Of a stretch of 64,000 bases of DNA, positions 1 to 64,000 are shown piece after piece. The DNA comes from Paraspadella gotoi (lineage: Eukaryota; Animalia; Chaetognatha). The stretch's first letter is position 1. Every line of letters begins with the position of its first letter. Location: assembly GCA_051294375.1 (NCBI GenBank), contig CM119263.1:25449367-25513366 (forward strand), written 5' to 3'. The notes under the pieces are model-generated. The model made no database searches. It saw only the letters and a list, made by a program, of their open reading frames with translations, and had not been told where the DNA came from. The translations under genes and the position numbers were made by a program.

Positions 1-2534
1 TCATCAATTTCATTCTCCTTCTTTACGAGAGTTGGATGAACAAATTTGCGATATAAAAACGATGAGCCGTTGGTGTATGGCGATAGCAACCATACAACAA
101 AAATAACTTTAATTTCGTAATAAAATGGAAGCCTGTTGATAAAATAGCAGCACGTTCAATATCTCTTTTAGTCTGACGATGCCTTTTAACGAATTTATCA
201 TTGATAATTTTTCTCACCAAGAAATAAAAATATCGGCGAATGTTTCAGCAGATGTAAACAAAGCAAACACTATCCAGTACATCATCCATTTTACCTAAAG
301 GCAAACAAATATATGAAAATATAATCTACTCTCGGTATATATCATAATACTAGGATAGAGGTTCCATACTGTTTCAAATATGCGTACCATATATTTTATT
401 AAACGCCCAAGACAGTATAGTACTCATTTTAAATTTTCAAAATTAGTGATCGCGCCAGACGTTACTATCTGTCTTTCTCTCTCTCACCATTTTCACTTCT
501 TTTCATAACTTATGCGCAAAAGCGTTACAATATCGTCGCAAACGCTAAGCGATTGAGACGATAAAAATAGAAAAGAAAGAAAGAATAGAAAGGAAAAAGA
601 ATAGAAAGGAAAGAAAGAATAGAAAGGAAAGAAAGAATAGAAAGGAAAGAAAAAATAGAAAGGAAAGAGAAGCCAAATCGTTTTCGGACGAATCAGCAGC
701 GGGAGCAGAAGAGGCACCCAGAAAAAAAAGAAAGAAATCAAAAAGCAGCAGCAAAAGCAGCAGGAGAAAAGAGAGAAAAAGAATAAGCCACTGCAGACTC
801 GTTTTTTTCCCTTATGAATCAGTGACTAGGGAAATGAGAGAGGGAGAGAGACATATAATTAAAAGAAAAAAGAGAGAGAGAAAGAAATATAAAAATAAAA
901 GAGAAAATTTGTTTGTTTTGATAAAACGTAAACAAAAAATATTTAATAACTGTCCTGACTCAATTTTAAGGACATCGATGATGAGAAGCTTTATATAAAT
1001 TTTCAGCTTCATACACCCAAATTTAATCATTGTAAAGTCCAGACGACCGTAACTCAGATGCTCTTTTAATAAAGGAGATATCGACATTCGTCTCTTTCTC
1101 TCTTTTGCGGTCATTCCAGATTTTGCTCTGAAACGGGACTCTTCTCTAAAATAATAAACGTTCATGGATTTGTTTATTTATTTACTATTGCTTTGATTAA
1201 TTAGTTAGTATTTCATTATTGTCTGTATGAATATCTATATGCTTTGATTATTTTATTAAGGTACCATTAAATATCAAGACTCCAAGTGGATAAGAAACTT
1301 TATTATAAACTTTACGGCGCCAGCGGTCCCGGTTTTTAGTCAAGTTTCTCTCCCGACGTCTTCTCCCTCTCCGCTAGGTCGAGGAGGGGGTTCTTTCATC
1401 ATCAAAAAGGCGATCTATAATTTGGAACGCCAACGACGACGACAACGACGCTACTTGTGCAAAACCACAATATCGTCGCAAACGCGATGATAACGAATGA
1501 TTGATGCGATGATAACCAATTTTTTTATTGATGCGATGATAACGAATTATTGACTGATAGTATGGTAGCAAATGATTGATTGATTGATGGAATGATAAAA
1601 ATTTATTGATAAATATGATGATAACAAATGTTTGATTGATGGGATAATAATGAATGACTGATTGATTATTGATGAGGTGATAACGAATTAATGATGAGAT
1701 AACGAATTATTGATGCGATAACAAATTATTGATACGGTGATACCAAATTACTGATGCGATTATAAGAAATCATTGATAGGAAAACGAATAAAAAATATAA
1801 TGAAAGAATAAAATGAAATAAAATACATTGAAAGAAATGAAGAAAGAGTGAAAGAAAGAGAAAGAAAGAAAATGAGAAAAAGAAAAAAAAAAGAGAGAGA
1901 GAATGAGGTCCAGCCGCTGCAGAGCTCAACTCGTTTTTGGACGAATCACAAAAAGCAGCAGTTACTTATAATGTGAAGGGAATTCAAACAAAAATATTTA
2001 TATCAATATAAAAAAAAAACATTTAATAACTGCCCTCACCCAATTTCAAGGACCTCGATGATGAGAAGCTGTATATAAATTTTCAGCTTCATACACCCAA
2101 ATTTAATCATGAAAAAAGCGATCAATAAGTTGGAACGCCGACGACGACGACTACGCCACTAATGCCCAAAAGCGTTACGAGATCGTTGCAAACGCAAAGC
2201 GATTGCGAAGATAAAAATATCATTTTAAAAGATATTGATGATGAAAAACCATATCTATCTTACCAATACACACTTTTACAATATCCAATTGTAAAAAAGC
2301 GTGACGACGACGTCACTAATAAGCAAAAGTAAAACCAAATTCTCGCCCAAGACAAGCCTCGGCCCGTATGGCGAGATAAAACATTTTTACTGAAATTCAA
2401 TACGAATCTTCCACGATTCATACCACTTGGCCTAGCATTTATTTTTTTAATAAATACTTACGTATTCTCGAACGTTCTTCGATTTTACAGCCTTATAAGA
2501 ACAGTAAGCTGGATAAAGTGTTCCAAAAACGAGC
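1..2534 (-). CDS. REEP: REEP1-4 subfamily ER-shaping protein (TB2/DP1/HVA22 domain), core exons; gene continues past the left edge
   Basis: Exons 2534-2462 ([24 protein letters not shown]), 294-218 ([26 protein letters not shown]) and 132-<1 ([43 protein letters not shown]) join in phase through GT-AG introns and closely match the REEP1-4 consensus. Confidence 0.93.
500..1030. repeat. Interspersed repeat family copy with internal purine-rich tandem tracts
   Basis: Blocks CGTTACAATATCGTCGCAAACG and TTTTCAGCTTCATACACCCAAATTTAATCAT recur at ~1400-1490 and ~2020-2220 and inverted at ~22750-23350; an 18-nt unit ATAGAAAGGAAAGAAAGA is repeated at ~565-670. Confidence 0.8.
1400..2380. repeat. Second copy or fragments of the same repeat family with a degenerate GATGCGATGATAACGAAT tandem array
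   Basis: Shares blocks with 500-1030; the end at ~2290-2380 resembles the reverse complement of ~41170-41250. Confidence 0.7.
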
Positions 2535-2672
2535 CTAAAGTTAAAAAAGTTATGTTTTTAGTTTAACTAAATATTCGATGTATAATCAATTTAACGCAAA
2601 TCCCTAAAATAAACTCGTAACTTATATCCAATCAACTGGAAAAGGCATAATTTTAAAATCTAGTATCATTTC

Positions 2673-4408
2673 CGCAATAAAAGCCAAGACACGAATCTCC
2701 GACATGCCTGGACAAGAGATAGATCAAATTCAACATCGTCAGCGGTTGGTTGTGGTGGAAGTTAAAGTTGACCACAAATAAATAAAGCTTGGTCCCCCAA
2801 AGCAGAGACTCGTCATTAGACAAATCGGTTTCGAAATTGCCTTCCGGCGATGATGGAGGCGGCGGCGACTTCGCCCGAAAAAAGAAAGAAGCGGCGTAGT
2901 TTATAGGATTGACGGCCGATGGTAACGGCGGCAACGGGATACAAAATTGAGATTTGACGGCAGGATCCACGAGATCAGGATAGCGATGTTGGATTAGGCG
3001 CTCCTCTAACGCTTTGTCGTCTAGGGTGGTTGGCCAGAATGCCAAGAGCAGCAAGAAGGCTTGCTGCAGTACAGTGGATACAATTGAATAAAGCGGGTGA
3101 AGCACGAGCGTCCAAACGCCTTTCAATAGTAGACGGAGGATAGGAACGACAGCTATGCGAAGAAAGAAAATGAAAACGTCTGAATACCACCAAGAAAGAA
3201 GACCAAATAGGACAACAGCTGCGGCAACACGAGAGTCGGAGTAAAGTCTCCGTCCCACGTTTTGGAAGAACAGATTCAGCCTCGTTCGGCGACGAAGGCG
3301 ATGCTTCGGGGTGGAGGTTGTAGCAGCGCCAGGATGATTCGAATCAAGACGGACGGGTGATGGAGGTTGATGCCCGGAAATTGTCGATGACTGAAGCTCA
3401 AGTCGGGACCGGGGCGACAAGGCTGGATCGCCGACGTAGAGATGTTGGTCGGAAAGAAGCTCCTCTGACTCTTCAAACTTGTTGACCCCTTTATCGATAT
3501 TCGCCTGGTTGATTGTTTTTTTCCAGGCCGCACCTTCAAAGTTGGTTGAAGTTGTTTCTTCAGGTTTTTCCTCGGAGGATGCTCCGTTGAAAAAACCAGC
3601 GAATCTGGTCAGGATCGTTTCCGTCAATCCCAATTTACTAAACAGTAAAATTAGATTCAGAGATTTTTTTTTCTGATATCTTAAGCTTTAAACATTAAAC
3701 TTTAAACATTAAATTAGCAAGCGATTTCGAAACGAATTGAAATCTCATTAAATCATGATTTTTTTTTCAGTTAAAAAATATTTACTATTCAACAATAAAA
3801 CTATTACGCTTATTAAGTTATTTAATTTTTTTAAAAATAAAAAAGTATAGATCAGAAAAAAAGAACCTCGTTATGGATGTCAAGTAAGAGCTATCTGAAG
3901 GGCCTTCTCCATGTCCGCTCTGCGACGAAGATCCAATTTCGTGAAAGGCCAACGATGATGACGGAGAAGCCGCGGTCACACAAGCGGTCTCTTCGGCGGC
4001 GTCATTAGCGACCGCCGACGTTGCCTCACCGAACTCTGATTGGTGGTGACTTGGTTGATTACGTTGGCAATTTTGTTGAATTTTCCAGGCGTAAGACTTT
4101 TGTCGCAATCGAAGTTGATTTTCAAGATAAGTCTGCATCACTGGCCGTGGCCCGTAGTTGATCTCCACATCACAGACGTTTGAGGAAGAAAGAGAGAGTT
4201 GTCGAACTGGCAAATTTTGGGAAAGTCTAGAAAAACCAGTCGGAGTTCTTGTCTTCTTTATTTTTAACGTAATTAAAAAACTCAAAACCGATAAAACGAA
4301 AAATTATTTCTCTTAGCCATAGACTGACAAAGCCTACGACCGAGGGTTAATTCGGACATAATATTCAAGGTTGAACTTTTGGAGTTTATTTTTGCTGGCG
4401 GCCATCAT
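2673..4408 (-). CDS. Probable upstream exons of the REEP gene: ~430-aa S/T/E-rich extension with a hydrophobic segment
   Basis: Phase-compatible GT-AG exons 4408-4341, 4226-3867 and 3637-2773, then a short exon from 2707 reading ACRRFVSWLLLR that resembles the REEP N-terminus (MVSWIISR). The start codon and the junction to 2534 are uncertain. Confidence 0.55.
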
Positions 4409-5358
4409 ATCGAAGGCAGCCTTTCTCTTTCTTTCTCGTTCAACAGCGAATTTTCCCTCCCATCGACCCAAGCGGATTTTTTTCTTTCTTCGTCACTCGA
4501 ATTCAATTTTTTTTTCTCCTCTTCTCTCTTTCAACTTGGATTGAATCCCAGAGTCGGCCGTTCGAACATACGACCTGATGTAACGGCCGGCCACAACCGG
4601 GCTATTGGCCGGCGCAAGGAAGAAGCGACCGTTACTTGGATCAGTCAAACCTCAAGGGTTATCGGTGGTCGAGGCAAAATGTAATCCGTGAGCTGGTTCC
4701 TTGCAATTTATGAGTTAATGCAAAGATGGTTGGGTCTGGTTCGTATAGTTTTAACGATTTTTGAAAACAAAGTTAAAATGTATTTAACTTTACAACTGTC
4801 ACTTTCAAGAATCGACTTCCTTGACAAAGAAAACGGGAAAGGGAGCGGAGACTCATTAAACCCAAGATTTTGTATTTGATTAGGAAACGACCTCGTGCTC
4901 ACACAGACCACAGCTAATATTCGAGAAAGAAAGAACAAGAGGGCTCATTCGTATCTTTCTAATATGGTTAAATTTGTATCGACCATGATGAATTAAAAAA
5001 AAAAATGAAAATAAACTTACGATGTTTTTAAATAATAATGTTTCACTGTAAAGCACCACAATAATAATAATAAAGCTCGCCAGAAAAAGGCTCGTACTGT
5101 ATTAAGTTATTAACGCTACTAACACCTGACGAATAAAGGACCAATGCCCAAACACTTTCAACAAAATTTAGAAGAATACTAAGTTTCTTTGTGAAAAGTT
5201 AAAAGGGATATCCTAGTGTGAAAAAATTACAAATATGATACAAAGAAACCATGATTTTAGTGGGAAAAAATTTATTGGCTGTATACTTAGCAATATTTAA
5301 CGCTATTTATCTAAAGATCATTAAAATGTAAGAGTTTTTATATTATATATTGTAGTGG

Positions 5359-6070
5359 TACAAGGTGACAACAATCCGCCGCTAGAAAAAAATCGTCAGT
5401 TGCAAACCTATAAAGATTTTTTTAATCTGAAAAATTTTTTTTATAATTAAAACCAAAAACAGCTGCTTTAAAAATCGTCTTTCATTTTACAACATATAAT
5501 AATTGTTTTAAATTTATTTTAGTTACTATTTTTATGTTTGAGGTAAAAAATGAATTGTTTGTTTACGTATTAGTTTTATAAAGAAATAAATTTTGGATAT
5601 GTTTCAGCTTCAATGTAAGCTTTCATCAGTGAAAAAACAAATATTTTTACTGACTCTTCAAACTTCAAAGTCTGTAAAAATTTTTTTGTCATAAATTAAT
5701 TTGTTTTTGGCGCTGATTTTTTTTTTTTTTAGATTCGATCCAGATATATTTTAAAAATTTCAGTCCAAGACTTTTCATATTTTCCATACATTTAATAGAT
5801 TTATAAAAAAAAATCTTTCCATATAACTTAAATGAAATTGGTACAACCAATATAAATATTATTATTAAATTATTATTATTATTAAATATTATTGTCATAC
5901 GGTTAAAACCACGAGGGAGTTAATGGTTTACATTGAAGCCGCAAAATATCTGAAATTTATGTTTCCGAATAAAATTTATTGTACGTAAACAAACGAAGAA
6001 AAAAAATTATAATTTTTTGTTATGTTTTTAAACTTTTTTTTATCGGCGGGTTGTTGTGCGTCACCTTGTA
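5359..6070. mobile_element. Degenerate Tc1/mariner-like MITE containing an inserted palindromic repeat
   Basis: Imperfect terminal inverted repeats TACAAGGTGACAACAATCCGCCG ... CGGCGGGTTGTTGTGCGTCACCTTGTA with TA at both ends; the left end recurs inverted at ~44335-44406. Confidence 0.65.
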
Positions 6071-6599
6071 CTTGAATTTACGTGAAGATGAAAGTAGTAA
6101 ATTAAAACAAAACTAGAATTTTATTACTTACACTACTAAACTTGAGAGCAACGATGATATCATTTTGCAGAGCTAAATTTTAAATGTTTATTAAATGAAA
6201 AATGAAGGTAGTTTTCGCGGCATAAACCAATTAAGCACTTGGTATTGGGTTCGTTTTTTTTTAATATATATTCAGTTCCGCAAGATCTTTATTTCATATT
6301 TTTTCTTCATATTGGCGTCCTTTACTGTAATAAGGACGCTTCCACTGAAATAAATAATAATACCAGCATGAAATGAAGTAACATTCGATGCGCAAAAATA
6401 CAATTTTATTTCCCTCGTTTTGGTTAATCAATAATTTCGAAATGAGTTTATGCAAACAAAATAATAAAAGTAAAACGTTATGATATCAGGGACGTAAAAA
6501 CTTTCGACATGTGCAGGTGTAGAGCTAAGTCGATTCTACTTTTCGCACATTTTGTTTTTAGATCATCTTGGACCTCAGATTAGGATGGCTAAAACAAAG

Positions 6600-8114
6600 T
6601 TAAAATAGTTCTTCGATTGGCGAAGGTAGATTTCTTTTCTCGGTGAACTCGTCGACGGCGAATGAATCCCCTCCGAATTCTTCGTCCACGTTTTCACCGC
6701 CCCCACGACTTGAGAGACGCGCAGAGTCGTCCATGTTCGCCTGATCGTTCCCTAACTCAACTTCTCCGCCTTGGGTCACCTCCATGTCCCCCTTGCATTC
6801 TCTACTCTCTGTCACTTGATAACGTTCCCGCCACAGGGGTCCACGGCTGACGAGTTTTTGACGACGAAATTCTTTTTTCTTTACGTTTTCTAATCGTTTG
6901 TCATCACCGAAAATTGAGTCGCGTTGATCCTTGGTCACCATTGAGTCTTGTTTCATCAACTGCAAGTAGACACCTCCAGGGGTGCGACGACGTTTGTTGT
7001 CTGCCGTCATCATTCCGCCATTTTTTTCTACTTCTTCCGTTTCGCACAACTTGTTCAAAGCAAACTTTTTTCCCATGGTCTCAACCACTTTGATGATGAG
7101 ATGCTTTTTTTGTTCTCTTAACCGATTCTGAATGACTTCCACGACTCTATCGTCGTCGTCTTCGACTTCGCAGGTCATCGAAGGGTCAAACTCTTTGGGA
7201 CCGATTCTGTCCTTGATGTTGACACCATGCTTCTTACGACGTCGTCCCTCGTCATCATAAGCGCGTTTTCGGCTGAGGCCGCGACGTCCGTCACCCTCCT
7301 CCATGTCCACACCGTTGGCCTCATTGTCGGCACCTTCAGGGGTCCTTTCTGAGGTCTCATCTTCGTCCTCGTCCTGGCGAGGCTTCAGACCCTCCGCTTC
7401 CAGAATCTTTTGGAACGGATCGTTAACATTTTGCCGAACCTCGAACAATTCGTCTTGAGAACGAGTCTCGGCGACCGGCGTCTCGAAATCTCTAGTGTCT
7501 TCCTGCGCCTTTTCAAAATTGTAGTTTTCAACGCCTCTGTCATGGAAGACTCCCTCATCCTTTTCGAACAATGCAATGCTCTGCTTCATCCCTTGTTCCA
7601 ACACCTGATCTTGCATGACGGAGCCCCAAATGTTGTTCTTTCGTCTTTTCATTTTAGGACTGTTGCTCGGAGTGTTTCCAGGAATCCTGATGTCGTGCGA
7701 ACTACGCGACGGTGATTGAAGAATATTTTTTACGGTTTCTTTGCATTCTTTGCTTCTCTTTACTTCCGAATTTCGCCTTTCTTGGACTTTTTGATGCTGC
7801 CAAGCCTCAAGAAATCTTTGCGGATGCTCGTCTTGCGGCTGAGCGCAGGACTTAGTTTTTTTTCTCTTCCAGGACAGCACATCGTCTTCGTCGATATCAG
7901 ACTCGGAGTTGGACTCTTCATCGGATGACATCAAAAACTTGTCGGGAGCCCGAGGGTTTAGCTTCGATGATTGCAGAGATGTCGGTGGTTGTCGATATTG
8001 AAGTGCGGGTTTTTCCGGCAGAGGACCACCGGCGGTTTTAGTGTAAAGTTCTGACGACCGTTCGTTTCCGTCGTCTGAATCACAACTAATTTCGCCTTCT
8101 TCGACGTCTCCCAT
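6600..8114 (-). CDS. PHAX: Phosphorylated adaptor for RNA export (PHAX), single exon, 504 aa
   Basis: Uninterrupted ORF with NNIWGSVMQDQ, RGVENYNF and the PHAX RNA-binding domain motif TEEVEKNGGMMTADNKRRRTPGGVYLQLMK; acidic Ser-rich N-terminus (EEGEIS, SSDEESNSESD). Confidence 0.92.
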   Translation of the reverse strand: MGDVEEGEISCDSDDGNERSSELYTKTAGGPLPEKPALQYRQPPTSLQSSKLNPRAPDKFLMSSDEESNSESDIDEDDVLSWKRKKTKSCAQPQDEHPQRFLEAWQHQKVQERRNSEVKRSKECKETVKNILQSPSRSSHDIRIPGNTPSNSPKMKRRKNNIWGSVMQDQVLEQGMKQSIALFEKDEGVFHDRGVENYNFEKAQEDTRDFETPVAETRSQDELFEVRQNVNDPFQKILEAEGLKPRQDEDEDETSERTPEGADNEANGVDMEEGDGRRGLSRKRAYDDEGRRRKKHGVNIKDRIGPKEFDPSMTCEVEDDDDRVVEVIQNRLREQKKHLIIKVVETMGKKFALNKLCETEEVEKNGGMMTADNKRRRTPGGVYLQLMKQDSMVTKDQRDSIFGDDKRLENVKKKEFRRQKLVSRGPLWRERYQVTESRECKGDMEVTQGGEVELGNDQANMDDSARLSSRGGGENVDEEFGGDSFAVDEFTEKRNLPSPIEELF

Positions 8115-8286
8115 ACTTTTTATTCATTAAAAAACTAAAAAAATTACGAAATAGTACATGAAAACTTGAAACAAATTTAATAAACATACGTGCTTTTAGA
8201 CATGTCAATTGCGGGTAACTTTAGGTACCAGCGGTCGGTGCTTTGTTAATCCATTTAATTTTGTTTTCCCTCTAGCGTCGAGTATT

Positions 8287-8867
8287 AGTTTGCACAGTAA
8301 TATACAGTTTTTTTAATAAATGATAATAGTTTTAAATTTATTTTAATTGATATCTTTATGTTTGAGGTAGAAAATGAATTGTTTGTTGATGTACAACGAG
8401 TTTTATTAAGCCTTCATCAGCGCGAAAAAGAATTGATTTATGAAATAAATATTTTTACAGACTCTTCAAATATTGTTAAAAATATTTGTTTTACAAATCA
8501 ATTCGTTTTTGCGCTTATGAAGGCTTACATTGAAACCGGAATATGTCCGAAATTTATATTTCTAAATAAAAACGTTGTAGATAAACAATTCATTTTTAAC
8601 CTTAAACAAATAACTAAAATGAAAGTAAAATAAATAATATTTTTGTTATATTTTTTAAACGGTAAGCAATTGGGTTAGGGGTGGTTAGGGTTAGGGATTC
8701 GGGGTAGTTAGGGGAGGTTTCGAAATTAAATTTATGTTAAAGAAATTTTTTACCCTTCCCAGTATCATTTATTTTTGCGTAATGAGATTTCTATACGTCG
8801 CTCATAAAAAGGTAAAAAAAAAATAACCGACTGCAAAATCCCGATCGGGGAATGTAAAAATAAGCCT
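8287..8867 (+). mobile_element. Composite ~580-bp repeat: fold-back palindrome with hammerhead-like arms, TTAGGG-like tract and CGG(G/C)GAATGTAAAAATAAGCC end
   Basis: Collinear reverse-complement copy at ~63180-63735; internal palindrome centred near 8466; GGGTTAGGGGTGGTTAGGGTTAGGG at ~8672-8696. Confidence 0.75.
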
Positions 8868-9699
8868 CAATAGCTTTATATAATATGAATTATAAACAGA
8901 TTCTAATAATTCCACTAAATTTGGGAAACTAATTCATAAGTGTAAAGGTTGCCAAGACTTATTCTTACCATAATGATAATTTATGCGATTTCATTTTTAA
9001 AAATTTAATTTCGAATACGCAAGCAAAGTAGCGTCGAACGATGTACATCATAATACAAAGACAGTTCCGGTTACGATGGCATTGTTTCTCGTCACCAAAA
9101 AGAAAAATGAGAAAAGACCAGAAAACAAATATCGTCTGCTTAATGCTTAATGTCTTCTGCTATTTCTAATAATAAAATAGTTCGGATAACATATATTTAA
9201 TTTAGCGAAAACTTCTATTTCTAAGAAGCAGTTTCTAAGCAATTAAGATTAAAAATATATTCTTTACGTTTTTTTACAAACAAGATTAGACAAATTCGTA
9301 ATTAGTTCGCCCATAATACCTGAGTATATGATATTGTTACGCCATCAGGTCGATGGAGGTGCCCGTACCGAGAAGTGAATGGTAGAGGGTGTTCGTCGGC
9401 GATGGTGGTGGCAGAGAAGTTTGGTGCGTCCGAGCGAAAGTACGATCATTGGAGTCAAGATGGGGCAACTAAAAATCCTTCATAATTCTGTTGCTTCTCG
9501 AGATTCCCTTGGGGCACGAATCTTGAACAACCGCCGCAGCCTTTTTCGCACGCCCAGTAGCAACAGCCGCTCTCCTCGCTTTCCCCCGCGGCGGCGGGAC
9601 ACCCTGCCGCTGCTGACGCCGCTGCGAAACTAGAGAGAGAGAGAGCGCTAAACCTCTTTTCGTGTTCCTGGTAGAAAAAGAATCTAGGTCTAGACAGCT

Positions 9700-9701
9700 G
9701 C

Positions 9702-9737
<36 letters not shown>

Positions 9738-9798
9738 GTCTCTCTTCTCTCTCTTCTCTCTCTTCTCTCTATCTTTCGTACTCTGAATGGGGGAGAAA

Positions 9799-9873
<75 letters not shown>

Positions 9874-10036
9874 TTCGCTAGTCGTGTCTGAATCGGCACA
9901 TATGAGCTCCCACCGTCCTCTTCGAGTCTGGAATCGCTCCTCACCTCCGGAGGCGAGCTCTACCCTGATACGACGATGAAAATGCTTAATTTAAAAGAAA
10001 ATAGTATCTACATTGAACGAAATTCGACCTGAGCAT

Positions 10037-10072
<36 letters not shown>
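9700..10072. repeat. (CT)n/(GA)n microsatellite cluster in the KDM3 5' region
   Basis: Long CT dinucleotide runs at ~9703-9770, ~9803-9870 and ~10039-10072, next to a CpG-rich patch at ~9530-9630 that may mark the promoter or first exon. Confidence 0.9.
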
Positions 10073-10074
<2 letters not shown>

Positions 10075-10405
10075 AGCTGATTATACCATGGGAGAACAAA
10101 CTAGGATATTTAACTATAATAACTCCATCTCTCGAACATCCGCAATACTTGTCTTTTGTCACAGTTCTTCTTCGCGATCATTCTACTAGTTAACGTGGAC
10201 CTTCAAAAAACCAAACCAATGTTTATGCACAAAAACGTTTCGTGAAAAAAAAATTCGAATAATTCTATCAAATAATTTAGTTCAATTTTATTAAACCGAC
10301 CTGCTAATTCTCAAAGACGGCGATCTTACAACATATGCTGAAATTCAAGATAAGGATGAACCTGACGTCAGGGGCATAAAAATCTCATATCTATGTTGTT
10401 CCGAG

Positions 10406-13400
10406 ATGGATTTGACGACGGTGGCGGAAAACTGCATCGTCGGTCGGCGTTTCGTTGGTGTTCATTCTGCTGCTTCTACATCGACTTCGCCAGTGAAACT
10501 AAAAATTAACAAGATCGTCGAGTGGGAATGGCGTAGTGGCGTCGTCAGAGCAGCCAGTTCACGGAACCTGGAAGACCCTATGCTTAGTGTGAGTATGAGA
10601 ATATGATGCAGCTTATTATCTCGTTGCTTAGAAACGACCTAAAAATTTTTCAAAATATTTCATATACCGCCTAACTATTTTATTTTTTTTTATTAGTATC
10701 CAGTTTAACTTCCTTTTTAATTGGTCCATATTTAAAAAAAACCTAATAGATTTTGTAATTTTGGGTTTGGCTTTGGTAAATTTTAGACGAAAAAGAAAAG
10801 CAAGGTTTTTAAAATAAAATAACATAAAAGAGGCAAGAGGATAGTTTTTAATAGCAAAAACAGCGGAAGTATTCGGATATCATAATTTCTAGTAGCTCTG
10901 TGAATATTAGTTAATAGTTCCGGGCCCCGATCCAAACCCTAACCAGCTTTTCCGGCTCGCGACATCACCAGCGAGCCACTTCCCTGGCCCTAACATTAAC
11001 CCGAGCCTCCGGCTTCCTGTCTTAACTCTTATGACGAGCCAAAACCCTAACCCCTGACGTCATCCGCGAGCTTCTCCCCCAACCATAACCCCGGCCTCCC
11101 GTTCAACTCCGTGCCTCAACCCTAACTCTAAATTCCTTCGCCGCGTCACCCGCGGATTTCTCCCAAAACCCTGATCCTCACCCAGAAAGAGCGATGATTT
11201 TTTTTAAACAAGCAAAAGAAAGAAATGATGGTGAAAGTGAAAAAAGAAAGGAAAACTATTATTAGTATTAGTAGTATTAGTATTAAATGAGTAAATTATA
11301 AATATCACGGTTCTACTGAAAATTTAGTCATGAAAATGCATTCATATACATAATATATGTAGCATTTATCTTTTTAATAGATTCTGGTTGAGTACGATGA
11401 CAAAGAGTGGTACCGTCGCGAATGGGCCAGGTGCAGAACGCGATTCCTCGTCTTAATCGTAGAGTCCGACGTCGTTTGGCTGCGGCTTAGCGTCATCCGT
11501 AATCCGTCGCCGATCCGCAAATTCGCTTTCCCGCAAGGAGTTGCTAGAAAACGTGGAAAGATCGTCAAAAACAAAGTCGAAGTTGAAGAAACGAAGCTGG
11601 GACCAAACTCGACGTGGCCTTGTTTGGTTAGTAATAGCTTCCTTAGATAATTTTTAAATTTTCAGTATATTAATACTCGATCCTTTTCGACCTCAAGACG
11701 TTCACCCGATTGATCGTCGACCGCAGCGGCGACCTGCATCAATTCCTCAAGACGAAGCACTTCGTCCAGTCTCTTCACGATAACACTCTCTGCATCGCCG
11801 ACAATCGTGACATCGCTGACCATAGGGTGAGTATTCATAGAATTTATGGTGATATGAATAAAGGCATGTTGATTATTTTATAATTTAAATTTTTAGAAAG
11901 TTTTTTTGTCGCTAGATTCAAAACAAAACTATTTATAATCATCATCATTATCATTTTTCAAAAATTTTATTACTTTTTTAAATTTTTACCAAGAAAACAA
12001 ACATTTTTGAAAGTTGTAGTTATATTTTTTATTTAACTTTTTATGCTCTATCATAATCCATCAAAAAAAGTTAAGATTGATTTCAATTTTTTTGTTCATT
12101 ATATAGTAATATTGTAATTTTAATAGCAACAATAAAAGCATTAAAATCGAACTTTTTTTAAAAATTCTTTTTTTACCTAAAAGTAGACTTCAAGACTAAA
12201 GTTTTAAACCCCCGCCCCTATTGAATTTAATTTCACTATTTAAAATTTTCTGTAAAACCCTAAAAATGTATCAAGCGAATATGGCGCTTAGCGATTATAA
12301 TGGCAGTCAATCTGTCACTTTTAATCCTTGTTTCGCGATTATTCTATCGAGCTTGGTGTCTAATCCTCTGGTCCTTAAGTTCTAGAGTAACATAGTGGTT
12401 GTACCAATTTCTTTTTTTTTTCAATTGCTTTGTACGTTACTTTTTTTGAAATATTTATATTTAAGGAAAAACAGAAGCAACGATTTGTTTAATAATAATA
12501 CATCGGACATGTTTCTACTCTTAGGTTTCGAGTCTTCATCAGCGTTTGATTTTGACAGTTTTTTCTTCACAACCATTAAGTTAGTGAGAGAGAGAGAGAA
12601 AAATAGTTTCCAACAAAGAATTGAGAAAAGGATAGTGTCAGATGTGAGGACAGAGAAGAAGAGAAAGTAAGTTGATTTGAAATAATGAAAATGAGAGAGA
12701 GAGAAAAATCATTACATTTGGCAATGTTCCTTGTACAACAAGAATAAATAAGTGAAGTAAACTTAAAAATTGAAAATTATACTAAAGAAGTAATAACAAC
12801 AGGATGAATAAACAAGTTAGCTTATGAAGTATAACTGAAGTTGAAAATGAAGAATAAGTGGTGAGGGATAGCTAAGTTGAGAGTTAAAAAAGTAAAGAAA
12901 AAATCTCAAAAATGAGCTGTTTCCCCCCCCCCCGGCTGGGCAAATACGGGATATTAGCGATATAGTCACTTGGTCAGGTCATTGGCCGGTCATTGGCATT
13001 CGGTAGGCTTATTAGGCTAAAGAGATTTGATTGTCACTCAGCATCTGATCACAGCAAGTCGCACTAAAATATCTTCTCGGTCAATGACAGGCCATTGACC
13101 CGACCACATTGCTAACGTCCCGCATTTGCCCAGCCGGGGGGTTGCAGCTCATTTTTTAGCTCATTTCTTTGCTTATTTTCACTAACTCTCAATTTTTTTG
13201 TGGTCATATTCATAATTATTATTATTATGAGTTACTGAGAACTCAAAATCAATGTCAAGTCTTTTTTTGATTGATTTGCGCGCAGAAGGATATTAACTCT
13301 TCATATCCTCTGGCTCACTGTGAATTCATTTTATAATCTAAGTTAATGATATTTCATATTTCATTTGAATTCTTTTATAATATATTTTATAAAAGATTTA

Positions 13401-14478
13401 AAAATATTTTGCTATTTGAATACAATTATAAGTTTTGATTCCAAACTTTGTATATATATTTTTAATATTTATAATTATTAAATTTTATGTTATATCTATT
13501 TATTTTAATAAATATTTTAAATATAAGTAATAAACCATAAAATATTTGTTATATTATGTTTTATAATTAAATAATTGTAAAACCAATATATAATAAAATT
13601 AATGCGGCGCAATGCATAGAAATTGCCGTTCTTGGTTATTGTTTATATATTGTTTGCATAATAAAGGGCTTGCCTCAGCACGCTCTCGCAATATACTCAT
13701 TGATTTAGGCCAACATCAGATATATTTAAACAAATGTAAATAACTTGGAACAGACTTGGTTTTTTGGCTCTAGAATTATCCACTCGATAATCATTCCTGA
13801 ATCATTAATAAATTAAATTCATTAATACGAAACTGTTTGTATCCGCCGCGGAGGTCTTAAAATTTTTCAAGTGGGTTGTAGTCTTTTGTTTATTCTCTCT
13901 TATTTTCTTAATTTTTTTTTATTTCTTTCTCTGGCGTAAAACTAAAAGTTTTAAAACAAAAAAATGGAAGAAAAAAATGTTGGTTCTTTGGCCGAAGAAC
14001 CTAAATCGTGCTTCGAAGAGCAAGACAGACCCTTGCCCAGGGTTGGGGAAGGTGGTTGCCCAACGAAACTACCTCGGAAAAGAAAACAATAAAAAATCTT
14101 AAATAATCACAGGGATCGCCGTCCTCTATTCATTAAATTTAAATTTATTAAACTCGTTTGTATATTTTTTTAGGCTTTTTAATATGAGGCAGTCGTGTAC
14201 ATCGAAATTTAAAAACAAAAAAATTACGTAAAATTTTATTAATTCTTTTTTAAAATTTTTTTTCTTCATGCAGCTGTTGTAATTGACTTATATACGTCAA
14301 TTATCAGAATATTTTCTTTTTATCGAGAAAAAATGAATTTATCTTAGGCGAGAGATCGAGTGGCGTAATAAGTTATATTAAGTTACGTGTGGAGAAGACT
14401 GAAGTGATATGCTCGTTCACTTTTAGCCCCCAAAATATATGTATTAAAAAAGTTGTTCTCCTTCCCTCTGATAGACCT

Positions 14479-14522
<44 letters not shown>

Positions 14523-17500
14523 TTTTTTTTTTCTCTCTCTCTCTCTCTTTTTCGATCCTCCCTTCGATCTGGCGATGATTCAAACGAAAAAAAAAATGCA
14601 TCGCCTGAAAAACTTCAGATCGAAGAAAGCCTTAAATAAAACGAGTCTTCTCTTTCTTTTTTCCCCATTTATCGCATCGTACGAAGGTCATCAAACTCTG
14701 GGGGGCAGATTCTGCCGAAATTTTTAATAGATAAAATATAAAACTATTTTTCTTTCAATTAAATCTTGAAAAATTCTTCTAATGTTTTCGGGTCACGCAA
14801 GTAGCAAAGAACCTGGAGCCCACGTGTCACACGAATTTTACGTAAACAAACCCGGATGTAACTCAACCGAACGGCCTGGGATGTTTTTTTAAAACCACTA
14901 ACCAGGATAAAACGTGGAATGGTCTCTCCCTCACTTTCTATCTCTCTCTCTTTTTTTTCTCCTCTTTTTCCTCTCTCACTCATTCATTCTCCTTAAAAAG
15001 AGAGAGGCTCTCTCTCTCTCTCGCTTCCCGGACGACGACTAATAAATATTTTTTCCTTCGCGAAAACCTCGCATCTGGATACTGTTATAACCAGTGACCT
15101 TTTAAACAGCTTGAAGTTTTTGCCAATAAACAGAAGAGCAAGGGAAATTTTTAACATAGTATATTGCTAAAATTTAGCCTAAATCAATGCACCAGTGAAA
15201 TATTAGTTAGGCCTTACAGCTAGAATATTATCGGGTAATTTAATTATATCGACAATTTCACTTTCTACTAAATTTATTTTTTGGCGAAAACCTACTTAAA
15301 ACCTTGTACTTAAACTTTATTTTTTGATCTTAACACACCATTTTAACCTCAGAGATGCTTACTTCCAAAACATTTTTTTTAGTTCATAAGTACATAAATT
15401 AAAATTAACTGGTGTTCTGATTCCGATTCGCGCAGCTGCCTCGACGAATCGTGGTCGTTTTGTTTACTTTATCCGCCTCCTGTTTAAAATACATTTCCAT
15501 TGTCCAATACAGGGTTATTGGACAGTTCGTTAAAACAGTTTTTTTTCTTTTATTTATCGCTATCTTTGTCTTCAGTCCGTTGTGTCAACGTCACCGCCCT
15601 GTCTCGAGGAAAACCCTCAACTTCGCCTTCAACTCCGAGAGAGGGAAAACTTTGGAAAGAGTCAGAGAGTGTTGTTGTCGACTCCGAACATCCTCATCGG
15701 ATATCGGACGAGCGTCTATCGGGCTCTGGGCACAACTCAGTGGTACACTGCCATAATCGGACCGTACAACGAAGAAACTCAGGTTCGTATTTTTTTCGAT
15801 TGTTTGGACTCCATGTAAAAATAGGTCAAATAATTGTTAGTATCTCGACTCAAATCAATTCTGCGTTTCGATTTGAAAATTGAACTGATCTTAAATGATT
15901 TCCAAAGAATAGTTTAATCGTTTACACCTAGTAATGTAGTTACTTTTGACTTTTATGATAAACTTTTATTTTTAGGAATTAACGCTCACCGACGACACTG
16001 TCTTAGAAGAGCATTTAGAGGATCCAGCTCGCTTACATATCAAAGTTTTGGGCGACGAAGGTAAACCGCAATGTAACTAACTCACGTCGACCTCTTGAAT
16101 AATTTTCAGTTTAAGTGTGTGGTGATTAAGGTGAATGTATAAAAATATTTGCGTAAAGCACATGAACTCAATTGTCAACTTTCTTTCCAGTTATCGACAG
16201 AGTTCTGAGTGGGGACTCTGCTGGTGTCACTTCAAGAAGGCGACTAAGTCAGCGACTCCAAAAGTCGGACTTATTAATCAACAAGAAACAAAAGACAAAA
16301 CCGAAAAGACAAATAACGTCACAAGAAAAATCAAGTACGTTTAATTGTAATGCGAAACAAATTTAACTTTTTCCTTCATTGTAGCAAATATGTAATTTTA
16401 TCTATTATTCTCATTGTTTTTAAAATTTCGACAACATATTAGAGGTTTTGTCACTTGATTGTTACTTTTTTTTAAGAACCATCTTTAAAAAAGCAACACG
16501 CTATCGATATTTCTGTTGAGGACGACGACGTTATTAACCCGACGTCAGCAAGATGCGCGAAAGGTGGGAACAGTAGCGGCAGTAAAAGTGGAAGTCGCAG
16601 CAGCAAAAGTAGTGGTTTATTCAAGCGTTCTTTGTCCTTTTCCGGTGCTCTAAATATAACTCAGGTACGATTATGAAGCATTTATAACTTTATAAATAAT
16701 GAATTGTCACTGCGGCCCAAAAAGTAGCTATGGCAACGGTGAGACGTGTGTGATGCCCAGGGTGTGAGGCATCTCCCGTCAGGGCTTTGGACCTGCAGTG
16801 ACCACCCCATGTCACTGGCGTGTTTATGCCAACACCATCACACTTTAACCAGCATGACCGTGATGAGATTGAACCCGGAACTCACGGTTGGTGAACAAGT
16901 AATTAACTATCCGGGCCAATGGGACAAGCTTAGTTTCACCAAGCTATACGGAAGGCGAATTTAGCCACATTTTCCACGAGGAAAAAACCGTATTGGATGG
17001 ATAAATTAATTTTATAGAAATATAACAAAAATGAAATCGAGAAAATTGTAGAAAACACTTAGTACTAAGCAAGAGTGTGTTTGTTTATGGATATTTTATT
17101 AGCTAAATTCTTAATAAAATATCCGAGTAAAAAGAATAAATTCTAGGATTTCATTCTAGTATGAAAAAATTATTTTACAAGCCGTTTAACGTGACCGTTA
17201 ACGTGACCAAGCCAATCTTGATTATATTTATCATATTTTATTCCATCTTGATATTTTGATATAGGTTTTTTTAGTAAAAAAAACTTTTTTTACCCCAGGT
17301 GTCTTGCAAAGACATACCTTCTCCCACTGTCGTGCTCTCTCCGATTGTCACATCCGCCTCTAGCGGTTTACAAAGATCACCAGCGTCTAATTCTCCCTCG
17401 ACGATCACGCCTAAGTTATCCTCGCCAGATTCGGATCTCGCCCTTGCCCAGACGAGTTCGGATCAGTCTTTTTCATCCAACGGTTCCGAGTGTAGAAGCG

Positions 17501-20500
17501 CCAAGGAGGCCTCAAGCAGCGTCTTAGAAGGTGAGAAAGCTGATTCTCGTCGATATAACCGTCGCCGTCTACGCATGGAATCCGGAAAAAACTCGGAACC
17601 CTCGCGAGGGATGATGCCTTGGAAACGCAGTGCGGAATCCAACAGCGCAGTTCGTAAAGTGGACAAGTCTGTCGACGACGATAATGACGACGATGACGAC
17701 GACGACGTTCGTGTTCGCGAAAAGAAGTTAAAAAAGTCCAAGTCCGACGCTAAATTAGCGAGCAAACCGAGCAGCGATGCTGAATCGGATTCGAAAAACG
17801 ATGAGTCTCCGCCGTCGATGCGTCATCCCGACATCGCGAAAGGTGGCGTACGGAAAAGATTTTTGGCCCGGGCCGCAGCCGCAGCCGCAGCCGCAGCCGC
17901 GATTTCAACGGAACCATCCGATTTTGTTGGGGAGTCCTCTCTGGCTCTCGCCGAATCCCCTCCTAACACTACAGACGGGGCTCAAGAGGCCAATCTCGTT
18001 GTGTCCGATCCAGTCAATGAAGCTTCGGAGAAAATAGAAACGAGAGCGGTTGAGTCATCCAAGGGAGGACGTGACGACGAGGAACAAGAGGGTAAACGGA
18101 CCGCGGACGAGCAGGAGGAAACTACGACTGAGGAGTCCACGTTCGAAGTGGACGTCGAAACGAACGACGTTGATACTCATCCGGAAGTGGAAAGTAATTT
18201 GATGACGGGGACATCCCAAGCCCAAACGACTCCCTCGGATTTCTATTCAGACATCATTGAATCCTCCGCGATGCACGAATCTTCTGAGGCCTCGCCTTTG
18301 TCCACTTTGGCACAAATCGCTTGCGACTCCAAACCCATAACTCCCCCCTCGGCCTCTTCTTGCTCGACATTTACCGCGTCGACGCCCAACACGCAGACTC
18401 CGGCGGTTCGGCACTCTCAGCCAAATACTTATCCCTTAGCGATTGGTGTCGCGGAGCAAGCCTCAACTTCTTCGCAGGATACAAAGCCGTTCGTCACATC
18501 GGTTTCCCGTATTATAGAAAGGGTCATCAACACTAGTTTTCCCGAAAAAAGCGATGGTGAGACCCCGGATGAAGTTAAGCGAGAGCCAGTGAAAAACGAA
18601 CCTGTGAAAGAAGAGGCTCCGATCACGATTTTTCGTGATCCGGAACTTTTGAAGAAGGATCCCTTCACTCAACGCGAGCGAGCTCTGTTGGAAGCGTCTA
18701 AAACTGCTGGACGGGATAGAGTCGGATTCTCCGACGAACGACCAAGCGGATCGTTTCAGCCGGCGTTGCCACATCAGCCTGTGGGTCAACTTCCTGTTCC
18801 GGTTGATCGTCCAACTCACCGTCTGGTGATGAACTTGATTCCCGAATCTCATCAAAGATTTGCGGAAGTGGTTGCTCAGCAACAGCAGCAGCAAAGAGCT
18901 GTCGAGGCCGCGTTGCTACAGTCGCAGCAACAACAAAAGGCCATGGAGGCTGCCATTCTTCACTCGCACATGCTTCAGGTAACTTTAAACTTCGCAATAT
19001 GTTTTTGATGTAAATGTATAAATGTCATCGTTTTTAGGCCCAAGCTCTGGCAGTGGCTTCATCCCATCTCTTACCAGTAGCGTCGGGGATCACACCTTCA
19101 GGGATTTTGTCAACTGGTGTTCCGGCGGCCACCGCATTTCCTAATTTACTTGCTCCGGTGGTGATCAATTCAAGTGGCAACCCCCCACCTGGTCCCACCG
19201 AAAGCGGTGTACGTGATATTGCATCTGCCAAAGCAGATGTAAAAACCGCCGGGTGAGGTTATATTTTTTTTTCATTATTCACAGATTGACGTGTTTTTTA
19301 TTTTATTTTATTTATTTTTATTTACTACCTAGCCCCACACGATCGGATGCAGAGGAGGCTGCCATGAGAGAACAGCGCCTCATTTTGCAAAGTTTAGAGC
19401 AAGAGCGAATCAAACAACTCGAGGCGGAACAAAAGATTAAGGCGGAGAAGGATAGACTGGCGATGATTGACGACAGCAAGGGTCACCGGTGAGATAAGTT
19501 TTCTTTGAAAATTGTTTGAACTTTTTTTCTTTTTGTTAAACAATCTTAACAATCCTCATAGCGAAAAACTTGATATAAATTCTTTTAAGGAAGCTCTTTT
19601 CATAGCATTTTGGGTATAGACTGAAACTGAAAGCCAAGATCAAGCAGATTCAAAAAAAGTTTTTGTATTATTGTATTATTACTAAGGACACGAATAATTT
19701 AATTACAACAACAACAATCTTTATTAGACGAACATGTTTCGGCTTACAGTTTGATCCTTCATCAGCGTCAAAGTTTTAGACAGATTCTGGTCACAAAAAA
19801 TGGGTACCTCTTTTTATATTATAAAGTCTTCTGTACTTTTAAAGATCGGCTCTTTTATATTATAAATTATTTATTGATGAAGTTTTACATAACATTGCCA
19901 TAGTAGCAAACGTGAAACTATGCTCTTGTGTTTTTATAGAATGCCCTCCGACACTCAAGGAAATCCACGGGTTAACGTTGAAAAGATGAAAAAAGAGCGA
20001 GAAGAAAAGGCAATGGAAATGCGCTCCGAGCAGGTGATTTGTTAAATCTTAATCTTTGAACTTTATTTCCAACTAATACGTTTATGAAATTTGTACAACC
20101 AATATAAATATTATCCATTCATTTAATAAATAAGCTATTTTTCCCCCGACTTTGGACAGGCTTTGGTGGTTTAAGGCCTCCATCACTCTTACAAGATAAT
20201 GACATAGCAGGTCCCTGCAAGCTTTCAATCAAGACTCTCTCACAGTCTTGTTTATTCACTCCCAAAGTACTTGGCTTCCCTATTTATTTAATTATGAAGA
20301 CAAAATTACGAATTTCGTTTTATAATAAAGATGGTGCGATTTTGATGTGACATAATGTTGCAATTTGTTTTCGGCACCGTCAAAGCCTATGATTGCCTCG
20401 GAGAATAATTACTACGTATAACCTGTATTTTTATTTCTTCATTAACCAAAATTGAATTTTAAAATATATGTCTACTATGTCTACTATTGTCTAGTATAGA

Positions 20501-23500
20501 ATCAATAAAATTATTTCGTTCTGACAGGAGATTCGCGAACGAGCGGAAAGACGAGCGGTATTACTGGAGTCGGCTGAGGCCGCTGCTGCAGTACAGGAGC
20601 ATTTCAATCAATCGCTGCTTCTGGCTGAACAGAAGGTAAGAATACTATATAGAATTCTCCATAAATTTTTGACCGTTTTCTCGTCTTATGCGGTTTTGAT
20701 ACTGCACAGTAAAAATTCTGAATATTAGTTTTCTTATATAATTATATTCTTTCTTTCCTTTCTTTCTTTCCATTCTTTCCCATCAAAGCGCGCCGCCTTG
20801 AAAACCGGTGATGCAGGGATCGCACCTTCTTGGCCCCGCGTTTCTCCTACGTCGTCGCACGTACCCGATCGAAAGTCCTTCGAGTCAAAGTCTCCGCGCT
20901 CTCTTCGCTCTCCGTCCATTAATCCACCTCAGTTCACGTCGCCCCGTCATCCTCATCTGTCCCCGCAACAGCTTGCCCTGCCTCACCCCTATAATTCTCA
21001 GATTTCACCGCACCATCTTCAGTCTCCGCCACTGCCACAACCCTCCCCTCCACAATCATATGCTAGTCACTCGCACGCCTCTTCGCCTCAGTCCGGATCA
21101 AAACTGTCTTCCTCTCTTCCTCAAAATCAATCGGTCGGCCGAACTATCAACTGTGCAGCTGTTCCGGCTCTGTCTCCGCCCATCCCTCAATACCAATTTC
21201 CGAAACAAATAACGTCGCCATCGTCCATCAGTCCTCGTCTCCCGACGCCCCATCTACTTCTTCCTTCGACTTCAATCGGTCGTCCGCAATATTCTGGGGT
21301 CGAAGACCGCCTGCCTGGAGCGACGGTCGGAGAGAGGAAGAAAACTGAGGCCACGGTGGTACATCATTCGCATCAGTTGCTTGAAGTTTGTAAAAGAAAA
21401 GGCGAAACGGCGACTGGCTCCGTCGAAAAAAATGGTGAGAATTAAAGTACATCCAACTCGTTTTGAGCGACTCGAGTTTATTATATTACATAATCTCAAA
21501 TTTCACGGGTATGACACAATTTTTATCTTTTACTTTCATTTGTTTTAAGAGCATTTGTTTTAAGAGCATTTTGGAAATTTTTCATGTCTTGGCAATGGCG
21601 GCGAGGTTGGCGAACTCTTCCTCGATAAGCTCATCCCGATGGAGCGTGACTCCAAAACTTTTAACATGTATGCGCCGCTGAATCATGAGTCGATGGATGT
21701 ACTTGAGTGCGATTCCTTTCGACATGTTGCCCTCCATCATAAATATGTCTGTTATCTCCTGTCGTGTTAAAGGGTAACAAAATTCGATGAAAGGCTGTAT
21801 ATTTTACACTTGGTTTATCTCTTTCTCTGTCACTCACACACACATTTCACTTTATAAATACAATTTGAACGTCTCTCTCAAACCTGCATCGACTTGGTGA
21901 TAACCTTTCTATCACCACATAGATACAAATGACCGCTTTTCATCATAAGATCTTGGTATATATGCCTAGCATCTGCTTTCAGGAGATCCTTTAAATCAAG
22001 AATTTGTGACCTTTGTTAGATTATTGGTGAAAGAAAGAGATAAAGAGAAAAAAAAGAAAAATAAAAGAATGAATCATCACCTGAACGTATGTCCTCTTCA
22101 TATTCCTTTCCCGCGAATAAGCAAATTTGCCTATAATATGGTTTTTGTCAATCACTGTCTCAATCTCGTCATCGAACATGATCTCCCCGCGGTCTCGGCT
22201 TCTACAACCCATATAAAGGACGAGTTTTCCCCAACTCCCCCACATGGTGTCCTCTTCCGGCGCTCTCGGTGAGAGCTGACGCAATTTTATGCGTTCGTTC
22301 CAAAAGCTCCTAGGAAACGAAGTGGCGGCGTCGGGGCCAAGCATTTTCTTTATGATTATGAGACTCTGCGGCTCCATCTCGCTTTCAAAATATTTTTTAG
22401 CCTGATCTGCTTACAGCTGATTCCGAGTTCAGAATTCAATTTGTCGGTCACACCCCAAAATCTTATCGGTAATTTAAATCATGTTAAAATATCGAATAAT
22501 AATAAATTATACAAGTAATTCATGTTTTTCTGTCTTTCTTTTTAATTAAATGTAAAATAGATATGTCGCTCCGCGCTTAAAAAAAAATCCGAAAGAACGA
22601 AGTGGTTTCTGATAATTTTGCTTCCTTGCTTTTTTTGCACCAGAAGCGCAGTAATAATATTACAAAACCACGGATGATTTCTGAAACTGCAGTGTTTGGG
22701 CTATCCAACGACTAAAAAATTCGGTGCTTAGTCTGATTTCCTTTTGAATTTTTTATCGTCGCAATCACTGAGCGTTTGCGACGATATTGTAACGCTTTTG
22801 CGCATAAGTGGTGTCGTCGTCGCGTTCCAAATTATATGATTAAATTTGGGTGTATGAAGCTGAAGATTTATATACAGCTTCTCATCATCGATGTGCTTAA
22901 AATTGAGTCTGGACAGTTATTAAATATGTTTTGTTTACTTTTTATCAAAACAAACAAATTTTCTCTCTTTTATTTTCATATTTCTTTCTCTCTCTCTTTT
23001 CTCTTTTAATTACATGTCTCTCTCCCTCTTTCTTTTCCCTAGTCACTGATTCATAATCATAGGAAACAAAACCGAGTCTGCAGCTGGCTCTGCAGTGGCT
23101 TATTCTTTTTCTTTCTTTTCTCCTGCTGCTTCTGCCTTTTGATTTCTTTTTTTCTTCTGCTGCCGCTGCTGATTCGTCTGAAAACGATTTGGCTTCTTTC
23201 TCTCTCTCTGATTAAATTTTTTCCTTTAAAAATAGGGGAAAAAACGAGTCTGCAGCTGGCTCTGCAATGGCTCTTTCTTTTTCTCTCTTTTCTCCTGCTG
23301 CTTCTGCTGCTGCCTTTTGATTTCTTTTTTTTCACTCTCTCTCTCTCTCTCTCTCTGCGTTTTTATTTAAAAAAAAATTGAATTAGGATTGAACTCGTAA
23401 AATTAGGCATCGCATTCGTGCATGTTATCATTTTGCTATTTTTCAGAAAGTGTAACTTTAATTTTCTTCCGTACTTTATTATTTTTTTTATTAACAATCG

Positions 23501-26500
23501 CAAAATAGAATTTTTCTTTATTTATAATTTAATTTTCTTTTTTCAAATTTTATTTTTTTTAGTATCAAAATTTGTCGTCAATCCAGATTTTTCTTATGCT
23601 ATTGCGACGATCCTTATGCTTTTAAGATTTTTTTATTTTGGGGTATTTACTGTATAAGTCAAATAAATATACAGCAGTCATGCACTGGTTCCGATTCTGT
23701 TGGGTTTAGCCTATCTTTCAAGCACATAACGAAAAAAAGAAATAATAGCAATTAATCCAAATTTTGTTCTCAAAGTTTATCATCATTTTTGTTTCTTACT
23801 GTTTTTGCCAAACATGCCCTTTAAAATTATAAAAATATAGATTAGCTAATGAAACTACAATGTCTTAGGTACATTTCGTTGCCCGAACAAAGAAAATTCA
23901 TTGATATCATAGTCTCAATATGGAGCCTTGCAATACCTCGTTTTCTTCGTAATTTACCCCTTTATTGATAAAGGCCTTGTATTATAATAAAAAATAAAAC
24001 AACAATTTAACCATACGGCTACATGCATTAGCGTGTTATTGAAAGATTGTAGTGATTTTTTTAATAAAAATTATTTATATTGATATATCTAATGGACAAA
24101 ATGCAAAGGTTTTAATTTGCACCTGAGGATGACCACAATTTAAAAATCTGATAATAAAGTCTTTTAGCCCTATGTCAGTAATTTTTAAATCAGGGGGAAC
24201 AAAGTTTGAACTCCTAAATTTTCATATTTAAATCATATGTTTTTAAGGTTGCTACTTTTTATTACCAATTAAGTCACTCAGCCGAAGCTAAAAATTTAGT
24301 GGAACCAAAAAGAAAATTTAACGAACGCAGATTTGTTTTAAAAATTGGGTGTGAAAAATGACCATTTTTTTGTAAATTATTTTTCAATGCATGAATCGAT
24401 TGATTTGAAATGTTGGATCAACAATATTGACATCATTTCCTATCAGTAAATGTAAAAATATGTAAAATAACATTATAAACGACCAGGTAACTTGCCTATC
24501 TATGTAAAGGCATTATGGGTTAATTTTCTTTTCGCCGACCGGGCTTAGGGTTAAGGGTTAGGGTTAAAGATAATTTAGGGTAATTGCGTAATAATTTTTA
24601 TTATTTTTTTTTAAAAAAGAAGTATATTTAAGTAGTTTTTCAAAAGACCCCGGTAGGCGAAAGTGAAATTTTTGCTAATTATCTGATCAGCTGCTTACCG
24701 TTAATGATCTTGGGCTGATCCGGCATTGTTTGCGCAAACTTGTTCATTTTATGCCATCAAAATGAGTAAGCGAGGGGACCGAGGTGTTTGTTGAAGACAT
24801 GATATTCTGATGATTGTTAATTATGCGTATCACCTAAAAGGCGCTATGCTGACGCCAGCACCAATCATCAATACTGGAATGGAAGCATCCGATGGAAGAT
24901 GAAAACTTTCTTGAGGCTGGATGAATGCATAGACGAAGCAGTTCGCCGTATGGGATGCCATCCAGCTCGAACAAACACTGTAGGCGCCCTCCCGGTTTCC
25001 CTCTTTTAAAAATATGATTTAAGTCTTCACAAACTTGTTAATATTATTTAATAATTGAAAGCGAGTGTTTTTTAAATTTAAAGGTGTTACCTCTTTCTTT
25101 AAACACGTTAGTAACAATTCTGACTTTGTTCTCGTACGGTGACGACGCGATGGTATACAAACGCGGCATCAACGGTGGGAATCGTTGAAGAAGCGTTTTG
25201 TAGTCGATGTATAGGTGAGTGAATGTTAGCAGTAGTTCCGCCAGGGTAACTGCTTTTCTAAAACACCATCGGGCGTAGGTTTGTGCATCCTAAAAATCAT
25301 GCAAGATGTACTCAGGACTTGAGGAAAAAACAACCTAAAAATCGCGTCATACTGTGGCAAGCGCGTTCAGCAGTTTTTTCTCCCGCAAGTCCGTAGTCGT
25401 GCTGACAAATTCTGCCAAAATTTCTTGCGACGGGGGAGATGTTATGTCCAGAAAAAAGGTCAACGCTTCTCTCAGCGTTACGCGGGGAGGAATGTGTGAT
25501 GGCCACACCCAAAATTTCTTTGTACCTAAGTTCTTAAGTTCTTAATTAAAAAAATCATTTTTTTAGTTAATCCTTATGTCAAACATTATGAAACCCACCA
25601 TACGAAGTGTCTATAGATTTTCTCTTGCTGAGAACTATGACTTCGTTTCTATCTGGTGCCCCTTTCATGAGTCTCGAAAGGATCAAGTTTACAGATAAAG
25701 GATGATTCTGTGGAAATATTCCGAGATCGTCTCCTGGTCGAAAATCCGGTACCTTTCCGGCGACTGTGACAAAATCCGTTAGCAGCCGCTTATGACTACG
25801 GAATCGATTAGATTTATAGTTAAGAATTATTATGAAGAATTACGAACATCGTGCGAAATTTTTGTTCACCTAAAATCTTCACAGTAAATAATTTCATTTT
25901 TGATGATCCGAAGAGGCATAACTTCTTGTCGATGAATCTTTCCCAAATCGGCACAAAGATCCTCAGCAGTCTTACCTACATAAAATTAAATAATTTATTT
26001 ACTCTATATATATATGATATATTTCTTATGGGCACTCTCATTCTCTATCAGTATTCATCTAATGTTACTTAGTTTTTGTCCTCGTTCAACGACAAACTTC
26101 CATGAGCTGTTATCTTGTGTTTTAGCGATGGATAGCGGAAAATCGACAATGTCTGAGTGCCCAAAAATTTTGACCAAAACCTTTTATGGAAAAATAAATT
26201 GATTCCCTGCCGTGTCTGTCATCAAAAAATTAAAATATCCTACCGCCACAGTCGCCTTTAACCATTTTAAAAATTCTGCGTTTTGACCCGTAACTTCATT
26301 GGCCTCCGTCAGAGGAATTATACTTTGAGCACCGCCAGATTCCAAAATGGTGGAGAGATGTCGTGCCGTCGCCCCAAAATCTGGGCTTGCACTTGTGTCT
26401 AACGCCAAGCAAGCAAATCTGGAAAAAGGAAACATTGTAAGATTTATTTTCCTTTTCGGCAATGCCAGTGGAGATAACTCAGAATCCCTTCACCCAAGAG

Positions 26501-29500
26501 ACATAAATTGTGGCTCATTTTGTAGCCCGCCATCTGGCATTTCTGTTGATATCAATTTTTACATAATTCTACTTCTTTGTACTTTGTACTTCTTTGGTAT
26601 TAAGTTCTCTGCTGCAATGAAGTCTTCGAATTTGTCAATCAACGATTACCTTAAACTCCTAAGCTTCTGACTCCTGACTACTTCAAAGTTATAAATCCAA
26701 TCAAAGTTGGATGGAGCCTCTGCGATTAGGAGGACAACGTCCTCGAATTCCATATCACTTGGATTGTATTGAGGCGCGTAAACCAACTAATTATAAATTA
26801 CTTAATTACATTAACCAAAATTATTTGAAAAGTAAATCAGGATAATAACTACTTGTGTTTTAAAATACTCTTGTAACGAATACTTGACAAGTGTAGCATA
26901 ATGTTGGCTGACACCATGCAGGCGCGTGTATATTATAGTGACGCTATTAAAGCGACGTCGTGTGATGTGTCCAATCATGCGAACAAAAAAACGTATGCAT
27001 AGAGATATTGACTTCAGGTGGCCGTGATGACGCCAATTAAGTAATAGACGACGTTGCTCATTGGCCTTGAGTCGAAATTTGCTCCACACGTACTTTCGCT
27101 CCACCTCCTCTTTTAAAAGAAAAAAAATGGCTTGAACTAGTATCTATAAATTTAGATTAAATTATTAATATAAAATTAAAATAATAGCTTAAAATTTTGA
27201 CCGACTATATCGAGCAATTAATAACGTTACCTAAAACTTTAAAGCTCGGTTGGTAATTTTCATCTGGAGCAAATTTTGCGTAATCTTTTTCACTTAAACA
27301 TCCTTGTATGGCTTCACCGGCTGTGGTTTTTAAATCCAAATATATTTGCTTGTTTTTTGCCTTCGTTTGCTCATCGACGAATTTTTCTAGCATGATCGCT
27401 GCTTTTTCATCCGTCAATACAAAAGTACCTTCCAACTGAGAGTCGAAAGTAGTATGTGACATTACAAACAATTCGAAGTAAGTGTACCTGGAAACTGAAA
27501 AGGACGGCTTCTTGTAAAGTTTCTATAGCCGATTTCCTCCAATGACTTGGAGGAGCAGTGACATCTAGCTCCATTAGTTTTCCGACCTCTGCCGAATAAT
27601 TATACCTAAAGGTTCAAAAATGTTGATACGTCGTGTACGCTTAACTGCCGCAACCCATCTAATTATAAATATAATTGATTATTCTAACCGGGACTCTTCG
27701 TTAAAGGGACCCCGTGCTAGTGATGACGCCAAGTGAATTCCATTGAATGGAGCTGCACTGTATTGAATGCCACCAATCGTTATGCCAATATTCGAAGTTG
27801 TTGGCAGAGCAAACCAACGCAGATTTAATGTCTCCATTTGGTACCTAGTATTAAACACCACGAAAAAAGCTGTAAAATCATAAAGTTTTCAAGTTGTTTT
27901 ACGATTTTACAGTTTCAGATTGTTTCAGCCTCTTCCTGAAATACTATTTTTCCCTCTATTTCCTCACTCCTTTGTTACCCCTTTAATAGACGTTTCATGG
28001 ACCCTTACTAGTCTTAATGCTGACTCCAGTAGCCTGATTAACTTTAGGAAGATTAAAAACTAAACATTTATTTTTATTATGTTCTAAGAACCTGATTTTT
28101 CCCCAAAAGCTTACTTAGGATGTCGGAGAGCAATTATTTTTATAAGTTTTGATGGTATTTCAAACATTTGTGGATCATTGTAATCTAATTGAATAAGCAG
28201 TGGGAGAACATCCCAATTGGTATATTTTGATTTCCATCCTAACTTTCTGCATAATTTAGTAAGGTAGACCGTACAAGGATCCCCAGTAATGGTGCCGTTT
28301 AAAGTTTTATAACCAGCAAACTGTATTAATTTTTTATTCCAGATTCTGTATTGTTGTCCATTGGGCCCAGTAGGACGAAAAATGGTTATAGCCGATCGTA
28401 TTTTTCCATTGTTCGTGGCTAATATTTTTAAAGAGTTATGTAAACTAATCAAAGAAAAGTCTGCTATTTCATTCAGTTATTGATATAATATAAGTTTTGA
28501 TTGAAAGCTTGCAGGGACCTGCTATGTCATTATCTTGTAAGATAGCTTATTTATTAAATGAATGGATAATTTTTATATTGGTTGTACCAATTTCATAATA
28601 TAATTAAAGTGGTCCCAATTTAAAATGTTTTTGCTTTTAAGTTTAACTTAAAGTACCATATTTTATGTGGTTGCAACAAGCCCTAAATATGCTGTGGCAG
28701 TCATTTAAGTGCCGACAATCAAATATTTGAAGAGATCGGCCCACATAACGACCAAGACACGTGGCTGCATTTTTGAAGGCGTCTTTAACTCCAAATATTA
28801 ACTCTTCTCTGGTATGATCATATGTATTGTTTTGAGCTATACTAACGAGTACCTATGATTAAAAAAAGATAAAATTGTACATTCACTGCTTATGAGCATA
28901 AACGTAAAAAATATTACCGCAACCACCTTTAACCCCTAACCCTAAATCTCCTTAACCATAACCAAACCTTACCAGTTTTTGATATTACCAAAAAAAGTAA
29001 TGATATATACTATTATATAGTATTTCATACTCCGCTCCTGCCAACCCAAAGGACTCGGGTTCGCGCCCTACTGATCACAAGTAAAAGCGGGACGGGGCGT
29101 TTAACCCACCTGTAGTGGCGGACTACAGGCGATCCGAAGTTCGGGACCTTGTGTTCAACGGACGGTGAACTGATCGCGGAATCGTCTTCCACATTATGCG
29201 AATAAAAATATAACGACTGGTACAGTTCCAGTCGGCGAAAGAAAAATGGTGCCAAAAAGAACATGGTTTTGTTGGCAACAAGTAATGCCTAATAAATTTA
29301 TCACCTGGTGTAAACGTTGACGGTGTAGATCTGTACCAAATAGGCCTCGATGCTCAAAATATTTTTCTAAGAATAATTGAGCTTCTTTCATCATGGAAGG
29401 TCTAAAATATTACATTCTCTTACTATTGTGTTTCGACTCCAATTTCATTGCGTTTCGTATGTTGTGAAAACAAAGTTTTATTTTTTACAAACAACTACAG

Positions 29501-32500
29501 TTGTAAAAGCAGCAGGACCAGACAACCGCCCGCCTCACCGTTAGCTTTGTCTTAAATTTTCTCTTTCTTTTCCCTCTCTATGTACATATCTCGAACTATT
29601 TTACTATTTCGTTTTTTTGAAAAACTTTTACTTTTACAACATTGATAAATTAAAAATATTGTTTCTAAATAATGTCCCCTCTTTCCCAACTGACCATATT
29701 TCATTTCCCTTCACTCTCCTTCAATCTCTTCTGACCTTACCTTCAGCCATTTGCCATTAGTCGAAACATGTCCGCTATAATATCAATGAAAAATCCTATT
29801 TTGTTGTTTAATATGACTGATTAAAGAATAAAATAAAATTTGTTTTAAAAAAAGTTATTTATTCATATTTATCAAATATGGATGGATTTAAATGGATGGA
29901 TAATTTTTAGATTGGTTGTACCAATTTCATATAATAGTGAAATAAAATGAAAATAGTATCAGAGCATTGTTTACTATTCTTTTCATCTTATTTTTTGAAT
30001 ACTGTTTGCTAAAAATACATGCTGTTTATTTTTAAAAAAATATATTTTATATATTTTATTTTGACGGTTTTCCTTTCGTTTCGTTGGTAAAGAATTTAAA
30101 ATAAGATATATTTTATATATATTTTATATAGATTTTTGTTAATTGGAGGTATTATTGCTGTTACCACATACAAAATTTTAATATAATCCATCCATCCAAT
30201 CTCGAGTAACTAGAGATTAAAGCAAAAAGGGGATAGGTGGACATATGGAAAGACTAACAGACAGATAACAATTTTTTTTATAATTTAATATTTTTTAAAT
30301 GATTCAAGTGATTGATTGACCAACCCAAAAAGCAAATAAAAGGGATGATCGAGTTGATTGTGCTTATTGAGATTAATGGTTAATTCTCATTGAGAATAAT
30401 GGTTTTGTATAAAAAATTAAAATATCAAAAAAATTAAAAAAATTTGCCTTTTTCAAAATCGAAAGGCTAGAGGCTGATTTTTTTAGAATTGCAAAATTGT
30501 TTTCTTAACTCGAAATCCATTATTCTAAAGTTTCAAAATATTTTTTTTCCAAAATCATTGAATAATTTTTTTTTATTAATTTAAAATGTTTTTTATAATG
30601 TTGTTTTTGTTTGAAAGAATTGGAAAAAAGGGAAAACAGTAATTATGTAAGGTTTTTAAAAATACTTAAAATATTAAATAATTAGACATAAGGGGAGTAA
30701 GCAGAAATAAATTCCTATTAAAAAAAAATTAAAATGAATTTGTTGTTATTCAGATTAATTGACTAATTATAAGCTAATGAAGTAATGATTCATATAAATT
30801 GAGGAAATGTTGGGTTAAAAAATATTCATCTTGGTCTCGGTTAATAATTAAGTTATTGTTAGTTTTGTTTTAATAATATTAATTATTTTTACATTTATAA
30901 AAACAAGTCGGAAATTTTATAAGCGTTTTGAGCTATATTGTTTCATCTTTTTTCCCCATTTTTGATCTCGTTAGCTTTTTTGTTGATGGTCAAGAGTTAT
31001 GGTCAGATACAGTAATATGCACATCGCACATATTACCAAAAGTAACAATCAATTAATTTGGTTTAGAAACCATTTTAAAGAGACAAAATCAGCACGAGAC
31101 CATTTCGCCACGTTATTTTTCATTGTGTCTTATAAAAAAATCGCTGTTTGTAACAAATAAAACTTTTTCTCTTACTAAAAATTTTAACTAATAGTATCGT
31201 GGTTCAAAACTCACGTATTGACATTGTTTTGATTGAAGCCCATATTGAATCTTTCACATTTTGGCGAGTTCGAATTTAAATTATCAGGAATAACGGCGAA
31301 TTCGAGAAGATCAGTAATAGGAGCAGGAGTGCGGACGAATTTTTCAGTAACCTCCGATTCCGAATCTTGAATTTCTTTTTCTTTGCTGGTCTTTCTTTGA
31401 TTAATAATTTTTTCTTTATCGGGTGCTTTCACGGCTTTTGTTGCGAATGTTGGTGGGTTGTTCATTTTATCTAAAGAATTGTGGACGCAACAAGTTGTGG
31501 ACGCAACAACTTGTTGCGTCCACAGAATACATATTTTTTCATCAATCACTTTTTGAGCGAAATTTTGTTTCATATAAAAACTAGAATTCTAAAAGTTTTT
31601 AGTTCTACCAGTCGCTTGTGAAGCTCTTTTGGGTTCTTTAACCATTTCTTGCCCCTTATAGAGTGTTTCGTAATATTTAGGAATTGTTGAGGGATCAACT
31701 CCAATAGAGGGTCGCGGCGATGATCGTGTTTTTGCAACCGGTAACTCTTTAGTTGATAATTGATTGTTTGTTGGCTCTTCTTCACAATTTGTTTCACTTT
31801 TTTCTAACAAGAAAATTAATTTATGCTAGGTTAAATTCTGTGTGTTATTATTATTATTAGTTATTACTTTTTGGTAGCACTGGTGGGACTTTTTTTTTCT
31901 CAATGTATGGTGTGCTGTTATCATCTTCTTGCCAGTGATTTATATTTGTTTCTTCGGTCTTCTTTTTGGGCATAGTGATCAATTAAAACTGTAATTAAAC
32001 ATTAAATTTCTAAATGAATTTTCAAGGATAACGGCGAAACAATTGTAAATCTTAAAAATAATTATCTTATTATCATTATCAGCGATTCAGCGCGGAAAAA
32101 AGATTATTAAAAAGATGAGGAATGATAAATTTTGAATAAATAATATTAACCTAGGCATGATTTACTTACTTTTGAGGCTTTGATTATACCGACTTACGAG
32201 TTGTACTGTTTTTGAACTAATCGTTTTAACTGCCACTTAAAAACAAAAACTAAAAAAAACATAAATAAACATATCTATTTTCTTTAAGCCGGATTTGTAA
32301 GCGGAGATTCTTTTTTCTATCGCGCAGGTTTGACTAAAGAAGGGCATCTCATCGAAGACCTTCGCCTTCTCAGACGGAGCGGCAATGAAACTTCTCCATA
32401 TGTTGTGTCGGACAAAACTCCTTCAATGTTTTTGCGCCATTCCCAGTCTAGCAACGGAGTTTCGTCCAACGTTGGCAATCCGCCTCCCTCGTTTCACAGG

Positions 32501-35500
32501 TTTCATTTGAAAATTTATTGTACAATGTACACAGTGTACACTGTTCAGTATACATTGTTAACATTTAACAATGTAATTGGCTTTAAAAATATCTATAGGA
32601 CAACATATAATATAGTACTTGAATCAAACCGATTAAATAAATTAAACTCAATAAACTCAATCAATCAACCAATCATCAGCGGCCATTGGTGCAGTAGGCA
32701 AGTCATTCGCCTCCCAACACAAATGTCCGGGGTTCTAGCCCGGTGGTCGCCTAGTAGTTAAGAGAGACGGGGCGCTTAATCCGCCTGTAACACAGTGTTA
32801 CAGCCTGATCCGAAGCTCAGAGACTGCTTAAATATTGAACGGTTCTTTCACTAACTCATAACAATTATTTCTGTAACAATATTCTTACTCGGATTTGTGG
32901 CCCGAAACGATCTGGCCAATGATTTTAGGGCAATTTTTTATTTATTTCAGGACTAATTTATATTTTATAACCTCTTTTTTCTCACCTACAACTATAACTT
33001 TTTCGGACAGGCCGCCGTACATTGCACCGACTGGCCTTCCTCCAAAATCACCCACGCCTCGTCCTAGTCCATCCATCCTCTCAGAGGCTCCACAAGATCT
33101 TCGTGTCAAGCCTCTTAAGTCCGGACCGGCGCCTCGAAGTTCTATTACGGGAAAATCCAATTGCATAACGTCCACTCAAGCGGCGAAGATGCCGCACGTT
33201 GCATCGGCGTTGTTTGCGACCTTGATGACGACATTAACAACTACAACTACTACGACTTCGACAATGTCCTTGGATTCATCGAGATGTGTCGGACGATCAC
33301 ATTCTCCGTCTAAACGCGACTTTAAGTTTCTAAGTGATACTGTTTCCTCGGGGTCTTCTGATGTCGTTGGTCACAATTCCTCGTCTAAAGTTTCGTCAAC
33401 AACCCTTGTTCGTTCTTCCATCTCTGGAACGGCCAATCCGGGCGGATACTTGGATCATTTTAAGTCCTTCGTAGAAAGCAATGCCTTATTCAACACTAAC
33501 TGCCCTGAACGCTTTCCGAGCGCGAGCGAAAATATCGGTTTAAGCAAAACAGAAAACGTTATTTTAGGTGCTAGTGGATCATATAGTACACAAATTGCGT
33601 CCTCCAAGTCAAAAGCGACGTCATCGGAATGTGGGAGCTCGTCAGAATGTCCGACTTCGTTTCCGTCATCATCTTCTTTGACTTCTCAGACTCAGACTTT
33701 TCTCGCGCCTTTCGTAAGCGACGTTCACAGCACACCCTCGTCGATATCTTTTGTTTCGTCGTCGGACGTTACTTCGTTACCGGCGACCAACATTTCCGTT
33801 GCTCCTCAATTGCCGCCTGATCCCTCCAACCCTTCAACCGGAAACGTTGCTCGACCGTTGGGTCATCCCAAGTTAAAAAAGGCCTGGCTGAGACGTCACG
33901 AAGACGAAGATGTGGGAAAATCTATTGATGCGTCCGATGTCGAATTGAAGACTCCGGAAAGTTCCTCTGCCACGAGTGACGTCACTACCATCACTGTTGC
34001 GCGAGTGACCGAAGTGGTCGGTGCTAATCCTTTGGCAAACCGGCGCCCTTGTCTGGAAAAGTCGCTTTTTGATTCGAAAATATTCGACAGCGAAACAAAA
34101 AACAAGATCCTTATTTCGAAAAGGTAATTCAAAATCGGTTTTGATATTCTTTAAGAATTCTTCAATTCCGTTTCACTTTTTTTTTAGATTCGAACAAAAC
34201 GGTGATGAAAAGATGTTCTCAGCGAAGGAAAAAATGAAAAAACAATCTTATCCCCGTTCATTCGTGCCAAAAAATTCTGGAAAGATATTAGTGGAGTTAC
34301 CACCATCGATCAATCCAGAATGCACAGGCGAAACTACAAGCACAGTTTCTGAATATGAATCAATTGTGAGTAGTGAAGAGCACAGCGACGGCACATCATG
34401 TTAAGTCTTGATCTCACTTTTCATAACAACTTTAATAATACCGTTGAAGTATACGAATTACAGTATTCGTAAACAGAATCATGGATGTTAAAATAGTACT
34501 GAGCCCGAACGTCGTTTTGATAAACGTATTTATTTATAAAAGTTTTATAAAATCGAGGCTCACATCAAAAGTTCAGTAGTTTTTAAAAAAGCTTTTATGA
34601 TGAAAACAAATTTAGAAAACATAACATATATAATATATTATATCTGAAATACATGGAGCATGGGCCATAAGTCCGATTACGCAGCAACTAGTGGTAACAA
34701 GGAAAATGTGAATTAGAATTATATAATAAATTGTAAAGTTGGGTAGTTAAGCGCGAAAAAATTCGTCAAAACGGATTGATTGGCACCTGAATAATTGTCT
34801 TATGGAAATGCGATAAACTAAAAAACTATTTGCAGTAAATCACCTTTACATATTTGTAGTATCACAGTTTTGAGAGTTTAGCCAAACCATCATTCGTTTT
34901 ATTTACTCTTTGAAAAATATTTCGTGTTTCCTAATTAATTATACATATTTTAATATGGCGTCTTCGAACTTTGGACATTCGACGCATATTATTTTTACTC
35001 GTAACATGTCCTAAATGTTCTAGCATTGTTAACCCAAAGTATTTTCCTTCAATTTAATAAAGATAAGCTCACGTTTAATAACATATACAAAATGCTGTTA
35101 AATTTATTTGTACATGTTTCTAAAAATATATTTTCAGAATATCTTTTTCCCATGTTTAAAAAATTTTAAACATATTTTTTAAGCACCGTTCTCTTGTAAT
35201 CAACGTCGTGAAAAGCATTTATTCAGTTTCTTTACTGTAAACTGGGTAAAGTGTCGGTTTTTTAATTGGTGTAACTCCAGTGTAGGACGGGGTTTTTTAA
35301 AAATAAATTTGCTATTCATGCAATCTAAGGTAGGGGTAGCCGCACTCAATGGGGTGAGTCAAAAATTTACAGTGAGTACATGCTTAAACGAAATATATAC
35401 ATTTTAAGTATACTTTCAATAGACAAAAAATTTCTTATATGATTCCAGAATCTATACCCTAGTAATTAATTTTTTAATATTTATTCATAGATGGGAAAGG

Positions 35501-38500
35501 CCAAATATTTTATTGAGAATTTTTAAATTTTAATACCAGATTCAGATAGCTCATAAAAAGTTGTCTACACAAAGAATATTTTTATGATAAGTGAGTCAAA
35601 AATAAAAGACTGTAAAAAATCGTCCACATCATTATCTTTCGATGATTTTATCAGTTTTTTACATTTTTTCTAAAAAACGTAATTTTTAAAAGCTGTAATT
35701 GTATTTCTTGTTTAACTTTTTATGCTCTATCAGAATCCATCAAAAACTGTAAGATTGCAAAAAAATTTTTCTCTATATAATAATTATAATTAGACTCGCC
35801 CTCATAAGAAAGTATATTTGACAAAAAATACTTTAATACCATAATCTATGCTCATGATAGATTATTTTAACGCTGTATACATTTGCATTTAAATTTCATC
35901 GGCTATAGCCCTCTAAGTCTTATGACTAGCTTAAATAAATATAAATATAAATGCAAATTGAAAATATTTTTTTTAATGAGAATATCTTGGATTTTTTTAA
36001 GTTTCCAACTCTAAAACTAAACCTTAACTGGAGGAATGCCTCTTGTTTCCACTGTGTACTCGCGCTGTTGGTCTCTTATCCTCTTCGTGCAACTTGCTCT
36101 TCCCTTTCTTTCAACAATTCGAAAAATAAAATCCGGACGACATTAAATACGTAATAAGTCACCCGTATTTTTGTTAAATTTAAATGAATTTTTTTTAACA
36201 GTTTGTACTTATCGTTTATAAGACTTCGAAAATTGAATTAGGATTTCCCTCAGGATTTTCCTGAGCAAAGCTGGACTTTTCCCTTTACATGTATCTCAGC
36301 TCCGAGGAGAAAGAAGCGAATTTTCGTTTTTACGGAAAATCAAATTTAAACGACCTTCGTATAGAATTCGATCACGACTGGTGAGCATTATCTATTTATA
36401 CTCGACAATTCTTTATATTCATATTATTTTTGTTTAAGTTACAGTAGGACTATGGCAATGGTGTTTAAAAATAAACGTGTTAACGAATTGATTTATAATT
36501 AGATCGAAAACATGGATGACGAAACTTTGGACATAGCGAAGCTCGATTATCTTCCTCATGACAAGCGAATAAAGCGTTTGCGGTCTTGCTGCACGGCGAC
36601 GGAACCATGCGGCCCTTGCAGCAAGATTCGTCTCGAAGAGCGAATTTTAGAGGATGCGGAGTATTCCCTTATTCAGAGGCGCATCATCGCTGATCGGATG
36701 AAAAAAAATGAAAAACCTAATCGGGCTAATGCTGTGGTAAGAAGATAAGCATTATTCTAATGTGATTCATTTTTTGTATAATCATGATGCCTTCCTGTTG
36801 ATAATATTGAATACAATTGAATACAATTGAATACAATTGAAAACAAATTACAGAAGGCTTCATATTATAAAATGTGGTACCCCTTTTTTGTGACCAGAAC
36901 ACGTTCCGAGAAAACTATTGTATAGATTTTAATGAAATTTGGTATGAACGATCCCTATGTGAATACAAATAGAAATATCAAGACGAATTTCAATATTTGA
37001 CCCCTGAGCCGAGATATGGGGCCCGGTAGGGGTCACTCATGGGGGCAAAAAATGGTCAAAATTTATTTTTTTTGTTTTTTTTTTTGTTTTGAACAGTTGC
37101 CCAGACATTTACTCTTCCACAAAAATATATTTATTTCCACAAAAATATTAGTTTACCATAAGTTTCAGCTGTTCAAGTCAGATTTGGAATAATTCTGGAA
37201 AATTGGAGAAAAACGATGAACCATGCATCTTCAAACACCGATTAATTAGTAAAAAATTCATTAATTTTAGTTTAAAAAAATATTTTTGTTTAAAACATTG
37301 ATGAACCTGATTCTACTAAAAAATTATAAAAAATGAAAAAAAATGTTTTAGTCTTTTTTGGCCTCCCAGGGGTCCAGCCCCAGGGCCCTGTATCTCTTGT
37401 CAGGGGTTGAATATTAAAATTTGCCTCGATAGTTCCATTTATATTGTCATTAGAACTCTAAATGTAAAATTTCATGAAATTCGATTCGGTAGTTTGGTGG
37501 GAACCGATTCTGGTCACAAAAAAGGGGTACCACATTTTATAATATGAAGCCTTCTGTAGATTATTCGATTTAATAAGTTATGCTTTTGTGACAGGTTCTT
37601 TACCGCGATGAAGACAAAAAGACGCAAAATATGAAGATTCCTGCTGACGGAATTGAAGCCTTTTCCAATCTTAATCAGCGTACGTTTGCTGTGCTTTTTG
37701 ACTGACAAAAAACTACATAACCGGTAAAACGATTTATATACTTCCATTTAAGTTCGTACGGAAGTTTGGGGTCCTAATTATCATCAACCTTCTGTGACAA
37801 ATGAGTCCTCAGAGATTGTACTTCAAGATGGTCCATGTGGGGAGGCTGCCCCAAAATTGTTTAAGTGCAGAGAATGCAAAATGGCCGCTTTCCAAAAAAG
37901 GTAACATCTAATCTTATCAGCAGATCCCGACTCTATAATTCACTTTGTCGGTCCGTCGGTCCACCCCCCCAATCTTGTCAGAACATCGAATTATGATAAT
38001 TATGCAAAAAAAATGATGTATGTGGTTAAGGAAGTGTGTGATTGAGCTGGATATGAAGTTTCGATGGAATCGTTTGAGTGGAAATGAGTTTAAATGGAAA
38101 AAAACAAAAAACCTGTTTCACTAATTGATTATGTTTCTTTTTATATAAAATGTATAAATTAATAAAATGTATAAATTAATCAAATAATTAATCAATTAGT
38201 CAATTTAATCCATTATTAATTAATTTGTCAATCAATTAAAACAAACATTTCGAACAAGTTAATTGATTGATTTATTAATTATTAATTAATTATTTAATAC
38301 GATAATGATCGTGGGCAGATCCGACATTGTTTGCTCAACCCCGAGCCCCTGGTCGAAGGTAAAAGGGTTTCGTCACATCATAAATAAGAACTCATTCATT
38401 TTGCTCATCACTGTCTCTGCAGCAAACCCAAAGGCATCTTTTGCCGATTCTTTCATTTCCGCTGCCTCCGCGTCTCCGCATCCGGAACTATTTCCTCCAA

Positions 38501-41500
38501 CGGATTCATGCTCCCCGATCAGGCGGTCGAAGCCGACAAATTGGGTTGGCTACCTACGTCATCCTCGGCCGCGACGCAGATCGATCCGTGCGACTTGGAA
38601 AAACGATGGAACCCCGAAACTGCCGTGTATATTTTGGCAAACGTCGGCGATCAGTTCTGCGAGTTGAAGGAGCAGGTTCCGATATCTTGTCGTCGTCGAT
38701 AATTTCGTTTTAATTTAGTCTTTTTCTTTTCACAGGAACAATGCGCGAAAGCAAAGCTGCCCCCCGACACTTTGATCGCCTGGAAAAAAGTCGTTGACGG
38801 AGTTCGAGAGATGTGTGACGTGTGTGAAACGACCATTTTTAACTTTCACTGGGTCTGCCACAAATGTGGCTTTGTGGTTTGTATCGACTGTCAGCGACGT
38901 CGTGCTTTGACACAATCGCCGATCAAAGAAGACGTCAAGGTGGGTTGTTTTTTTTTTAGTCGGATCTGTTTAAAGCCGATTTACTTTTTCGGTCTGTCGG
39001 TTACCCCCATAATTTGGTCGGTCATTCATTTGGATTATTTTAAAATATTCAATTATAAAAAAAATATTCAATTAAAATAATGTTCATCCGTCTGCCCCTC
39101 TCTCTCGTCAGTTTCAAATGTTAATTATTCACTAGTGAATTGGTTTGGAAATTAAGTTTTGATGAAAAATTTAGTTTAAAATAAGTTTAAATCGAAAAAA
39201 CATCTCAAACTTTAATTGATGAAAGTTATTTTTATGTAAAAGAAATAAACTTATATGGCAACGAGAGGATTGCCGGTGACACTCGGGGCGCGGGGTATCT
39301 CACCAACTGGCATAGGGGCTTCGGACCTTCAGTGACCGCCTCCTGTCACTGGCATGTTTAAACTGGCTCATATTTAAGCCTTAACCGGGATATCAAGGGA
39401 TTGAACTCGGGAAGCATGGTTGAAACGAGATGATTTCACCTGCTCAGCCATTGAGACAAGGCTGAAGATGGACAGCGGTGAGGCAGCTTTTAAGTCGTGC
39501 TGCCACAGGATCCCCGCACCAGACTTTTCCCCAGGGGCCTTAATCCTGAGAAGATGTCTATAGAAAGTGTTGATCTCATTGACAGAGAGCAGGCAAGCGA
39601 ATCAGGAGCGTTACCAGAGAAGTAGGGCATAACATGATATGTATACCGTAAGCGTGGGTGCGCACTGCGCAGCGGTTGCGTATTCGAAAATATGACTCGC
39701 TACTTATGCCAACGGGAGGATTGCCTGAGAGCACCAACTGGCGTAGGGGCTGCAGACCCTCAGCGACTTCCGACAGTCACTGGCATGTTTAAGTTGGCAC
39801 CATCACATTTAAGCCAGAACCGGGATAACCAGGGATTGAACCCGGGAGGCACGTTTAAAACAAGATGATTTGGCCTACTCGGGCATTGAGACAAAGCTGC
39901 CTCATGCTGTCTGTCTTCAGCCTTAAGTCGTGCTGCCACACTTACTTAATACTTACAATAATGCCTTCGGGTCAGTCTACAAAAACGTTTTCAAATAAAT
40001 TTTAAAATTATTTTAAATCAACATGAACGATTTATTAACGAAAGCTTTGTTATTACGTAGAATCAAGCTCCAGTCAACGTGGATGTGGTCAGTGACGAGA
40101 AAGATTCCTTCAGATGGCTTGTGTGCAGTCAAAACAATCGTCCTCACATTTCGGAACGACTTGTGCCGACCGTCATCATCCCCGACGACTGCCTAGAACG
40201 TCTCTGTGACGCCGTTCACGACGTTCGGCGGAAGTGGGGAATTCGCTCGCAATGTGCCTGCTTTAACGAGTCTAAAAACAAAGAGAACCATGTGCCCTTC
40301 GATGGGAAAAAACCCTTGAAAAACGAGGCCCTTTCCGAACCTGTCGTCCACCCTTTATACAAACCGGGAATTTTACTTAACGGCTCAGTTCTTTCGGATC
40401 ACGCTTACGGAAAGCCACCCAAGGGAACCAAAAGGCCGCCTACTCCACCAGCCTCGACATCGAACTTGATCGAAGGTTCAATGATCGCTACGCCCCACTT
40501 GCGGGAGGATCCCTGTCCGCTCTTTTTGTTGGCCGATGCCGCTTTGGCCGCCAAAGAAACTTGCGAAACTTTGGCATCATCCTCTCACGGCGAAACCTCG
40601 AGTGAAAAGATCTCTATGACCAATGACTCGAGCAAGCCTACTCCAGGATCAACCCTGCGCGATCTTTTGACTCTTACAAAAACAAAAAAACCGTCCTCGG
40701 CGACCGGCGAAGCACCCTCCGCTTGGGAGGCTCTCAGCCGGAAGAGGGCGCGCCTGAATCGTCCAGGAAGAAGTCCGGCCGTCGGGTCCCTTGATGATCT
40801 AATCTCTTCTGTCGTCGAGCAAAACTCGAATCCTCAGGTGAGTTATATGTTTTGCTGAATAATCTGTCAGCACTATTGACCGACATTTATCTCCCGTCAT
40901 ACAAGCCGACGCAACCGAGGGTGCCCATGACGCGGCCTCTGAAGTACTACGTTCCGCGCTATACTCCGTCCACTTCTGGTCGCGACTCTCCCATTCGCAT
41001 TCACGCTTTGTCGGAGACCAAATTCATTTACCCAGACGTTCCTCATTCGTGGCTCTGCGACGGAAGGCTGCTTTGCATTCATGATCCTGACCATCAGGAT
41101 AACGGGAAATTGTTCCAGGTGGAGATCTCTACTTTGTTTTTTTGTCAAAAATATAAACCAAAATTGTTTTTTTCTCGCCAGCCCGTCTTGGGCTAGATTT
41201 AAGCTTATTTGGGCCTCTTAGTGACGTCGTCGTCGTCACGCTTTTTTAAAATAGAATATTATATTTATAAAAATGTATAATTATGAAATAGTTAAAAATT
41301 TAGATATTTCTTTTTGTCATTAAGATTTTTTAAATTGATATATTTTATATTGATACAAATATTTGTTTTGTTTTATTTACAAAATAATTATTTATTTTTA
41401 TATAAATATTATGAATTACGATTGATTCTTATAATATTATTATTATTATTATTATTAGTATTATATTGATACAAATACTTATTTTCGAATTTTTTTTACA

Positions 41501-43019
41501 TTGATTAACTGTATCGTCGTATCAATATCTTTTAACATATAACATTTTTTCTTATAGGAACAATGGAAACGCGGACAACCAGTGATTGTCTTCAACGTAC
41601 ATAAATCTTTAACGAGAGGAATATGGCGGCCAGAAGCTTTTGGCCAAGAGTTCGGTCACATTAAAAACGATTTGGTTAATTGCCGTAACGGCCACATCAT
41701 GCACGCTCTTCCGATGTCGGACTTTTGGGAGGGCTTCGCTAATCTCGAAAAAAGACTTGTTGATCAGTTTCAAAACCCCCTCGTTCTCAAATTAAAAGTA
41801 CGTCGACAGTTTAATAACTCCCTTTTCAATTAATTTAACGTGTGTTCCTTCCCAAATTAAAAAGGATTGGCCTCCTACCGAAGATTTCGCTGAACTTATG
41901 CCTCAGCGTTTCGGTGATTTGATGAGGGTGTTGCCGATGGCCGCCTACACGCACCGGGACGGCATCCTTAATCTCGCTGGGCGTCTACCGGACTTTTGCG
42001 TCAAACCCGATCTCGGACCTAAGATGTACAATGCATATGGAATGGCGAGATATCCTCAGTGTGGAACGACAAATCTACATCTCGATATTTCCGATGCCGT
42101 AAATGTTATGGTCTACATAGGTATTGTGAAAATAATGGCCTGTTATTTTGAAAGAAATTTTAATGTTATACTTAACTTCATTAGGAAAAGCTGGGGAGGA
42201 AGAGACTGTCTACCGTACGATTGAACTGGCCGGGGTCGATGTTATGACAAAGAGGCGACTGGAAGCGGGTCGCGAAAACGGTTCCGCCCTACCGGGCGCG
42301 CTCTGGCACATCTTTGACGCCTGCGATGCCGATGCCATAAGAGATCTTCTAAACAAAGTAGCCATGGAAATCGGCGAGCCAGTTGAAGCTGACCATGATC
42401 CCATTCACGATCAGGTTTGTTTTATTTAGCAAATTAACGAGGTGTCGGAGATTGTTGGTTCCCATCTCATTTTTCTGGTGAATCACGTCTGCTCTAGTCT
42501 ATATAATCTAATTTTTAATTCTATTAATTTGAGTGGTTTAATGTAAGTAAAATTTAATTGTTGCAGGCTTGGTACTTGGACGCCGTGCTTCGAGACCGCC
42601 TTCACAAGGAGTACGGCGTCACGGGATATGCCATCGTACAATGCCTGGGAGATTCCGTGTTTATCCCGGCCGGCGCTCCTCATCAAGTCCTCAACCTCAA
42701 CTCTTGCATTAAGGCTGCTGAAGATTTTGTTTCTCCCGAGCACGTCTCCCACTGCTTTCGGTTAACCCAGGAGTTTCGTCACCTCTCAGAGACGCATACA
42801 AACCACGAAGACAAGTTGCAGGTGGAAATAATTTTTCTCTGCCGGTTGACTTATTTTTTTGTATTTTGCTTAAATGTATTTGAATAACAACAAAGTTTTT
42901 CTAATTTATAGGTTAAGAACATTATTTATCACACTGTCAAGGACGCTGTCTCAATTCTTCTCGCAACTCATCCGGATGAAGAGGATAGTGGTTGTGAATC
43001 CGATAGAAAACCGTCGTAA
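10406..43019 (+). CDS. KDM3/JMJD1C: KDM3/JMJD1C-family JmjC H3K9 demethylase, about 29 coding exons
   Basis: Exon 10406-10588 ([19 protein letters not shown]), exon from 11381 ([19 protein letters not shown]) and ~15576-15783 ([18 protein letters not shown]) resemble the JMJD1C N-terminus. Low-complexity exons lie at 17299-18978, ~20790-21434 and ~33011-34122 ([11 protein letters not shown]). Also present: LQDGPC..KCREC and FCRFFHFR (~37753-38674), zinc finger [26 protein letters not shown] (~38736-38939), LRDLL motif, and a JmjC domain with [13 protein letters not shown] and GAPHQV iron ligands intact (~41558-42821). Stop TAA at 43017-43019. Confidence 0.95.
12908..13156. mobile_element. Palindromic MITE
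   Basis: Inverted ends AAAATGAGCTG..CCCCCCGGCTGGGCAAATACGGGA..TTAGC and GCTAA..TCCCGCATTTGCCCAGCCGGGGGG..CAGCTCATTTT. Confidence 0.8.
16727..16960 (-). mobile_element. tRNA-derived SINE family A, diverged copy
   Basis: Shares TATGGCAAC, GTCACTGGCGTGTTTA and GATTGAACCCGG (reverse complement of a B box) with the copies at 39254-39508 and 39705-39940. Confidence 0.6.
19727..19769 (-). ncRNA. Minimal type I hammerhead ribozyme motif of the Penelope-like element type
   Basis: Minus strand reads GACG-CUGAUGA-AGG..CC-GAAAC-AU-GUU/CGUC: conserved core, 4-bp stem I (GACG/CGUC), palindromic ACAUGU stem III. Confidence 0.62.
20083..20232. repeat. Short interspersed repeat (ATGAAATTGGTACAACCAAT family)
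   Basis: Internally deleted inverted copy at ~28498-28598; the core motif also occurs at ~5831, ~29913 and ~52643. Confidence 0.7.
21582..31973 (-). CDS. NOS-like: Highly divergent full-length nitric oxide synthase-like protein (oxygenase + CaM-binding linker + flavodoxin + FAD/NADPH domains), ~1222 aa, nested antisense in a KDM3 intron
   Basis: 21 GT-AG exons, all phase-compatible, 3669 nt with no internal stop: 31973-31868, 31803-31609, 31470-31215, 29401-29305, 28852-28657, 28418-28115, 27844-27689, 27605-27488, 27435-27231, 27109-26853, 26786-26650, 26418-26244, 26180-26069, 25975-25870, 25795-25599, 25525-25353, 25289-25091, 25002-24834, 22309-22081, 21988-21884, 21758-21582. NOS hallmarks: [98 protein letters not shown]. 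The three 5'-most exons are less certain than the rest. Confidence 0.93.
22750..23350. repeat. Inverted copy of the 500-1030 repeat family inside a NOS-like/KDM3 intron
   Basis: Reverse-complement match, also visible as the shared spurious ORF text [29 protein letters not shown] in ORFs 812..1165(-) and 22776..23009(+). Confidence 0.85.
24521..24670. mobile_element. Small MITE with ~22-bp TIRs and an internal TTAGGG-like tract
   Basis: AATTTTCTTTTCGCCGACCGGG ... CCCGGTAGGCGAAAGTGAAATT flanking GGGCTTAGGGTTAAGGGTTAGGGTT; related ends at ~29231, ~43955 and ~45025. Confidence 0.7.
29030..29150 (+). mobile_element. 5'-truncated copy of SINE family B in NOS-like intron 4
   Basis: B-box-like GGTTCGCGCCC followed by a body homologous to 32765-32822. 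Confidence 0.6.
32679..32830 (+). mobile_element. tRNA-derived SINE family B (degenerate tRNA head plus body)
   Basis: A-box-like TGGTGCAGTAGG, B-box-like GGTTCTAGCCC and acceptor-like pairing GCGGCCA/TGGTCGC; body GACGGGGCG.TTAA.CC.CCTGTA..TACAG..GATCCGAAG is shared with ~29030-29150. Confidence 0.7.
36851..37556. mobile_element. Non-autonomous DNA transposon (MITE) with perfect 49-bp TIRs and TA target duplication
   Basis: CAGAAGGCTTCATATTATAAAATGTGGTACCCCTTTTTTGTGACCAGAA at 36851-36899 and its exact reverse complement at 37508-37556, flanked by TA (36849-36850, 37557-37558); a diverged solo end lies at ~19783-19835. Confidence 0.9.
39254..39940 (-). mobile_element. Two tandem copies of tRNA-derived SINE family A (~39254-39508 and ~39705-39940)
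   Basis: Both contain CACCAACTGGC.TAGGGGCT, GTCACTGGCATGTTTAA, GGGATTGAAC.CGGGA (minus-strand B box GGTTCAATCCC) and TAAGTCGTGCTGCCACA. Confidence 0.72.
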
Positions 43020-44822
43020 AGTTATCCATATACATAGTTTATTTTAAAGTCATTACTGTCATCAATTATTCTTGGTTTTTTTTCATTCCTTCATTGTTCT
43101 TGAGAAATTGAACTATTTATCTCTAATTAATTTAAAGGTAGACCCGTTGCGTCAATCTGTCGTAAAATTTTTCACTAGGCCATCTCATCTGTTGTCAAAT
43201 ACGCTTCCATTAAATGGGTTGCGAAATCGTGTGTTTTGAAAATTAAAGTCTTCCTTATTAAGTCTCTTTTTTCGAGAAAAGTTTTCCGTTCAATATATGC
43301 ACATAAGATAGATTGATATCGTGAATCGGAGAAGTTAGCTAATGACATGGTCTGCTATTTACTGACAAAATGCTAAAAGAAACGTCATCTTTTTGTCACT
43401 AAATCATTGTGTAAAAGCTAAAGCGGTTGTTTATTATTTATTTTACAAGCTTTAAAATGTAAAAATTAAAATGACTAGTTTCTAAATTCTGGCACAGTCG
43501 ATCGTTCTTCAGATTAAATGCGAAGAGAAACAAAGAGATCGAAGTGCCATGGAGTAACTTTCTTTTCTGCTTCTCCTTGTGCTTTCTGTTTGACTGAAAC
43601 TTAGCCCAAGTTTCGTGCTTCGGCTAAAACGAAAACACGACTTATCCTGATTTTCATTCAGTAGTTGACTTTGGCCACCTTTGGCTTTACCTGCAGTTTT
43701 CCGTATTCGCTTTCGCCGTTTTTGTGATTTGTTACTTCCTAGAATAAAAGTACGTGGCATATTTAAAAAAATAATTATAAAATAATTTTTTGCATTATAC
43801 TGTGAATGAGTAGTTTAAAATCATCAGATGATTCAATATCAAAACCTATTGAATACCACTAAAACTAAATTCGTGATGGTACAGTCCTGTGCAAAAAAAG
43901 AGGACACTTCAAACTTAAGTTGCGCTCTTTTTTACGCCCATATTATAAAAAATGGTTGGCGAAAGTAAAAAAAAAAAGATTTAAGATAGCCAGTCACAAT
44001 TGGATAAAAATCTTAAATTTACCTTCCAGCTATTGATTTTTAGAAAGATGTTTCTTTTTTTAGTATCTTAATTTAAATTAAAGCTGGGCCGGTTAAATTT
44101 TATATTACAGTATTCGTAAGTACGTCATTCTTTTTAGATTTGAAAGGGCTTTCAGAAGATAATATTAATATTATTTTATTTTAAATTTCTACAGAAAAAA
44201 AAGTGAGTTTAAAAATTAGAGACGATTTTCAAATCCATCTTCCTGCTATCATTGCTGGGGCATATCAAAGTCGATTCTGATAAAATTTGCATATATTAAT
44301 AGTTTGGATTTTTACTTTTAAATTTATATTTAACATTAAAAAAATCTTTATGGGTTTGCAAATGACAGCGTTTTTTTACCAGCGCTTGTAAAATTGTCAC
44401 CATGTAATAGTTCATTCAACCAGTTTTTTACTTCAGCCCTTAATTAGACACGTAATATAATCATTATTCTTTCAATAACTTGTCCAATCGGCTCTACCTC
44501 CTTTTTGGCAACGACTTTGGCATCAAACAAAAAACTCTTATGAAAAAAATTGATCGATCTTTTAATCAGACGTATTTTTTCATTCTCGAAATAAGATTGA
44601 TCCGTTTTTAACTCTTCATGTACATTTCATGTTAATTTTACGTAAAAGGGAGACATTTCTACCAATACGGTAAAATTTTCATCATCCTCCATAATTAATA
44701 TTTGGGGAATTTAGCTGCTTTTCTACTTCAAGACCGTCAGGAAAACTTCGCAAATCTATTCACTGGATTTCGTTCAAAATTTCACTATTCAGGAGTTCCA
44801 TGTTCCTGTTCAATAACTAGTA

Positions 44823-44895
44823 TTAAGGACATGCTTCGACTCTATTGGTTTGAGTCTGATAAAGACTCGAACCAATAGTCGAAACATGTCCTAAT
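44823..44895. repeat. Short palindrome made of two inverted degenerate hammerhead-like motifs
   Basis: GGACATGCTTCGACTCTATTGGTTTGAGTC / GACTCGAACCAATAGTCGAAACATGTCC around CTGATAAA. Confidence 0.65.
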
Positions 44896-45909
44896 AATAA
44901 TAAAATCGTTGTATTGCCAAAAATAATAAACCTTTCTCAATATCCACTCAGCAACAAAAAAAGAAAAAAATAATACAATGTAAATAAACATATTTAAATA
45001 GTTTTTTAAAAGACGACTAAACCCCTGTCGGCGAAAGTAAACTTTTGCCTTTAATTAAATAATTGTGATTAAAAATATTCGTCTGGGCCTCGCACGGGGT
45101 CGACGAGAAAAAGAATCGAAAAATTAAGCCGCGCAATTGACTTTTTTCGATTTCTGCCGATTAACTTATTCGATTGTCAATCCACCACTTGTTATTCCCG
45201 TTCAGTCCCGCAGAGGAAAATTCCGGTTCTCGGACAAAACTCACCCGCATATCGAACTCTGACCCGAGTTTTTGACCAAAACCTGCGTTTCCCGAGCGGA
45301 CTGGCCGGCGACCACCATCGCGGCTCTGTGAACTAGGTTTTTTTCTCTTTCGATTAATTTGGTACGTCAGTGCATATTTTATCGACTTTTTTATTCTCGG
45401 ATATTTAATAAAAGTTATCTTTAGAAGAAAAAAAAATCAAGTTAAATATGACTCTCCGGGTGCCTGGATTTAACTTTTTTTCGTTCACAAGCACGAAGTA
45501 AAAGTTTCGGGCAAAGGGCGAATTTTTGACGACCTACGTCGTAAAAGTAATAATCTTCAAAAAATTCAAAAATTTTAAAACCAAATTTTATGCCACTCAA
45601 TTTTTTTTTTCAAATAAATTTTTCTTTATAAATCTTGCCATGTAATGCGTGACGCATATACCCACTCCTTGTTTTCCCTCCATTTTTTTTTTCAGGATAA
45701 CAGTGAATTTTTTACACGCGAGTACCCAAAGAAAAGGCACGAATCGAAGGAGCGGCGGAGACGAAATTCAGAAAGAACAACTCGAGAGAATATATCCGAA
45801 TTTTAAAAAATCCGGTTGTCTATCCGTCCGGGATGAACAAAGACGAATCCTGCTAATAGAATCCCGTTAGCAAAGCAGGAATAAACTTTTTTTACCAAGT
45901 GTTGCGGCC

Positions 45910-48900
45910 ATGGCGTCTGCCTCGGATTCTCCGCTGTTGAACGGAGTCCCAACCGAGGAGGAGTCGCCCAATGGGCAAACGGATAACAACTCCCAAGCCG
46001 CTTCCAAATCTTCGTCTTCTCGCTTTAAAGTGGCCCCCGTATCTGTTGGTAAGTTCATTCTGTTTGTTACTAAGCAATTTCATACATATGCTTTGATTAA
46101 CATTTTGTGTTTTCCGACGCTATCAAATAAAATCAGGTTTAGATGGGTCCCCGACAGAAGGTGACATTTCTTTAAATGGGGTCTTTCTCTTGTATAGACT
46201 TAATGCATATTTTAACGACTCCATAATTGTTTTGGGTTTTTGTTTTTTTGGTAGGACCTTTAAAAGCTTGAAATGCTTTTGTTGAATCACCAATTTTTTA
46301 GGCTGAATTTAATTAAAACGACGATTTTAACTTGCTTTCACTGCAAGCTTGTTTAATTGGTTTTCAATAAATATTGCATGGTTATTTTAATTTCTGGTTT
46401 TTCTTGGTTACAAACGGGGCTTTATTTGATGTAGTTCTGATATTTTTTGGAACTCGACTAGAGAAGACTGCCTTTTTTGGGCCGTCCGTCCGTCTGTCCA
46501 TATTTTATTTTTGTATCATGATATTTAGTTTTACCTATTTTATTATCTTTTCGCTTAAAAGTTGTTAAAAGTTGTTAAAAGTTTCGCGACATGTTTTAAA
46601 CAGATAATTTGGATATCGGTATTTTAATTTAAATTTCTTTTTATTAACAATTGATTAAAAATATTTATAACCTAATAACTCTAATAGAATATAAAATTGG
46701 TAAAACCAATATATTATTTTCTGAGTACCTGATAAAAAGTTCATGTACAGTAAGCGTAACTAAAATTAATCGAATTTATTTAACATTCATTGGAAAAGTT
46801 ATTAAAACCCATTTGTATGCTTAATTAGGAAAAGGAAATAAAGATGAAGATATTGAATCTATCGAGCACTTGCCCGAGGAAGGAGTTCAGGACGCACGAC
46901 CGACGAAGGTGAGTTTTCCTAAACGTTTCAAATTTATACTAACTTTTTTTTATTATTACCTATGTATATTTTTTGTAATTTAAGATCCTTTTATTTTAAG
47001 GTCGGTTTTCTTACGACGCTTCCTGAGAATGGGGAGGAGAAATTTGCGGATGGCAGCGTTGAAACATCAGAGCCGACCGTCGGCGTCAAATTCGCCGCCA
47101 CGCGATCTGACAACAATCCGACAATCACGTCGCAGCATTCCAAAATCTCGGACACGATTGGCCCTTATGATTCCATTTACCAGACGCAAAAGACTTACGG
47201 GTAAGTTTGTTGTTATGCAGTAGTGCGCGTTTCATCTTTTCTATCCTTTTTTTTTTTTTTTTTTTTGCTAAGAGCTCACATGACTGAGGCTTTTCCGCAC
47301 GTGGGTCATTATCGGAATCTGCTCTCGGCCACAGCAGATCCGAATCTCAAACCTCGACCAACTCTCCAAGAACTTCACGGCAATAAGGTTCGTGAATTCT
47401 GTCCTAAATTATTTGACGAATATTCACCAATATCCTTTTTTTTCCCCTTTATTTATATTTTCCCTTTCTCGGTAATTAATACGTGGGAGTAATCAATTGC
47501 AAATTATTTACGTACAAAATACGATTAGCTCAGTTTTTCTTCATTTCCACACAAAAAAAATTCCGTGTGCTCTAAACAGGGTAATGAATTGTATAATGGT
47601 ATGAAAATATTATTTTGAAAATGTAATTGTGATTCTGTTTTTAAAATTAAATTTTGTTTTTAATATTTATAATTATATTTTATACATAATTTAATACTCC
47701 GATTTAAATTACTCTGTAGATCTTTTTATTTTTTCTCTAAGCAAAATTCAGTGATACTTACCTATCTTAAGCCTCAGGGTAATGACCCTGCCCTATAAAG
47801 ATAAGAGTGCCAAATGAAATTTGATTACGTAATTTTTTTTCGCTTCCAGCAGAGCAACGGAAAGATCCAAAGCGATCTAATATTCTCTTGTAGACTTGGT
47901 TACGAAAAATGTGAAAGAGGTTTTTCTATTCACTTTAGGAAGCTGGCATTGACGCAAGAGAGGCGGCCATGGAAATGCAAGAAGCAAACGGGGTTCTGAC
48001 GTCTGAAAACCCCGATCCTGAAGCTGGCGCCGTTCAAGAAGTCCAAAAATTTGGCTGGATCGTCGGGGTTTTGGTGTGTTGCGTGTTTTTATTCACGAGA
48101 ATAAAAATGTATTTCTCCCCTAGCGCACTTCGAACGTTTCAAATCAACGCTCTTCTCCCGCATACACTTTCTCTATCAAAAATCCTTATTTTTCCTTGCC
48201 TTTTCCTTCTTTACCCCTTCGACACTTCTGTTCCAAATCGTTTCTCATTTTTCCCGATTTTTGCTCACTTTTGCGATGTTTTATTTATAAGACTGCTTCT
48301 CCCCGCTCCCTCCCCCTCCCGAACAGATCCGATGCTTGTTAAACATTTGGGGAGTGATGTTGTTCCTCCGGTTGTCTTGGGTCGTGGGCGAAGCCGGGAT
48401 CGGGCTGGCCTCGGTGGTCGTTCTCTTGGCGGCTGTCGTCACCACGGTCAGTGAATCTTCGTCGTCGTCACTGACGTCAATGACTCTATGCTTTTTTTTT
48501 ATTTAGTGAAAGCGATGAATATTTTGGCAGAAAAAGAATGAAAGAGAGAGGAAAAGAATGAAAGAGAGGAAAAGATAGAAAGAGAGAGGAAAAGATAGAA
48601 AGAGAGAGGAAAAGATAGAAAGAGAGAGGAAAAGATAGAAAGAGAGAGGAAGAGACAGAAAGAGAGAGGATAAAAGTGAGAGATGATGACCCCCCAGGCT
48701 CATTAATTTTCCATCGTGACACTGTGTCCATATTCGGACCAAAATGACGATTTTTTAATTCTTTTTCACTTTAGCTGACAACGATAAGCATGAGCGCCAT
48801 CTCGACGAATGGCGTCGTTAAAGGCGGAGGAGCTTATTTCATGATTTCTAGGTAGTGGGTTGAGGAATTCAAAGTTGTGAAGCTTTACTTTCGTTAAAAG

Positions 48901-51900
48901 AAATCAAATCATAATCAAACTTTAAAACGAATATCAGGTCATTGGGCCCCGAGTTTGGAGGAGCCATCGGCTTGATATTTTCCTTGGCCAACGCTGTGGG
49001 AGTCGCAATGTACATCGTTGGATTCGCCGAGACCATTAGAGACATCATTAAGGTGGGAAGATAGTTTGATACGTAGGAAAAGCTATAAGCCTATGAGGGT
49101 TGCTGATATCGATGAAATTCCAATTTCTTGGTGTCATTAATTCGCTGGTTCTTTCCATTTTTATACTTGTCGTTGTTGTTGTTTGTTGTTTGTAGTTTTT
49201 GCCTGTTTTAATGCAAAAATCTTTTGTAGGAAAAAGCGCCAGACGGAGGCGAAGCATTGTGGCTTTCGATCGACGAAGCGAACCTCATTCGAGTGATAGG
49301 CGTCGTGACGGCTGTTTTGCTGCTGATCATCGTTATCGTCGGTCTGGACTTTGAGGCGAGTTTAACTTTAACTCTTTGATATCTTTTCCCACTTAACACC
49401 TCGCCATTTTGTTTCCCCTAATTTGCGACAGGCTAAAATGCAAATATTTATGTTGATTATCTTGATTTTGTCAATCGTGGATATCTTAATCGGAAGCTTC
49501 ATCCCGCCCATGAACCATATTATTGAAGACGACAAAAAGACTCGAGGATTTGCCGGATATTCGTGTGAGATAATATTCGTATAAGACGTACGCCTGAAAA
49601 TATAAAGCACTGACTGATGGTTTGTAATTTCTTTTTCTAGCTGATTTGTTCCTCGAAAACTTTGGGCCTAAATTTACTGAGGAAGAAGACTTTTTCTCCG
49701 TCTTCTCAATTTTTTTTCCTGCCGCAACAGGGATTCTGGCAGGCGCCAATATTTCGGGAGACTTGAAAGTAAGTTTAATTAAATTTTTCAGTCAGATGCA
49801 GATTTTTTAATCTATGTTATTTGTATGCATTATGGATTTTTGACAATTTTTTTTTAATTTAAATATTCCAAATCTTAGGACGCTCAAAGCGCGATTCCCA
49901 AAGGAACGTTACTCGCCATCATTCTTTCCACTATCGTTTATATAGGCCTAGCTTGGATTATGGGGGCAAGTGTTCATAGGTGTTATTTAGGTGAGAAAGT
50001 GGTATTCTGTCTTATTATTCATTACGATTTTTCGATATTTTTATTTTATTTTACCAGCTGAATCTGATGTTATTTGTAATGCTACATTGACTGGTACTTT
50101 GGCTAACAATACCAAGTACGGACTGCTCTACAATTACCAGGTCAATCGTTAATGACTACAAAGCCGCATAGTGTAGGACATAATTGTGATGAATGGAAAG
50201 CTGATTAATCACGAGGGATGTCATATTTATAATTTCAAATTTTAATTTATTTGATTTTGATAGGTATTCAACCGCTATAGCGTATATTTTGAAGAAAGAG
50301 TTGAATCATTCCTATTTAGTCATTTTCTATTGTATTTTCATTTTACATTCTGTACTATAAAACATCGTTATGTTTTGTAGGTTGCTGAATTAATTTCGGC
50401 CGTGGGTCCAATCGTTACGGCTGGTATATTCGCAGCAACGCTTTCTTCAGCACTGGCCTCTCTCGTCGGAGCACCCAAAGTTTTTCAGGTGTACAAATAG
50501 TTTTATGATTATTGATTTACTTATCACTGCGTTTTTGAACATTAAAGTGACTTAACATTGAAATTTGTATCCGTTTTAGGCAGTTTGCAAGGATCGGATT
50601 TTTCCGAAAGTGGAATGGTTTGGGGTCGGAGTTGGTGCCAATGACGAACCTCGTCGAGCGTATTTTCTTTGCTTTGTCATTTCGGTCGTATTTATTTGTA
50701 TAGGTGCGAATGGAACGGATTTCCTGCTAAAAAAAAATCAAATTTAACATTTAATTGTGTATTATTGATAGCAATTGCATCGAATACAGTATAATACGAT
50801 AAATTCACTCAGGTGATCTCAACGCCATCGCTCCAATTATTTCGAATTTCTTCCTCATGGCATATTGTTTGATAAATTATTCTTGCTTCGACGCATCTCT
50901 GACAAATTCTCCTGGATGGCGGCCGGCTTTCAAGTACTATAGTAAGGTAGGTCATTTCACAGGACTGCAACTCGCATATTAACATAAGCATTATTTTACA
51001 AATTTTATAAAATCAGCGTAAAATTTTAATTTGCGAACTATAAAATATCTATCTAATCATTGATTGATTGATTGATAGAAAAAATTTTCGTTAAGGGTTT
51101 CATATAAGTATATCTAATCAACAAAATAATTGACAAAAAAAAAATTATATGTTATCTAAGAACAAGAATCTAGACGAAATTTTATTTCAGCAGTATTTTC
51201 GTCGTCTTCTAAAATAGAACAGCTGCCAGAAGGCAGGGGTGATCCAGGACCTGAAAATATTAATTTTAAAAAAGTACAAAAAAAAACAACAAAAAAAAAA
51301 ATAATATTTGGCCACCTGAAGTAAAGTCGTCGGACAAAAGAGGCTTTCTTGGTCTGTAGGGTTGCATTTTTATCGTATCTGCTATTGGAAAAAAACAAAA
51401 CGCCTAAAATATTTTTATGTGCCTCAGATTAATATCTTTGCTAAGTACTTACTGATATCGGCCTCTGTTTTATTATCGCAAATAACGCAACAACTAATGA
51501 TTCTGCTTAATCCATCTTTTTTAGTAGTTTTATCTCCATGATCACTCGTGGTCACATTTGTCAGATAAACTTTTGCTCCTGAATGCAAAAAATATATCTG
51601 AACCACTGACTTGTTCGTTCTTGCATATAAATGAGTTAATGACGGTCGGGTGAAACCACCGAATAAAACTTCATTATATTCCGTTACTAATAGGCTTTAA
51701 CGTGACGGACATCAAAGATAAAATTGAATTGTGAGGAATTTCAAATTAAAAAAAAGCAGTTTTGTTTTATGGCTGATTGTCGGAAATTCATTGTCTTCCC
51801 AATTATTAAATGCATCCACTGGTCAGGCGTCTGTGAAAGCCAAATCCTTTGTCGCGGACGTCACAGTCAATCCCAATCAGGCTGTCTTTATCAGCCAGTG

Positions 51901-54900
51901 TTTTTACCTTTACAAATTGTAGGAGAATTAAATTGATGAAAAGGAGAAGATTTCATGATGTGATCATCGAACCAGTCGGCGACTTCTTGATTGACATCTA
52001 TATCCACGCAAAATTGCTTTTTCGCTTGCAAAGCTTCTCGAGCTTTTCGGATACTGAAAAAATATTGTTAAGTTTGTAATTTTAGAATTAATTTAAATTT
52101 ACATACTATGCAAAACATATTTTTGTAGAAAATTCTAAACTGAATTATAAATCAGGAAACCTATTATTGAGCTCTCGTCGAACGTTCGCGTCATTGGTGT
52201 CCAGCAAGACGGCGAAATCTTCCCTGACTTTATTATCCACCCCCGCGTAAGAGTTCCGGCTTCGAGCTCGCCTCGCTGAGGCCAAAGCAACGTCTTTTAT
52301 GGACATGCGTCTGTTGAGTTAATGGAAAGTCGTTATGAAAAAACATCCAGGCTTTTAGGCAAATAAGAACCAAAATCTTAGTTTATTTCTTTTTACTGAG
52401 ACAAGTAATTTAACGATGTTTTTTATTCAGTCGTTAATCTTACGGCCTACTCCAATTTCTTCAAATTGTTGATTTAATTAGATATATTGAATGTAGAAAA
52501 AATTAATATCATTTCGGCGTTTACCCAATGATTAAGCCTCTTTTGTCCCTTCGGTACAAAGCAAACCTGTTGCCTACTTCATCCTCTCGCTCAATACCTT
52601 TAGTAAATAGGAATCTTACAGGATAATTATATATTATTTTATTTTGGTTGTACCAATTTCATATCAAAATAAAAGATTTAAATTTGTTACGTATAATAGA
52701 TTAGAATTCAAGTGTTAACCTTTAGTTTTTGATTGAAACTTGCTCTAATGTACTAATATAGATCAAACGGAAGTAAATTTACATGACATGCAATGACAGC
52801 AGTACGATTTCACTTGGGTTTAAAATGTTTATAATGTTAAAAGAAACCATTTCACTGCGCTCTCTCCTCCTGTGGCGCGAGTTCAACGAGGAGCAAATAA
52901 ACACGAGAAAAAACGAAGCTCAAGGTCGAAGGGCAAACTTCGTGTTAGAAATTTAGTACCAAAATGGCAAAAGGACTTACCTGGAAAGACCCATATCTCT
53001 TACAATGACGGCTCTTAACAATAAGGGACGCTTTAACAGTTTTTCTCTGGTTTGTTCCAATTCCTGGAATAATTTTTTTTATTTATATTTTTATTTCATT
53101 TTTGTAAGTATTTGATATTGTCTTACTGATGTTGTAAAAGTTCTGAGGACTCTCTTGTTGGCGTCTATATCCGAAAAGTCGTTTGTGCTCTTGACGAACA
53201 TGGCGGAATTTGGTTCAATGCTACTACTTTGTCCTTCACTTGTAGTTTCTGTTTCACGTCTTGATCCAAATTCTAAATTAAAAGGTTCCAAGTTTGTAAG
53301 TCCGTTCCTTTACATATATTTAATCGGTTAATTCGTTGAAATTTTAATTTTTACTAGCACAATATTATTGTCAATAACAAAGAAATATTTAATGACGAAA
53401 ATCTTCCTTAATTATATTATAATATTAATAGCAAATAGCAAATCAAGCTGCTTTTACTAATAAAAGATTACTTTTATCAGACGTGATTCCAAAGATTTAC
53501 CAATTTTTTTAAATTTATGGATATCAATAAATAAAAACTAAGTAATTAATTTTGATATACGAGAATACATTTACCGGATTTACTGATATATATCCCGATA
53601 AATTTACATTATTATATTTGATATTATTACATTTAACATTCTTAGTTGAACAACAATTTTTTAATTTTTTTTTTATTATCATTTCCTATTAAATTCATAT
53701 AATACGTGTCAAAAACAAAAATACCTTTTGGATCTGACGTGCTGCTTAGTCGCCTCATAACTAATGATATTACTTCCGGGTGTCGATGGAAATCTTTCCA
53801 TGGAATTATTGTGAGCGGCGGCATTCGCCTGTTTTTTTTTTTTTTTTTGTTTTTATTGTTCAGTCGAGTTTTTTTGGCGTCGATGAATTTTACTGAGAAT
53901 GCGAGAACTAGGCTGGGGTTATTATAGATTTAAATTTTAGTTTCCGAGCGGCATAAAAATTCTAAAAACTTGATTAGCTTATAATGAGTTTAGCTGAGAG
54001 CGAACAATGCGCGAGACACGCGATGCTTCAACGTATCGACCGTGATAACAAAAAGAAATAAAGGAAAAGAAGAAAATAAAAAAGGAGTTGGAGAATATAA
54101 AGCTTCTATTTGAAAATTTCGACCAATGAATATAAACCGACAAAAAAATTGTGAAAAACGTTTTGGTGGTTGTGGGGGAAAACGCTGTTAGTTGAAACCC
54201 TATCGAAGTTGAATAGAGAGCTAGCTCCTAACCACGACGTAAGAGCGCCTTTAAAAGCGACGAAGACGTGGCGCGTAAAACTCGCGAGAAGCGCGCGCAT
54301 CGCCATCGCGAGCGTGACTGTGAATTATTAAAGGGGGTAAAAATTAACGAAATGTACGATTAATGGCGTTTTTCTTTACGCATCTACCAATTACATTTTT
54401 TAAGCTGTTGGATTATCTAAGTCACTATTTTTTTTATGATTTTGGTACCACCAATATAATTATTATTTTATTCAAAAAACTATCCAGTCCCTGACCCTAT
54501 ACAGGCTGTGGGACAAGGCCTCTTCATTTTATATGATAATACAACTTATATGCGATATATATTTAGTTTATAAAAAATCACGGGAAGTGAAAGGTTTTTT
54601 ATGACTCTTTCAGATACTGAAAGGTCTACATAATTAAATATTTTTTCGCCTTTACCATCAATTTTATTTGACAATTGTTTTGTTCGGCTTCCAATGCTTT
54701 CAATATTTAATTTATTTGCAGTGGCTGTCATTAATTGGAGCCATCCTGTGCCTCGTCGTTATGTTTATTATCAATTGGTGGACTGCATTGTTAACATTTG
54801 CCATTATATTTGCAATTTGGCTATATGTGCGGCAGCGGAAACCAAATATAAATTGGGGGAGTTCTACGCAAGCTCATGTTTTCAAGTAAACTAAGTTAAT

Positions 54901-57900
54901 TCAGCATAAGTTTTTTTTTCCTGCTTCGAAATTTTTAAGTCACTGACAGCTGCTAATGGTGTGTGTGTGTGTGGTTGTGTGTGTGTTTGTTGTTGTTGTT
55001 GTTGTTGTTGTTACTAAAATAGTCAGGATAAAAATACTAAAAACAATTTCAATTACTTGCTGTACAATAAAATTCTCGCTAGTCTGTCTTGACGGTTTTT
55101 TTAGGTCCGCTTTGCAATCATCATTGGAACTAATCAAAGTCGAAGAACACGTCAAAAATTATCGTCCTCAGGTTCTTTTGCTCTGCGGAAAACCATTTGA
55201 TCGACCTGCGTTGATCGACTTTTGCAACACGTTAACGAAAGGTGCCAGTTAAACATGTAAATTTTTTTTTTATTCACTACTCTTTCTTATATACTAATCG
55301 TCGTTAAGGTAATTCTCTCCTGATTCTCGGCAACATGGTCACCGATGAGACAAATTTCGCCGCTTATCAAAAGAACAACCAGACGGTTCAGAGTTGGCTC
55401 AAAAAGCGCAAGGTACTTTATTAGAAAAAATATTTCAAATTGAATGTTTTTTGGTCTTTGCTTGAAATGAGGAAAATAAAGAAAAATCTTTTGTTCATTT
55501 ATTGATAGTCACAATATTTCGAAGGCTTCTTGCCTTCATCAAAGGTACAAATATTTGATGAAGCAGAATACAGACTTTCTAAATAAATTAACTCATTAAA
55601 AGATTTTGCTTTATTTTATTCATGGCAATCTAAGATAAAAAAAAAACAATTAAATTTGAAATTACAAATCTTCCCAGAATGAATTTTCTGAAAAAATACA
55701 TAAAAAATATTGCTGAGCCAAGTTTGTCAATTTTTACTAATTTATTTTAAATAACTTACTTGTAATGCATTTTCATTATTTATCAGGTCAAAGCTTTCTA
55801 TCAGCCAATGATACACGATCAATACAGTCAAGGAGTCTACGCTTTGATGCAGAGTGCCGGATTGGGTAAACTCAAACCGAATCTCGTTTTCATGGGTTAC
55901 TCGAGAATTTGGCTCCAGAAGAAGGTGAGAAATGATTTCCTAGGGGGAAACGTTCTTTTCTTTCATCCCCGACCTCACGTCTTGCTCTTCTTCATTCCAA
56001 TTCGCTTTTCATCGTCTTTTCCAGGATCCGCGGTCTTTGTTGGAGCACTTTTCCGTGATCCACTATGCGTTCGATCTTAACTACTCGGTGGCCATTTTGA
56101 GAACGTCTCAGGTGAGTCACTGTTTTGCAGCGTCTACTTTTTTTTTATTAAGCATGATATTCATGTCCGCGCAACGCTTCCTAATCTATGCTGACCCGAC
56201 TCTGTTTTTTAAAGGGTTTCGATTTTTCCGACGTGATGGACGCTCCGACTGCGGAAGCTCTCGAAAAAAGTAAGCCTTTGAGAATTACCGTTTTCGTACT
56301 TTAAATCGCGCAACAACTAAGTACCGTTGAAATAATGATTCGATTCTCCAGGGGTCTTTTGAATATTTTCATCCTCGATGTAATTCGATTTTAATTTTTT
56401 TTTTCCTCTTTTATTTTTCAAATCTTATCAATACTCCATTGCCGCGATGACGTCATTTCCCTTGTGCCATTTTTCTCGGGTTTCGGTTTCGGCGCAAAAC
56501 AAAAAACAACAACAAATCCTAAATAAAACGAAATCGAAGGTCCGTCGGAGCCGGAGCCGACGACATTCCTCGAGCGGTTTTCCCCCTCCGAACCCCGTCT
56601 TTCTAAAACCCCTCCTCCTCCGGGTTCCCGCTGGGGTGCCGATGATATCGCCGACCGTTGCTTAATAAATACATGAATTAAAGAGAGGAAGGGGGAGAGT
56701 AGGAATAATGGGAATTCTTCATCGATAAGAAAGGAATAGATAAAAGAGTGCAAGAGTTCAAATATTGAAATAACCCCCGAGGATTCTTTGCTTTGCCATC
56801 GTCCGCCGACTCAGTTTTTGCTCTCGAGATTTTTCGTGCAAAGTCGGTGATCGACGTTAACTCGACAGGGCGCCGACGACCTTCCCCGGCGAGTCAGAAA
56901 TATTTTACTTTTAAGAATGAAATGTTTGTAGATGAAAGTTAAACAAACGTATTTTAATCGACGGTTGAAACCATCTTGAGATTTCGCCGAATATTGATCC
57001 TCAAAAATCCTATTTGAACGATACTGAGCAGAGGGCCAGAAATATATTTCAGGCTGTTAGAGCAACTTGAAAGAAATATCATTTAAATTTGTTTCATTTT
57101 CGTGATTTTAGATCAAATCTGAAAAAAAAAAAATCCTTGGAAAGATCGATAAATCGATAAATTCGACAGATTTTTTTTGAAAGAGCGTGAGGAATTCTTG
57201 CTAAACCTTTTTTTAAGGGGAGGAGGAAAATATATCCCAAAATAGACGTTAAAACGAAATAATAACCCAGGCAACCGAGGCTTATCAACGGCACCCCCTT
57301 CTCTCCGCTTGTCTTTCGTCGAGGAAACGAAAGAAAATCGGGTTTGAGTTCCTCTTCTCTCGCCCTCTCTGGCGCCAAAGACTCTCCCGGCGTTTTCGCT
57401 AAAATTGGTTCGATTTTTTACGAGGCTCTATTCAAAATTTTTAAAAATTTTCCCGGCACCGAACAAATTTACGGTTTTTATCGAAAATTTCCCCGGTCGA
57501 TAAACTTTCGATAACCGAGTACGCCATCACCATCATCGTGCGCTCTCGACCGTGACAGTAACGTGACGCGTCGTGACAATCGCATGAAGATTGGCGCAGA
57601 CGGAAAGAGGAAAAACTAGAAGACGATAGAAAAAATGGAGGGAAAAAAGAGACGAGAAAAGGAAGAAACTAAGGATGACAGCATATGCCACTATCCCGCA
57701 TTAAACTATTTTTAGGTTTTTATCGGAAAGCAAGTTGCTTTTTAGCTGTGCTTAGTTGTTTGTTTGTTTTTTTATAATAAAAAAGTGAAAATTACGACGA
57801 AATTGAGGCGATGAGATGTTAAAGAGTGTATTTTTTTGTTGTAATTGAGCCGTAAAATCGAGCCAATTTCCGCGTGAATTCTACCATTTTTTTTCCACTC

Positions 57901-60611
57901 CAAAGAGAGTTTGGAACCCCAACTCGCGGATTCTCGTGAAAAGGGGGCATCTGATTCGGCGCTCAGCGTCTCCGTCGACAAGTCCGAGTCGGGCTACTCT
58001 GGTTCGGCAGCGTCGTCGTCTTCGACTGTCTTTACGATCTCTCCGGTGCCCGAGCTAAACTCCGATATTGCGCTTTCGCCTATGCGGCAGACTTCGGCTG
58101 ACTGTAAGCAGGCCACGACGACATGATCAGGATCAATTTTCCCCCTTTAAGTTCCAATGCAAAAAAAAAAAAAAAAAAAAATAAGTTGGGGGTTCCAGTC
58201 GCTTTTGCTTATGCTTATGAGCTTTTTATTATAAATGTTTAAATTGGATGCTGATTAATTAAATAATCCATTTTAATTATCTAAGTAATTCTTATTTTTT
58301 TTACAAAACAATTAATTTATTGAAGCTTGAATCCATGAAACCAAAAAGTGTCTTTTTAAGCCAGCATTGTGTTCCTCTTCACTCTTTGCACTTTGACTTT
58401 TCGAACAAAATTTCAGTCATTAGTGCCACTAGTAATACCTTCGTTGGCACTGTTTTAGCTATCTTTTCTTAGGTATGCTGGTAACAGCCACAGCACAAAT
58501 GGTGTCATTACAAACGTAGTCCAAGTGCACCCCATCGCATTCTCTTCTGTATTCATTCATGCACTTTCTGTATTGTGCCGTTCTCTTTTTAGACATTCTT
58601 TGTTTCTCCGCCTCCGTCCTTTTTTTTCCCGATACTCTTCCCCTCGAGATTAAGATGACATCCTGCGTCTTGTCATGCTTTTCTGGTCATATTGCCTTTC
58701 TTTCTTATTTCTCATCTATTTTTCCTAAAAATAGTAACGCCCAACGCCTATTTTCAGTTTTTCACGCTCCTTTCGTTTTGCTTAAAGCATTGAGGCAAAC
58801 GAAATAATTGATGAAAATGAGAACGGCAATCCTCATCGCCTCATCACTTCAAAACTTATCTATATTTGTGTATTTTGATGGTAAGGAGGAAATAAGTTTA
58901 TATGTGGCTATAAAAACGATTTTAAACTTATTTGTATTGAAATATCACATTCAGTTTGTATGAATTGGTTTTTGAAATGTACATACTAACGTTTAGTCAA
59001 AAAATGGTGATTGAAAAGTTTAAAAATCCACGAAACAAACTGATTTTGCGTTTTGATAAAAACAAATTTTATAGAGATTCAATGTTTTGTTTGATTAGAT
59101 TCTCCGACGTCTTTGGATGAAACGGGAGAAGCGGATTTCGATCAGGCAATTATTTTTCTGCTTGAAGGAAACTGGTATGGGCGATTCTTTCTTCTCATTC
59201 TCGTTTACATTTTATTCCATTTCTAGTCCGATCATAAAGTCACCTTCAGTGGAGGAAAAAAGAAGCCACTCGAGATCGAAGAATTGCACCCATTAAGTCT
59301 TTCCGTCACCGGCGCAAATACGGAATTGCTCGCACATCTCAATTACTTCCGAAACAAACAGGTTTTAATTCAATGTTGCTATGCCCTTTACAATGTACCA
59401 GATAAGGTAAAATATGTTAGGTAATATTAGTTTGGAACTTTATTCAACTTCTGTGTCAAATAAAAATATAACTCTCATGACACTGAAGAACTTTCGATGC
59501 TCAAGCGACTTTGCAGAAGGTTCTTATCATGCAAAACGTCGTGAACGATGAATGGATTTAAGAAAGAACACAGAAGAGCAGCGAAAGCCTTCATTCGTCC
59601 TCTTTCCACACCCCCTATACTCTTTTCCACACCCCCTACCCTCGTTTCCCCTTTTCTTCCTTCTTTTCATGTCTTCGTCCTTGACTTGCTTTTCTTCAAG
59701 TTCAAAGAGTCTAATTCTCCTCTCTCTCGCTCGCCCAACCCACCCCCTCTGCCCCTTAACATCGTTTTCCGGTCGAGTCGAATCATTTTTCGTTTCCTAT
59801 CCTCGCGCCGACAAGATACGAATTGACTAGGTTAAATTAATCCCGAGTTTTATGGCCTTCCAAAATATAAGACGAGAGATAAAACGGGGGGGGGAAACTT
59901 TGTAGTCATAGCTTTATCTGGCGAGTCCGTGTGCGCCGTAGAGGAATAACTTAATTCTATTAATCTTTATTTCAATCGCAGAAACCGGGATTTATTGACG
60001 TTTGGTGGTTGTACGATGATGGCGGACTCACGCTTCTTTTGCCCTACATCCTTCATAATAAAAAACTTTGGGAAGGAAACAAACTAAGAATTTTCTCCGT
60101 CGGTAATATATTATCAGTATGATCGGAACTATTCCTGCATAGATACAGCTATAAATGTGTCAATTTTAGTTAAAAAAGTAATATAACTTTGACGCCGCTG
60201 ATTTTCCGGGACGCTTCTAGTTCTATCGATTTTTCTTATTCACCAAGGAACGAAAATAAGCCGCGTAAACAAAGAACAACAACAACTTTCCACCCTCATC
60301 AGAAAGTTTCGTATTCCCATCGAGGATGTCATCGTTCTTCCTGATATCGCGGTTAAGCCGAGCAAAGAGAGGTAAACAACGCTTCGACTAGGATCGCCCT
60401 TCTTTAGCCGACAGGCAGAGCTTGCACCCCCGTTTGCAGCGCCCGAGATGGCGCCACGAGTCTCGGATGGAATTTCCTTCTTAATGACGTCAAAATCGCT
60501 TGAAACCCGCTTCCGACGTGAGGAGCATACTAACCCCTCGCGGGGGTCTTTCTCTGTTATGATGTGGAGGGAGATCGGGTGAAGAAATAAGAAAGGCAGT
60601 CAGACAGCGAC

Positions 60612-60653
<42 letters not shown>

Positions 60654-61695
60654 TAAAGAAAAATAGAGAATGAAAAGAAAACTTCACCATTTGCAATTCT
60701 CCTTATATTTTTTCCCCTCAAAAAAACCACCCACTTTCACTCGTTCCCCTAATTTTAACTGTTCAGCGTTGAAGAATTTAACGATCTGATTTCAAACTGG
60801 AAACTCACTTCGGAAGAATCTCAAGAAACATATCCTTGGAAGATAAGCGAAGAGGATTTGAAAAAACATAAGGACAAGGTGGGTTTGGGTTTTATAGAAA
60901 CGAATTAATAACTTACAAGGAGATCCACGGGTACCGACCTCAAAAAATGGCTACAGCACCCATATGATATATCCTTTGGTCATGATATAGATTTTATTAG
61001 AAAAGTCCTGAAAATCTGTTTGTGCTCGTCCTATAAAACATATAACGACCGATAACTATAGTGGAGCTCCCGGGGGAAAAAATTTTATTTAAGTGAACAA
61101 ACAAAAATATTTAGACGTGAGATAGTAATATTATCGTATACAAAAAGTATTTTGCTCAGATTGTTTGGGAAACAGTATCATAAAATATATTTCTAGCAAT
61201 ATTCTTATAAAATAGTAAAAGTTAAATTTAAATTAAATTAAAAGTTAATTTTTTTTTTTATGCTCTGTAGTAGAAACTTATGTGATGAAGCAAAGAATTA
61301 AGAAGGGTACAGTGAACTCTACTTGACTTCCTTAGACCAACAACCACCTCCGCATTCGCGAGCTGCTGTTGGATCATTCCTGCCCGAGAGCGCGAGAGGG
61401 TTCTCCCCAATCTAAGGGGAGCCGTTCGTTGGAAACGAACCTCATCGTCCTCACTCTCCCCATTCCCAGAAAGGTGAGACTCGCCCTAAAGGGGGGGACG
61501 AGTGATTTATTTCTTTTCATTTTCTTCCTTCACTTTACCAATTTATCCCAGAACACTGTGCCGGCGGCGTTGTACATGTCTTGGTTGGAATTCGTTTCGC
61601 GTGACGTTCCCGTCGCGCGCCGTCACGAACTTCGCATGCCGCCCTTTCTCTTTTTACGGGGGAATCAAACTAGCGTTCTCACTTATTACTCGTAG
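45910..61695 (+). CDS. SLC12A2-like: Na-K-2Cl cotransporter-like cation-chloride cotransporter (SLC12A1/2/3 group), multi-exon
   Basis: N-terminal SPAK/OSR1 docking motif RFKV; [20 protein letters not shown]; [27 protein letters not shown]; [29 protein letters not shown]; [17 protein letters not shown]; [11 protein letters not shown]; [12 protein letters not shown]; GLGKLKPN; [20 protein letters not shown]; C-terminal [12 protein letters not shown] with stop at 61693-61695. Confidence 0.95.
48530..48672. repeat. 20-nt purine-rich minisatellite (AAAGAGAGAGGAAAAGATAG)n in an SLC12 intron
   Basis: About 6-7 near-identical tandem units are directly visible. Confidence 0.88.
51156..53824 (-). CDS. 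Unidentified multi-exon gene nested antisense in SLC12 intron 50947-54721
   Basis: Phase-compatible GT-AG exons 53824-53725, 53272-53127, 53063-52981, 52869-52783, 52614-52525, 52310-52161 and 52053-~51908 (or read-through to TAA 51806). Further exon-like segments ~51690-51451, ~51380-51316 and ~51251-51156 join each other in phase, but their link to the upstream exons is unresolved. No family recognised. Confidence 0.65.
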
Positions 61696-62687
61696 AATAA
61701 CATTGCTGTCTTCGGTTACTAATTAAGACGCTGGGAAGTTTTGACTCCTATTTAATGAAGTTGACAACAACATAGAAGAATAAAGTGAATTATTATGTCA
61801 ATATGCGCTCATTACGCTCGTAATTATTTAAAGACCACTACTTGATCCAGCTTTTTTATATATAACATATATATTTTGTATGAAAAGATTTTTCTATATA
61901 TGAATATCCCTTCTTTCCATGGTGAGTAGTCGGAACAAATGCTTTTTCAGTTGTAATTTATATAGTTTCATAAAAAATTAGTTTTGTTATGCATTACGTA
62001 TAGATTTTATTTTCCCTTACTCCGTTTTTCGTTTCAACGAAATGTTATCATTTTTTAGTCATGAACGGTGATTGTTACTAAGAACAGATGGTCTTCTTTC
62101 TGCAAGTCTCTTTGCTGATATTTATTAATACTCGCCGGCTGTGTTTTTGCATGTCATTTATTAAGCTAAAACAATATCAGTTACAACTAATATCAGCTTT
62201 CGAGACGAATCTCAGTGGATAATATTGTTTGTTAGTTGTTTATCTAAATAAAACAGGTTTAGTTTTAACATTGCCGCTGTTTAGTCAACATGTTTGAGAG
62301 AGGCAAAAATTAGAAACAATTTACGAAGCTAAGCGTAGCTCGATATCGAATATGCATCTATGGCCGAATGGCCATAATAATTTAAGATTGATGATATTTT
62401 AAAAAATGATAACACAACACTAGACAACAGCATTGTCAATATAGCTGAAAAAAATTGTCAATTGATACTTCAACGCAGTAGACTAAAACTGCATGCGGAG
62501 TTCCTATTAGACTATAAATACACGACTATTAGCTAATATTTGTGAGGCAAAAATGGCGATATATATTCAATCGATTAATTTTTGGCCCGATGATCTACAA
62601 AAATGGCTATAAAACGCGTTCTTCACCATACTCTGGATATGACGGCCATTTCTTTGTCCGTAAAGAAGTGATAAGGTTGCCCTAAAG

Positions 62688-62999
62688 CTAAACCAAGCTC
62701 AATGGATTTGATCGGACCGTCATCCGCGTTTTCTCGACGTCGCTAAAAGAGCACAAAAATGGCAATCACTGCTCGCACTTTTACAAAATCTCAGCGCTTA
62801 AAAGTGACCAATTTTGCACCTGTAGCGACGGGACGATCCAAGAGGTGAGACGGGCGACGGAGGAGTCTGGTTGTCCGAAAACTTAGCGACTTCGACGTCG
62901 TAACGAGAGCGAAAGTTGGTCCGAAAGGAGGCGCGGGAATCGAACTCGGGTAGCGTCGGTGTCCCAGGCGCGGTTGAGGACGTTGTTTGCCAGCAACAT
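62688..62999 (-). CDS. Probable last two exons of a gene entering from the right edge
   Basis: GC-richer segments 62999-62820 (CCWQTTSSTAPGTPTLPEFDSRASFR..SSRRY) and 62742-62688 (SDVEKTRMTVRSNPLSLV*) joined by an in-phase GT-AG intron. Confidence 0.45.
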
Positions 63000-63179
63000 C
63001 TAAATGGCGACGCGTAGGGTACATACGGTAAGACGTTAGACATGAATATCTGGCAATTTGTTTTAATGGACATCGATACCTTAAAAATGATTGGCAATTA
63101 AGTTAAACCCAATTTTTTTTCGGTTTCTCTTTGCTGAAAAACGTTTTATACGAATCGAGCAGAGGTAAACTCATTTATT

Positions 63180-63735
63180 GGCTTATTTTTACATTCGCCG
63201 ACCGGGATTTTGCGGTCGGTTATTTTTTTTTCCGCTTTTTATGTATATAGATTTCGATATGCAATTATAAAAAAAATATTAATGAGAGTAAAAAAAAATT
63301 ATTATAAATCCTTAACCATACCTAACTCTAACCATAATCTTAATCCATAACCAACCTTAACCCAATTGCTTACCGTTTAAAAAATATAAAAATATTGTTT
63401 TTCTTTTTTTTAATTTTATTAAGAAACCTAAATTTTGGACATGTTTCGGCTTTAATGTAAACCTTTATCAGCGTAAAAACGAATTGTTTTCTGAAACAAA
63501 TATTTTTACAGATTTTAAAATTTGAAGAGAGAGAGAAAGTTTGAAAATATTTGTTTCACCAATCAATTCGTTTTTGTGCTGATGAAAGTTTACATTGAAG
63601 CTGAAATATGTCAAAAATATTTTTTTATAAAACTCGTACGTAAACATAATTTATTTATTACATCATATATAAAAATAGCAAATAAAATTATAAAATTTGT
63701 ATTACTGAACCAAAAAAATGTATATTGCGCAAACT
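63180..63735 (-). mobile_element. Second copy of the composite palindrome/TTAGGG repeat
   Basis: Reverse complement of 8287-8867; shared spurious ORF text NICFTNQFVF.LMK.YIE; CCTAAC-like tract at ~63310-63365. Confidence 0.75.
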
Positions 63736-64000
63736 GAGATTCGAAGCGAGAGGGAAAACAAAATTAAATGGATAAACAAAGCTCCGCCTGGTGGTAGCTA
63801 AAGTTGGTTGCGAACGTCGAATAGTAAAGTTACCCCATTCATTTTGAGTTGCGTCGCGAGTACTCGCGTTTTCGATAACTCTATAACTCACTTTTCGGTT
63901 GGTCTGTCGGTATGTCTGTCCTTTGGTTTGTCCCACGGTTTGTCCCACTTATTTAAAATATGTATATAATTTGTTTGTTTATAGTTGATTGCTCATTTGT

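Follow-up and report, generated by a model that had tools for sequence, protein, structure and literature searches.

A constrained NOS-like gene in a chaetognath with a rebuilt arginine pocket and replaced cofactor and electron-relay residues

The 64,000-nucleotide stretch of Paraspadella gotoi DNA analysed here (hereafter, the window) carries an intact, spliced and constrained descendant of nitric oxide synthase (NOS) in which the residues for substrate, cofactor and electron relay are replaced. Given that the determinants for arginine, pterin, zinc and the FMN relay are lost, the encoded protein very probably makes no NO from arginine. We tentatively favour, at somewhat less than an even chance, a conserved pseudo-NOS acting as a non-catalytic heme-thiolate sensor of a ligand or gas, or as a regulator.

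Gene architecture and transcript evidence

The NOS-like gene occupies the minus strand at about 32.0-21.6 kb of the window and displays the full animal NOS architecture. The model, built by tblastn and splice-site reading, consists of 19 exons with GT-AG boundaries at 18 out of 18 introns and 1156 codons without a stop, or 1250 codons with two further inferred 5' exons. Both in this genomic model and in the full-length relative P0275, a single chain contains the oxygenase domain, a calmodulin helix, and the FMN, FAD and NADPH domains; in the domain test of this single-chain architecture, flavodoxin scored 24.9 against a cutoff of 25. Pfam matches to the NO_synthase oxygenase domain fall on four exons of the window gene, and P0275 matches it with an E value of 5e-103. 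Three of the exons, e3-e5, make up precisely the interval 27689-28852 in which a previous sequence-only reading had located an altered pocket (e3 starts at 28852 and e5 ends at 27689). A tblastn search found no second, canonical copy of the pocket exon within the window. The features of the gene are as follows.

31215-31973, minus: inferred exons n1 (31973-31868), n2 (31803-31643) and n3 (31588-31215), with GT-AG boundaries, fitting phase and open frame; low-complexity N-terminal extension and a zinc-region remnant (one Cys, no CxxxxC)
29305-29401, minus: exon e2, first oxygenase helices (tblastn; e2/e3 joint in RNA)
28657-28852, minus: exon e3, with Cys194 (28759-28757) and Gly196 retained and the substitutions Trp188Phe and Arg193Thr (alignment; spliced in RNA)
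28115-28418, minus: exon e4, best-preserved oxygenase core, with the substitution Gln257Lys (28332-28330) (alignment; spliced in RNA)
27689-27844, minus: exon e5, containing the rebuilt pocket helix; substitutions Val346Thr, Trp366Ile, Tyr367His, Glu371Ser (27723-27721) and Arg375Gly, with Pro at 376; Pro344, Phe363 and Gly365 retained (alignment, relatives; spliced in RNA)
27488-27605, minus: exon e6, post-pocket oxygenase helices (Pfam NO_synthase, E 4e-6; RNA)
27231-27435, minus: exon e7, at the place of the region for pterin binding and the dimer lariat; without a Pfam match and without the pterin tryptophan motif (RNA)
26853-27109, minus: exon e8, linker, calmodulin-type helix and rebuilt FMN phosphate loop (in-frame form matches P0275 and P0099)
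26069-26786, minus: exons e9-e11 (26786-26650, 26418-26244, 26180-26069), degenerate flavodoxin (FMN) domain without autoinhibitory insert (joints e8/e9, e9/e10 and e10/e11 in RNA)
24834-25975, minus: exons e12-e16 (25975-25870, 25795-25599, 25525-25353, 25289-25091, 25002-24834), connecting and FAD domain, beginning of NADPH domain (tblastn with P0275)
21582-22309, minus: exons e17-e19 (22309-22081, 21988-21884, 21758-21582), NADPH domain and stop codon; Phe1395 kept, Asp1393 to Lys (model and tblastn with P0275, no RNA contig)

Transcript evidence comes from one of three public runs, X1 (a single sample), X2 and X3 having yielded no matching contigs; none of the runs is recorded as RNA, and the X1 contigs are read as such because they skip GT-AG introns; they served to establish splicing, and their depth was not taken as a measure of expression level. 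Nine introns between e2 and e11, including those among e3, e4 and e5, are spliced out, with zero mismatches in the listed exon pieces (four per contig). Eight of the nine RNA-covered joints agree with the gene model, and the summed length of e5-e16 (2002) fits a 2003-nt contig. Upstream of e2, the RNA contig has 699 unplaced letters, compared with 641 modelled as n1-n3.

The e7/e8 joint differs from the model. Here, the sole RNA contig skips 123 nt rather than 121, splicing into the second of two tandem AG acceptors (27107-27111, minus strand), where a start at 27109 keeps the frame and a start at 27107 is the one observed. The latter form runs into a stop at 27060-27058, just past the oxygenase domain, with a separate 634-codon reductase frame beginning at 26978. 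No other X1 contig adds depth in the two bins at this joint, but variants can be missing from contigs, and an allele lacking 2 nt in the sampled animal would be indistinguishable from the shifted joint. P0275 and P0099 read in frame through this point, and the fragment P0273 departs from the coding sequence exactly there, suggesting that it contains the same intron. Because two relatives read through and P0273 breaks at the same position, we regard the in-frame form as the family state; the truncated form would therefore be an isoform or allele of the window species.

The surrounding sequence is animal DNA with short introns and a GC content of 28-45% per 2 kb. A KDM3/JMJD1-type demethylase gene extends over 10295-42884 on the plus strand, with DUF7030 and Tudor_KDM3B exons at 10.3-15.8 kb, a zinc finger at 38.7 kb and JmjC at 42.6-42.9 kb. 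As its exons flank the NOS-like gene on the plus strand, the latter is likely nested antisense in a KDM3 intron. The e3/e4 intron contains a high-copy short repeat (28481-28605; summed X1 contig depth of about 87,000), which has partial copies at 20082-20236, 29888-29931, 5832-5862 and 52637-52663 and is probably a small mobile element. A second repeat family is represented in the e2/e3 intron (29034-29194) by a single copy in the window and by many variant X1 contigs. Elsewhere in the window, a PHAX gene (6600-8123, minus strand; Pfam PF10258) consists of one long open frame, with the nearest relatives being JGI/Logan proteins at 53% and 39% and the named ones at 30-42%, and the open frame 47939-48454 (minus strand) includes a stretch that seems to resemble an exon of a cation-chloride cotransporter (SLC12).

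The arginine pocket is rebuilt around a retained heme cysteine

The oxygenase domain of the window protein is about 35-40% identical to that of animal NOS. Each of exons e3-e5 aligns to the mouse iNOS chain 1noc without gaps (query/chain 5-67/53-115, 2-104/113-215 and 7-50/219-262), consistent with the gap-free pocket segment of the sequence-only reading, and with a chain numbering offset of +114, the window Cys is residue 194 and the Ser residue 371. The central proposal of that reading, namely that pocket residues are changed while Cys194 is kept, was thereby confirmed: the segments it quoted are present, with the Cys codon at 28759-28757 and the Ser codon at 27723-27721, and under proper alignment the Glu371 position is occupied by Ser in the window protein. 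At the substrate positions Glu371, Trp366, Tyr367 and Gln257 the window protein has Ser, Ile, His and Lys, respectively, with Glu retained in the family only by the fragment P0264. Glu371 is described as holding the substrate and Arg375 the pterin (PMC13291759).

As a canonical reference, we used 74 NOS proteins (P0002-P0075), leaving out P0001, a double-oxygenase model. The Trp366, Tyr367, Met368 and Glu371 columns are invariant in all 73 canonical proteins covering them, and Gln257 in 74 out of 74. The positions Trp188, Gln257, Val346, Trp366, Tyr367, Met368, Glu371 and Arg375 are invariant in every covering canonical protein and are all changed in the window, so the changes are not due to chance. 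Among 237 helix-covering non-family proteins (out of 306 fetched; cluster duplicates included, best HSP only), Glu is present in 228 and Ile-His at positions 366-367 in none. Some substitutions listed in the sequence-only reading need qualifying: Tyr341 to Phe is private to this species, every relative covering the site keeping Tyr, and the columns of Arg260 and Asp376, also changed in the window, vary in invertebrates (56 of 74 canonical proteins have Ser and 59 of 73 have Asn, respectively).

Misalignment of the helix was rejected, the alignment to iNOS being ungapped and anchored on both sides, and so was sequencing error as the source of the pocket changes, given that RNA contigs and relatives agree. 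P0175 and its cluster, considered as possible Glu-less proteins, were set aside: the Glu is seemingly displaced by an intron-like insertion, after which canonical residues follow. Other apparent exceptions at the helix, P0114/P0300 and P0212, are fragments.

Four lineages share the new helix

Exon e5, used as the query of a HMMER search against 1.84 billion representatives, yielded 144 matches, among which P0099 is 65% identical over the exon and has the new helix; it is absent from the other 122 of the 144 matches that align across the pocket. The highest-ranking match among the representatives, P0098, was discarded as a repeat protein. P0262, P0263, P0264 and the full-length P0275 were recovered by a profile search (12 matches among 3123 candidates) together with a cluster look-up. 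Together with the window protein, the family comprises four lineages, 45-72% identical pairwise; its relatives come from merc (a marine eukaryote catalogue), JGI/IMG and ENA. P0275 aligns to the window model in a single HSP with 516 of 1077 positions identical (48% overall). A homolog search with exon e4 (lengths 183-2000) returned 75 canonical NOS matches at 44-52% and zero family members, the family helix was found in none of the 21 loci of a metagenome scan, and the ESM Atlas gave no match at 0.9 or above, which is uninformative. Ahead of its oxygenase domain, P0275 also carries an extended N-terminus that includes hydrophobic segments and a Cys-Pro-Phe motif (residues about 38-115 and 573-576); the window model has no such extension, which may be genuine or an assembly chimera.

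The replaced helix is among the segments best conserved with relatives, in support of the earlier view that the pocket was rebuilt rather than decayed. Residues 358-377 of the model are identical to P0275 at 18 of 20 positions, compared with 2 of 20 for the canonical consensus, the largest contrast of any residue window. Derived sites are shared at 18 of 21 positions in the helix region versus 62 of 152 across the remainder of residues 120-415 (Fisher p 1e-4, with the helix window chosen post hoc; binomial about 0.009 after allowing for 18 windows). Common to all four lineages are Thr346, Ile366, His367, Ala373, Gly375, Pro376, Asn378, Glu379 and Glu380, of which Thr346, Ile366, His367, Gly375 and Pro376 form the family signature. 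The 65-residue fragment P0264 has Ile366, His367, Gly375 and Pro376 and retains Glu371, possibly representing an intermediate state, and the loss of Glu371 is therefore not the defining step. Likewise, a non-acidic pocket is not what defines the family, considering P0264 and the Glu379 and Glu380 of all four lineages.

In phylogenetic trees, the family forms one clade (support 100) with a long stem branch (1.39 and 2.69 changes per column in two trees) and appears to belong with or next to animal NOS. A clade of animals plus the family was not rejected (AU 0.70), and in one tree a diatom NOS joins the same unresolved group; when the window protein is the only family member included, the tree saturates (end branch 10).

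That the gene is a decaying pseudogene, or else a working NO synthase with an unusual active site, is highly improbable. The frame-breaking RNA joint could be a null allele in this species, but the genomic frame is open, the RNA is spliced, the same new residues recur in four lineages 45-72% identical and the full-length relative has an open frame, and we reject decay despite that joint. The complete NOS domain order and the Glu371 kept in one lineage would suit a working enzyme, against which stands the joint loss of arginine, pterin and FMN determinants.

Cofactor, dimer and electron-relay sites

The sequence-only reading addressed the arginine pocket alone; the losses of pterin, zinc, FMN and electron-relay determinants come in addition to it. 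The pterin tryptophan motif (Trp457 region), present in 71 of the 74 canonical proteins, is absent in the window protein, P0275 and P0099, and the pterin-site Arg375 is Gly in four lineages. The zinc motif CxxxxC (present in 59 of 62 canonical proteins) is absent from P0275 and from the window model, in which the 5' exon is inferred. Replacement of these dimer determinants (zinc motif, pterin lariat and Arg375 region) by family-specific sequence weighs against a dominant-negative or modulating partner that heterodimerises with canonical NOS, its truncated splice form playing the part of the shortened NOS isoforms of Drosophila. We consider such a role distinctly unlikely, even though the calmodulin-type helix and domain order are kept and the RNA joint gives an oxygenase-only product.

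In the reductase half, three FMN motifs, present in 72, 67 and 69 of the 74 canonical proteins, are absent from both full-length members. Trp366, the human equivalents of which have been proposed as an FMN-to-heme electron relay (PMC6451115), is Ile in all four lineages. The residue pair Ser1176-Asp1393, described for the reductase (PMC9687028), is Thr/Ala and Lys in the full-length members, which keep Phe1395. FAD and NADPH motifs are recognisable variants, with 26 of 46 and 27 of 40 invariant columns kept. Conservation among family members is lowest in the FMN domain (35%, versus 49-61% elsewhere) and highest in the NADPH domain (61%). The FMN phosphate loop is rebuilt and yet conserved inside the family.

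Around the heme, both full-length members keep Cys194, Gly196, Pro344, Phe363 and an aromatic residue at 188 (Phe for Trp), whereas the pterin, Trp457-region and Tyr485 contacts are lost. An AlphaFold2 model of the P0275 oxygenase region (mean pLDDT 84.5; block means 60-80 where the pterin lariat is replaced) matched NOS heme domains with Foldseek TM scores of 0.75-0.82 and an E value of 6.6e-40; as 80 of the 88 alignment rows are canonical, the model leans to the NOS fold and is weak evidence. We predict that the window protein probably still binds heme. Its conversion into a heme-independent structural or scaffold protein, with the new helix serving solely as a protein-protein surface, would accord with the changes at Trp188, Arg193, Tyr485 and the pterin site, which are propionate and proximal heme contacts, but this is very unlikely in light of Cys194, Gly196, Phe363 and Pro344 being kept in both full-length members at 48% overall identity.

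Possible functions of the rebuilt heme domain

A sensor is favoured because the path of electrons from NADPH to heme seems to be broken in three places, namely the FAD catalytic pair, the FMN loops and the relay Trp. In such a protein, heme would be bound via Cys194, between Phe188 and Phe363, and a distal pocket lined by Thr346 and His367 would bind a small ligand (O2, NO, CO or another). The calmodulin-type helix and the FAD/NADP(H) module would act as regulatory inputs instead of an electron chain, and the new helix might also rebuild the dimer contact once held by pterin and zinc; the conserved helix may thus serve the pocket, the dimer surface, or both. Several points speak against this interpretation. 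No output domain or partner has been identified for the window protein, and a new substrate would equally yield a pocket so conserved. FMN binding may be possible, the FMN phosphate loop being conserved in the family, and the FAD and NADPH domains are the best kept (49-61%). Moreover, P0264 keeps Glu371, and the e7/e8 joint of the sole RNA contig would remove the whole reductase half.

The main rival, in our view rather unlikely, is a heme-thiolate enzyme with a new substrate, a monooxygenase or a peroxide-driven enzyme fed by its own altered reductase, an outside reductase or H2O2. Thr346 and His367, common to all four lineages, would then replace the proton delivery given in NOS by arginine and pterin. 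The substrate-facing helix is the greatest departure from NOS and is nevertheless conserved, and the FAD and NADPH motifs and Phe1395 are largely kept. On the other hand, the family has lost the Trp366 relay, the FMN motifs, the pterin site and the Ser-Asp pair, the reductase Cys is missing from P0275 as well, and there is no candidate substrate. The losses at the pterin, zinc, FMN and relay sites therefore favour a non-catalytic or externally driven role over a self-sufficient swapped-substrate enzyme.

NOS can reduce nitrite, and an arginine-free redox role in small-molecule chemistry, such as production of NO from nitrite under low oxygen, NO scavenging or uncoupled superoxide formation, might likewise be envisaged for the family, although we deem it quite improbable. 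The distal His could conceivably protonate nitrite, and superoxide is released by NOS lacking arginine or pterin (PMC6451115); such chemistry requires re-reduction of the heme, for which the FMN shuttle looks broken.

Returning to the non-catalytic sensor or regulator, a broader scenario, which we offer as speculation with odds somewhat below those of the sensor itself, is that a marine animal lineage turned the NOS fold into a different heme protein, its pocket accommodating a gas, nitrite or a new organic substrate, with the tandem acceptor switching between the full-length form and a free heme-domain form.

Comparison with known systems

The family shares its domain order, heme Cys and fold with animal NOS (nNOS, iNOS, eNOS and invertebrate enzymes; PF02898, PF00258, PF00667 and PF00175) but differs from them in that the arginine anchors, pterin site, zinc motif, relay Trp, FMN motifs and Ser-Asp pair are replaced. 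Like the window gene, iNOS has no autoinhibitory insert (PMC7400543). With cytochrome P450 reductase and NDOR1 diflavin reductases, the family has the ancestry of the reductase half in common, whereas its FMN and catalytic residues are degenerate.

Bacterial NOS is oxygenase-only, as would be the stop-containing splice form of the window gene, and lacks the zinc motif while still using arginine. In contrast to the family, the canonical Trp-Tyr-Met...Glu-Ile helix is present in 20 of 21 metagenome loci, L019 being partial. Truncated, dominant-negative NOS isoforms of Drosophila are oxygenase-only products of alternative splicing; these are pieces of a normal NOS with the pocket intact, whereas in the window gene the pocket itself is rebuilt. 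The first oxygenase copy of Bulinus truncatus P0001, a single gene model, independently acquired His367 and Gln371 with the heme Cys kept, and loss of Glu371 is therefore not unique to the family; unlike the family, this copy keeps Trp188, Trp366, Arg375 and part of the pterin motif and does not have the family helix. Rev-erb/E75 and RcoM are heme-thiolate gas sensors and employ Cys-ligated heme in the manner proposed here, with unrelated folds.

A derived NOS in ctenophores and a triplicated NOS in placozoans have been described, and the passages seen of PMC10073611 and PMC7400543 mention no rebuilt pocket; judged by titles and abstract openings, the open-access literature yielded no NOS family without the arginine pocket. 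The family belongs to NOS by structure but, judging by its sequences, would not qualify as an NO synthase by function.

From bacteria to mammals, the NOS active site hardly varies (228 of the 237 fetched proteins covering it have Glu), and NOS-like annotations are taken to mean that the protein makes NO. A constrained family in which substrate, cofactor and relay residues are jointly replaced would represent either a naturally occurring NOS pseudoenzyme or a NOS fold that has taken on a new function, and cautions that a NOS domain match alone is insufficient to infer NO signalling. With P0275 as a natural full-length sequence at hand for expression, the family offers a direct test of the NOS scaffold without arginine and pterin.
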